DNA of 64,000 nucleotides, taken from the NCBI GenBank assembly GCA_973895155.1, contig OZ316897.1, forward strand, positions 2,173,312 through 2,237,311, written 5' to 3'. The notes under the pieces were generated by a model that was not told the DNA's origin, ran no database searches, and was given only the letters and a program-made list of their open reading frames with translations. This document shows, in pieces, positions 1 through 64,000 of this stretch. Position numbers and translations under genes: made by a program. This DNA comes from Marsupella aquatica (lineage: Eukaryota; Plantae; Marchantiophyta). The stretch's first letter is position 1. Each line of letters opens with the position of its first letter.

Positions 1-79
1 AATTTGATGGACCTTAATTCTCTACTTACTGGTTATGGATACAAAAAGTTATGGACCATGAAATTCATACTCCATAACT

Positions 80-240
80 TTTTGCCATATTGGTCTTATG
101 CCATTTACCATCAGTCATTCTAGAGGCGGGTGACACAATAAAAAACAAAAAAACTTTAAAATTTACATAACCTTGTGAAAACATTATGACCATTTCACCA
201 GGGCGGAACTCCATCATCCATAATTTTGAAGCTTTGAGAC
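80..240. repeat. Dispersed repeat fragment, diverged copy of 59495-59630
   Basis: Collinear similarity, e.g. tttgccatattggtcttatgccat...ggcggaactccatcatccataattttgaagctttgagac versus tttgccatgaagattggtcatatgccat...ggcggaatgccaccatcctcaaatttgaaggtttgagac. Boundaries approximate. Confidence 0.6.
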
Positions 241-1354
241 ACCCTAATAGTTACCTCTAATTAGCTCTTTTCAGCCGCGTATAGCCATAGAAAAAAGGGG
301 AATTCCCTCATTGAGTTCGAACTGAGAGTATTGTGGTGATTTGGTGATTTCATACCTTTTTCAGGAGCACTTTGGTAAAAGCTTGATTAAAAAAGAACAT
401 TGCTAATGTTGTTGCGATGGACTAGGCTGTAGCGTGCACATCAGGAACAGTTAGCGTTCATTACGTAAAAGTGGTAGCGTGCAAAAGCAGGTGGAGCTTT
501 TGCAGTATCTAGTATTCTAGTTCACTTGTCGGTGAAGGGGAGCTGTCGGTAATGCCTCCCAATCTCCCATGAAGGTCGTGCAGTCCTGGTCTCAATTGGA
601 TCAATCGAAAGGGTTCTTTCGGTGCCTAATCGAGAATCATGGAAAGCAGGTACGCCAGAGTCTCACTGAATTACGGGAGCTCAGCCAAACAATCAGCATG
701 GCTGTGACCTCGTGTACGGTGTTGCATCAATAATCATTCATTGTACATTAGCTCACCCTGACAGTGCCTCAATCTCAATCTGCATCATTCACTCCAACAC
801 TTTCCGCTCAAACCTGTTCCCTGGCAATTCTTCAGTCCTTCAGCAAATCGTAGAGCGCTCAGTATCAATCAGTGGAGGATTGAAAACAATCTCTGCGGAA
901 TTCTGTAGAAGCTATAGCGAACCAAGAGGCTCAACCTACTGAACAAGTGTGCTTGACGAGTATCCATCCTGCGAACGCATCTGGAACGCATCCACTGCGG
1001 CAAAACCTCTCTCACAGTGGCAACACCTTCCTTCCTCATCCTTCGAAAGTCTCAGCTGTGGAAAATTCTTTCTTCCGAGGTTAGAGTCTTAACGAAAGTT
1101 CAACTTCGAATGAATTTTCGTGCTTTTCCCTTGTCAGTGAATCGTGCTTTGTGTTTGATTCCAGCCTATTGGTGTCATGTCAATGGTAAGAGCGGAGTCT
1201 GCCTTAAAAGTTTGTGGCTACTGGTGTGCTTTGGAACTCGTTCCTCAGCTCAAGTTGGATTCCCACTGTGAATTTTAAGTTCAGGTGAGAGTTTCAGCTC
1301 AAGTTGGTTTTTATGCTGTGAAGCTTCAGGCAGGTGACGGGGGACTCGGCTCAG

Positions 1355-4033
1355 ATGGGTACGATCGTGCGGAGGGAATTGGGTTCCACAGAGGCGAATT
1401 GGGTGGTAGCTGTGGATGGAGGCACGGGTATCACAGCCTCCGCTTTCCTATTCGGTCACTCGTTATCCAAAGCTACCGTTCAAGCCGCAGTGATCAAATT
1501 GGTTTCTAGAAGACCTTTTCTGAGATCACAGATTGTGTATGTGGGTCAGAAGCTTTTCTTCGAGCTGAGTGAGAAGACGGTGCTGGTGGAGGAACTTCCC
1601 AACCCATTTGTGGGCCAGGAGGACGACAAAGAGGAGGAAGAGAAAGAAGCAGCAACTCAGGAGATGTGGTTGAAAATTGTTGACTTGGAGATGAATATCC
1701 TCTTTCCACAAACTAGACCGACACCCATTTTTGAAGTGCACCTTTACAATAGCGGTCTTCCGGACAACGCGTCTCTAGTTGTCCTCCGTTCTCACTCTGC
1801 CTCTGGTGATATGTTATGCACTGGTCCGATAGGATCGGAGTTTCTCAATTCTCTGAAAGAGGCTTTCCAGAAGGGAGAGTCGGGAGAACCGGAAGGAGCG
1901 TCAGAAGGCCTTGAAGACCAATTCCTACAGAAGGCCACACTGGATGATGGAGGGATTCCTAAGAATTTTGAATACTACAAGGCAATCGAGAATTCTATTC
2001 CGGAGGGAGGTGCCCACAAGCCATTCTGGGCTCATGGAACAGATATAGTTGGGTATGGGTTGGGCGCGATGAGGCATGCTTATCTTCCCTTCCGGAATAC
2101 AGTGCAACAGCGAAAGTCCCAACTCATCCGTGCTTCGCTTTCTAAGGAAGCTACTGATCGTCTGCTAAAGGTATGCTGTGGCGCCCTTCTGGCCTACTGT
2201 CCCTAAGATCAATACGAACGTATCAGTATCTCTTACACAAAACAAATTGGTTCTGACTTTTGTCTTCTCTGTGTTTTTGTCAAATCTGTTGCATCTTTGT
2301 ATGAATCTTTTTGAATAGTTCTCATTGTATTCATTCCGAGATGTTATCACTGGCCTTCGATAAGGTGCCAATCCATCCGGTAGCAAGGAGAGGCTTCGAG
2401 AACATGCCTCTGTGCTTCTAGCACATCGGGGTCGCTTTTTCTGTGTGCACCTGTGGAGCTCATATTCCCTTTCGAATCAGATCAAACCATTCTTCAGCTA
2501 TCACGGTAAGGGACTCCTGGGAAATTCTCCGAGCTACTTACTTGCCCCCTTAGAGTTCCCAAATGCTGTTCCTATTTCTTAGCCTTCACAGCGAAGGGAA
2601 AAGTAACGCCCACATCATAATTGCATAGATATTGCAATCTACAATAGACACTGGGTGACCTTTTGGCCAATAGGATCTGCCCACAATGATAATTTTAGGT
2701 AACTCAGTCAGGCTTCAGCCGTTGTCTGGAACTTATCAAAGCCACTGAATTTGAGCAGAAATTCTGTACCTTGCCACACTGTCCTCGCCACCTTTGGACG
2801 CAAGCGGTGCTGACAACTCTTCTGATAGCCTGTAATAATGTGTGTGATTGGTTAATTCCTTCTAGTGCTATTTACTTCCAGATTTATTTACTAAAGAAAT
2901 TCCAATGCGCAGATGTGCCAGAGCAACTCCACGGATTTGTATGGAGCACTTTGTGCAGCAGGGCTGAAGTCGGCAGCTGCTTACAAGAACGTTGGAAATA
3001 AGGGCGAGCATTACGGTACTGTGATTCTTTACAACTGCCGTGGAGAACTCGATCCAAAGCTACCAGAAGACGCTCTTGGTGAGTTGTTATCCACTCTGAA
3101 TGCTTTTCGCCCATTGGATTTCAGGTTGGACTGTAGTCAAGTAAAAAATTGATGAAGTTTTCTTTTGTCTTTTGAGAGACGGCACTCCTTTGCCGTCCTT
3201 TCTTTAAAGCCAGTGGTGAATTGGTTGGCGATTCAAGCTAATTACCAGAATTTTGTTCAATAGCACTATCGTAGCTCCTTCTCGGCATCTGGCACTTCAA
3301 TCTTAGAATCCATTTATCGGGACCAATTGCGTCTTTCAAAGCTGGTTCCTGAGCAGAAACTTTAATATAATGTAATTCATGGTGTTCATACCAATACGGT
3401 GAGAGTTTGTCCGTTGATGGAAAGCAAGGTAGTTCATCGATGTACGTAATTTGACAGTTTTTAAAAATCTGTGTATGTGTCCAGGCTGACTATCAAAGTA
3501 GTCGTAGGGACTTTTGAATGCATATGCTAGGAGCGAAGATTGAATATTATTTCCTTATGCTGTGCTCTGACGTTCTGATGTATTTAACAGGCTTCTACCA
3601 CTCAGCACTAGCGAAGACAGTTCATACTGCAGAGACTCATGAATATTGGAAAGTAGCTTCAAGATGTACTAAGGACTTTCGAGATGCCATCAAGAGAAGA
3701 AAGCATTTCACAGATATGGGCAACCTCAACTTGCTAATGATTCAAGCCATCAATCATCCTAACTTGACGCCAGCATCAAGTCTTCGGACTGCTATGTTTT
3801 CCATCCTCTATGATCCCCCAATCGAAACTACGTCAGAAGAGGTGAACGATGTTTTACATCTGAAAGATTTTGTGTCGGTTTCATCCATTCATGGAGTTGG
3901 TCCCTGCTTTGGAATCTTCCATTTTCTTAGAGATGGAGCGTTACACTTATCTTTTATGTATTGCTCACCTTTGTTCGCTCGCCATGACATGCAAACTATA
4001 GTTGATTCCATCGTTGGCTATATCACTGTCTAA
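1355..4033 (+). CDS. Condensation-domain / alcohol acetyltransferase-like (CoA-dependent acyltransferase fold) protein; exons 1355-2170, 2913-3078, 3591-4033
   Basis: Three ORF pieces join in frame across GT-AG introns. N-terminal RELGSTEANW...GGTGIT, HSASGD at the active-site loop position, GFYHSA and C-terminal SIHGVGP...LHLSFMYCSPLFAR resemble the conserved land-plant family of this fold. Confidence 0.8.
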
Positions 4034-6995
4034 GGTGAACACTTCTTTTCCTGTTAGATATGTCGTTTGTTGAGACATGTAATAAGTCCAACAAATTGAA
4101 GTAATTGAGGTTTCTGAAGGCTTGAAGAGGGAGTTCTTCTGAAATAACCAGTACCAAGAGACCCTAGTCACGTGCACTTGTCAGAATGGCAAGCTGGATC
4201 TTCCTGGCCTTTGTGGGCATTGTATCAGTAAAAACAATTAATAAATTTTCATCTGGAACTCTGCTTGGATTGGAAGAAGCCATTAATTATGTAGTCAAGG
4301 AAGACTAGACAATTATGGCTTGGGGACTCTCAAGGATACGCTCGAGGTCAATGTCTTTAAAGACTCTCCGTCAGAAAAATGAGTCTAGTGCATGCCTTTC
4401 TTACAGGTTCATTGATAAAAGTCGACCAATGAATACTGAAGCATGGTGTCTGGGTATTATCAGATGAACGTTGTCTTCCACTCTGTTTGAGGACATGAAC
4501 TCCTTGGGCATTAAAATGTTTTGAACAACTGAACTGAAAATAGACGGTGGAAAAATTCTGGGGAAACTTGTGTTGCTTTTGTGTCATATTTTGAATTCCG
4601 TCAAGGAATCGTCATATGACAAAAATTAGGGCCAGCAAAATTGGTCACTTTTTCATTGGCTCTTCCTGTTGTGTAGGTTCGTTCGAAACCCTTGAAATAG
4701 ACATTTGACTTTAGATTCATCTATCCAATCTTTGTCTGGTTGACAGCTGAATGCAATTCTTCATCACCTGGTCAACATTGAGTTAACTGCTTTCGATCAA
4801 TTGTGATGATAGAGGAGGTGTACGGCTAATGGAGAAGGAAAAAACATTATGATCGTTTGTAAACTGACTAGTTATACGATGTGGGTGACCAGTCAGTGGA
4901 GGTTTCAACCCTCGAAAGGTTATGGAACGTGCATAATCCATAATCCACTCTAGAATCCGATATTTCATTCACCACCTCGAGCACAGGAGCCAAATCATTC
5001 TCAATTCTTCTATTGCCCACTCCCCGAGTGCTATGATCAGAGAGACCAAACGGACTCCATCAGCTCAGGTCGCCAGAGAGACAGAGTGGCGTCAACAGCA
5101 CAAGCTCCTACCTTCTCGCCTGAATTACAATTCTCCAGGAAGGTACACCAGGCCAGCCGTGCATCCACTTACCCCGAGCGTAATTTAGTTCCTTTAATGA
5201 CAAAGTATAAATTCTTTCTTTCGAATCAACAAGATAACAACGTCCTCGATCGCACCTCGTCATACCTTACTCGAAGACTCAATGAATCATGAGACCCAGA
5301 ACACAATATCTTCGAGTCTCCGATTGAGATGATGAGATGTGAGGGATAGAATAACTTCCCCACTTCGCGATACCCCTCAGAACAAGAAATGATACCCAAT
5401 CGAATTCTATGTATGCACGCAATTATCCTAATTCTTGTCGGAACCTTTGCACCTCATATCCTCCGGATAAAACTCGATCCATCAACAGACTGTAAATCGA
5501 CTCCAGCTCTCTCAACTCTCAAAGCTTCCATCTAACAGTAAAAACAAGAGTAAACGAAAACCTTGATGCAGATTGCTACTCGAATTCTCATAGTCGATCA
5601 CCTTCTCTAAGCGAAGACAGGAGGCGAGAAAGAAATCCGCATGAAATTTCGGCTCCTTAAACTCATTTAGCCGCCATCTCGAACCGAAAACAGAGAAGAA
5701 ATGGCATGACCTCAGGATCACTCGCGTCTCGTAATCATACCGTGGCTGCCGATGCTGCTCTTGCTCACTACTTGCTGTTGGTACTCCGTTTCAGAAAATT
5801 AATCTCTCTTGGTCATTCAAAGCACAAACAGGTACTGTGCCCCCCAAACAGGGTAGCCAACTATGCAGACACCAAAACACATCAGAACAAAGGACTACAT
5901 TCGTGACCAGTTGCCACCTAGCCTCCGCCACTCGGTCAGAAATTGGGGTTAGAAATGCTATAACACCAGTCAATCGTAAGACTTCGACGCGCGGGGACTT
6001 AGAGGCTGTAATAATTGAATGTGGACTAGTCCGTCGGAGGACTTTCAAATACCAAGGTCACCGTGAACTTCAGGTGGGAAGAAACTGCTTCTCTCGTAGG
6101 ATACGAAGCACCAATGCACAATGTTTTCTCTGCTCGAGCAAAGGACCCAAGCAAAGTACAATGGAATGAGTAATAGCAAACCAGGTACAGAGAGGACAAA
6201 CACGAAACTCAAAGAAGAGGAGGGTAAATTCAAACCCGGGAAAACACTACAAAGAACTAAGAAATAATGTTCTGCACGAATGCACTATATCTGCTCTGCT
6301 TGTTTTCTGTCAGGTAGTTCAGATATAGTCATCTACTCAGTAGGCACCGTACGTACGGTAGTCAGCGTGAGGCTCTCCGCTTCCTCTGTGCTGTGAAGCA
6401 ATGCAAGATGGCCGCGTTCTGGAGGGCCATGGTCTAGTGACGCATGTCACATGATATTTACAGTACGTCTGTACCACCACAAGACAAGCTTCTCTCTCTC
6501 TCTAGCTCTACCATCCTCCCTTCAAGGACAAGAAGAAAGCAAAAGGCGGGACGGCTCAATTTGAAACTGTGCACTTAACGATGCTCATTTTCTAGCTATC
6601 ATTCTGTGCCCTCTCGATTCGTACTGGAGTGCTCAACAATTTGACTTCACGTTTTTAGCTTGATGTCTCATAAAGAACCTGACAGGTACAAAATTTTCAG
6701 CTTTTCTTACCGACGATTTGACTTGGGTCCATGACTATCATTGACCAGATCAAGTACAGAAGATTCCTGGGTCTCCAGCAGACTGAGAAATGGATGCAGC
6801 GAGCCAGCGCAGACTCCACTGACTGCCTGACCTGTCTTGCTTTGGTGGAGATGTGGCAATCCTTGCCACGCAACCGAATGGGGTTCTGGGGGACATCATA
6901 TTATTCTTTCATTCAGTCTGCAGACCTCTGGCTGTAATGTCCGGAGTTCACCAGTAATTTATCAGGAATATCTCGAAGAATTGAACGGGTCGACC

Positions 6996-9900
6996 ATGGA
7001 TCGAGGAGCATGGAGCTTTCGGTATCTGCTCCTAATCACGGTCGGACTGCAAGTGGCGGTAGTGACAACGGCTGCTCCAGCTGCGGATTTGGTTCCAAGC
7101 TTACCAGGGCAACCCTACGTTGTAAAGTTCAAGCAGTATGCTGGGTACATAACGATCGACCAGACTGAGGGCCGGAAACTTTTCTATTACTTTGTCGAGG
7201 CTGAAAATTCTTCTTCAACGAAGCCGCTTGTTTTGTGGCTTAATGGAGGTACCCACAGTGATAGTGTGATGACCATACTCGTAAACCCATGTTGAGCTAC
7301 ACGTTATTTACTGTAAATGAGTATTACAAGTTGAACATACATCTCATAGTGGACTGTGATTAGAGTTTGAGATGTAGATGTTCGTCTCGTCACTTCCCAT
7401 ACTCTGTAAGACTACATACAAATTAGGGACAGGCGCTCTCAAGGACTGGATTTGGATTGAGATTGTACATTGGCGGCATGCTACGAATTCTGCAGGACCA
7501 GGATGTTCTTCTCTTATAGGAGCGTTTACAGAACTAGGGCCTTTCTACCCCAATGCAGCTGGAAACAGTTTGAATGTGAACAGCGACTCCTGGAACAAAG
7601 GTGAGCTTAAGTGAGCTTAAGAGATCAATGCCGCGTGTTTCAACAGTTTAGAGTCGACCTAATATTCATGTTGTAGCCTTTCATGCCTTTTCATGCTTTA
7701 AGTCCTTACATACGATCATCTCCAGCTCAGGGAACGTAAGCTGTCTTCAAGTCTTTCCACTATGCCTGTTCCATTTAACCATGCTCAGTCTTGCTGTCCG
7801 TTTAATGTGTCTGAGAGATCTAGCCACATACAAATAAACAGGACATCTCAAATTTTGTTGCGTCAGGTGAGGCAGGATATGGTCTTTGATGTCATCTAAC
7901 TTGCATTTTGTTATCTTCTTTCATGTCCAGTGGCCAACGTTATCTTCTTGGAGTCTCCCGTCGGAGTTGGGTTCTCGAACTCCAAGAACACCTCGGACTA
8001 CTTCACAGATGACGAGAGGACTGGTGACGTTTTGACATATCTAGCTGAACCAAGCCAGAAGGGAAATTCATGCCATTCCGTGATCTTTCGTAGACTGTGC
8101 GAACACTTCACTGCTCCATCATGCTGACGTTTTGACCACCTGTGGCTGCGCAGCTCAAGATGGCCTCGCCTTCCTTCTCGGGTGGTTAGCGGAGTATCCT
8201 GAATACAAATCCAATGACTTTTACATCACGGGCGAGAGTTATGGAGGTAAAGTTAGAGTGGATGGACCGTTGAAAATTGGTATATGTACAGTGTAATGTC
8301 TTCTGTAAATTCTTCTTGCAAAATATCTCTGGCAGTTGTGGATTTTGGTTGGAGACGTATCGACTGGTCTGTTAGCAAGTGCTAGGAAGAAGCTAACGTC
8401 TGATAGCTGTGCGGCTCATGCTATCTGAATTTTTGAAGGTCATTACGTTCCAAAATTGGCTGCTGCCATCGTCCAAAACAACAAAGTTTCTGGTCAGGCC
8501 CAAATAGTCCTGAAGGGGATCATGGTAAGCTTCACAATAACTTATCTGACCTAATTTCATGACAGCACTACGTTAATACGTGCTCGATAGTCTTCCATCA
8601 CACGGCTCTCCAAGAGCCTACTCTCGATTGGACGTATGCACCTGGAATTTTATGGGGCCTACTCCCGATCCAGTTCTCCAAACTGATGTTTTTGCCTCAG
8701 GCCGATTATGAGAGAAAGGTATACGCCACACGGATAAACCAAAGTAATACCCTTTAACGAATCCACACTTGGGACCAGAGTCCACAGTAAGACTGGCGGT
8801 CTGCAGTATTGCTTCCCTAGCTACACACCTTGGATTGAAATTTTATGAGATGAAGCTGTTTGGATTCGTAGCAAGATGAGCATCAATGAAATGAAGTCCA
8901 AAGCGAGAGCAATCGCATAGTCCTATCTGGAAAATAGTCATCTATGAAGGAAGAGCTCAGGACCCAAATAATAACTAGGCAGTATTAAAGCTGAGATGGT
9001 CAGGGTGGATCAGGCTGAGTGTGCATCCATTGGTACGACTTTGAGGATGTACCACAACAGAAAAGCCCCAAAGTTTAAACGCTAAGTTCTCCTGGATGTC
9101 CGTCATTCATTCTTATAGTAATAAATTGAAGCAAAAGTGAGTCCAACGACTTGAACAAGACTTTCAGAACATTCGATAAGAAGAACAAGGTTTGAACTCC
9201 CATGAAGTCGTCTAAAATCGAACATGTAATAAATTACAGTAGCCGCAAGCTTCGTGTCGCATCTTTCATTCGGAAAATGACAGTAGACATCCCTAACAAA
9301 TTGTCAAGCACGGGACGAGTGCAGATTGGGAACCCACTTCTTGATGCGGTGATTGATTTGGAGTATGCGCCTTTGGAGTTCGGCTGGGGTCATGGGATGG
9401 TGTCTGAAGCTGTGCATGACACTCTCGTTCAAGAATGCAATTACACCGCTCCCACCAGGAGTCAAGCTTGTATTACAGCGGAGGACACTGCAAGTTTACA
9501 GATGGGCAGCAACACTAGCTATATCAATCCATACAATGTGCTTGCGGATGTGTGTTTGACATCAGGCGCACAAGCTGTACGATTAAAAGCAGCGGTGAGT
9601 AATTCTGGTTGATCGAACCCCTTGTACAGTACTCAACTCCTTTTTTGGCACTCTGTAACTTATGGTACTTAATCTTGTTCTGGAGACTTGACAGAACAGA
9701 ATTTTTCTCAACAGTAGTCGAAATGTTGGGCAGTTGTACTATGCTTAATAACTTAGTAACTTACAATCTTGCGAATTCCATGCCATGAGCCACTTCAGTT
9801 GTATGCCCTTACTCAGGGGAAATGCCCCAGTGCGAATGTAGATGAATCATTAGCATGGAAGCTTGGTAAACGCCGACAGATCTGTTTCTCTTCCACTTTA

Positions 9901-11390
9901 AGTTGACTTTCAAATGCTTCCGTTTGAGCAATGCGATTCACTTCAATAAGAAAGTAACATTTTAAGAGGGTGTTTTTGTAGGCGAGGCCTCGGCTGCAAA
10001 CAAATCTGGGTCAAAAGAGAGGCAAAGAATCAGTTTGTCTGTGTGCAGCGTAACAAAACATCCTTGTTTGAACTAATTAGTGCTGTACTCCATATTTCAT
10101 TCGTAACAGTTTTCGGGGAAAAATTCGCCGGTGGATCCGTGCATTGGTATCGACCTGATCGAGTATTTAAACCACCCAGATGTTCAGACGGCGCTGCATG
10201 CGGAAGCAATGCCTTGGCAAGAATGCTTCGAGTGAGTACATGTACTCTAAGTAGTCGATCAATACTCTCTGAAATTTGGGAGTTTGACACCGTAAACTAC
10301 TGACTCTGGAGCTTGATTCGTAAGGGATGCAATTGTTTTCGATTATTAGGCACCCATTGATTTCATGCCATATTGACATTCCAGTTGTTTATGTACAACA
10401 GAGAAATGATAACTTACGTTCTGATGGGAGCTTTGAACGCTCTATGTGTTTCCAATTCTTGTCTGTTGCAGCGGAACCTATTATGATCCAAGTAGCGTTC
10501 TCATTCCGATGTCCCCAATACTGACCGACCTCGTTAACTCGAATCTCAGAGTTTGGATCTACAAGTAAGCGCGTTACCTCTCAACATCCCTGGCACTCTG
10601 TCGAAATTAGTTCGTTTTGGGCATTTAATTGTTCCAATAATTAGACGACTGGCTGATTTGTTGATGGTAGATCATCGGGGATAATATGTAGATTACAATT
10701 CACATCGGTGATCCGAGAAACCTCTAAATGATTGGGAAATTAATTGAAAATAAAGATTGGGATAACGAGATTTTTTGCGAGTACTCTAGAGAGCCAGGGT
10801 GAATATTATGGCAATCCAGACTCATTGTAATGCTAGGTTTGAAAGAACCTGGAACAGAATCTAACACCAAACAAACAGATCTGTCGAGTAAGCTCCAGCA
10901 AGTGCATGTACTAAGTTTCGTTTATCAACCTGTGATATCTGCAGTGGAGATCTTGACACGATCATATCCATAATCGGGACTCGAAAAATTCTCAACATTC
11001 TCTCTAAGAACCTGAAGTGGAAGATCACCTCTGAATACCAGCCATGGTTCCAAGGCTCTCAGGTGGGTAGCTTTTGAATAAATTTACATTCTGACCGATT
11101 GTTTTCATTACAGGAACTTGTTGAATCCACTGCTTGCAGAGCTACGTGCCCAGGCAACTATAATTTGACCTGCTGTAATTTTGTTGAACTAAGATTGGAC
11201 TTCACTAACAACGCTTCACACTGTCAAACTATAGATTGGAGGATGGTCAATTAGCTGGGGACCGGTGGTTTACGCGACTGTACGAGGTGCAGGGCATACG
11301 GTTCCTGCAACTCAGCCAGCACGGGCCCTGGTGCTCTTTAGTTCATTCCTTGTAGGGGACATATCACCGCCTTTACAACCCACACACTGA
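6996..11390 (+). CDS. SCPL: Serine carboxypeptidase-like protein (peptidase S10), copy 1, intact; exons 6996-7248, 7496-7600, 7931-8023, 8154-8246, 8439-8524, 9325-9594, 10110-10231, 10472-10564, 10945-11062, 11235-11390
   Basis: Signal peptide, [37 protein letters not shown], catalytic GESYGGHY (Ser), GDLDT (Asp), VRGAGHTVP (His). All introns GT-AG and frame continuous. Confidence 0.95.
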
Positions 11391-11996
11391 TAGCCATACA
11401 TCCGAGTTCAGTTCTGAAGGGCATTTCTTTGTCGATCATCTGCATTTCTTAATGCCCTACCACTAGGGAATTGCGAGTCGTGACGTATGGGTTACGGACA
11501 CAATCTTTGTGGGTTTCGAAATCAGTGTTCGGTAGCTTTTTGTTCTAAACAGACATCAATCAGACATGGCTGTAAGCAAGCTTCGTAAGCAGGGCATAGA
11601 ATGCAAATATAGATTTTCACCTGACTACAACAATAGTTTTGACCAGGATCTCAATCTTCTATTGCTCCAGGATTGAGACGCCCTACGAAGATATACAACT
11701 AACCCAATGCTTGCGCTCAGAGAGTATGCCAATTGAGAAACAGAAATGAGAAGAAAGCTGGATGCAGGTGATGTGCAGGGTGTATTCTTGGACAGGAAAG
11801 CCAATGGACGGGGCAATTTTTTGATGGAAAGGCTCATTGAGGGGTAGCAAACTCCACTCTCTTTGTATTTCTATTGATGGTTATTAAGTGTAACTCCCTG
11901 CAGGCGGGTTATTTATGAGATTTTGGTCCTTGTCGTGCTCACCTCCTGGGTTATCCAATTTTGTTGAGCAAAGATAAACAAGAGCAAGCCCATAGT

Positions 11997-12443
11997 CATC
12001 TAATACACATAAGTAGTTGACACAAAGAGATACGTGAATCATCTAATACATAAGTAGTTGACATAAAGAAACATCTAATACATAAGTAGTTGACACAAAG
12101 AAATATGTGAATCATTTCAGTTGAGGTTATGTTAATGGGAACACACGAGATCATTTCAGTTGAGGTTGTGTTGATGGGAACACACGAGAGTTTATCTTAC
12201 TTTAGTTTTGTTGGTTATATTAAGTCTCTACAATACAATATATATATTTTTTATCTCTCAACTAACTCTGCACAATGAATTTGAGTTCATTGTATTTAAG
12301 CATGTATTGTGCAATCTAGTTAACCTAACTTAGTATATAATTAAGGTCAACTCTAATCATGGTGGTTGTAATCTTTGTGCAATCTAGTTAACCTAACTTA
12401 GTATATAATTAAGGTCAACTCTAATTATGGTGGTTGTAATCTT
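11997..12443. repeat. Three adjacent short tandem duplications (about 30-40 bp x3, about 39 bp x2, about 69 bp x2)
   Basis: catctaatacataagtagttgaca x3; atcatttcagttgaggtt..gggaacacacgag x2; tgtgcaatctagttaacctaacttagtatataattaaggtcaactctaat..ggtggttgtaatct x2. Confidence 0.9.
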
Positions 12444-13729
12444 AGATCTAAGAATAAATATCTAACAAAATTGAGACAAAAATTATCAGTCAAACTAGAG
12501 CAAAATCACAATTGGGATCATTGCCCTCAGGGATTATACCCGGTAACCCCCTCGGAGCCAGTCGGGGAGATGACCCTACACATTCACCTAATCCCAGTCA
12601 GGGAAGATTGGTAGGGGAATCCAATGGCCTGGGTTTGTCTTGCCCAAATGTCACTTGCACAGAGACCTTGGGTGAGAAGAGACCATAGCCACCAACAAAG
12701 TACTAAAGGTGGAGAGCATAATTATGGAAGTTGGAGACCTAATGCCTTTTAAGAGCACCCCCACCAATTTGGTGGGTGGAGCTTGCCATAGGTCCAACTT
12801 GTGGCTTTATTTGTGCTCTGCCATTTGTCACCCTCTATTCTTCTTGATCCATCCCCCACTAAAGGCCAGCACACAACCAGCTGAATTGGTACCCAGAGGT
12901 ATTGGGCCAGGGCTATCATGAACACCTTGCATGCACATCCCATGGTTGGGCTTTTACACAACTTCTTTCCACAACTTTGGGGGTAAAATACAAGAATGAT
13001 AAAAGAGTCCAAAAAAGATCAAAAGGTTCAAACAAGTAGAATTTGGGAGTGTGGTCTGACATCCCCCCAGTGGTCGGAACCTGGTTCCATGGTGGACCCA
13101 TGTTCTCTCTAAAACTTCAGCTGGCTAAATCTTCCTTGTTTTTCAATATTCAGTCAGGTGACAACTTTTTCTAAAGTACTGTAGGGATCTGACTAATAAA
13201 ATATTTTAGTGTGCGTGTGAAACTGCAAGCAACTTTTTTCATGTAAACACTTATTTTCAGTGGATACATATCTCAAAATTATAAAAAGCAGGAGAGTAAC
13301 ATTTTGGGAATAGAACGCTGCGATGGACTTTGGATCTCTTTGGCGGACTTGTTGGGGTCCCTCTAGCCGATATTGGCTGTCCTCATGGTGCTTCTGTTTG
13401 GGTCCTTCTTTTTGGGGCCTTATGAGGTCCCTCTGGCCTCATTTTGTCATTCCTTTTCAGCTCACTGTTTATTGTGCTGCTTGCTTCCCCCCTCCCTGGG
13501 TTTTCACAGATTTATTATTAATATAAGCAATATATCCAAGGAAAAAATCCCGGATGGACCAAGGGGCCCTACTGAATAACTGTGTAAAACTCCCCAAAGT
13601 AATTGCAAACAAAAATAATAAATCTGGAAAATTCAAACTAAAAAACCCTTGTGCCCTTCTTGGTGTCCTTTATTACATGATTTGAAAACAATGTTTTACG
13701 TGCACAACAAAGTCCTGTATAAGGTTCCA

Positions 13730-15096
13730 AAAAAAGTGAACAAAAGAACCAGAGATTTACCTGAAGCCCTGAGTGTATACAATTCCCCAAAAAAGAGAAC
13801 AAAATGAAGTGAACTAAAGAACCTAAATTTAGGGAACGCCCTGTATAAAATTCCAAAAGAACCAGAAATTAACCCAAACCCCTGTGTAAAATTTCAATGG
13901 CAGAGAGCAAAAGAACCAGAGAAGTACCTAAAGCCCTGTATAAAATTTCAAAAGAGAGAACAGAAGAACCAGAGATTTACCAAATGCCCTGTGTAAAATT
14001 TCAAAAGAAAGAGAACAAAAGAACCAGAGATTCACCTAAAGCCCTGTAAACTCACTAGTAATTCCCAATACTTAGAAATCTATGGCCTAGGTCTAGAGTG
14101 AAGCCAATCCTCTACACTGTAACTCTGCATGCCTCAATTTTGGGGGGTTACTGGGGGTGGAGAGGGACCCGACAAATCATAAATGAGTGTCAATAATAAT
14201 CACTCTTTTTCTTACAAGGTTTTTTTTGTACTCATCTATATTTTAAGTCACCTCTGTTTAAGTTGGAAAAAACCGGTAGCCAGGCTTGTAAAATTTCAAA
14301 AGAGAGAACAAAGAACCATGGATTTTCCTAAAGCCCTGTATAAAATTTTCAAAAGAGAGTCAACAAAAGAGTCATAGATTTTCCTAAAGCCCTGTATACA
14401 ATTTCAAAGAGAGTGCCCAGAGAGGCACGGCTGGTAGCTCACTTGAGTGAGTGGAGATTGAAAAATCTTATCCTGGGTTCAAATGTTGTAACTGACTCTT
14501 TCCTCTTCCCTATCTGTGGGGTTTCACAGATTTTCCTTTAAAAAAATTCAAAAGAGAGACAACAAAAGAACGAGGGATTTTCCTAAAGCCCTGCATAAAA
14601 TTTTCAAAAGAGAGTCAAAAAAAGAGTCATAGATTTTCCTAAAGCCCTATATACAATTTCAAAGACAGTGCCCAGAGAGGCACGGCTGGTAGCTCACTTA
14701 CTTGAGTGAGTGGAGATTGAAAAATCTTATCCTGGGTTCAAATGTTGTAACTGACTCTTCCCTCTTCCCTATCTGTGGAGTTTCACAGATTTTTCCTTTA
14801 AAAAAATTCAAAAGAGAGACAACAAAAGAACCAGGGATTTTCCTAAAGCCCTGTATAAAATTTTCAAAAGAGAGTCAACAAAAGAGCCAGAGATTTTCCT
14901 AAAGCCCTGTATACAATTTCAAAGAGAGTGCCCAGAGAGGCATGGCTGGTAGCTCACTTGAGTGAGTGGAGATTGAAAAATCTTATCCTGGGTTCAAATG
15001 TTGTAACTGACTCTTCCCTCTTCCCTATCTGTGGGGTTTCACAGATTTTTCCTTTAAAAAAATTCAAAAGAGAGACAACAAAAGAACCAGAGATTT
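13730..15096. repeat. Composite satellite: about 54-bp monomers, then three 255-260-bp higher-order units
   Basis: aaagaaccagagatttacctaaagccctgtataaaatttcaaaagagagaac recurs near 13741, 13856, 13910, 13964 and 14018. Higher-order units are anchored by gtgcccagagagg at 14413, 14668 and 14928. Confidence 0.9.
14429..14490 (+). other. Degenerate tRNA-like (tRNA-Phe GAA-like / SINE-head-like) sequence, repeated at about 14684 and 14944
   Basis: A-box-like TAGCTCACTTG, stem-loop GGAGA-TTGAAAA-ATCTT, and B-box-like GGTTCAAAT at near-tRNA spacing. No intact acceptor stem. Confidence 0.45.
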
Positions 15097-15726
15097 ATGG
15101 AAGGCCGACAGGCAACACTGTTCTGTTACGATGAGCATCTCCAACCAGACCGAAGCAGTTGCGCACAGTTACGGTTCGGGAGGAGAGGAGAGGAGAGTGG
15201 AGTCGAGGGGAGTGGAGGGGAATTCCGAAGGGAGCTGCTGCAGCGCCGGGAAAGGAGACGATCAGACAATGATACAGAGTGATGACAGAGCAGTGCTCTA
15301 GTTCGTCATCTAAAACTCAATTTCCCTGGTGCTGCATTCCCCTTCTTGCTTCTCGAAATTCCTGCACTGTAGGCCCTCTGGGTGAGTACCCAATTTTCAT
15401 CTGCTCCTCTCTCGGCCGTTTCGTGGGCCTGTCGAGTCCTGATTGATGCGCTCTCACTTGGGTTTTGTTTGAGTGTCTGCCTTTTCGTTTTCTGCTGGCG
15501 GAGGGGCCTGTGTTCTTGTCTGCAGCTTATAAGGTTGTTTCCTTTAACTTACTGGTCGCGAAACTGTTTGCTCTCCCCCTGTCATGGCCGGAAACGCTCT
15601 CAACTGTCAATCGTGGAACGGTACCTTCGAGTTTTGTTTTCTGTTCGAGTTTGAAATTGAGTCTTGCAACTCCCGTGTCGAGCGGTCCCAGTCCTTTGAT
15701 TATTGCTGATTTATTGTGAGAATTCC

Positions 15727-15729
<3 letters not shown>

Positions 15730-15766
<37 letters not shown>
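15730..15766. repeat. (CT)n microsatellite in the putative 5'UTR intron (about 15382-15995) of the DCD gene
   Basis: About 18 CT units. GTGAGT donor at 15382 and TTCCAG acceptor ending at 15995. Confidence 0.95.
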
Positions 15767-15770
<4 letters not shown>

Positions 15771-15999
15771 TGATGTGTGGGACCTTCTTTCTTGCCCTCT
15801 GTGATTGCCGGAAACACTCGCAATTGGCAATCCTCTCTCTCCACACTGCTTTCCCTCAGAGGCTGCAATTAAGTCGTTGAATCCATTTCGAGAATTTTCC
15901 GATTCATTCAATCGAGTTCGTAGTCTCTGCTCTTCCTGCCTTCCTGCAGCTCTCTTTCCCTGCATTTTGTTTCTTATGGTGTCTATCGATTCCAGAAAC

Positions 16000-18900
16000 A
16001 TGATAATGTCCGACCAACAGTACCAGGCTCTTCTGGGCAGATCTCGTCGGCCTTCCAGTGTTTCCGCACAGTTACAGGCTGCTCAGGGTGCTCAGTACGT
16101 TCCCCGGAAGCTTTATACCGACAGGGTGGCTGCTGCCGATCCATACAAGGCTGCAGAGACTAGAATACCTTCTCTTGCCGGATCAGCTGTCCCTTACCCT
16201 CCCACCAACAGAGCTGACAACTACCCAGATTCTCAAGACATACGAGCTCAATTGGCTGCTGAAAGACGGGGTGCTTTGCTATCTTCTCCTGCACTGGTCG
16301 ATTACTCTCCTCCACGCTATGTGGACCAGATTGGGTCCCGGGTCCTGGCTGGCACTCCAGTCTCTCCTGAAGTGGTGGGTGCATATTCTGGCCATTATCT
16401 TTCCCCAACTCCACAACGTGCAGGCCAGCCTCTGTCAAATTCTGACCTTCTAGCTGCCCGGGCAAGACGCTCGGAAATTGCTGCTGCGCTCCCAGGTGGG
16501 TATGGAAATGAAGTACGAAGAATTGCCCCTGCTGCGTCCTACGATGAGCCTGGTTTGTTTTCAGGACAGGCAGCAGGCATTCTGGGCCCTGGTGGTGCAA
16601 GAAGGGGCCGGGAGTTGGACCAGTATTTACTGTCGGTTCAACCTGAGAAGCTTGTCCGATATGCTGCCTCTGTTCTTGCTCCAGATCCAGTTCTTAGGCG
16701 GAGTGGCTACCCCATCGCAGGCAGCACTCTAAATTCAGAAGAAGATGATCGATACTCCAATTACCGTAGAGCCAAAGCTCGGCGAACTGAGTCGCATGAA
16801 TTCGGAGGTAGTGAGCCAGGACCTCAAAGAGTCAGAGAGAGGGACATTTACCGAGAAAGGGAGCACTACCGTGAGAGGAGAGGAGGAGAAGGGGAGTCAG
16901 GTAGAGAACGACGAAGGCATTCACCTGGTAGAAGGCAAACAAATGGATCTTTAGGCAAGGGAGGCGATGCCAATCGTTTGGATCGTCTAAATAACACCAC
17001 ACAATCGTCTGAGGAAAAGTATGGCCAACGAAATGGAGGGCGAGATAAACGTAGTAGAGCTTCTGAGACGTCTGGAAATCTGGACAAGGATGCGGAGCTG
17101 AAAGAGAAGGTCGAAGATCCCGATTCGGATAAGGATTCCGAGCTTGGCTCGCTGTGTGCTGACCTCTCGGATTCTGATGAGGACAAAGTGGAGAAAAAAT
17201 CTGATGATGCAGCTACCGTTATTGATGGTCCACTGGCTGGGATGATATTTGGGTGCTCTTCTGCCACCTTTCACGAATGTATGAGGCTCCAGTTATTCGG
17301 GCTACCGGCCAAGAGCAAGGACGATGTCATGCGAGTGACTCCTGGAACGAAAGTGTTTCTCTTCAATTTTGACACAAAGGAGCTGTCCGGCATTTTCGAG
17401 GCTGTTTCTCAAGGCGGATGGCAACTTCAGCCCGATGCTTTCCGAGACTTTGGGGGATTTCCAGCTCAGGTGATTTGCTGGCACGGATAACTCTATTCAC
17501 CCCAAATACTACCCTATAGAGGACGGGATAGGGACTCCATTGCCTGCTACAGATTACGTTCTGTAGGATTTAGATAACTGCAAATACTTTGGCGTCCTGT
17601 GAAATTTAAGGATATAACTTGGACAGTTCTATGTCGACATCCGTCCTGTCATGCTAGAAACTAACCTCGTTCCTATGTTATTTAATTGCTCAGGTACAAG
17701 TGTGCTGCTCGGAACAATGCCCGAATCTGCCACAAAGTGTGTTCAAGCCTGCCATTAGAGAGAATTACGTCAGTCAGACCAGATTTAGGTTCGATCTTAA
17801 TGCCAAGCAGGTGCGTTTATCCAACTCCGGGCCCAAAAATTGGCATTTCTGTGTAGAAGGTGTTGCTGCTATAGATAGAACGCATCATTCTTTTGTTCAT
17901 CCATAAAATATTCAAACATCCTATTGGTAGAATGTTCGCGGAAAAGCTCATCGTTGTGAAGAAATTCCGTATGCTCAGAATGTTAAGGTGGATATTATCA
18001 GTCGGGATTGTTTACCGGGACACGTATCTGACACATGTCTTGAACGGTTTCTGTAAACAGGTGAAGGACCTGGTTAAAATGTTTAGACAAGCAGGAAGAA
18101 CGCTTCCAGAACGGCAAGACCCTTTGGCGGATCGCTACTTAAGTGCGCGTCTTCAGTCTGAAGACTATTTAGCGCGAGGAGGCCAGCAGCAAAGACTTTA
18201 CCCTCGGCACCCTCAGGCACGTTTTGGAAAATCAAGAGTCCCTTATGCGAGTGTCAAATCTATGTCACCCAAGAGTAGTATTCGTAAGTCCAAAAGGGGA
18301 TCAAAGAGAGCATTGAGAGGAAGGAAGAAAAGAAAAGTCTCTAATAAGCCCGAGTCTCCCATGGCAGATAACTGCAGTCTCTATAGTCTATCAGGGGAGA
18401 TTCAAGAGGCAGATGTTACCATAAATTCTAGCGGATGCGATGATGCCTCTAACACAAACAATGCTGTTATAGTCAGGGAGGCTATTGAAACAGGTAGTTC
18501 CAGAATCGTTGATCAGCAAAAAGAGATCATTGAGACACCCGCTGCTAAATCCATCTCTCCGTCTGGTCCAGACCATGGTCTAACTCATAGCAAAGCTGAG
18601 GAGCCCCCCTGTGTTAGAGTGGAAGTGAGAGTTGCTGCTGAGGTTGTTGGGAAGGACGAAGAGTCAGAATTGATCGCTGCCGAGTTTGCCATAGATTCTG
18701 AGGCTCCCTTCATCATAGAAGAAGTAACGATTCCTTCTGCGGTTGTTCGCAAGGGTGAAGAAGTAGAAGTAGTTTCTGGCGAGGTTTTAATGGATTATGA
18801 GTCTCCTCGTGTTAGAAAGGAAGAGATAGTTGTTGCTGACGCTATAGAGGAAAAACTGCAAGTGATTGCTGCTGAGGTCGCCATAGATTCTGAGGTACCC

Positions 18901-19743
18901 TGTGTTAGTGAGGAAGTGGTGACTGCTGCTGGGGCTGCTGGCGAGGATCAAAATTTAGAAGTGATTGCCGCAGAGGTTGCCGCTGATTCTGAGACTGCTT
19001 GCGTTAGAGAGAAAATGATGATTGCTTCTGGGTCTCTTGGCAAAGATGAAGAACTAGAAGTGGTTTCTGTTGAGGTCGCTCTAAATACTGCGGCTCCTTC
19101 TGTTAGAGAGGAAGGGATACCTACTGTTGGGGCTGTTAGTGAAGAATTAGAAATGATTGCTGCTGAGGTTGCTGTAGATTCTGAGGCCTCCTTTGATAGA
19201 GAGGAAGCCATTATTGCTGATGGGGCTTTTGGCAAGGATGGAGAACTAGAAGTAACTGCTGCTGACCTCGCTGTAGATTCTGAGACTCTGTGTGTCAGAG
19301 ATCATATTGCTGCTCAGGCCCTAAGTAGTCAGCTCCTTGCATCTGCAGATGTAGAAGACAAGATGACATTTCATGATGGTATTGATCAAGGTGAAGAGGT
19401 TATCCTTGCAGCGGAGGCTGTTCATAGTGAGCAACCATCCCCAGACCTGAACGTTATTCATGGAGATGATGAGGATGAAGAAGAGGTGCTCCTTGCTGGT
19501 AACGCTGTTCATAGTGAGCTTGTTACATCTGCAGATGAAGATGAGGATCAGGTAGGGAATGATGAAGAGGATGAGTCTGACGAGGGTGAAGATGAAGATG
19601 AAGATGAAGATGAAGAGGAAGATGAAGATGAAGATACTGTGGATGTTTCTGTTGATGGTGAGCTTTCCAATGTAGGGGAGGATGGAGATGAGGATGAAGA
19701 CAATGGGGAAGGTGTGGACGATGATGCTAGTTACGATGACTGA
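16000..19743 (+). CDS. DCD (development and cell death) domain protein with long low-complexity N-terminus and acidic repeat C-terminus; exons 16000-17469, 17694-17810, 18061-19743
   Basis: DCD motifs GMIFGCSSATFHECMRLQLFGLP, PGTKVFLFNFD..LSGIFEA, FPAQV, FKPAIRENY, FRFDLNAKQVKDLVKMF are split by phase-0 introns. Start could be ATG 16000 or 16006. Confidence 0.88.
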
Positions 19744-21164
19744 TGTTGGATGGTACAATTGGATTAAAAGCAAGAAAACCTTGTCATTGTTGTATGGTGA
19801 TTGCAGTGACCCAACGTCAGGCCTGAAAAAAACAAACTGGGCAGTGTCTGTCCAGGGACACAACAACTTATTTCAGCATCGCATAGCTACAGTAGGTTTA
19901 TCTTCCCAGGGAATGGCTTTTTACGGCATGGCGGATGAGTAAGCATAGTCCGCCACTGAATCACAGAATGGACAGGAGGCTAAAGCTTTCCGGAGGCCAT
20001 CAGGCTCAACAGATATTATTTATGCTAACTGATTAGATGTAGTCAATCGAGAAGTAGTTTCCCTTAAGCTAGTAGGCTCTACGCCTGTTGGCGTTACCAG
20101 AGGGGGCAACCCTGTACTCCATGCCAGCTCATAAATTAATTCAAGGATTAAATCTTTTAATACAATCTCAATATTTTGTACAGAGATTAACCGCAGCAGG
20201 TGTAGACAGCCTGTTTGCAGCTTAATAAATGTCCAAAATCTATTACTGAACCCACTTACGGTTAGATGTGGCTTAGATATGGGGCTCTTCCGATCCGCTC
20301 AGCTTGTGTCCGCATTGCTATCAACTACCAAGGTGTTTTCCTTAGTCCGTCCAGAAAGGGGATCAAAAGCACAGGGACCACTTTTCCCTTCAATTCCAAG
20401 GCGATCCCGTCTTACCTGGAATCCGTTACTACATCCTATTGACAGTTTTCAACATACTACATACTACAGTGCAGATCTCTGGAAGAGGCACACGGCCCTG
20501 TTTGCTCTGAACGGGAAACACTAGGCTTAGATCCAATCCAAAGTCTTTACAGTACAGTCTTGTGTTTGCACTGATGCGGTGTGTATGGATCACTCACTCC
20601 TACGATGCTTGAAAACTAGAATTCCTAGTTTTGTGGAAGTCGCTTGATCATCTGGAATAACTTGCAGCTAAACAGTAATTACCCGCGTAACCTCGGCTAG
20701 TAGAGTTGGTTACCATGAATTTGCACGTACAGAAAAACGCACTTGTGGAGTGAAATTGCTCAAATTGTCGGATAGATGATTAAGAATATACAGGTCTTCA
20801 CCAAAAACTCGTGAAATTGTCCTATTAACCTGGGATTGTCATGACTTGAAATTGTCAGGATGGGTTTATGCCAGTTTGTGTTTGTGGAGACCAGGGTCCA
20901 ACAAAGTTTTTGCAATGTGTTGTAATTCTGATTTTGGCTTGACTATCACACAAATGGGGACGTATATGACTCTCGGATTGTTGTGGGGCTTCGTCTACAT
21001 CTTTTTACGGATGTCATTTGAATCCAATGTTGTTGCTTCTATGTTTGTGGATGGATGATAGCAATACCAGGTGTACGGTTGAATGCCATCCATTGGCTAG
21101 ATCATCGTGGAAATGGAGTATGGATAATTGCACCTAGAACTCAACTCGAGAGGATGGCCATGAC

Positions 21165-22845
21165 AATGTGGGTTCTAAAGGAGGTGATACAACCCAGCAA
21201 GGCATTAACTAAAGCGCACCAGAGCACGTGCTGGCTGAGTTGCTGGGACCATGTGCAATGCACCTCTTAAACTCGCATGTACCACCTTACCCCAGCGCAT
21301 TGTCCATCCTTCAACCTGTCATTTGGAAAGTGTGAAGTCCGATCGTAGTTCAACGAAGTTTCAGCAGCTAAGATCTTATAGTTTCCTGGGCACCTAGATC
21401 TGCAAAAGCATGCAAGAAGTGGATTCAACAACTGACATCACAATAAAGCAAGTCTAAATTGCCATATTGCTGCTGGCTCCTCGTTGCAAAAGTCTCGTTG
21501 TGTGCTTCATTACTCAATCATTACGCTTCTACAGTAGGATCAACAATGTGAATTGTAATCCCCCTAATAATCCCCAATTATCTGCTATCAACACATTAGT
21601 CATTCGTCTAATTATCGGAGCAATTAAATGCCCAGAACAAAATCAACATCGGCCGGGGATGTTGAGTGGTAACGTACATACTCGTAGATCTAAACTCGAG
21701 GTCAGAATTGGAGATATTGGAATTGCCATGTTACATGTGGTTTCGCTGCCACAGGCGTAAACATACAGATCGTTCAATGCTTTCATCAATACAGTTAGCA
21801 CTTCTCTGTTACATAACATAAAACAATGCAAATATGCAAATTATTACTGTGGCAGTTGGAGTCATGCTTTCGGCTGGACACCCTATGCTCAACAAAAGTT
21901 GCATGTCCTTAAGCTCGTTATCCGGTTGACTTAAACAGTAAGGTGATCTTTGAACGAGAAAATGAACTTCTTCGTTCATTGGTGACGTCCGTGTATAACC
22001 GATTCAGCAGACGAATCAAAGTTTTAGAGCACATATAGTCGGGCGTGTACTATTCTTGCCAAGCGGTAACTTCCGCATGGAGGCCCCTCTGAACATCTGG
22101 CTGGTTTAAGTACCCGGTCACCTCATGACCAATTCCTCGATGCTTGACCTGCCATGAGTCAATCGATGCAGCTTGAACATGAAGTTCGTCTCATACAAAT
22201 TCAATAGAAGGTCAGCAGGCTGTAGGGAACCAATACCCGCCAGTCTTACTGCGGACTCTGTTCCCAAGTGCGAATTCTGTACGAGAGTAGTACTTAGTTT
22301 TATCCACACGTGGCATATTCCTTTCACTTAACGATAGCTCAGCCTCGGGCAAAGAAGTCAAATACTTTACGTATTACTGTGATCAAATGATCGAGGTCAA
22401 ATAACTTTCCTCAAGCTTACCATACCCCCTTCACGGGATTTTTGACCTGACCAGAAAGTTCGTTGTTTTGGAGGACGGCAGCAGCCAATTCTGGAACGTA
22501 ATAACCTTCAAGAAAATCCACAGAGGATAAGCTGCCTAGCTATCAGACATGTTTCTTTAGCTACTTCAGCACGTCTTAGACGACTAGCCGATCCACTACT
22601 CCAAGCGGCAGAGATACCTCAGGTACTTAAAAGGAATAATTTCAATGTTTGCAGGGAAACCGGGCTGGAAGTGAGTAAATAGAAGAATTCACATGCACAA
22701 GACACTAGACTCTATTCAGGAATTCCCACAGGTTCGTCAACTCTAACTTTACATGCGTAACTATTGCCCGTGAAGTAAAATTCATTGAACTTGAATTCAG
22801 GATACTCTCCTGGCCACCCGAGGAGGAACGCGGGGGCATGCTCGC
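21165..22845 (-). pseudogene. Inverted SCPL pseudogene (remnants of exons 4, 5, 7, 8 and 10)
   Basis: Minus strand gives EYPEFKFNEFYFTGNSYA (about 22753-22840), YVPELAAAVLQNNELSGQ with a frameshift (about 22420-22505), YLNQPDVQRGLHAEVTAWQE-stop (about 22050-22125), a deleted exon 8 (about 21680-21725) and [29 protein letters not shown]-stop (about 21165-21315). Flanking intron sequence matches SCPL copy 1. Confidence 0.9.
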
Positions 22846-24987
22846 AGACTTTTAGAAAGGATCATGGAGTTGGTTTCCGTTCTGGCTTGTTCCAGCTGGA
22901 GATGTTAAGAACGTCACCAGGCCTCTCGTCATCTGTTAGTAGTCCGAGGTGTTCTTGGAGTACGAGAACCCAAGTCCAGCGTGAGACTCCGAGAAAATTA
23001 CTTTGGCAGCTCGACACGATTTCAACAAAAAGAACTCAGGGTAGATTAATACTCGGTAGATTACAATCAAACATCTTTCCTTGAGCTGGCTCAGCTGTTC
23101 CTCTGAATGAATTAAAGTATCGAAAATGGGCACCTCGGGAAAGGCATTGAGGAAAGGCATCCAGGCTCGTCCATCCATCTGAGATCCTTTCAGTTCTTAG
23201 ACAAGTTTCTAATAACTTACTGGTGAACTCTCTGGTGAACTCTCTGGTGAACTTCGGAAATTATGGTTAGAGCAGCACATGTGATTGAATGAATAATTTT
23301 AGTTTCTCCGGCGTCCATTGGGTCACGTGACAAGGATTGCCAGACGTCGAACAAGAAGAGGAGGACAGATCAAGCAGCGAGCCGGGGCTCAATTTGCTGC
23401 ATCCATTTCTCGGGATATTGTACAATTATCCTCCTCCTGGAACGCTGAGAGGCTGTGACCGCAACCACTATGTTCTGAGCTCTTTGCTCGAGCTAAAAAA
23501 GTTCAATCTGTTGAATCCTTCACACCCGACTTCACATTGTTGAGTTCGATATGACAAACTGAAGAGAGCTCAGATAGACAAAAAATAAGGATCAGTTACA
23601 GTTACAAGTTCATAATGATAAGATCAGTTACAATTACAAGTTGATAATGGTTGAGTTTTCTCGCCTGTAGCTTTTTCGATGTCCTCGACGCGTGATCGAG
23701 ACCAGACCAAAAATGCACGCGAGACAGGAAGTTGTTGATATATTTTATGTGTGGTTAGAGCCTGAGACAAATGTTTGTGTGTTGCACAAAATGCAGATGC
23801 GACAAGGAGGTTATTGATATACCTTATGTCTTGTTACTGCGATACGATCATCACATCCATATTGTCAGGGTTGTCAAGAATGAGTGAATAAGTTCAGGCT
23901 AAAAGGGTTTCGGCTGATCCAATGGTCATAAAAAACTCAGGACGAATTCCCGCTCAAATCTATAGCGTGAACAGATGCTAGAGTTGGGATCTAGACTTCT
24001 AGAGTGAATCCTCATCTTTCCATCCAGGCCCAGGAAGTACAGGTGATTTCATGGACCCTTGCTATAATTTAGACACGAATGCATAAGTCAGCCCTTCTGT
24101 TGAAGCCCAGAAAATGATGCCATTTTTGCTGACCCTTGGTAGCATTAATCCAAGCCCATTCGGGATTTTATGAAACCCTGGTACAATCAAAGGCATCAAT
24201 GCTTAAGTTAGTCCTCATAAGTTCAAGTCCAGAAGTGGATGACCGTGTTTTTCATGGAGCCTTTGGGAGAGTTTAGCATTAAGCAAAAATGTACAACGCC
24301 TTGTGGATTTCATGAACCTTAGTTCGTAGAATAAAAAGCAATCAATCCTTGAGTCCTTGCTTGTTCATCTCGAGCACACAAAATTGAAATAATTCCAGTT
24401 TGTCTCTCCTTTGTGGCAGGACCCATGGGCAGGAACTTGGCTGTGTGGACTGCAGTTGCAGCCCCTTAGTTAAAACCTTTTCAGGGTAGATCAGTATATC
24501 CATCGATCTGTTCATTTCAGGTGATCTAGTGACCATTAATATATGGCTTTTGTTAGTAGAATGGTGGCAGCCCTCGAGAGAAAAATGCCGGCTATCCCAC
24601 ATGACATTGACAAGGGCCTCAGGCATATATGCTGATGTGGAGGCAGTTTTTTTTGGACAAAGTTCAGACCACCTCAGCCAGGTGGGTTTTTTTCTTCTAT
24701 GAGCTTAGTCCCTTCTATTAATTTTCAGCACTTAAGCATTCTTAATGAATTTGGTGATTTCTATATTTGTAAATTTGGGTGCTTTATGGAGAGAGGAATG
24801 CATAGTCAAAATAATTTTACTGAAAATAGTAAGCATAAAAATCTTGTAGGCAGCCTTAGTTTAATAAGTGAAAGTGTATTAACTCAGTCCCTGTTTAATT
24901 AAATAAGCCGTAAAAAAATAGAGCTAAAGCACAATTCTGTGGGGCTACTTTTGACATACAACACGGCTTGGACTGACCCATTCCCTC

Positions 24988-25004
24988 GGGGGGGGGGGGG
25001 GGGG
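24988..25004 (+). repeat. G17 homopolymer
   Basis: 17 consecutive G. Confidence 0.95.
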
Positions 25005-26832
25005 TTCACCTTATGAAATTGTTGTATACCATGTGCAAACGCCCCTATTGTAGGAATGGACTTTGGGCAGTCAGAGTTAAGAAATGATTGTTTGGACCAC
25101 CTCTAGAGGTGATCTAATTAATATAAGTACTAGGAAAATATTTAAGCACTCCATGTCAGCATTTACTTGGCTAGGCCCACTGCTTGCCGTGTAAGATCCC
25201 GTGTAAGATCCGTACCTACCACCGGACATACCAGACCTGAATGGGCCCTGACTCAGATTGTAAATGACTGTCCTATTTCACCCACCCTTATAATTCAATA
25301 CCTCAAATGAAATTGTGCCAATCTTGGTACTCATATTCTAAGCTAGGATGTATGGAAATTAAACCTAAATTAGTTCAAGGTCCGTTGCTAAAAGAGTCAA
25401 CTCATTCTGAAGTGTAATAACAACTTACATAATAAAAGAGAAGTCAATAGGGGAAGAAAAGGAAAGTAAAATAAATTTTGGAGAAATCATAACAAACCTA
25501 GGGGCAAAGAAAATTGAATGTAATTATGGTGATTAAAGTTGAGGTGGGTTCACGCATGAGGGAGGTCGAAGGAGTTCATCCTGTAGTCAAGCAGAAGGGA
25601 GGGAAGAAGATTAGTTGAGTCTTCTTGTGACTACAAGGTATTTGGTGAAGACTCTGGTGCCCACTCTGCTGTACTTTGGTAACTACTTATATAGCCTTAG
25701 TGCATGAAATTCTTTGAATGATTGAACGAGTTGAAGTAATTAAGCCCCTCCACCAATCTCCAGAGACTCACCTTGCCCCCAATCTCCATTTTACACTCAC
25801 ACCTATAACTTCATTGATGTCCACTCTAGACTGTAGGCATCATAATTCAGAGGCTTCACTTTAATTATACTGTAGGCATGAAGAGTTAATTAGTAGCTTT
25901 CCATTGCTATTATATTGCTAGATAATTAATTGGCTGTACTTAACCCCAGCAAGTTATCTCGACCCTGCCCTCTTCGCCTCTTATGACACGAGTTCATTCC
26001 ATATTGGCCTCTCCTCCCTTGTTATCAGTCGATTCCAATCAGAAACAAAAAGCCAATCTTGACAGCAGTTGATTCAAATTACACTAATCCAACACCAGAA
26101 ACCAAATTAAAAGGCAAAAGAAACTGAAAAATAATAAATACCTGTCAATCACAAGAATTCGACGAGGACTTCGAGGCTGTAATAATTCGAGGTGGAATTG
26201 TCCGTCATTAAGTTAATTCATGCATGTGTGACAAGCTGCTCCACCCGTTGGATGCAAGGCACCGATACCTGCTATGCTCGCTTGCGGCTTGCAAACGAAC
26301 TCATAATATCTGTAGACTGAGGCAGTCGCTACTGTTGTTCTCATCTTCAGACTCCGGCTCGTCTGTGGTGTCAATCCAAAGATTGCTTTGTAATTTTTGT
26401 ACCAGCCACGAACAAGCCCCACCAGGAAACTGCTACAGCCGTGGAAACTCAGTCATTGTGACTGTAACTGCACTTCACGGCCTTTCTTGAAGACTATTAT
26501 CATTCTGCATGAGCTCTTTCATATCAGTACTTTATAACTCCCCTATCCGTGTTTGCGAAAGTCAACCGATTATTCTACTTTTGCTCATTGTCTCGTGAAC
26601 AAAATGGTCAGCTCTGCTGACGATGTACAATTTTAAAACTTTAGACCAATCTGTGTGCAATTGGTTCCTCCTTCTTAGGGTGAATGCTGACAGAAAGGAA
26701 TGCAGCGACGAGCCCCACTGAACGGCTGATCTTTCGTGCTGGGATCAACATGTTGCAATCATCGTCATATGATCCATTTGGGTCCTCGGGAATATTTATT
26801 TAATTAGAACTTATAATTAAGCTCTCAGTCAC

Positions 26833-26839
26833 TATATAT
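26833..26839 (+). promoter_or_regulatory. Putative TATA box of SCPL copy 2
   Basis: TATATAT about 75 bp upstream of the ATG, just before the ggagttcaccagta block shared by the SCPL upstream regions. Confidence 0.45.
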
Positions 26840-26910
26840 TCCCGGAGTTCACCAGTAATTTAACACCAGGAATTTCTCTTTAGAACGATTGTTCATAGAA
26901 CGGATCACAG

Positions 26911-29900
26911 ATGGATCGAGTAGGATGGCGCTTCAGGTGTTCGCTACTATCGGTTACGATTGCGCTCGTACTGAAACTGGCGGTGGTGACAACGGCTGCT
27001 CCAGCTGCGAACTTAGTTCCTAGTTTACCTGGGCAACCTGGTAGTGTAACTTTCAATCAGTATGCTGGGTACATTACGGTCAACCAGACCGCAGGCAAGA
27101 AACTTTTTTACTACTTCGTCGAGGCTGAAAATTCTTCTTCGACCACTCCACTTGTTTTGTGGCTTAATGGAGGTACCCGGCCACACTGATACTCTGATGT
27201 GCATACATGCAAACGGTCTGAATTGGCCCTTAAGTTTCAGATGATTACTTCCGTTTCATTCTGCACTCTGACTAGAGATTGCTCAGATCTAGACTCATCA
27301 CCCTCCAGAAAGCTTTAAGGTTTGACTCGACTGTATATTATTGAAATTAAGTCGATCACTCTCATCGGGTAAATTGTGATGTGTATCCAAATGGCATGCT
27401 ACGAATTCCGCAGGCCCTGGATGTTCTTCACTTACGGGAGGGTTTACCGAACTAGGGCCTTTCTACCCGAATGCATCTGCGAACGGATTAGAAGCGAACA
27501 ACGGCTCATGGAACAAAGGTGAGGCATTCATAAATGTCGTTGATAAATCTAATCGAATCATACGACCCCAATACTACAGACGATCACCTTCAGCTCAAGG
27601 AAACTAGGCCGTCTTCAACTCTTCGATTATACCTGAGTATTCGATAACCGCGCGGATGTGTTAATGTTGCTGTTTATTAATTCTTCGCTGGATCATTGCT
27701 CTCAGATCTAGAGAAAAAACAAGAGGACATCTTAACTTTTGTGACATCTTAACTTTTGTGGGTCGACGTCACGCAAGATGCATGTGGTCTAATTCGATTG
27801 TAATTTAACAATTCTATTCTTGTTATCCGCTTTAATTCACCTCCAGCGGCCAACGTTATCTTCTTGGAGTCTCCCGTTGGAGTTGGCTTCTCGTACGCCA
27901 ATGACACGTCGACCTACTACTCAGATGACGCAAGTACAGGTAAAGTCTTCGATATCCTTGGCTGGACCAAGGCAGCAATGGAAACCTACTTCATGATCTC
28001 TTTCAAGTTTCTGTAAACAGTTCTCTGTTCCATCATGCTGATTTTTGGACTCCACTACCTGGCCGGCTTCGCAGCTAAAGATGCCGTCGCCTTCCTCCTT
28101 GGGTGGCTAGTGGAGTACCCTGAATACAATAGCACTGACTTCTACATCACGGGCGAGAGTTACGCAGGTAAATATAATGAGTGGATGGACAGGTGTAAAT
28201 CGGTATATGTAGAATGTCTTCTATTAATTTTTCAGGGTTTATTTTCAAATTTCTATCCCGACATCCCTGCAAACAGGCAAGATGCAACACTTTCCCTTTC
28301 CCTCAAAAATCTCGGGCACTAGTAGGACTGGGTTCACGTCATATCGATCGGCTAGTCTTGTAGCCAATACTTAGTGTTGAGTAAGCTGACAGAGTTTTTG
28401 ATAGCTTAATTTGATCGAGGCTTATGCTAGCTATCCGGATGTTTGAAGGTCATTATGTTCCACAACTGGCAGCTGCGATCTTACAAAACAACAAAGTTGC
28501 TGGTCAGACCCAAATTCTTCTGAAGGGGGTCATGGTAAGCTTCAGAATTTATGTTATCTGACCTGATTTATTACAGCACTATCGTTGCCTCAGGCGGTTA
28601 TAAGAGAAAGTTACACCACGGATAAAACTAGTAGTCGTCCCCTAAAGAATTCACCCTGGGGAACATAGTCCACAGTAAGACTGGCGGTGTACACCAAGCT
28701 ACACATGTACACCAAGCTACATACAATCTGGACTCATGGCAAATGAGATTGATTGAGATCTGGATTGTATGAGATCTGGATTCAAGAATTTACCATTTGC
28801 CATGAGTCCAGATCCCTTGAACCCGACCTTCATCTCATACAATCTGGACTCATGGCAAATGGCAAATTCTTGAAGGAGATAATTTGTTTCTAGTTAAAAT
28901 CGTAGTGAATTACGAAATTGAAGAACAAGTGAATCCAGCGATTGGACTGAACAACCATCGGACTGAACAACCATCGATCTGAAGAACCATTTGAACGAGA
29001 ATTTTAGAAACTAGAGTGAATGTACATTCTTTGAATAGAGGTATGACAAATCATGCATCATTTTATATATATATATATGACTCTTTTCATCCACATAAAT
29101 ATGGATAGGACCCTTTTAAGTCGTGGTCTGAACTCTTCACTTGAAGCCTAGAGCCCACCTCTATTTTGTGATTATAATTTTAAGAAGAACAAGAAAGTTT
29201 GAATGCCTAAAAAGTATTTTGAAATCACGTACATCTAATTAAATTAGTACGCTCAGGGTCGCACTAGACAGTCAGAAGATGACGGCAGACATTCCTGACC
29301 GAATGAATTGGCATTTACGGTACGAATACAGATCGGGAACCCACTTTTTGATGCGACGATAGACTTGGAGTATTCACGTTTGGAGTTCGGTTGGGGGCAT
29401 GGGATGATGTCTGATGCCGTGCATGACACTATCCTCAAAGAATGCAATTTCAGCAGTAACTTTAGGACTGAGGCTTGTAACACAGCGGAGGCTACTGCAA
29501 GTGGACAGATATTCGGTGGCTCAATCAATCCATACGATGTGCTTGCGGACGTGTGCTTGTCACAAGGCGCTCAAGCTGCACGATTGAAAGGACATGTGAG
29601 TAATTCGAATTGAATTCCTCGTGCAATCATGTTCCTAACTTGTGGGCGACTTGGTACCAGATTCCTAATTGAGTACTAAAACTTCGAGTAATCGCGTTTG
29701 ATCGGTCCAATTCCCTTTCGTGTGACGCGGTGTTTCAAAGAGATAGGCTGCAGACCAAGTCCAGGGAGGTACATGATTGTTAGCAATTTCGCCGTCTAGC
29801 TAGGTGGACCAGCAATGTCCCAAGATATTTTTGAATGTGTGAACTAATTGGCGCCGTGCTCCAAATCTGATATATGCTTAACAGTATTTGGGCGTAGTTG

Positions 29901-31296
29901 TGCCGGATCCGTGCATTGACAACGAGCTGACAGCATATTTAAACTCTCCAGCAGTTCAGACGGCTCTGCATGTGCCACCCACACTTTGGCAACAATGCTA
30001 CAGGTGAACTGTCAATGTGATTTGTCCCGGGTAGTTTGATTGCTTGTTTAGTTGTTTTTCTTTCTTTTTGCCTTGAATGGGTACTTTTATTTGTTGAACT
30101 AGGTCTGTATTCGTACCGTAAATATTGAATGTTCTTGCAGTTGTTGAAGACGGAACCAACAACTGCAAGAACGTTTCTCATTTCTGAGTGACTGAGTTTC
30201 GCGGAGCTGTCCATGTATAAACGAAGTACTAACTCTCTGTTGTCTGTTGTAGCAACTATGATTCTGGTAGCGGGAACACTCAGATAGCTCCAATACTGGC
30301 CGACCTCGCTAACTCCAACCTCAGAGTTTGGGTCTACACGTATGCGCTTTACCATCACCACCTGCACTTATAAAAATAGTTATGTGTTGAGCATTTGTAG
30401 CAGTCATCCATCAAAACCATTGTTCCTTCCGATAATTAAGTGAATGACTGATTTGTGATACTCGGGAACTTAGGGTACTAGCCATTTCTTGTCCATTTTG
30501 CAACCATGACTGTGCAAGTACTAAGTTTACTTTATGAACATATGAAATCTTCAGCGGAGATCTTGACACGGTCGTATCCCTTATCGGAACTCGGAAGATT
30601 ATTCACAATCTCGCTGACAGCTTGAACTGGACGACCACCTCTGACTACTATCCATGGTACCAAGGTTCTCAGGTGGGTAACTTTTGAGTTTACAAGCGGG
30701 TTTCTCTGTAACTTCGTTTTGAAATTTTGTGCAAATATCAATATCCTTGTTTGTAAAGGGTTGAGTGCATCATTTCCATTAAGTGACCCATCACTTGGGA
30801 TACATTGTATAAGAGTTTTTAAATGATGTTAAAGAATAGTATTAAAGACTTTCTTGGAAAATATGATTGGGGCCGTACATTTTTATTTGAAGCAATTAAA
30901 GGGTCAATAAATATATAACCTAATCCATTGTATATATATGGCTCTCCACATAATGAACCTTCCCCCAGGTCGAGGGATTTGGGAAACTAAGGGTTAATTT
31001 ATTCCCAATATATAGCATGTTCATCTTACTAAATGTCTATTTTGACTTATCCAAGAGAGCCGGTGAGATCTGAGCTGCACTTTGAGATTAGACTTCACTA
31101 ACAGCACTCTACTCTATCCAAATGACAGGTCGGAGGATGGTCAATTACCTATAGTTCACCATCAAATATATCTGTTGTATATTCAACTGTAAGAGGCGGA
31201 TCACATATGGTTCCAGCTACTCAGCCACAGCGTTCTCTGCAGCTATTTAGTTCTTTCCTCGCTGGGGACTTAACACCGCCATTAATACCCACATAA
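26911..31296 (+). CDS. SCPL: Serine carboxypeptidase-like protein (peptidase S10), copy 2, intact; exons 26911-27172, 27414-27518, 27847-27939, 28075-28167, 28449-28534, 29332-29595, 29885-30003, 30253-30339, 30555-30672, 31129-31296
   Basis: Same exon structure as copy 1. [24 protein letters not shown] and VRGGSHMVP motifs; signal peptide. Confidence 0.95.
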
Positions 31297-31472
31297 TGAT
31301 GGCCATATTCTGATCGATTGCATTGTTCATGAACAAATAGAGTAGCTAGCTACTAGATTGCTAGAGGAAAGTGAGAAGATTAAAGGTCTTCATCTTGCTA
31401 GAGGAAAATGAGAAGATTAAAGGTCTTCTAGATAGATGAAGGAGTAGAAATTTCTTTGTAGTTTTACGAGTT

Positions 31473-32029
31473 CACGTGTGACAAGCTGCTCCACCTGTAC
31501 CTGCTATGCTTGCTTGTGTCTTGCAATTTACTGATATCTACAGACGTAGTTGCTACTAGGGTACTCATCTTGAGACTCTCCAGCTCGTATCTGATTTGTA
31601 ATTTTTTGTACCGGTCACAAGACGAGCCTACAAGAATACTCACTCATCGTGATTAGAACTGCAGTTAACGATCCTTGTTTCGGGAGATTATTCTTTATAA
31701 GCTAGTTCATATTTGGACTTTATTACTCCTCAATCGCTGTCTCGATCCTACAAGAGTCACTCAACAGATTTGACTATTTTAGCTCATAGTCTTGGGAACA
31801 AAATCTTCAGCTTTGTTGACGCCCCCTGCTGACGCATGGACAATTTTGGAACATTCGACCAATTTGAGTGCAATAGGTTGAATGCTGACGGAAAGGAATG
31901 CAGCGAAGAGCCCCACTGAACGGCTGAGCTTTCTTGCTGCGATCGATATTTTGCAATTATCATTCCCGTCCTCGTAATATTCATTAGAACTGAAAGCCCT
32001 CACTATATTTTTCCATGAGTTCACCAGTA
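31473..32029 (+). repeat. Duplicated SCPL upstream region (paralogous to about 26224-26857), belonging to the third plus-strand copy
   Basis: gtgtgacaagctgctccacc...cctgctatgct and gaatgctgac.gaaaggaatgcagcga.gagccccactgaacggctga...gagttcaccagta match the region upstream of SCPL copy 2. Confidence 0.85.
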
Positions 32030-32119
32030 GCTTAGCCGTCAAGGGACAATTTACTTTTGTGAAGAAACAAATATTATAAATATACTAGCTCAATATCAGT
32101 GCCTTGCACAAAGATATAG

Positions 32120-32560
32120 TGTTGGTCAAGACGTCGTTGAGAAAAAAGATGTCGTGTCAGCCAAGACATCGTTGAAAAAAAAGATATCGTGCCGGCCAAG
32201 ACGTCATTGAGAAAAAACATGTCGTGTGAGCCAAGATGTTGTTGAGAAAAATGATGCCCTGTTGGCCAAGACGTCATTGAGAAAAAAGATGTGGTGTTGG
32301 CTAAGATGTCGTTAAGACAAAAGATGTTGTGTCGGCCCGAGATGTCATTAAGAAAATAGAGGTTGTGTCCGTGGTAGTGTTGCCAATGATGTTCTCATGT
32401 TAAAGCTTTTATTAGAAAAAGAAGTTGTGTCGCCAAAGAAGTAGTTTTGAATACGATGTCATCAAGTCAATGGATGTCCGTAAAACAAAGAATTTGTGTC
32501 ACAAAAGAAGTTGTTATATGAAAGATGTTGTCAAGTAAAAAGATGTCATTAAAAAGATGT
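32120..32560. repeat. 35-bp minisatellite, at least 7 clear units decaying rightwards; a related inverted, degenerate tract lies at about 61060-61430
   Basis: ccaagacgtcattgagaaaaaagatgtcgtgt-type units at 32126, 32161, 32196, 32231, 32266, 32301 and 32337. Confidence 0.9.
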
Positions 32561-33799
32561 CCTTAAAAAGAGTCTAGCAAGGGAGAGGGAAGAGGGAGGG
32601 AGTGGGGCGAGGCAGGGCCGGGGCAGGGAAGGAGGGTGGTGGGAGGTTGACCACAAGAGTGCGACAGTCAACGGTCGGCGCATGGGGCAAGGCAGCAGGG
32701 TGGTCACCCCACTCATAGTAGAGGCTGGCCGCACGACATTTTACTTGCCTCGGCTCGGTGCTGTCGCCGCGACCAGACTACACTTGACCTTAGGAGCTGG
32801 TGTGAGGGCTATTTTTGGTCGCTATTGCTTTGGTTTTTTTTGTATTGAATTTCTTTTACCCAAAATGGCCCTGCAAATTCAAATGACGACCACAGCAAAG
32901 AAACGGCGCAATGCCTTATTATAGTTTTTGATGTTGTCAAATGTGGTTGTCACCCTAGCCAAGAGTGGTTTGGCCCCCAACCCTTGTTATTTCATCCAAA
33001 TATATATTAAATTTTGCCAAGTATAATTATTTGTTTTTATAAAATGATTTCATTCATATGAGTACCAAGGGGAATGGGTATATACACTCTCCTTGCATTG
33101 CATGCACGTGAGGTGTACATTGGGGCAGGGTCAGTACAAATTGGGATACAAATAAGACAATGGCCGGGCAGGGAGGGATAATTAGATAAAGAGTGTATTT
33201 GCAAGTACAATGATGACATCAAAAGGAAGTACTCTACTAGCTAAAGTGATGAAGAATATAGGGAAGGATTCTGCTCCCTTCATATTTTGCCATGGCTTTA
33301 TATTTATTTGTTCTCTTAGCTTTGCTTTGCATATTTTATTTCTTTCACTTGGCATGTAAAACTGCAAATTTTGAATTAATCCGTGGACCCCCATGTTACT
33401 TTAGAGGCAGGTATATGTCTAGAAACTGAAGCCTGGATGGACCTCCAAACTAAAGGAAAAAAAACTCAACAATGGACAAGTCAATGTTTGACACTTGAAA
33501 TAGTTGCCAAACTTACCATGGCAACCATAATTAACATCAATTGCAAAACCAGCAGCAATGTGAACTACTATTTAATGTGTGGGTAGCTTAATTGCCCACT
33601 TCAGCAAAACTGTGCTCGATGGTTTCCTCCACGGTACCGAAAGGATGCTAGATATATGCACTCAAGTTGCATTGAAAGTAATCACTTTTCAATTCCTACA
33701 CGCAGAGAGGCGAAAAGAGAGAAGTCACCGGTGTCATCAAATCACTAACTTTGCATAATTGTTTAAGACAAAAACTTTCATGGAAACAAATTTCCAATT

Positions 33800-34030
33800 G
33801 TGGAATTCAGAATTGACCGAAAGCTAGAGAAATTTAGAAATTCATGATCACTTTAGTATTTGATAAATCTCCCAATGTTATACTCATTTGAAAGCTAGAG
33901 AACTTTGGAAACTTATAATCTCCTCATAACTCAACTAAATCTATCAATGTTAAGTTTATTAAAAAGCTAAAGAAATTCTAAAATTCATAATCTCTTTAGT
34001 ATTGGATAAAATTTATCAATAGTAGGTTCA
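33800..34030 (+). repeat. About 70-bp tandem repeat; opposite-orientation copies at about 58750-59100
   Basis: aaagctagag anchors near 33820, 33890 and 33962; ctctagcttt-type anchors near 58841, 58930, 58999 and 59071. Confidence 0.7.
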
Positions 34031-35181
34031 TTCTCATGGAAGGGGTCAACATTTCAGGGGTTGTATAACAAACATTTCTATTCACATTAGAGATTACGAA
34101 ATCACGGGTAAAATTTATTTTTCAATTACTTACTCAATTCCTACTGAATGATGACAATGTTGAGCTCATCAGGACCGTCTCTTCAAGATCTTTCTAACAC
34201 CATATTATATGTGAGTTTTCATTATGATTTGACTCGACAATGTAAAATTGAAAATTGCTACCGGGAAAATTTTATGTTTTGAGTAAAATCAAAATGTAAA
34301 TAAAACCGTTAATGGGAGCAGTTTTACCTCAATCTTTTTGTCTTTTGATCTGCATGTCAATTTTTTTACATTCTTTTTTACGGCATGGTGTCCCAACTTT
34401 TACAACAAACTTGCCACAAACACGAATGCAAATGTTAATTTTATCCAAAAACAAGTCTCTTCCTGTTTGTAGCATGCCATGATGATGTGGTGCGCTGTGG
34501 AGCCAGGAATTTTGCAAAGGACTCCTAATGGGGGTCTGTAATGACAACCACTCCGAAAAAGTGGTGCAACTGTGTATTATATGAGTTAATATATTAACCG
34601 CCAAAGGACAATTCACTTTTGTGAAGAACGCTCTCAATACTTGCACACAAGCATCAACTTACCATTTCAAAGGGATATATATTAATGCTTCACTTTATAA
34701 AGCATGCCCTGAGTAGTTTGTGTGAGCCTCGATACTTACAGGTCACATATGATTCAGAAGTGTAAAAAGTGATATCCAAACACATTTTGATGTTCTGAAT
34801 TTATCCATCCCAACTTTGTAAGTAAGTGGGGGCTTCACAGCATAGCCCTTGATTTGAACTTTCATGGAGGTACCCAGATGATCCTCTCATATATACATAG
34901 TCTGAATTTTGCCCTTAACCTTTTTGGATGATTACTTCCGTTTTATTCTGCACTTTGATTAGAGTTTGCTCAAATTAAACTCATGTATATATATATATAT
35001 CACCTTGAAGAAATCTTTAAGGTTTGAATAGGCTGAATATAATTGATAGACACTATCATCGGGTAAATTGAGATGGGCATGCAAAATGACATGCTCTGAA
35101 TTCCACAGGCCTAGGATGTTCTTCGCTTACTGGAGGGTTAAATACCGAACTAGGGCCTTTCTGTTGGAACTTTCAACAGCA

Positions 35182-35252
35182 TGGACCGGCTAGGAATTGA
35201 ACCTAGGACCTCCCGTGTACATCGTAGTGCTCTACCACTGAGCTACAGGCCC
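35182..35252 (-). other. tRNA-like cloverleaf in the TRIM LTR (probably a Pol III promoter, not a decoding tRNA)
   Basis: GGGCCTG TA GCTC AGTGGTA GAGC A CTACGATGTACACGGGA GGTC CTAGG TTCAATT CCTAG CCGGTCC A: perfect D and T stems, 6/7 acceptor pairs, broken anticodon stem. Confidence 0.85.
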
Positions 35253-35376
35253 TTTGTGGCTGTATCCATCTTCGTTCGAGTGTGGTTCATTTCCAACACC
35301 CTCCCTTGAGCCGCACTCGCTACAAGGGAAACTCCTTTTCTTTGGCTCTGATACCATGTTGGAACTTTAAACAGCA

Positions 35377-35447
35377 TGGACCGGCTAGGAATTGAACCTA
35401 GGACCTCCCGTGTACATTGTAGTGCTCTACCACTGAGCTACAGGCCC
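35377..35447 (-). other. tRNA-like cloverleaf in the second TRIM LTR
   Basis: Identical to 35182-35252 except for one substitution in the anticodon arm. Confidence 0.85.
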
Positions 35448-36980
35448 TTTGTGGCTGTCATCTTCGTTCGAGTGTGGTTCATTTCCAACACTTTTTACCC
35501 AAATTCATCTGCGAATGGGTTAGCTAGAAGCGAACAACGGCTCATGGAACAAAGGTGAAGCATTCATGTCACTCGTGACTATGCCAATGACACATAGACC
35601 TACTTCTCAGATGAGGCAAGTTCTGCTAACGTCTTCAATCAGTCTCCTTAGCTGGACCAAGGAAGAAAGGGAAACATATATACTTTGAGATCTCTACTTA
35701 GTTGCTGTCAATGCTTCTCTGTTCTTCATGCTGCAGTTTTGACTGCAAGTCCATCTGGCTCTGCGGCTCAAGATGCCCTCGTCTGGGTGGCTACCGGAGT
35801 ACCCTGAATGCATCACGGGCGAGAGTTGCACAGGCCTAGCTATATAGTAAGAATGGATGGCGAGGTGGAAATTGGTAGATATAAGTGCAGTGTCGTTGTT
35901 TAGTAGTTCCAGCTCTATCATGAGCTCTATTTTCAATTTTCCAGCTCGACATCCCTAAGCGTAAAGATGCAATAGCTTCCCGTTCCCTGAAACATCTGAC
36001 AGTGGGACTGAATTCACGTCATATCAGCTAGCCCTATAACCAGTAGTGCTAATTAACGAACCTAACGGAAAGTTTTTCACAGCTGTGATCGAGGCTTATA
36101 TATACTAGCTTTCTGGAAGTATCAGGTCATTGTGTTCCAGAATTAGCAGCTCCCATCGTGGAAAACAATTAACTAGGTTCCTGATCAGTCCCAAATTCTC
36201 TTGAAGGGGGTCCATATATGGTAAGCTTCAGCTGCATTTAACGTTGTCTGACCTGGTTTATTAGAGCACTATGTAAATTAAGTATGGGATTACTTTGCAT
36301 CCCGTGTGCGGATTACACGACACACGGATAAAACTAAGAAGTGATCTCCTAAAGAATCTACAGTACCTTGTGACCAGAGTCCGCGGTCTGAAGGACTGAT
36401 TCCGTAGCTACACATGCAGATTGTGTTGAAATTGTATGGGATGAAGGTCGGGTTCAAGGTGTCTGGACTCATGGCAGGTTTAATGGCCACCTTCTCCGAT
36501 CCAAATTTATAATTCGTTGCTAGTTGAGCTCATAAGTATTCAACTGAAGAGCAACTGAATCCTGCTATAGGAATATAGGATTGAGGAACCATTTGAACGA
36601 CAATTGCAGAAATTTCAGGAGGGAAACGAAGCTGGTGGAACTCCCACAAAGTATTCTGAAATCGTACATATAAATAAAGTAACGCTTAACGTCGCCTTCG
36701 ACAGTCAAAAGTACAAGTGCAGATCGCGAACCCACTTCTCGATGCGGGGATAGACTTGGAGTATTCATCTTTGGCGTTCAAGATATTTTCTGAGTGCGTG
36801 AACTAATTGGCGCCGTGCTCCAAATCTGAACTAAAGGCTTTTATCCCAACCCCAGCCTGGCGCCCCATACAATCAGTCATCCACTATGTGTACTGTAGTT
36901 GTGCACTCAAATAATTTTCAAGACCGCCAGGATGGGGCCTGCACCTGCATGCTACAAGTATACATATTAATATTTCACGC

Positions 36981-37165
36981 CAGATTTCACTCCAAATTTT
37001 GAGAATGGACACCTGGTATTTTTATTGGAGGGCTTTATTCCAAGATTTCACGCCAGATTTCGAGAACGGACCCCTGGTGTTTTTGTTGGAGTGTTTTATT
37101 CCAAGATTTCACTCCAGATTTCGAGAACGGACCCCTGGTATTTCATTGGAGGAATTTATTACAAG
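36981..37165. repeat. About 60-bp tandem repeat x3
   Basis: agatttcactccagatttcgagaacggacccctggtattt..ttggag units near 36981, 37041 and 37102. Confidence 0.9.
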
Positions 37166-39336
37166 GACAACCTGTCAACTGACTGCAGGTAGACAGGACT
37201 TGGACTCCATTTATTATAATCATGAGCCTTGCCCCCAATGCCTTTGTACATTCAACCTGTACCTGTACTATAAGTATAAACTACCTTGGTAGTGTATACG
37301 TCCTGCCTAAAGCTGCCCGGAGCTGCCAGAAATTGTTTTAAATTCAAAGTAAACCTCGCAGCCAATGAGATTTCAGGGTTCGTATATTACAGGAAAGGTC
37401 AATGCAAGCCAAGATTGACTCTAGCTAGGATTGAAAATTTAAATCATAACTCCCTTGTAATTCCCTTGTTTTTTTCCAAAATCCTGTGCTTCCCTTGTAT
37501 TTCCTTTGTAACTCCCTGTTATTCCAACCCATAATGCACAAATAAGTATATAATTTTTTACTTTATTTAATGGAATGCACATAGTTTTAATTTGTGAAAG
37601 AATGTTAGAGGTATTCTAATCTAATTTTGAGAACTATAAAAATTATGAGGGTTTTCAAAACCAAATCATGGAATACCCTAACATATTTTGTGAGGTTAGG
37701 GGTAGAAAAATACTTGAATGAACTCATTTCATATTTTCTAGGCTGTTTATGATCCAAAAACTTGGACAGTGCCTGATGTAACTAGACCCCCTTAGAGTGA
37801 GGCCCCCGAGACAATTCACAATTTTCAAAAGTTGGTAAAACAAAATTGTTTCTGAATATCTTTTCCCCAACCTGACTTTTGCAAAAGTGCACAAAAAGCT
37901 TCGTGATGACCTTGCAAACAGACCCAATATTTAGACAAATAAGTACTGTCTCGGGTACTGTCTTTGATCACAAATAGATTTGCGCATCTTTGCATACTTC
38001 ACCAGAGATAGTAATGTCTTTCCAATAATTGGACTTGAATGTATTCCACAATCTCACCACCTATATTGTGACCTAGGTGTGCCCTAGCTACAGTAGATCT
38101 TGATATGAGGGATTACCGAAAATACCAGAGGTGAGACATATTGCTTCATGTTAAGTGACCCCCCCCCCCATGCAGCAAGAGGGACATAGTCTTGCACAAA
38201 TGCTAGAAAGCATTCATTTGCAATGTACTAGAGTCAGTCAATTATCCAGGTCCAAGGCCTGTCCATGAATTAAGTCTACGTACCTCCAGAGTCCAATACA
38301 CCATCATTATTCTGTACTTTGACAGGTGTAGGTCTCCCCTTCAATCAATTACCGCTTAACTCGTCCTCGTACCAATAGCCGTCGCAAATAATAGCACAAT
38401 ACTCTATCCAATCAGTTTTCCCTCTTGATTCGACGCCAATAACCTCGTATTCTCATTTGGTATTCAATACTTCTCCCCTTTACATCAAAGCACTTTGTTA
38501 TTCCTCGGGTCCATAATGAAAATTGACACCGTCGTCAAAAACAAACAAAAAATATTTTTGTTGTCTATTTGATATTGGTCTATTAGACCTGTATATATAG
38601 ACACAGTTTGATCTGATGGATAGATGCCTCGTCGCGAATCACACTCGCTGAAGTGAATGAGGTGGGGAGCAACGTCAAGTGAACTTACCATCTACCATCA
38701 CTCATTTCCCTGATTAGGAGAGCAATTCAGTTGAGCTTGATGTTTGCTTCGTGCTGAGGTGCGTACTGAGGCGTTTCCAGTGATCGGCTGACGATACTAA
38801 CACAGGTCCCTGTGGTCCACTGAGGTAGAAGTGCTTTCAATGATCAAGTGAATTGATCGAAGAAGTCTTATTCCTGCGTGCTTTAGTGTCATTGGGGAAA
38901 ATACATGTCTAGATTTGGGGCACACGGAATCTGTGTCTAGGTCCTGTCCTCAGTGTTACTACATGCACCTTGAAGGAGATTACGATTCTGTGCCGTATAT
39001 ATGCTCCCTTGTGCAACTTCAGTTCTTGCAAGATTGCAATGAACCCAATAGCTTGTTGAACGACTACCCGCCCCCTGCTCCCGTTGCTGATCGATTCACA
39101 CCTTCTCTAGCAGTAAGGTCTTTAATTAATATTGCGTCTCCACTCCATCTCACCCCAAGTTTGGCTGCCCTCGTCAGGATCATCGGACGCCAGAGATTGT
39201 CTTGAATTTCTAAACCGCATCTCGTCTCCGTAGGCATAGCAACTAAACGTCTACTGTTTGAATTGACGAAATTTGGTTGGTAGCAGACGTCCAGTTCGTT
39301 CACAAAGAGCATTCGAAACGGTCTAATTTCCCGAAC

Positions 39337-40492
39337 ATGGAGAAAGAATACCTGTCAAGGTACATCAGCGAAATACATTATGCAGACAGCCCGTTGACAA
39401 AAATCTTCGATCAAGGCATCTGTCACCCCCCACCACCCACCCTCCCGAAAGGTCGCTGCAACCGCATCATCGTTTACCCCGGCTCCTTCAACCCGCCACA
39501 CCGTGGACACTGGGACTTGCTCTGCCACGGCTTCATGGAGAGCGGTAGCGACCTCAACATCATTGCAGCCATAATCTTACCGCTCGACGACTCAAGCCTT
39601 GAAGAGAAATTCCGTGGAGAGCCTGGGACGAAGAGTTTCAAGAAAGATCAGAGAGTCAGGCTCTGGAAAGAATTTCATACGCCGAGCGACTGGTTTTGGG
39701 TCTATGATCGCAGTATAAAGGAATGGTACATATTCCAGGACCGGCTTACTAAAGCCATCGTTCGAGACGGATTTGACATTAAATTCATTGGGTTGTATGG
39801 GGCAGACCTCATAAGAGTAAGTCGCCCGCCGCCTAGGTCAGCTTGGGGCTGCAAAGAGATCCTTGTCAGCGACGTTTCGGACTCCACTACTTGCTATAGC
39901 AACTGTTTGAAGACTTTGCGAAACTTCGAGCCGTGGGAGGAAATACTCCTCGATGAAGTTGATCTCAGAGACCGCGCCGAGGAAGGTGCCCGATGGGTGT
40001 TTGGAGGGCTTGAGCTCTTGGGTCGTGGACTTCTGCGGAGCACGCTAGATGAAGGTCTGACTGAGCCTAGTTCCGCAGTTCTTGTTTCCCATTGCTTTTA
40101 GGAGAAGTAATTGAACTCGTAGGCAGAGTTTCATGAATGAGTGGGCAGATTGTTCAGGAACGAATGGACGCTTGAGCTGTGCTGTATCCTAAAAAGATGT
40201 TGCATTTGCAGATCCGCACTGCGTGGACCGCTTGACGGAGCAATTGCTCGACAAGGAGGTGGAAGCGGGCCAAGCTATTCGTTTTTGTCGCCATAGCAGC
40301 GATCCGGATTGTACGATACGGTTTGTGCCTATGAAGGCCGAGGAGATGGCTAAGAGTCATATTAGCTCAACGATGGTTCGGGATGTCCTGAACATATACT
40401 CGGGGGACGCGCTTCGTAGGCAGCTAGAGCAACTGGTCCTTAATCCTGAGATCTTGATGGAGTTCACACGACGGGAAACCACCAGTGCATGA
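39337..40492 (+). CDS. HxGH-class nucleotidyltransferase (cytidylyltransferase-like, NadD/NMNAT fold), 332 aa; exons 39337-40054 and 40212-40492
   Basis: IIVYPGSFNPPHRGH (HxGH motif), GADLI and C-terminal ISSTMVR. A phase-1 157-bp GT...TTGCAG intron joins the two ORFs in frame. Confidence 0.8.
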
Positions 40493-40881
40493 GGTACGAA
40501 GTGGTATATTTAAGTAAGTGGTGCCGGAGTCGACTCCCTAGTTGCAGATCCTTTCATGTTCGTGCTTTCTACTTTGTTCTGTGTGATTTCCCCACATACG
40601 GCCAATAGTCAATTCCTTGAAGATGCGAAGGGCTCAATGAATTCGGATGCCCAGTAATCGTAACATGAAGTAATATATCCTCAGCACTTCTTCGGATAAG
40701 ATGATCCTCTACTGAACCTATGCATATTTTTCGTCTCTTGATGAATGATCTAAGGCAAAAAAATGAATGAGTTGGCTGTGCATCTGGAAAATGGATGGAT
40801 ACTTCTCAACGGTGTAGATAATGATCAATTTTTTGGCTGCGCAGGTTGGCAATGGTAGTTGTTAGCCCGGCCGGTTGTTAG

Positions 40882-40908
40882 TTGACCTCTAGGTTGACCC
40901 AGTTGACC
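40882..40908 (+). promoter_or_regulatory. Cluster of three W-box motifs (TTGACC)
   Basis: TTGACC at 40882, 40894 and 40903. Confidence 0.35.
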
Positions 40909-42783
40909 TTTTTGCAAACCAAACTGCCACGAGTACCCAATCGACAAAAGGTATTTACAGACTGTAGTGCGTCTGGTAATCCCGAGGCACAACAAGATTG
41001 ACGGGTAGCCTCGCTGATTTTCTAACAGGTGAATCTACTGTAGTTCACCCGACAGACTCTACAGGAGCTTGCCGAGTATTTGACAAAGCGAAAACGCCGA
41101 CACTCTTTAGTTTAGATATTGTGCCGAAAGTATATTTTGCGTAATCTGTTTTCTGCTCTTCTCATGTCATCAAGCAAAGAGAAATCCAGAGATGAACATT
41201 TTGACTCTACAGGTAGTGTAATAAAGATCATGCAAACGAAAACCTCCTCTATTTCCAGCTTCGCCTGGTTTATGGTCTCTAGATATGGGCATTAAAATCC
41301 TCCGTTTCTTGAACTTACGCACATTCAAGGCCCTGATGAGTTTCCACAGAATTGCTGATCCAACTTGTTTTGCATCAAAGCTTTTGAATTGGCAATTATC
41401 TCTTCACAAATCAAAATAATGCATGGATGGAGAAATTCGTTCCATAGTGCCATCGATCACGCAAGGACCATTTCAGCTAGATTAAAGCGCATTCTCCAGG
41501 CAATCACTCTGACTTGCTTCACCGAATTGAAGATTTCAGAATGTAGAAACTAGTGAATTGACATAACGAAGTGTCCACCAAAGAGCAGTTACTAGGCAAA
41601 ATGCTGAGTGGTCAAATTCAAACAAATATGATTTCAAGCAATCATGCAAAACCAAAACAGTGGCTGCTAATCCAATCATCGGACTACTTACCGTCACATC
41701 ACAGAGCATTGGATGGTGGCAACCTACTCTCATCTCGACGGAACATCCACTCATCGTCAGCTTCGGCTGCAATCGATCGAGCACTTGTTCTCCCGATCGA
41801 TTGGGCAGAAAATTCTCTACGAAGAGGATCTGAGCTTGAAAGTCGCCCATGTCGTCTGTGCTTGAGCCCCCTTTGGCCAAGACATGGGCCATCTTTCCCA
41901 AGGGCCCACATGTACCAGTCAAGGCTCACGTTTACCAGTCAAGAAAGATCAGAGAATCACCCGATGCCGACGATATGGGAGAGGAGATTAGAGACTCCGA
42001 TTCTCTAATCTCCTTCTCCGACTCTGCAAAGGAGTTCATTCGCCGAACTGGTTTTGGGGGTCAATCGCAATATAGAAGAACGTTCTATTTTATGGAGTCA
42101 TAATGGAGACCGTGAGAAAACTTCGAGCTGAATCTTGCCCTCCTGGGCGCGCTGAACAAGAAGCCTGCCCAATGGTCTATTTATGGAGTCGTGCTGGACA
42201 CCATGAGAAACCTTCGGGCTGAATCATGTGTTCGTAGCTTCGGGAAACGAGACGCTTGCCCAATTAACTGTCTATCTAAGGAACGCTATATATGGACTCA
42301 AATAGGACATCATAATACAACCGTCTGTTGTTTTTCGAGTTGACGAGCCTTGCCCTCCTGCCCAGGGAGAGCGAAAATATATCTTCCGCCCATCCCCTCA
42401 CACGGCTTGGACTTTGAAATCCTACCCGACCTTTCCCTCACACGGATTGGAATTTAGGCATAGATCGCAGCGCCATAATATGGTGTCATAGTTCGAGGCC
42501 CATCTCTTCACACGGATTGGACAGTTGAACATTCCTGCCGGACCTTCCGTCATACGCATTGGATTTCGGGCATCGATCCCGGCGCCGGCGAGACGTAGTC
42601 CGAGGAGACTGATCATCATGAGCCCACTTCGAACTGATGAGTCTTGCCTGAGCCAGAAAGGACTGGGACGTAAGGTCGAAGTTTTATTCAACTTGAGTCG
42701 TGCCTGAGCCGGAAGGAAGGTCCGCCAGGGACAACAGATGTTCAACTTTTAGTTGTATTTGTTTGAGGGTTTGGCGCTGCTAG

Positions 42784-43436
42784 ATGGACCAATTTCAGGA
42801 ACCTGGATTCGTTGAACTCGAGTGTTTCGCAACATGCGTCGAACATGTTGATCAGAATCGAGATCCGAATGCGAGGACCGAAGCGACCAACGAGAGTAGC
42901 ACGACGACGAGGGAGCCAAATTGCTATTGCGAGGATTGTGCCAGAGGTCCACTTTGCGAGAAAGATGTAAACGTAGTGGAAGGCGGGCACGAAGATGTTC
43001 TTCAGGTGCGGAAGGCTTCACAAGATGCAGAGCTACAACAGCGGCGACCAGACATGGAATCACAACAAAATAGAGAGATACAGAGGCAGCTGGCACATGA
43101 TAGGGAGCTACATCGGCGGCGACCAGAAGTGGAAGCACAACGCAGAGAGATACAAAGGCAGGTAGCAGAACTGCAAGCATCACTAGACAGAGAGCTCCGG
43201 CAACCAGAAGTGGAAGCACAACATAGAGAGATACAAAGGCAGGTGGCAGAAATGCAAGCTTCACAATATAGAGAGGCCGCCACCAGAAGTGGAAGCACAA
43301 CATAGAGAGATACAAAGGCAGGTAGCAGAAACGCAAGCTTCGCAATGTAGAGTGGTACCGAGGCAGCGTGCAGAAATCACGAATTTGCGGAGAAAAAACA
43401 AAGGACAATTAGTACCGCTAGAGACCATTCTTTGAT
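42784..43436 (+). pseudogene. Orphan ORF with about 27-aa coiled-coil repeats, frameshifted before the last repeat
   Basis: PEVEAQ(H/R)REIQRQVAE.QAS repeats. The final repeat (about 43282-43345) is out of frame because gagctccggcaacca is shortened to gaggccgccacca. No domain recognised. Confidence 0.45.
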
Positions 43437-44759
43437 ACGGTGTCACTTTTGAATGGCCTTCGAAATAGGTCTCATCTCCCTTTCATTTGTAACTTAAATT
43501 TGAGTCTCGGTCTGTCATTCTATTTAGCAGCGTGAGGACTGCTAACATGGTGATCGATGAGAATGATAAATTCTGTGATAATTACGGGAGGTTAAATTTG
43601 CTTGAGTTTTTACAGGGACCAACTTGATCGATTGGAACAAAAACCCAATTCTAAAATTGCAGCATAAGTCCTCGCGTTGGCGTCCCAACGAAGTCTACTA
43701 TGACACCCAGCGCCAGTAAAGAGAGGGCTTTTCTTCAAATCAATGCCTTCTTCAAAGGTTGGCTGACATTCTTGAAGGGCCCGGAACATTGCCAATCCAG
43801 TTGCGCGCAATATCCCCAGCAGAGACGCGTTACAGACCCACGTAGCCGTCATGTACTGTTGAAGCCTTTTCCAAAAAGGTGTCTGCACACAGTTCAGAGG
43901 CTTCCGCTGAGTTCCAACGATAGGAATCCCTGAGCGATATATGGAGAACGGATGAAGATAATTGTGTATGTGGGAATCGGAAACAAGTATCGTAATGGTA
44001 ATCAACAATGTATTGTCCCAACTTTGTAAATTTTGCTGCACATTCTCAAGAATGTCGTAGTATTATGACAGGTTCGAGGTTTGAGTTCTCACCACAAATG
44101 ACTGAAAGTTCAGTCAATAAGAGACCGATGCTGGAGGGCCAACCTCAGTTCAGTCAATAAAAACTGCCATTGCCGTAGGGCCAGTATTCTCGTAGTGCTT
44201 CTTGATCGAATTCACGGACCGTTTCCTGCTGCTGAAAGTGTATAGTGATAAGAGTTGGAGACGGAATAAGCAATGCGTGCTGACTTTGGGCCTGCCGCTG
44301 CTCTAGGGCCAGTCCTCTCGTAGTGCTTCTTCTAACCAATTCACAGGCTCTAGCCTGCTGATGGTGTATAGTAAGAAGAGTAGGACGCGGAATAAGAAAG
44401 GCTTTCTGGCTTTGGGCCGCCAGTCAGTTTCAAGACATAAGCTGTTTTCTTCAAAAACTGCCATTGGCGAGGTTCTCTTACATTGGAAAATTTCGATCTT
44501 TGTTTCTCAGTATAAATCAATCATTGATTAATTACAAAGGAACAGTGCTGCGGGGGAAAATGCTTACAATGGTATCTTTAATCACTACAAAGATTTAAAA
44601 AGTCAACCATCTACCCTTCCTTTGAAGTAATCCTACCTTACGCAATTATGTTCCATACTTCCCTAACTCACCTGTTCCCACAAAATATCTCTCGTTTTGT
44701 TGCCTTCCCTCCGCACACATGATTTCTGATAATTAAGTGCAAACATGGAGAAAACGTTG

Positions 44760-47519
44760 CTAACCAAATGATTTAATTGGCAACCTTTGATCTCTCCACT
44801 TCAATATTTCAATGGGGTCCACAGGGTACTCCTTGCAGATTTTTGAAACCGTTACATCACTAATTGGCTCTCTTGGGACATTGGCTGGTACAAGCAGCGT
44901 CTCCAGAACCTCAGAAGGGAGAAAAACCTGCGCGTTTGTCCCGCAGAATACAATACTGAGTTAATCGCTTGGTAGTCTCCCACATTACGAGTACTTGCCA
45001 TTACGACAATGGTGTACAAATCGAAAAGACGTTAATTTCTCTGATCTGAAACTTTGAATCCATCTTTAAGGTATCGGGTTAAGAGCATGTTGCTCACCCA
45101 ATGGTTTGCCTGATTTTTTTTTCCATCTTCAGAAACTTTAGTATCAGTGCTAGTCGAACCATCTGTTTCAGAACTCGCTTCACCACTCGCATCGCCCCGT
45201 GGAGAAAAAGCGGATGCCGTTTCTCTCGGAGACTCTGTCACCAGGTAGTGTAGCCTTCTGCTACCCTGTTAGAGCATACAAGATTGTCACAAGAACATCG
45301 TAATGTTGTGCATAGTTTGAACCGTTCAACCATTTGACTGGCAGAGAACTGAGACGTGTATACAAGAATTCTTGTACAAGGTACATATTAAATTGAGACA
45401 TTACTACATCGCAGATGGTGACATTTTAATCATCTAGAAATAGAAGAAGTTCTGCATAAACATAAGTTTAGCTACTGTAAGTGCTGATATAAGAAGATGG
45501 GAAATCGTTCGTGAGTCTCTCATACCTGGAGGGCGCGCCAATGAGAGTAGGCACGAAAAAGATTCCACGCCAATATGATATTGGGGAGCGGGAGAATCTG
45601 CACACACGTATTCATTGTTCCGAAATCAAAAACAATTTACAACTAGTCGTGCTCGCCGATCAACAGAGAGGTTTTCTTTGCTATTTTGTGTTGTGCTCGC
45701 TTCCGTCATTATTATTATTCCAGCACAACAAACGGAAGGCATGTTGTGTCCAAGAAAAGCCAGGAGTGCAAGAACATGTGTATCTCAAACCTGAAGACTT
45801 ACCCCAAGAAGAAGACTGAAGGGGAGCAAGACAACCGACCCATACATATAATTTCGATGAATGACTTCTCCACTGCGCAATGACTCGAAGAAAAAGTGTC
45901 AATTTCTCATCTCCTGTACAAATCATGGGAAAACAATCCAGCAAGTACTGATCCCCACGCGTTCCTTCCTAGGGGCCGACACTAAAGCCCACGTTCCAGC
46001 AGAACATTCTACCAATGTAAAGCGTATCGCTAATTCGTCGTTTGTTTCTGTAAGAAATTACGACAAAAAGAGGGCAAGTAGGCGGAGCAATACCTGCTTG
46101 CAAGATGCCTCACCCGTCGCCGCACTAGCCTTGGATTCACACTACTACATCCAAGAGTCAGGATGATGAGCATGTCAAAAACACCGCTTTACGTACAGGT
46201 CTAGCAAAATTGCATGATCTGGAGTGAGAAGAATCGTGGCCAAGACCACACTACGTCGAGTACACTGGGGGCTAGTGTGAGTATCAAAACCCGAAAAACA
46301 ATAAAAAGCATTGCGGGTATAACAGTGATATGAACATCAAAATCTCAAGTCTTAATCATGATAATTGGAACTCACCATTTCGGATATACGATCTCCACCA
46401 GTCCTGCATCCTTCGGGATTGCCTTCAGAAAGGACTCAGTCGGCCCTAATCGTGAGAGCATTCCCTCTCCTATACTGAACACAGAATTTGATTAGTTACC
46501 AGGTATGAGGGGATCACCAGACTTCAGTTCACAGAGCTATTATAATTGCTGTAGATCTACATGGACTATACAAGATTTTGGATGTATAAGCGCCTGATAT
46601 TATTCCACAGATAGCGGCTGAGGGCAATAGATGAATAAAAATCAATTCCAGATCTTGAATACACGATCAAATGCCAGCTAGAATTGAAATGTCAAAGCAT
46701 TTTACAGGACTTTAACCGAAGCCCTGAGGTAAAAAATGGGCAGAGGAGCATCGCCACCTACATATGCAATCTTCTCCGAATGCTGCCTTGTGGTGTAGCC
46801 CCCAAAGCAACCCACTGTTGATGCATCTGTATAAACCCAAGAATTCGAACAGATGAAACCTTATCTCTGCCCACATGCACTAATTACAGTAGTCCAAATT
46901 GCAGGTTGGAACAGGGCAGTGGCCTTCAGACTGAACAGTACCTCAAAACAGCAAACCAATATCCAGTAAACTTACAGCGTCGACAGAGAACAGGACATTT
47001 CACTCCATTGATGACTCGAGATTCCAGACCTCGGAGAAGTGATGTTAGTGGTCAGACAGCACAAACCATAATTCGCATAATTCCAAAAGGTTAAAATGTG
47101 CACTGCCAGCAAACAGCTCAATGTGCAACTTGGGCACTTGGGACACATACGCTTCTTTTCTTTCCACCAAACGGAACCCACATTAGTTGAGAACTCAGCG
47201 GAGGGAGAAAATGTAGGTAAGAGTGGTGACAGTGGGGACTTGCAGACTCGATTCTGTGGCGCCCACTAGACAATTGTGCTCAAGGGGTACAGCTCGATGG
47301 AGGTTTTGAAATTACCTTGTCTGAGCCATAGCTTGTGAGAATGTCAACTTGCTCGCTTATTGAAGGAGTCATCCGCAAACTTTTAAGCAGCTCCCTCAAG
47401 CTCATGACAGGCGGGGGGCTGTTCATCAACGGGCCATTCTGGGCGCCACCAGTGGGGAGAGCTGTAGTAAACGCCCATCGCCTACCCATCACAGGAAACA
47501 CCACAATGCGGCTCGACAT
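44760..47519 (-). CDS. Mitochondrial K+/H+ exchange-related protein (Mit_KHE1/DUF2343 family); exons 47519-47316, 46826-46762, 46474-46376, 46141-46094, 45872-45803, 45597-45526, 45265-45098, 44927-44760
   Basis: MSSRIVVFPVMGRRWAF start, ESFLKAIP, NPRLVRRRVRHLA, HRNYMYGSVVLLP, ILPLPNI..WNLFRAYSHWRALQGS. The 8 exons join in frame at GT-AG sites. Confidence 0.85.
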
Positions 47520-47544
47520 GATCGATCACACACATCCACAATTC

Positions 47545-47546
<2 letters not shown>

Positions 47547-47588
<42 letters not shown>
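47547..47588. repeat. (CT)21 microsatellite upstream of the KHE1-like start
   Basis: Direct reading. Confidence 0.95.
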
Positions 47589-47591
<3 letters not shown>

Positions 47592-47709
47592 AATCGCCAA
47601 ATCTGTCACAATTTATTTGCAATTCAGACCGTCTCACATCTACGCTAAAACCTCAATCTGCCGTAGAGGAGCAAAGAATGTTCGAAATCATCCCCAGTGG
47701 TCGCCAATT

Positions 47710-47711
<2 letters not shown>

Positions 47712-47742
<31 letters not shown>
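47712..47742. repeat. (CT)15 microsatellite; telo-box AAACCCTAA follows at 47771
   Basis: Direct reading. Confidence 0.9.
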
Positions 47743-47750
<8 letters not shown>

Positions 47751-49777
47751 CGAAAGGAATCTTGTGAGTAAAACCCTAATCAATAAATAAATCCTTTTCG
47801 AGTTCGCATCGCAGTAACAAATCCGAGCAAAAGCCAATCCGGCAAATTGTTGGGCGGCAACTGACTCGATTACAGCCTCTACTGTAGCCCTACGTAACTC
47901 TCTTTCTTGTAAATCGCCTCTCACTGAAACGTCTTCCGAGTATCTCCACCTTTCCTCTCCTCCTTTGAACCCACTAAACCTTTGAACCCGAAACAAATAT
48001 TCCCTTTTTTCTCGGTGCTCCTTTTCACCCACTAAACCTCCAATTGAACCACAAGAAGATTCTGCTTTTTCAGTGCTCATTTTCTCCCACTAAACCTCCT
48101 AGTGAACCTGACCCACATAAAATGTGACCAGTGCCCTCCACCAACCATTCCGAATGCCCTCCACCAACCATTCCGAATGCCCTCCCCCACCTCTAAGTGT
48201 ATTCTATATATTTACAGTAGTCTTGAGTTTTCAAATCTAAATGCCAAACAGAAGTGTGGTCACCAAACCAGCCTCTGTTCAGGCATTCATTCTCATCAAT
48301 GGCAATAAAAACACATCCAGATCCATCTGGATAGTACATTTGAGGAATGGAGTTCAATTTATTTATTTATTTTTGGGGGGGGGGGCATTTGGTGGCCAGT
48401 TTCACACATCAAAATGTGATAATATACACTGTGCACTCTTTGATTTAAATAAAATAACGAGATATATCATGGTACAGAAAGATGTCCACAGTATATGTCA
48501 TATTTGATGTGCAGTTACCGGGACCCCTTTTTGGTGGGGTTGTGGACTGTTTGACAGCAAACATCTCAATGTCTCTAAACGCACCTCTATTTCTCTTTTT
48601 GGGGAACATAGTCCACCAAACTGATAAGATGCTCTCTGCCCACACACCAAAACCCCCAAAACATCACCTGTTTCCCCCATCTAGTCTTCCCTTTTCCTCT
48701 ATCTCTGTATTTTGTAGGCACTCTTTAACTAAATTGGTTGTTACCCATTTTGTTTGTTTTCCCCCCTTTATTACATCTCATGCCTTTGGGTCTAGTCTCC
48801 AAGTTTGGGGCATTATGTTCTTTGGTAGTGAGATACGTTTCACAATTATTTTTTAACATACATTTCCATAAGCCCCCCTTCCTACCCCAAACCCGAGACC
48901 CCCCCGGCAGATGGAAGAGGAGACATGCTAGTTTCATACTCACCCTTAGCCCCACTAGATCAGCTGGATACGGCTTCCCATTGAATGAAACTGGCTAGTT
49001 GTCCACCAAGTCTTGACACATGATCAAAATGGGTGATTTTAGCGAATTTGGGAGAATTTAGTAGAACCTTGGTGGATTTAACATTTTTTCTATTAGAAGA
49101 CTCTCCTTTGGTCCAATCAAAGCACCTCAATCTTAGACTAGTCTAATCTGATATACTGATAGATTTATCACATTTGGGAGTGTGAAAGCGTATGTAAAAT
49201 AGTGTAATACCATGTCATAGTCAAAGAGTGGACTACTTGGTTGTGACTATTGAAAGGTACTGTGAAGGGTTGTGCCTATTCAATATGGACATCATTTCAG
49301 TACCCTTGACTACAGAAGGCTCTAAATTGCCCAACCCACTTGCAAGTCAGAGCAATTGTCTCAACCAATATTGTTTAGATCTTGTAGAGTTTTGTTTGAC
49401 TTCCACCTTAAATAAATTCTCCCATAAGAATATGAAGATGAATGGATTACAAAATGCATTGTGTTCAAAAGTCCAATTAATAAACTCCTCCAGCCTGAGA
49501 GCTCCATGGATGGATACAACAATGTCAAACATATCCAGTTCCTTAAGTTGTTGGTTGTCGATTGAGTTGTGTAAACCCACTCATGTCTTGAATGTTGCTG
49601 TTGTAAACTCCATGTTGGGTATGACACCTTGGCCAAGAACCAACCAGGAGGATTGACATCCAGACACAGAATCCATGGAGTGTCTCTAACACAGTCCCAA
49701 TCCCAAGACAGCAAGACAATGGTTTGATGAAAGCACAGACTCCAAGGGAAACAGAATATATTGTTGATTGAGGAAGG

Positions 49778-51733
49778 ATGGGTCGGTGGAGATCATTCTT
49801 CAAACAAAGGTTTTCATCAAGGGGAAAATCTCCAAGAAGACAGGATGAGGTCCCATGCTCGATCTCAAGTTCTCAAAGCGCCAGAGAGAATTCGCGCAAT
49901 GTTGATGAAAACCGGGAAGGAAGCTCCCCTGAAGCCACCAGTGCTGATCGTCATGATTCTCCAAGGAAAGACCCCTTTTGGAGTAGAGTTAAAAAGCGAT
50001 CATACCAACTGGTGGACTTCCATGCACTTCCAGAGTATTTGCGTGGAAACGAGTTCATTTTACGGCACTACAGAGCAGATTGGCCGTTGAAGGAAGCTCT
50101 CCTTAGCGTTTTCAGGATCCATAATGAGACTCTTAACATTTGGACGTGAGTTGCAATTCTTATGTGCTTCCTCGTGAAAGTCTTAGTCTCTCACCTTGAT
50201 CCTTAATTGAGTAGTCCAGGACGTCTGTTACTCTCTGGCCAGGAACATGACGTTCTCAATATCCTTCTCAATATCCACTGTAGTATGAGTAGCAAATCCC
50301 AGCATCTTCAATACATCTCCTTGTCACCGTAGCGTTGTCATTCGAGGTCATTGGCAATCACAGATTCCAAGAAGCCATGGCAGTCCATTCCACTTGAGCA
50401 GCGTAATCTGAGGTTGGAAAGAATGCAGGAAATTCCTGCTTGGGATGTTGAGACAAGACGAGAGACTTTTATCTCCAAACTTACAACTTCACGCTTTTCT
50501 CCATCTCTGCCAAAACTCTGAGATTTTGATGTTCAGACACGAACCTTGAGGTTGGAGATAGCTGTAGGGTTTGAGACTCAGAGATCTTGTCATCTTACGG
50601 TGAACCTGATCATTTCCCCTCCTTTGCCTTTTGCAGGCATTTGATTGGCTTTCTGTTGTTTCTGGGGTTGACTATCTACACGGTATGGCAAATGCCTAAA
50701 GGCGAATATCCTTCTTTGTCAAAGTTGGCCACACTGCCAACAATGAGAGATCTTAACAAATACCACGCGGAGATAATGGCTTGCTTCCCGCCATTACCAC
50801 CATCTGTCCCGTCTCTTTTCCGTTCTCGATACTCTCCTGTTGTAATCAAGGACCACATTGCAAGCTTTCGTTCAAGCCCTCCACAATGCATTGTGGTAAG
50901 CTCGATGTGACAAACCTATCCCCTCGTTGAATTGACTCAATTCGAAATATGTACAACCCTCCCTTAACTATAACATGAAGTCATCGTTGAAGATCCAAGA
51001 GATCTGTCTATTCTTGTGACAGTATTCTCCAAAATCGTATTTACTGTCTAACAAAGCATGGAGCATTGTGGTGCAGCAAACCGTGAAGGAAGATATAGGC
51101 AAAATGTTAGCACCAATTATGCGGAAACCAACGACTCGATGGCCATTCTTCATTTTTCTGGGAGGTGCAATGTTGTGTTTGTTAACAAGTAGCTGCGCCC
51201 ATTTGCTTTGTTGCCACTCCAGTCGATTGACGTCTTTCCTATGGCGCTGTGATTATGCTGGAATTTCAGCCATGATTGCAACTTCCTTCTTCCCTCCTGT
51301 TTACTACACATTCATGTGTCATCCCAACTGGCGAAACTTCTATCTCACAAGCATTACGATCATTGGTGTCCTCATTTTGATAGTTACTGTCAGTCCATCA
51401 TGGCAGAGGAACAAGTACAGAGTTTTCAGAACACTCTTATTTTGCGGGATGGGAATGTTTGGAATCATTCCATACATTCACAAATTCATAAGCCACAATC
51501 ACAACGAAGCATCGTACAATACCACAACACATGAAATTGTCATGAGCGTCTTTTATGGGCTTGGAGCCCTCTTCTATGCCACTCGCATTCCTGAGCGGTG
51601 GATGCCTGGCTCATTTGATATCGCAGGGCATAGCCATCAAATATTCCACGTCCTCGTAGTCTGTGGTGCTTACACCCACTACAAAGCTGCCTTGTTATAC
51701 CTCGAATGGAGGGACCAAAAAGGATGTGACTGA
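49778..51733 (+). CDS. HHP: Heptahelical transmembrane protein (PAQR / haemolysin-III / adiponectin-receptor family); exons 49778-50145, 50637-50895, 51077-51733
   Basis: [70 protein letters not shown]. Confidence 0.93.
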
Positions 51734-52511
51734 AATTAACTCGGTCAATTCAAAAGAGCAGGTACACAGATTCCACTCTTGTGTTTTCAATCAGCTTCCA
51801 GTGCTCCATACTAGTGGAAGTTATTGATATTGATTAAATCAACAGTAAAAGGAGGATGCTTTGTGCACCCACTCTAGTGACAGACAGCCACTGTTCATAA
51901 ACGGGCTCCTCTGTTAATGCCTACTTCGGGGCACTCCTCAAGCACAGGTACTACAGATACTGTTCCCTCCATCACTACGCTCCTCGCGATCATTATCACA
52001 CTAATGATGAGAATATATGCTAATTACGAACAGAGGGTAGAGGTACGGGGATGGAGGACATGATAGCTAGAGCCTTTAATGTGATTGGGTACGTATAAAT
52101 CGATGCAGATGTAACTGTAGGAAGTTTTCTTACGAATTTCTGGTGCAGTCAGGACTTTTGTATGACGGGGATTTCATAGTTAAAGAATCTCGATGACTCA
52201 ATATCCCATCGATCCTTTGAATAATTCAGGGTTCTGCTCACAGACGGGATACCATGGGGTCTGAAGTTCTCCACCGTTCCGACCCTCTCGTTCATTCCAA
52301 AAAGAATGGATTGTATTCAAACTAAGGTTTTCCGTCTGTTCTGAAATCTAAAGCCAATGACTTCATCCAAAGATACCCTGGCTATACAGTTTCCAATAGC
52401 TGGCCAACGGCATCGAAGAGCTCGAAGAATTTGTAATTCAAATCACAGAGACTATACAGAACAGGCTTATTTTGAATTCATTACTTTTTCCTGGCATTTT
52501 CTACTTATACA

Positions 52512-55500
52512 TTATCTTCCACCTGCAATCAGTCTATCAGAATCTTTAGCCTTTTTCTTGACCATACTGACAATTCTGTCGACATATGCAATGTATGCTT
52601 CAATGTTGAACTTCCGCTTGCAGCCTGCATAGTTCATGTAACGGATCTTTCCGAAGACTGGTCGCTCCTTCCAACCCTGGGACAATTCGCCCGAAGCACG
52701 CAGAAATTTAGTTGTCTCAATCAGCTGACAGGGCTTTCAATGGAGATATATTGATAAGACGCCCATCTAGAAACTCAATTTCTAATTTGTCATAAGAGTG
52801 AGAGATCTCATCTGAAGAAACAATGTTCGGGATGATCAGTGAACAACATGGAGAAAACTAAAGAGATGCCCTCACCTCACTCACCTGGTCATGAATACCA
52901 CAGATAGACCACATACAGCCCACATAGCCATTCGGATCCCTACCGTCCAGTTCGTACTGCAAGAAACAAATTCAGTTTGCCTTAAGTAAATGACTTGATG
53001 GAAAAGAAATAGACGATACACTAGTTATCCACTGACCAGTTTCCACACTTGTTCATTATTTTATCCCCTTGCCCTCATCAAAATAATTCACACATAATCT
53101 TAATTCCACCAATGCTAGAGGTTTCCCCACTCCCTGCACAACCCCTTTGGGCTGCCAGAGGGATCGTGCGTCTAGACTCTCATTGTTCGGGAAATAGGAA
53201 CGGACGAAAGATATAAGGCCAGAGCACCAAACTTTCATAGCGGTCAAGTGTGTAAAGCATTCTCGTTCGCCAGACTTGTCAAAATACCTTATCATTGAGG
53301 TAAATTGCTATCTCCAATGCGTCTTCTGGACCTGGAGTCCACTCTAGGATTTTTTTCGCCCAGTACATTCTGCAAGTGGAAAGAGGAAAAACGTTAATAG
53401 GGGAACACCAGAAATCAAGACACGTCCCAGGAATTGTATTTGACTCACGTAGAGATAAGGAAATCTCCAGTAACCATCTCATTATAAGCACCCCAACAAT
53501 GCACTAGTATTGTCCGCCCAAAGACCTTTGTACCATAGTAGAATCAGCGTATGTACCTCATAAAGCCGTGCATCTTCCCATGGTGAACCATTTCTAGCTG
53601 TGATGCGTTCCAGAGCTGTAAACAGAAGATAGATACATGTGAGAAATAGAAATAAGCTTCTCATGCGTATAAAACTACAATTCACATAACATGCAGCAAA
53701 AATATTTATCTGCGTATTGTCAGATCCAGGCCAAAAATTTAAAAATCCTAGGCATTGTCGTAGAAGCAAAATTTATAGACTGCTAAATAATCAGGAGCGC
53801 GAAATGTGTCAGGTAGGTTCCAGTGCGTACTTTGTCATGAGTCCTTCCTTTCTCCAACTGTTCCCTCCTATAGATCAACCAAAATGAGCATGTCTCAATG
53901 TCAGATGGATTAAAAAGTTCCTCTCCAGAACATCACTATTGCAGATGGCTTTGAAGGACCTACGTATATAAAAATTCCCGTTTGTCTGAGGTATGATCCC
54001 GAAGTGTCTTTTGGGCCCAGTCCCATGCACCGCTGATGTTGTCATAATTCGGTTGGTAGTGGCAAAAGTTTTCCGAAAGCTCTCGCCTGACTACTAGTTC
54101 TTCTAAGAAAGAGTCAACCGTCTGAGAAACAAGACCACATACACAGGTAAGCTAGAAAAATTTGTCTCTGAAAAGTCTCTACTCAGTAAATACACCATTA
54201 TGCTGAAGTTAAGCGCCTTAATCTTATTATGTAGCATGTCGCTGGGTTCAAACACGTTCGACTGCGATTCATGCTCTCGTCTTTCAAGGGTGAGACCAGG
54301 AGAGACGGATGCTTTGGAAGACATTACGAGATGCACGCATACCTTTGGACAGTTCTTTCTAACCCTGCGTGCTTCTAAGGCAGCTCGCTGAGGAGAAATG
54401 TGACCGTAGTGCAAGTAGGGCGATAAACCGGAAAGAGAACCGATCTTTGTTGGATCATTCCGTTCATCGTACTTCTGAAGCCGTTTGGTGAGAAAACCAT
54501 TTTTGGTGCCTTGCAGTGCCTCAAGTGCCGCATCTTCTCCTGGTTCGCACCATTCTACCTCTGGAACTTCTGCACCCACACTTGTGCCAACGAAACCGAT
54601 GTCGTTCAGTCAAACCAGGCATAGATCAGACAATTGAAGTTGAACAATTGGGGACTGGGCAAAAAACCGAAATTTTCAAAGGAAAACGAGAACCCTCAGC
54701 AAAGCTGTACTTAAGTTTCGTTGTTCTGCAATGATGGCTAGGGAAACGCATCACAAGCGAAAGAGCTCCCAAGAAAATCCAGAGCACGGAGAACCGCGTG
54801 TGAATCGAACCCGACTTAGGTAAAGACAAAGGAAAGTTAAACAAAGATATTGGGAGTGCAACTGATACGACACACCAAATGATTCCAAACCAATTCACCT
54901 CAGCACTTCGTCTATCAACAGATCCCAGAAGATAGGGTCAGGATCCACAGAGGTCCAGGGCACTTGGGGAGGCTTCAAGTCTGGGAATTCCACCAAGTAT
55001 TCCGGAAGCAACTTGTGAATCTTTGTTCTAATGGTGCGTGCTCCATACTCCAGCTTCGGAGAACAAACCCAAACTGGAACAACGTTGTGTGCGTCCACTT
55101 CATGAACGCTAACAGACGGCGCTACATTGACACAAATTCCATCCCGCCAGACACGCCCTATTCTCAAAGGAGAAAAGTCCATCACCAACATGGACGCATC
55201 ACACTCTTTCAAAAATGCAGGTATCGTGTCTTCTGCTTTGCCCTGCCCAGATGAAAGAACTTTTCCGTTAGCGAGGAAAGTCTGCTGAGAGAAAGATAAA
55301 TTCAAACTTGAACATTGTTTGGGTCCAGTCCTCTATGTATTTTCAAGATATACCTTCTGTGTTTAGTGGGAAGAAGAGTGTGGAAGAAGACAGATAGAAC
55401 TTGAGTCTCAGATAGAAACCACCATTTTTTAGATAACGACATAGTTGCACAAGATTGAGATCTAGAATTATAAATCTCTGCTGTATGGAATAGGAGAGTG

Positions 55501-56137
55501 TCAAGGAATTCTACATCTGTTAGAGTTTTTGGTTTTGGATTAGTGTCTTAAGCCGACACACAACCGGAAGACATTATAAGGGTGTATTATTTGAAGCACT
55601 AGGGAATGAATACTCGGTAAAACTGCATATAAGAGCATAATAGCGAATGATGCGCACCCGAAACAAAAAGAAAGGAATATTAGAAGCTGCGAGGTTCTTC
55701 TCCAGCACACGAAGGCCCCTCAACATGAACCCAAAGTGACGAGCCTTCGCTCCCAGGAAATTTTCTACCAAGTTGAACACTACAGCCACAGGTGCACCCT
55801 TTTTGTTGGCCTCCTGGATCGCATGAAGTAGGGCCCAATTATCCCGAGATCGCTGATCTCTGGATACCCAATAGATAACTGGGCCTTTCTTTCCTGCGAC
55901 CCCTTCCTTCAGAGTTCTCACCCTATTGTAGTTCACATCATCGCTAACAGGTTTCTTGGGATCAGTCTTGTGTACAGTCTCTGCCTCCAAGTCAACTGAC
56001 GTCCCTCCATCCCACGCATCCCCCTCCTTCTTCGACTTCTTGGGGCTCGGCTTAACCCCACTAGGATCCTGCTTCGATCTCTTCAATACCATATCGATTG
56101 CCGGTTGGACTACCCTTTTATTACTGAGTCTGCTCAT
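52512..56137 (-). CDS. PHR1: Class II CPD photolyase; exons 56137-55658, 55242-54899, 54580-54343, 54121-53964, 53867-53831, 53615-53557, 53369-53288, 52956-52885, 52676-52512; possible upstream in-frame ATG at 56308
   Basis: [86 protein letters not shown]. Confidence 0.97.
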
Positions 56138-59100
56138 CTTGGAAGCTTGTTGGGCAGACTTGCTGACGTCAATTGCTACAGAGAGAACCGAGCAACTAGG
56201 TTGATATTGGTTTGAAATGGCTCCAAAAGGCCTCCGGAGAGCGAGGCACAGTAGGCTGATACTCTTTCCAGAGAAACAGTGCAGCAGGGAGGCAGATTGT
56301 ACCAACATCCAGTGCAAGAGAATTTGGAGTCTTTGAACATCGGATAGAAGCTCTATACCGACATAAGGTTCTAATGCAGCTTCAAGTCCCGAGAAGTTTG
56401 GCCTTGATCAAACACATCGGGCTTTTGAGCCAATCAACAAGTCCACGGCACCAGCAGATTTCCAATATTTACCCAAGCTACAATTTCGTCCCGACCCAAA
56501 GATGTTTCCTCGAATACTAAAGTCTAATGTTTCATCGCATGACCCTGCCAACACAAGCACAAGACTGTCAAAAAAAAACAGAGGCACAATTATGCAGCAT
56601 TTGCGCAACATTCAGCTCAAGGAGAGTCTTCTAGCCCATAGCTTTCCAACGGGGCAGAAAAACATTCCCAAGCCCTGCCAGGCCACCCAAATTCCACAGA
56701 GCCTGCTCTCGAGGACTTAGGACGGTTATTGCCTAAGCTCGGACGAAGAGAAATATCACCAAACTTAAATGCATTGGTCACAAAAGAATATTACGGTATT
56801 GTTGGGAAGCGGTTGAGATGATGGATGCAGGGCCAAAAAGAAATTTTCTTAGAGTCACAATTCCCCCCTAGAGAGGGAACGATAGAGAGACACAGAAAAA
56901 CTGAAGGCCCAAGAGGTTGATAATTCCTCCTGCCTGTAATGGTGGGTCTGACTTAACTGCATTGGTTTGTAAGGAGAACCACCACAACACAATGGAAAAT
57001 GCAACCAAATCCAACCAAAACTGGAGAAGGACGAAGAAGGGACGAAGAAGAGACGGAGAAGGTGGAGACCGAAACTTTCAATTCAACTACTTTATGAAGC
57101 TTTGCGTTTTAAGCCACGAGGACCAAATTTAGAGGACCACGAGAACTCGAATTGAGAGACCAGACGGAAGGAAGTCGACGAACTTTATCACAATTTTTTA
57201 GAAAATAGCAACAGAATCTGTGAGCTTCACAACCGCACTGGCTTTCACTGAGACTGTTGACATACCATGAGGGCAAGAGAAAATGAACAATTACGGACGG
57301 CAAATTGCAAGCTTCCCTTTCCTTTCCTTTTTTCATACGTTTAAAAAATCGAAATCCAGAGGCACGAAGAAACTCTTACAATGACAATCACGGATTTGAC
57401 AAACGAATGGGGCACCAGTTTGAAAGTTTCGTTGTGGTGTGGATTCAAGTCGCCCAAAATTGGAACAATACAGAGCTCTTGCTCGAGGTATTTGGCACAC
57501 GAAGTCGAGAACCAAATAGAACATGTGGGTCTGGGTAGACCAACAAATGGGCAGTCGATTATGTGTCAAGCGAATCCGGGAACCAAATGGTGAGCTTCGA
57601 TTTGGTCTGGATTGAAAACTAGCAAATCGAAAGAGTGGAGCACGCGGGAAAGCGAGTGAATGGTGGGATTAGAAAGATAGCAACGAATCGACGGACGAGG
57701 GAGGCCCACCATAGACGGAGTAAAGAGTGCTGTAATGCTCGTCGACGTGGGTCTCGTCCTGCCTTGCAGTTACTTCTCCACTCCTGTCTGTCTCCTTGAC
57801 CCTAACACTAATGTACTGATTCAATGGATAAGAGCCCCCTAATCTCATTCATTGATATGTTTTAAGTACACCCTAACCCCGAGCCAATCTATTGATTAAT
57901 GGGGATCTCAAACCTCCAAATGTGATGGATCTTAATTTAGTAGGCTAAAGTTATGGACTGTCAAATTCATAGTCCATAGGGAGTGTCTTAGTAGTGCCCA
58001 ATGGCTGGAAATTTTTAGACTCATCATCCTTATGGGGCATGTATCCTTATGGGGCATGTATTTAGGTAAGTTAATCCGTGGACCCCCATGTTCATCCAAG
58101 GAATGTGTGTGATAAAGTGAAATCAATTTTCTACAAGGCGGTAACTGATGATTTTGAGTCTCCCAGTGATCTTGGTGTATGCTCGTACTAAAGAGAACGC
58201 TCAAAAAGATAGAGGAGATCAATCTGGTTGAGATGATCTCTTTGGTTCATCAAACCAAAGGTCGAATGTGTAAGAATTTTTTGGATGGTTTTTGCTCAAA
58301 CATTGGAGAAATCGTGTTTCTATCATTCCTGATTGATTGTTTGTGAGTTACGTTGAGAATTATTGCCACAAGACAGACCGGAGAACATCACTCAACTGTT
58401 GGCGAAAGGGTGCTTGTCATTTTGGTGGGAAGAACGCACAAAATGGATGAGCCATCACTTCACATATAGGTTTTGTAGTTTTTTTAATTTAAGAAAGCTA
58501 TTGTGTAAGGGGGAGACCAAAGATTGTTTCTTTGACACAGAGGTTACATTTGGCGTCAGCCTATGTTAAGAGTGAGCTTTGTTGAAGCCTGGAGCGACAC
58601 GAACAATTCAAATCAGGAAGCAAACGTTGCGGACAAGCAATGACAACGTAATCAAAGAAATCAATTTGCAGTGGCTAAGTTTGTGACGGTGATGGGATTA
58701 TGATGTCTCTTAATAGAGAAAATGTTTCCAATGAGCCTCGGATTGACAATTTTTGTCAAGTTCCAAATGAATTTTTGAATATCTTTGTCTTTCCAGTGAG
58801 TGTGACAATAAGAAATTTTGATCATGAGTTCATGAATTCTTTTAGCTTTTCAACATTGAGTTCGACATTGACAAATTTCATGTCAGATTTTGTCATGGTA
58901 CTAAAGAGATCATGAGGTTTTCAATCTCTCTAGTTTTCTAATGTGTGACATTGGAAGTATTCGTCAAGAATTAAAGAGATCATGAGTATGTGAATTTCTC
59001 TAGCTTTCCAATGAACTTAACATTGATAGATTTTGTCAAGTAATAAGGAGATGATGAGTTTTTAATTTTGCTCTAGCTTAGTTTCCAATGAATGTGATTT

Positions 59101-61559
59101 TGGGAGATTTAAAAATAATTTTAAAATACAAGCATTTTGATATAAAACACTGATATATCATTGACAAACATTAGAACATTGGTAACTTTATTTTACTAAA
59201 TGACATCTCTTCCTTTCTATTCTGTTTTTTTACGTTCAATATTTATGGCATGGCGCCCCAAAAATTACATTTCTTGTGCCACAAACAGGAATGTGCCCTT
59301 TTGTTATTGTCATAATTAAGATCTTTCCTGTTTGTGGCTGGTTGTGCTGATGTGGTGCAACCTCGTGGCAGGGAATTTGCAAGGGACTTCTCATGGGGGT
59401 CCGTAACTATAACACTTTTGTCCTGCCAATAAAAGCCTTTTATCTCCTTGGTTGTAATTGAGTTAAGGCAATGCTTTCACGCTGCCTGAAACTTTTTGCC
59501 ATGAAGATTGGTCATATGCCATGACCATATGTCACTGTAGAGGTTAGTGAAAACAAAACTCTGTGAAAAAGCTATGGACATTTGTTTATGGCGGAATGCC
59601 ACCATCCTCAAATTTGAAGGTTTGAGACAAATTTAAATTTGAAGCTTTAACCTTGCCCAAAAATTTTGTTTGTAAATTGGATGTAGAGCAATGAATCAGA
59701 ATGGAGTTCAGAGTGTGTTCTGTCCTGCCTTGAATTGTCCAAATGGAAGCAGTTGAGACCATGAAATGACCAATCTGCTTAGAGCACTTCTAAACCTTGG
59801 GAACCATTTTTTAACTGGAGGCCCCACTCAATCGATTCCCTGTTTGGAACGCACGTTGAGATCTGTTGTCATGTTATTGTCCTCATTCATGTCCCAAATG
59901 CACACATAGAGCAATTATCTTTCAACTTCCCCCCCTAAGATCATCCCTGGGACCCCCACCAGCCAATTATTATGTGTATAGTTAAGTGAATATCAATGCA
60001 AATTGTTGAACAACAAAAATGAGTCTTATTATTCAATCTCCTTAGGTTGAGGATGAATGGGGTATTAAGGGTCAATGTAGTGACATATAGAGGCACTTTA
60101 GATAAGGGGGGGCGGCAGCAGAATGGGGGAATTTTGGTGAACCATTCAATCTCATCTGTCCATTTAAACGTCATTCCTCTTTATAAAACCATTTGTATTA
60201 AGGCTTAGGTACAGCCAACCCTATCCCAATCCAATCTGGATTAGCTCGGATCTAGGTATAAGCTGACAAGGTCCAAACTTTGTGTAAAAAAAATCAGACC
60301 TTGCGTGTGCCACTCCAGCCCCTCGAAAGCCTTGGGTTACCCAACACATTGCTCTCCACAATACAAAGGCAAGACACATGGAGGGCTTGAAGGCAAATTG
60401 GCAGCTTGCGGTCATCTACTACTATAATAAGGAATCCCGTCAAAATGGTGGGTGGTCCGTTTACAAACACACTTTTGGAGGGAACATTCTGTGAGCATTG
60501 GATTTATAAATTCTTTTATCCTAACCTTTTATTAGTCAAAAAGTCATCTCCTAGACCCAAAGCCAAAGTATTTTGGTATATCACAAGGATTCTCTATGAA
60601 AGGCATGATAGCATAGGCTTGTGTGAGAGCCATGTGTTGTGCCATGTGTTGTCATTGGGATGGGGGCACTTGGGACACCACTATGAGGGGATAGGGACTA
60701 AGAGCCATAAAGTTCAAGTAGTAGGGAAGGGAAATAATGACTCACCCATGGGTGAGGAGCTGAATAGTGTCATACCCATAAGTAAGTAGGCCCAGGGGAT
60801 CATAGATAGGGGATGAGACAAAGTGGTGCAAAGGAATGTGAGAATAAAGAAAATAATAATAGGCAATAATAGTAAAAAAGGAGTAGAATAGAGACACCTT
60901 GCCTTCTATTGGGTTGTGAGGGGGAGAGGGGAGAGGCAGCCCACAAAAGGGTTGGAGGAGGCCATGATGATGGGGGATGTCACCCTCCACCTAGCGTTGT
61001 GTGAATGCGCCTGCCTTGTTTGCCATCACCTATCTTGCGCTCTCCCTTATCACTTTGCAATCTTTTTGACATAGACATCTTTTATGCAATGATATCCTTT
61101 TGGCAACATCTTACGTGCAAAACACAAGTATTTAACAGAACATGGTCAAGATCACACATAACATGTCTTAATAACTACATTGCAAAGCCTATATTGTCTT
61201 GTCTTGTCTGGTCTGGATATCTTTTTCTCATCTCGCCATCTTTTTTTCACTTTGATAATTTATCTCACCACAACATCTTTTCCTAACCTCAACATTGGTT
61301 CTCAGCTTGATATTTTTTTCAACTTGACATCTTTTCTCACCACTTTTCTTTTCTATTCCTAGGCCTTGACATCATTTTCTCTCTTTGACATTTTATCTTT
61401 TCTTCATCCTCAACATCTTTTTCTCAACTTTATATTTTATTTTTCTCCTCATCATCTTCCTCTCCTTGAAATCCTTTCTTGTGTCCAGTGATTTTTCTCA
61501 CCTGGACATATTTTTCAGTTCTGGATTTTTTAGTTGACATGTTATGTACAATGCACAGC

Positions 61560-61682
61560 ACGTAATTCCTGTCAGGAAAAGAGGTTACCGGTATGTAACC
61601 ATTTCTGCAGGGGCCTGCTATAGTCATAATCCGGTGTCCTGAAAAATCGAGCTGGTAACCTCTTTCCGGGCAGGAGTTACGT
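61560..61682. repeat. Imperfect inverted repeat with arms of about 31 bp (MITE-like or hairpin)
   Basis: acgtaattcctgtcaggaaaagaggttaccgg ... ctggtaacctctttccgggcaggagttacgt. Confidence 0.7.
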
Positions 61683-62859
61683 ACATTAGTGCAGGTCTGG
61701 GCTGGGGTTATAGACTGTAACCTGCTCCCGGAATATTCAAAGAAGCTTTCCAGTTGCTACCGATCAACTTATTTTTCATATTCCACATATTCTGGACGCA
61801 AGGTTACAACCTAGTAACCCTGCGCCCAGAGCTGCATTACCCTATACATACATGGGCTACGCTAGTTTTCCATAAAAGGCTAGTTTTCCATAAAACGTAA
61901 CCTGCCTGTCCTACCACGAAGGTGTCTGGCAATCGGGGCCCTGCCATCCGTTACGAGACCCTGTGGTCGAACCCCGGCAGCGTCTTCGCAACCCGCGTTT
62001 TTGGGTTGCCCGGCTGCCACCACCATTGCGCCGAGAAACAGCGTCTAAAGTACTTTTGACTAAAAGGAACCGAAAGCACGAGAGAACCACGAAGGAAGTG
62101 ACTCGAAGGGAAGGAAGCACGGCTAGCAAGGGAGCGAGCGAAGGAGGAAGCAACGAAGACGCAGAGCAGAAGTTCGTGTGAATGGAACTCAAGGCGGGGC
62201 GGAAGAATTTTGTGCAACCGAGTGGACGAAGAAGAAGCGGCCTGCGCGTCATCGCTACCTACACCACCGAAGCCCCAGAACGAACGCAGCCTCGGTTCAC
62301 AGCGTACCAGGTGAGAGTGCCGACTGCCGACTCCGTCCCTTTCCAAATCTCATGAATGCAGTCAATCCTGGCCTCTATGATTATTGTGTTGAGGTACTTC
62401 AGAGTGGACGCATCTGAGTGAGATATCGGTCAATTGTTGTGCTGCTTTCTGTTCTCCGTTTTCGTTGATGAGAGGGCCGATTTGTTGGTTGGGCTTCTCA
62501 TCCGGCTGGTGCGTGGATTCTGGTGTAGAGAGGATAGGTATGTGAAGAGGAAGAATTGCACGGGAGCTGGTAGAACAGGGGAGAGGAAAAGTTTAGGTCT
62601 CTAGTTTTAAATCCCGACGTTTGGAGGGAGTGGGTGTTTTGTGGGTTTTTGAGCTTGTTGGACGGATTTTGCTGGCGTTGTCATGAAGTGAAAGGGAGGG
62701 GAGAGATAGCCCAGGGAATCTGCAAGAGAATTTTTGAGAATCTGAGCTGTGGAGTTGCATTTCATCTCAGTGGAAGTTGAGGACCGGAAGTGAGGGAAGA
62801 TATAGAGTGCTGTGAGCCGCATGTGAAGGGTGTGGAGGTAGGCGAGAAGGAAATCTTTG

Positions 62860-63766
62860 ATGGCAGCACCTGGCGGAGGGGGCTATCCAGGCCCCCCTTC
62901 CGCACCACCAGCACCATCTGCGCCCCCTGCACCGTCGGCGTATCAGGGACAGCAAGCATGGCAACAACCCAGTTACAACTCTGGTCCTCCGAATTACAGC
63001 TCTGCTGCACCAACAAATTATAGCGTTGCTCCTCCGTCAAGCTACAGCTCTTCTCCATCCTCCCTTTCTTACGGCGGCAGCCAGCGATACAATTCTCAAA
63101 GCTCGTTTAGCGGGTCTGCACATCCTCCAACCACACCAACGGCAACTCCTTACACGGATCCACAGCAGCTGAACGCCGCTCCATACGGTCAGACTCAGGC
63201 TCCGAACTCCTATGGGCAAGGGCGGCCTCAAAGTCCAGCTACGTATGGCCATACTAACCACCCCCAGGCCTCCTATGCAGATCCCTCGAACCTGAGCTCC
63301 TCGTATCAGTCCCAGACTCCACCCAGTTACGGGCACCCTACAACACCTTCTAGCTATGGGCAGCCTCCTCAGCCGAGTAGCTATGGTCAACCTCCTCAAC
63401 CAGGAAGCTATGGAAAACCGACGTCTCAGCCGACGAGCTATGGACAACCTCCTCAATATGGGCAGTCACAGTATGCACAGCAATCACAATATCCAGCCGG
63501 AGGGTATCCAGCCGGAGGGTATCCGCCGTCAGTGTATGGGGCTGCTTATGGACAGGGGTTCAATCAGCCTGGCAAGCCGAAAGTGCAGTTCCCCATTGGC
63601 ACTGATCCGGACATAATTAGGGCTTTTGAGCTGGGTGACATTGATGGGAGCGGAGCTATTGATGCGGCCGAGCTGGGTCGAGTTTTGTCGACTGGGCTGC
63701 CTTTCAGTATGCGCACTGTCAACTTAATGTTACATTTATATAGTAAGCACGGGGCCAATAAAATAG
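62860..63766 (+). CDS. Penta-EF-hand (peflin/ALG-2-like, plant CML48-50/CBP type) calcium-binding protein; first coding exon only, gene continues past the window
   Basis: Long P/G/Y/Q/S-rich N-terminus, FPIGTDPDIIRAF, EF loop DIDGSGAIDAAE, FSMRTVNLMLHLY..KIG, then a GT donor at 63767. Confidence 0.9.
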
Positions 63767-64000
63767 GTATGATTCATCTCTTGGTATGATTTGTTTTGTT
63801 TTGTTTCGATCAATTGATTCATGAACAATTTGAGTTGTTCTTGACTTCTTTACCCAACAGTGTTTATAAAGCCAAAGTTTCGTATAGCCGAGGCTCTGTT
63901 CTTTGTGAAATGACTTCGTTGGCAGAATTTTGTCAAACTATTACCCCGCGTCCCAGAACTTTCTTGGTGCCTTGTCGAGGAAGCTATCGGACAGTAGGAA

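Follow-up and report, generated by a model that had tools for sequence, protein, structure and literature searches.

The DNA analysed here, a single stretch of 64,000 nucleotides referred to as the window, carries on its minus strand a short repeat-bounded structure whose two LTRs each contain a tRNA-like sequence, and the question that it raises is what kind of mobile element this is and which RNA polymerase would transcribe it. The initial annotation had placed a 329-bp LTR retroelement at 35162-35490, and these coordinates were exact when compared with the sequence, with the output of a repeat finder and with the alignment of the LTRs. The 5′ LTR (35357..35490, minus strand, 134 nt) and the 3′ LTR (35162..35298, minus strand, 137 nt), both delimited by the repeat finder and the LTR alignment, flank an interior of 58 nt, which accounts for the 329 bp of the whole element. 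When aligned in the sense orientation of the element, they are direct repeats with 98% identity that differ by two substitutions and one 3-nt indel, the same count that had been given before, and they match each other at an E value of about 1e-60 within the window, so that the repeats are not a product of chance. Each LTR begins with TGTTGGAA and finishes with TTCCAACA (element sense, i.e., the minus strand); hence, the LTRs of about 135 bp that had been described are indeed bounded by TG..CA and by terminal inverted repeats of 8 nt. In the 5′ LTR a U3-like part (35448-35490) is followed by the tRNA-like part (35377-35447) and by a 20-nt tail (35357-35376), and the same order was observed in the 3′ LTR (35253-35298, 35182-35252 and 35162-35181, respectively).

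The priming sites previously ascribed to the element were found exactly at the inner borders of the LTRs. Immediately after the 5′ LTR lies a primer-binding site (PBS) for the 3′ end of the initiator tRNA-Met (35344..35356, minus strand), with the sequence TGGTATCAGAGCC, the usual plant PBS for this tRNA end; TGGTATCAGAGC(C), which adjoins the 5′ LTR at this position, is the sole such site in the 64-kb window. The sequence immediately upstream of the 3′ LTR is a 9-nt polypurine tract (PPT), AAGGGAGGG (35299..35307, minus strand). The rest of the interior is a non-coding spacer (35308..35343, minus strand) with several common variant sites among the copies of the family, and no ORF was found in the 58-nt interior, in agreement with the absence of coding capacity noted earlier. 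The tRNA-like part and the PBS share one strand.

A structure with these features might also be viewed as an immobile one that arose when a tRNA pseudogene and its surroundings were duplicated in tandem, and the window itself, in which neither a second copy nor a solo LTR was found within the 64 kb, would be compatible with that view. Public contigs of four runs were therefore a relevant source of further copies; they were aligned to positions 34700-35950 with a similarity threshold of 80% per segment, which favours conserved segments. Each run contributed 243-567 contigs that matched the element, and the summed depth was in the thousands on the element versus about 20-40 on the single-copy flanks. 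Loose contig ends with unlike flanks accumulated at 35161/35162 (21+6 contigs in run X1 and 26+7 in run X2), and at 35298 (15 and 11 contigs), so that both ends of the 3′ LTR are fixed by them. Beyond these loose ends the sequences disagree among themselves (agreement about 0.4), and unlike flanks at the exact LTR ends look like independent insertions or solo LTRs. The search for other genomic copies, which had been suggested as a check, thus returned several hundred contigs with differing flanks at the LTR ends.

In addition, a contig found in both X1 and X2 contains a second version of the left flank, about 9% diverged, that is devoid of the element. In this empty site, 35162 is joined straight to a diverged copy of 35497 onward (the joint is listed as 35162 to 35525), and the sequence reads ...CCTTTC and then TACCC, with a single CTTTC. 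At the locus under study, the plus strand shows CTTTC on the 3′ LTR side (35157..35161) and CTTTT, with one mismatch, on the 5′ LTR side (35491..35495). Set beside CTTTC-TACCC in the empty site, the arrangement CTTTC-element-CTTTT-TACCC at this locus argues for a 5-bp target-site duplication (TSD) that underwent one later change. The 5-bp size of the TSD that had been reported is hence backed by the empty flank copy, but the two copies of the duplication are imperfect (CTTTC vs CTTTT, 4/5). An immobile tandem duplication, to which we assign practically no probability, is refuted by the hundreds of contigs from four runs whose unlike flanks are cut at the exact LTR ends and by the empty, diverged flank copy, and the position of the PBS and the PPT exactly at the inner LTR borders also speaks against it. 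It is near certain that the element is a mobile, dispersed, multi-copy TRIM of the Helenus type, the class discussed below.

The insertion at this locus had been considered fairly young, and the LTR-LTR divergence (2 substitutions/134 nt, 1.5%) indicates indeed that it is recent. With substitution rates assumed to lie between 2e-9 and 1.3e-8 per site per year, none of which is calibrated for the host, the age would be about 0.6 to 4 million years. An autonomous element with the same PBS was not found within the window, and the ORFs within 3 kb of the element gave no match to a Pfam family. A 20-nt motif from the 3′ end of the tRNA-like part gave matches in metagenome contigs at three unrelated loci that were alike over only about 30 nt; ARAGORN detected no tRNA in any of the three, which are not copies of the family. 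Viral contigs scanned for the LTR end together with the PBS gave no match.

We then consider the nature of the tRNA-like segment, which had been claimed to make up about half of each LTR in the sense orientation. The Rfam tRNA model (RF00005, gathering score 29 bits) matched the minus strand of both LTRs over 71 nt, at 35377..35447 in the 5′ LTR (46.1 bits) and at 35182..35252 in the 3′ LTR (46.3 bits); both matches were full-length, and they were the only above-threshold Rfam matches in the whole window. The A box, TAGCTCAGTGG (35430-35440 in the 5′ LTR and 35235-35245 in the 3′ LTR), agrees with TRGCNNAGTGG, and the B box, GGTTCAATTCC (35388-35398 and 35193-35203), located 31 nt from the A box, agrees with GGTTCGANTCC save one base. 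The promoter boxes named in the initial annotation are hence present, the A box as a full fit to its consensus and the B box with this one exception. When the segment was arranged in the 71-nt cloverleaf layout, the D stem (4/4) and the T stem (5/5) were fully paired, the acceptor stem was paired at 6/7 positions, with a T-C mismatch, and the anticodon stem retained 3/5 pairs in one LTR copy and 2/5 in the other, in keeping with the perfect D and T arms and the broken anticodon arm described before. The folding of the tRNA-like parts was no better than that of shuffled sequence (z -0.3 and +0.2), and the claim of a stable cloverleaf was dropped for this reason: the LTR segment is tRNA-like by sequence, and it is not a stable tRNA. 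Because the D-arm motif was found in viral contigs in phage tRNA-Val and tRNA-Thr genes only, it is generic, and no source isotype can be named from it.

Could the LTRs then be a vehicle that multiplies working tRNA genes, i.e., a tRNA-Tyr as judged by its anticodon (GTA)? ARAGORN did report a tRNA-Tyr (GTA anticodon) in one LTR, the 3′ LTR, the Rfam score exceeds the cut-off, and Kojima allows for an encoded tRNA in a few Helenus families (PMC10886601). The same program, however, rejected the copy in the 5′ LTR, and standard pairs are reduced to 3/5 or 2/5 in the anticodon stem, where the listed common variant also falls; the T-C mismatch in the acceptor stem and a stability no better than that of shuffles point in the same direction. 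We consider such a role very improbable, and a functional tRNA gene was rejected as a class for the element on the basis of the 6/7 acceptor stem, the 3/5 and 2/5 anticodon stems, the single ARAGORN call and a fold z of about 0. These defects of the anticodon and acceptor stems show that a decoding function was not retained.

The distribution of changes along the element separates the tRNA-like core from the remaining sequence. Only 1/22 of the best-supported common variant sites listed inside the element lies in the tRNA-like part, although this part represents 142 nt (43%) of the element (binomial P about 7e-5, among the variant sites listed). This sole listed tRNA-like variant, at 35410, maps to the anticodon stem (tRNA layout position 38), and the single LTR-LTR substitution within the tRNA-like part lies in that stem as well. 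Furthermore, 223 contigs of run X10, which stems from a third organism, match the element, and the matches span about 35180-35252 and 35375-35447, i.e., the tRNA-like blocks. Beyond these blocks, the X10 contigs carry a consistent yet diverged U3-like sequence, in which the terminal TGTTGGAA sits 10 nt nearer the tRNA-like end. The core is thus the part that is best kept both within and between organisms, and among the variants listed the changes avoid the promoter boxes. The comparison of the core with the remaining LTR, which had been proposed as a check, therefore came out in favour of the core, which varies less both by the listed sites and by the X10 blocks.

Several classes of non-coding elements combine a small-RNA gene or ribozyme with a mobile unit, and the locus was compared with each of them. 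Cassandra, a TRIM of vascular plants, resembles the Marsupella element in that both of its LTRs contain a small-RNA gene of the Pol III type, and it is the only TRIMp3 for which Pol III transcripts have been shown, starting in the 5′ LTR and ending in the 3′ LTR (PMC10886601). The sequence carried by Cassandra, however, is derived from 5S rRNA and has its own terminator, and the element measures 565-860 bp, whereas the Marsupella element is tRNA-like, terminator-free and 329 bp long. Up to E = 1, the Rfam scan of 34600-36100 reported tRNA but no 5S rRNA, and membership in Cassandra was rejected on this ground. Retrozymes were likewise rejected, because the scan gave no hammerhead ribozyme up to the same E value. 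The tRNA-derived SINEs (SINE2) are also non-coding and mobilised in trans, and they too have a tRNA-derived head with A and B boxes, which in SINEs form an internal Pol III promoter, and an anticodon arm that has decayed. They lack LTRs, PBS and PPT, however, carry a body and a LINE-type or A/T-rich tail behind the head, and are copied at the target by LINE enzymes, whereas all the LTR-type hallmarks are present here; hence, the element is not a tRNA-derived SINE.

The remaining class is Helenus, a group of TRIMs with tRNA-like LTRs (TRIMp3) that was described in 2024 (Kojima 2024, PMC10886601) after a screen that began from Repbase. Helenus elements range from 311 to 1263 bp, conserve box A (TRGCY...YGG) and box B (GGTTC), carry a PBS and a PPT and produce a TSD of 5 bp in fungi and plants, and the use of Pol III was proposed for them (PMC10886601). 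The 329-bp element is non-coding and has two LTRs with the PBS and the PPT abutting them; TAGCT...TGG and GGTTC are present, together with an Rfam tRNA in both LTRs. Among the variant sites listed, its boxes are conserved while the tRNA structure is non-functional. Its copies are dispersed, and a 5-bp TSD was read at the present locus with the help of the empty site. The comparators named in the initial annotation, Cassandra and Helenus, were the right ones, and it is the Helenus definition that the structure fits.

In Data S1 and Table S1 of this source, the sole plant Helenus family is Helenus-1_SMo from Selaginella moellendorffii (PMC10886601), which has a 120-nt LTR, an 85-nt interior, 325 bp overall and a 5-bp TSD (PMC10886601). 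The likeness to the Marsupella element begins with size (325 vs 329 bp overall, and 120 vs 134-137 nt for the LTR) and extends to the LTR ends, with TGTTAGAA at the start there vs TGTTGGAA here and TTCCAACA at the finish in both. In both elements the tRNA-like sequence is sense-oriented and situated within the 3′ two thirds of each LTR, with a CAA just upstream, and the PBS corresponds to the 3′ end of the initiator tRNA-Met (TGGTATCGGAGC there vs TGGTATCAGAGC here); a G-rich purine tract and the 5-bp TSD are also shared. When the tRNA-like motifs of Helenus-1_SMo were searched in the Marsupella element, the 21-nt motif of the 5′ part was recovered with 1 mismatch and its counterpart of the 3′ part (22 nt) with 3. 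The two elements differ, however, in that the U3-like part, the tail and the interior (85 vs 58 nt) could not be aligned by eye, in that Helenus-1_SMo has a TTTT six bases before the LTR end whereas no T4 is present in the Marsupella element, and in the anticodon arm, which is unlike throughout. The correspondence is limited to the tRNA-like motifs, the PBS and the 8-nt ends, and by the usual identity rules the two are not the same family, as judged from a comparison by eye and the two motif searches.

Two stem pairs differ between Helenus-1_SMo and the Marsupella element by compensatory changes, which would fit a separate capture from working, related tRNAs at least as well as they would fit common descent. 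In Data S1, the entry preceding Helenus-1_MLe has a tRNA 3′ half nearly identical to that of Helenus-1_SMo, and at least two of the eleven matches to TGTTGGAA are fungal LTR starts (PMC10886601). Since such a tRNA half is found elsewhere and TGTTGGAA starts occur in fungi, a shared tRNA type and shared ends are no proof of common descent. The Helenus elements of fungal Pucciniales are also TRIMs with a tRNA-like LTR, a 5-bp TSD and TGTTGGAA starts, and their helpers are Copia-linked (PMC10886601), but their LTRs and interiors are longer and, beyond generic motifs, no sequence relationship to the Marsupella element was observed. It is conceivable, and in our estimate rather doubtful, that the Marsupella family and Helenus-1_SMo descend from one tRNA-bearing TRIM in the ancestor of bryophytes and vascular plants, with an LTR that would be terminator-free in the liverwort and an RNA that would end in the flank or at a tRNA-processing cut. 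If this were true, Helenus would be an ancient land-plant lineage of Pol III-driven LTR retroelements, like Cassandra.

Taken together, the element is of a kind already in the literature (Helenus/TRIMp3); its abundant family is new and comes from a plant lineage for which none had been reported. The suggestion of the initial annotation that the family is undescribed for the lineage is plausible, because Kojima lists only Selaginella among plants; full-text literature searches found no report of Helenus in bryophytes, and a 2026 survey of sugar-beet TRIMs merely cites the Helenus concept. An abundant and recently active liverwort family extends the plant range of Helenus beyond a single lycophyte. 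Elements of this kind will also inflate tRNA-gene predictions in bryophyte genomes, given that both tRNA tools flagged the present one.

Which polymerase would transcribe such an element is a separate question. The statement that best accounts for the locus as a whole is that it is a recent, abundant Helenus-type TRIM, copied in trans, in which the tRNA-like half of the LTR is a Pol III promoter, and we consider this statement likely. For the Pol III step taken by itself, namely that the tRNA-like half acts as an internal RNA polymerase III promoter, our confidence is slightly lower, and we regard it as fairly probable. This step is suggested by the intact boxes, by their conservation and by the sense orientation of the segment, as well as by the 43-46 nt upstream of it, which leave no room for a Pol II promoter, and by a CAA triplet at -4 to -2 relative to 35447. 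CAA triplets mark the start sites of plant tRNA genes.

The alternative is a conventional TRIM whose transcripts come from Pol II or from read-through out of neighbouring genes, with the tRNA-like segment as a passenger that plays no promoter role at present, e.g., the relic of a tRNA-derived SINE that had entered an LTR. Most TRIMs have no small-RNA promoter, the LTR lacks a Pol III terminator, and the insertion of a SINE into a TRIM LTR is the origin that Kojima proposes for Helenus (PMC10886601). A passenger, on the other hand, is difficult to reconcile with a tRNA-like core that is the least variable part, and with changes that, among the variants listed, fall in the anticodon arm and not in the boxes. 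Neither a TATA box in the 43-46 nt upstream nor an AATAAA in the LTR was seen as a sign of Pol II, and the abundance of the family and the youth of this copy argue that its promoter worked recently. We judge a passenger segment to be unlikely. A scan for promoters and terminators of the bacterial type gave nothing; this method is inapplicable to a eukaryotic element.

Under the model of Pol III transcription, the A and B boxes would recruit TFIIIC, and the transcript is predicted to start in the 5′ LTR at or a few bases upstream of 35447, the 5′ end of the tRNA-like part on the minus strand. The LTR would then be split into about 43 nt of U3 and about 91 nt of R-U5. The longest T run on the sense strand of the element is TTT, and with no T4 in the LTR the polymerase would be expected to read through the PBS, the interior and the 3′ LTR and to stop in the flanking DNA. 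About 0.5 T4 runs are expected by chance in 329 nt, and the absence of T4, which applies to more than half of such sequences, is not significant alone. The first TTTT downstream on the sense strand (35083..35086, minus strand), 76 nt past the 3′ LTR, is the predicted Pol III stop. Despite the read-through, the 3′ LTR would supply R internally for the first strand transfer. It may be speculated that a template with these anticodon- and acceptor-stem defects escapes cutting by tRNA-processing enzymes.

The steps that would follow are those expected from the anatomy of the element and the established biology of LTR elements. An autonomous LTR retrotransposon would copy the non-coding element in trans, the minus strand would be primed at the PBS by the initiator tRNA-Met and the plus strand by the purine tract, and the integrase of the helper would insert the element by its TGTTGGAA...TTCCAACA ends and thereby produce the 5-bp duplication. 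There is a hint that the helper may be of the Copia type, because the fungal Copia-linked Helenus families have the same LTR start (TGTTGGAA) and TSD size (5 bp), but plant Gypsy elements likewise produce 5-bp duplications. The many young copies of the family would be suitable for identifying the autonomous element that copies it, and they provide material for studying a terminator-free Pol III transcript as the template of an LTR retrotransposon.

As for the genomic surroundings, a DCD domain and an AdipoR/HHP gene identify the window as plant DNA. The best named matches of the proteins encoded in the window were 62% identical or less, and in a one-gene tree, no more than suggestive as such, the window gene grouped with Marchantia among the named plants, with a support of 96/89.

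The LTR of the third organism (sequencing run X10) lacked the 10 nt equivalent to window positions 35170-35179 and 35365-35374, so that at the loose ends of the X10 contigs the terminal sequence of the LTR, TGTTGGAA in the sense of the element, followed almost directly after the tRNA-like part. Because these 10 nt are missing there, the tail between the end of the tRNA-like part and the end of the LTR is dispensable, and it carries no conserved Pol III terminator.

Three metagenome contigs (L002:131-160, L001:3399-3429 and L003:81-110) matched the tRNA-like sequence over 30 nt, in its T arm and acceptor end, but ARAGORN found no tRNA in any of them. They may represent repeats of tRNA origin from other eukaryotes.

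In contigs of runs X1 and X2, a second copy of the flanks of the element (window 35081-35161 and 35497-35524) was observed, roughly 9% diverged, with a depth similar to that of the flanks themselves and without the element. This segment might be either paralogous or homeologous. A second high-copy repeat, unrelated to the element, occupies window 34742-34825; its summed contig depth was 10-30x that of the adjoining single-copy DNA in three runs, and variant letters were numerous in the aligned contigs. A tandem repeat (72-nt unit, 2.8 copies, 69% matches) is located at 33820-34020.

The window also carries plant genes, represented by an ORF with a DCD domain (15805-17490), photolyase/cryptochrome exons on the minus strand (54895-56317) and an AdipoR/HHP-type (HlyIII) exon (51068-51733), which in a tree of this one gene clusters with Marchantia among the named plants.
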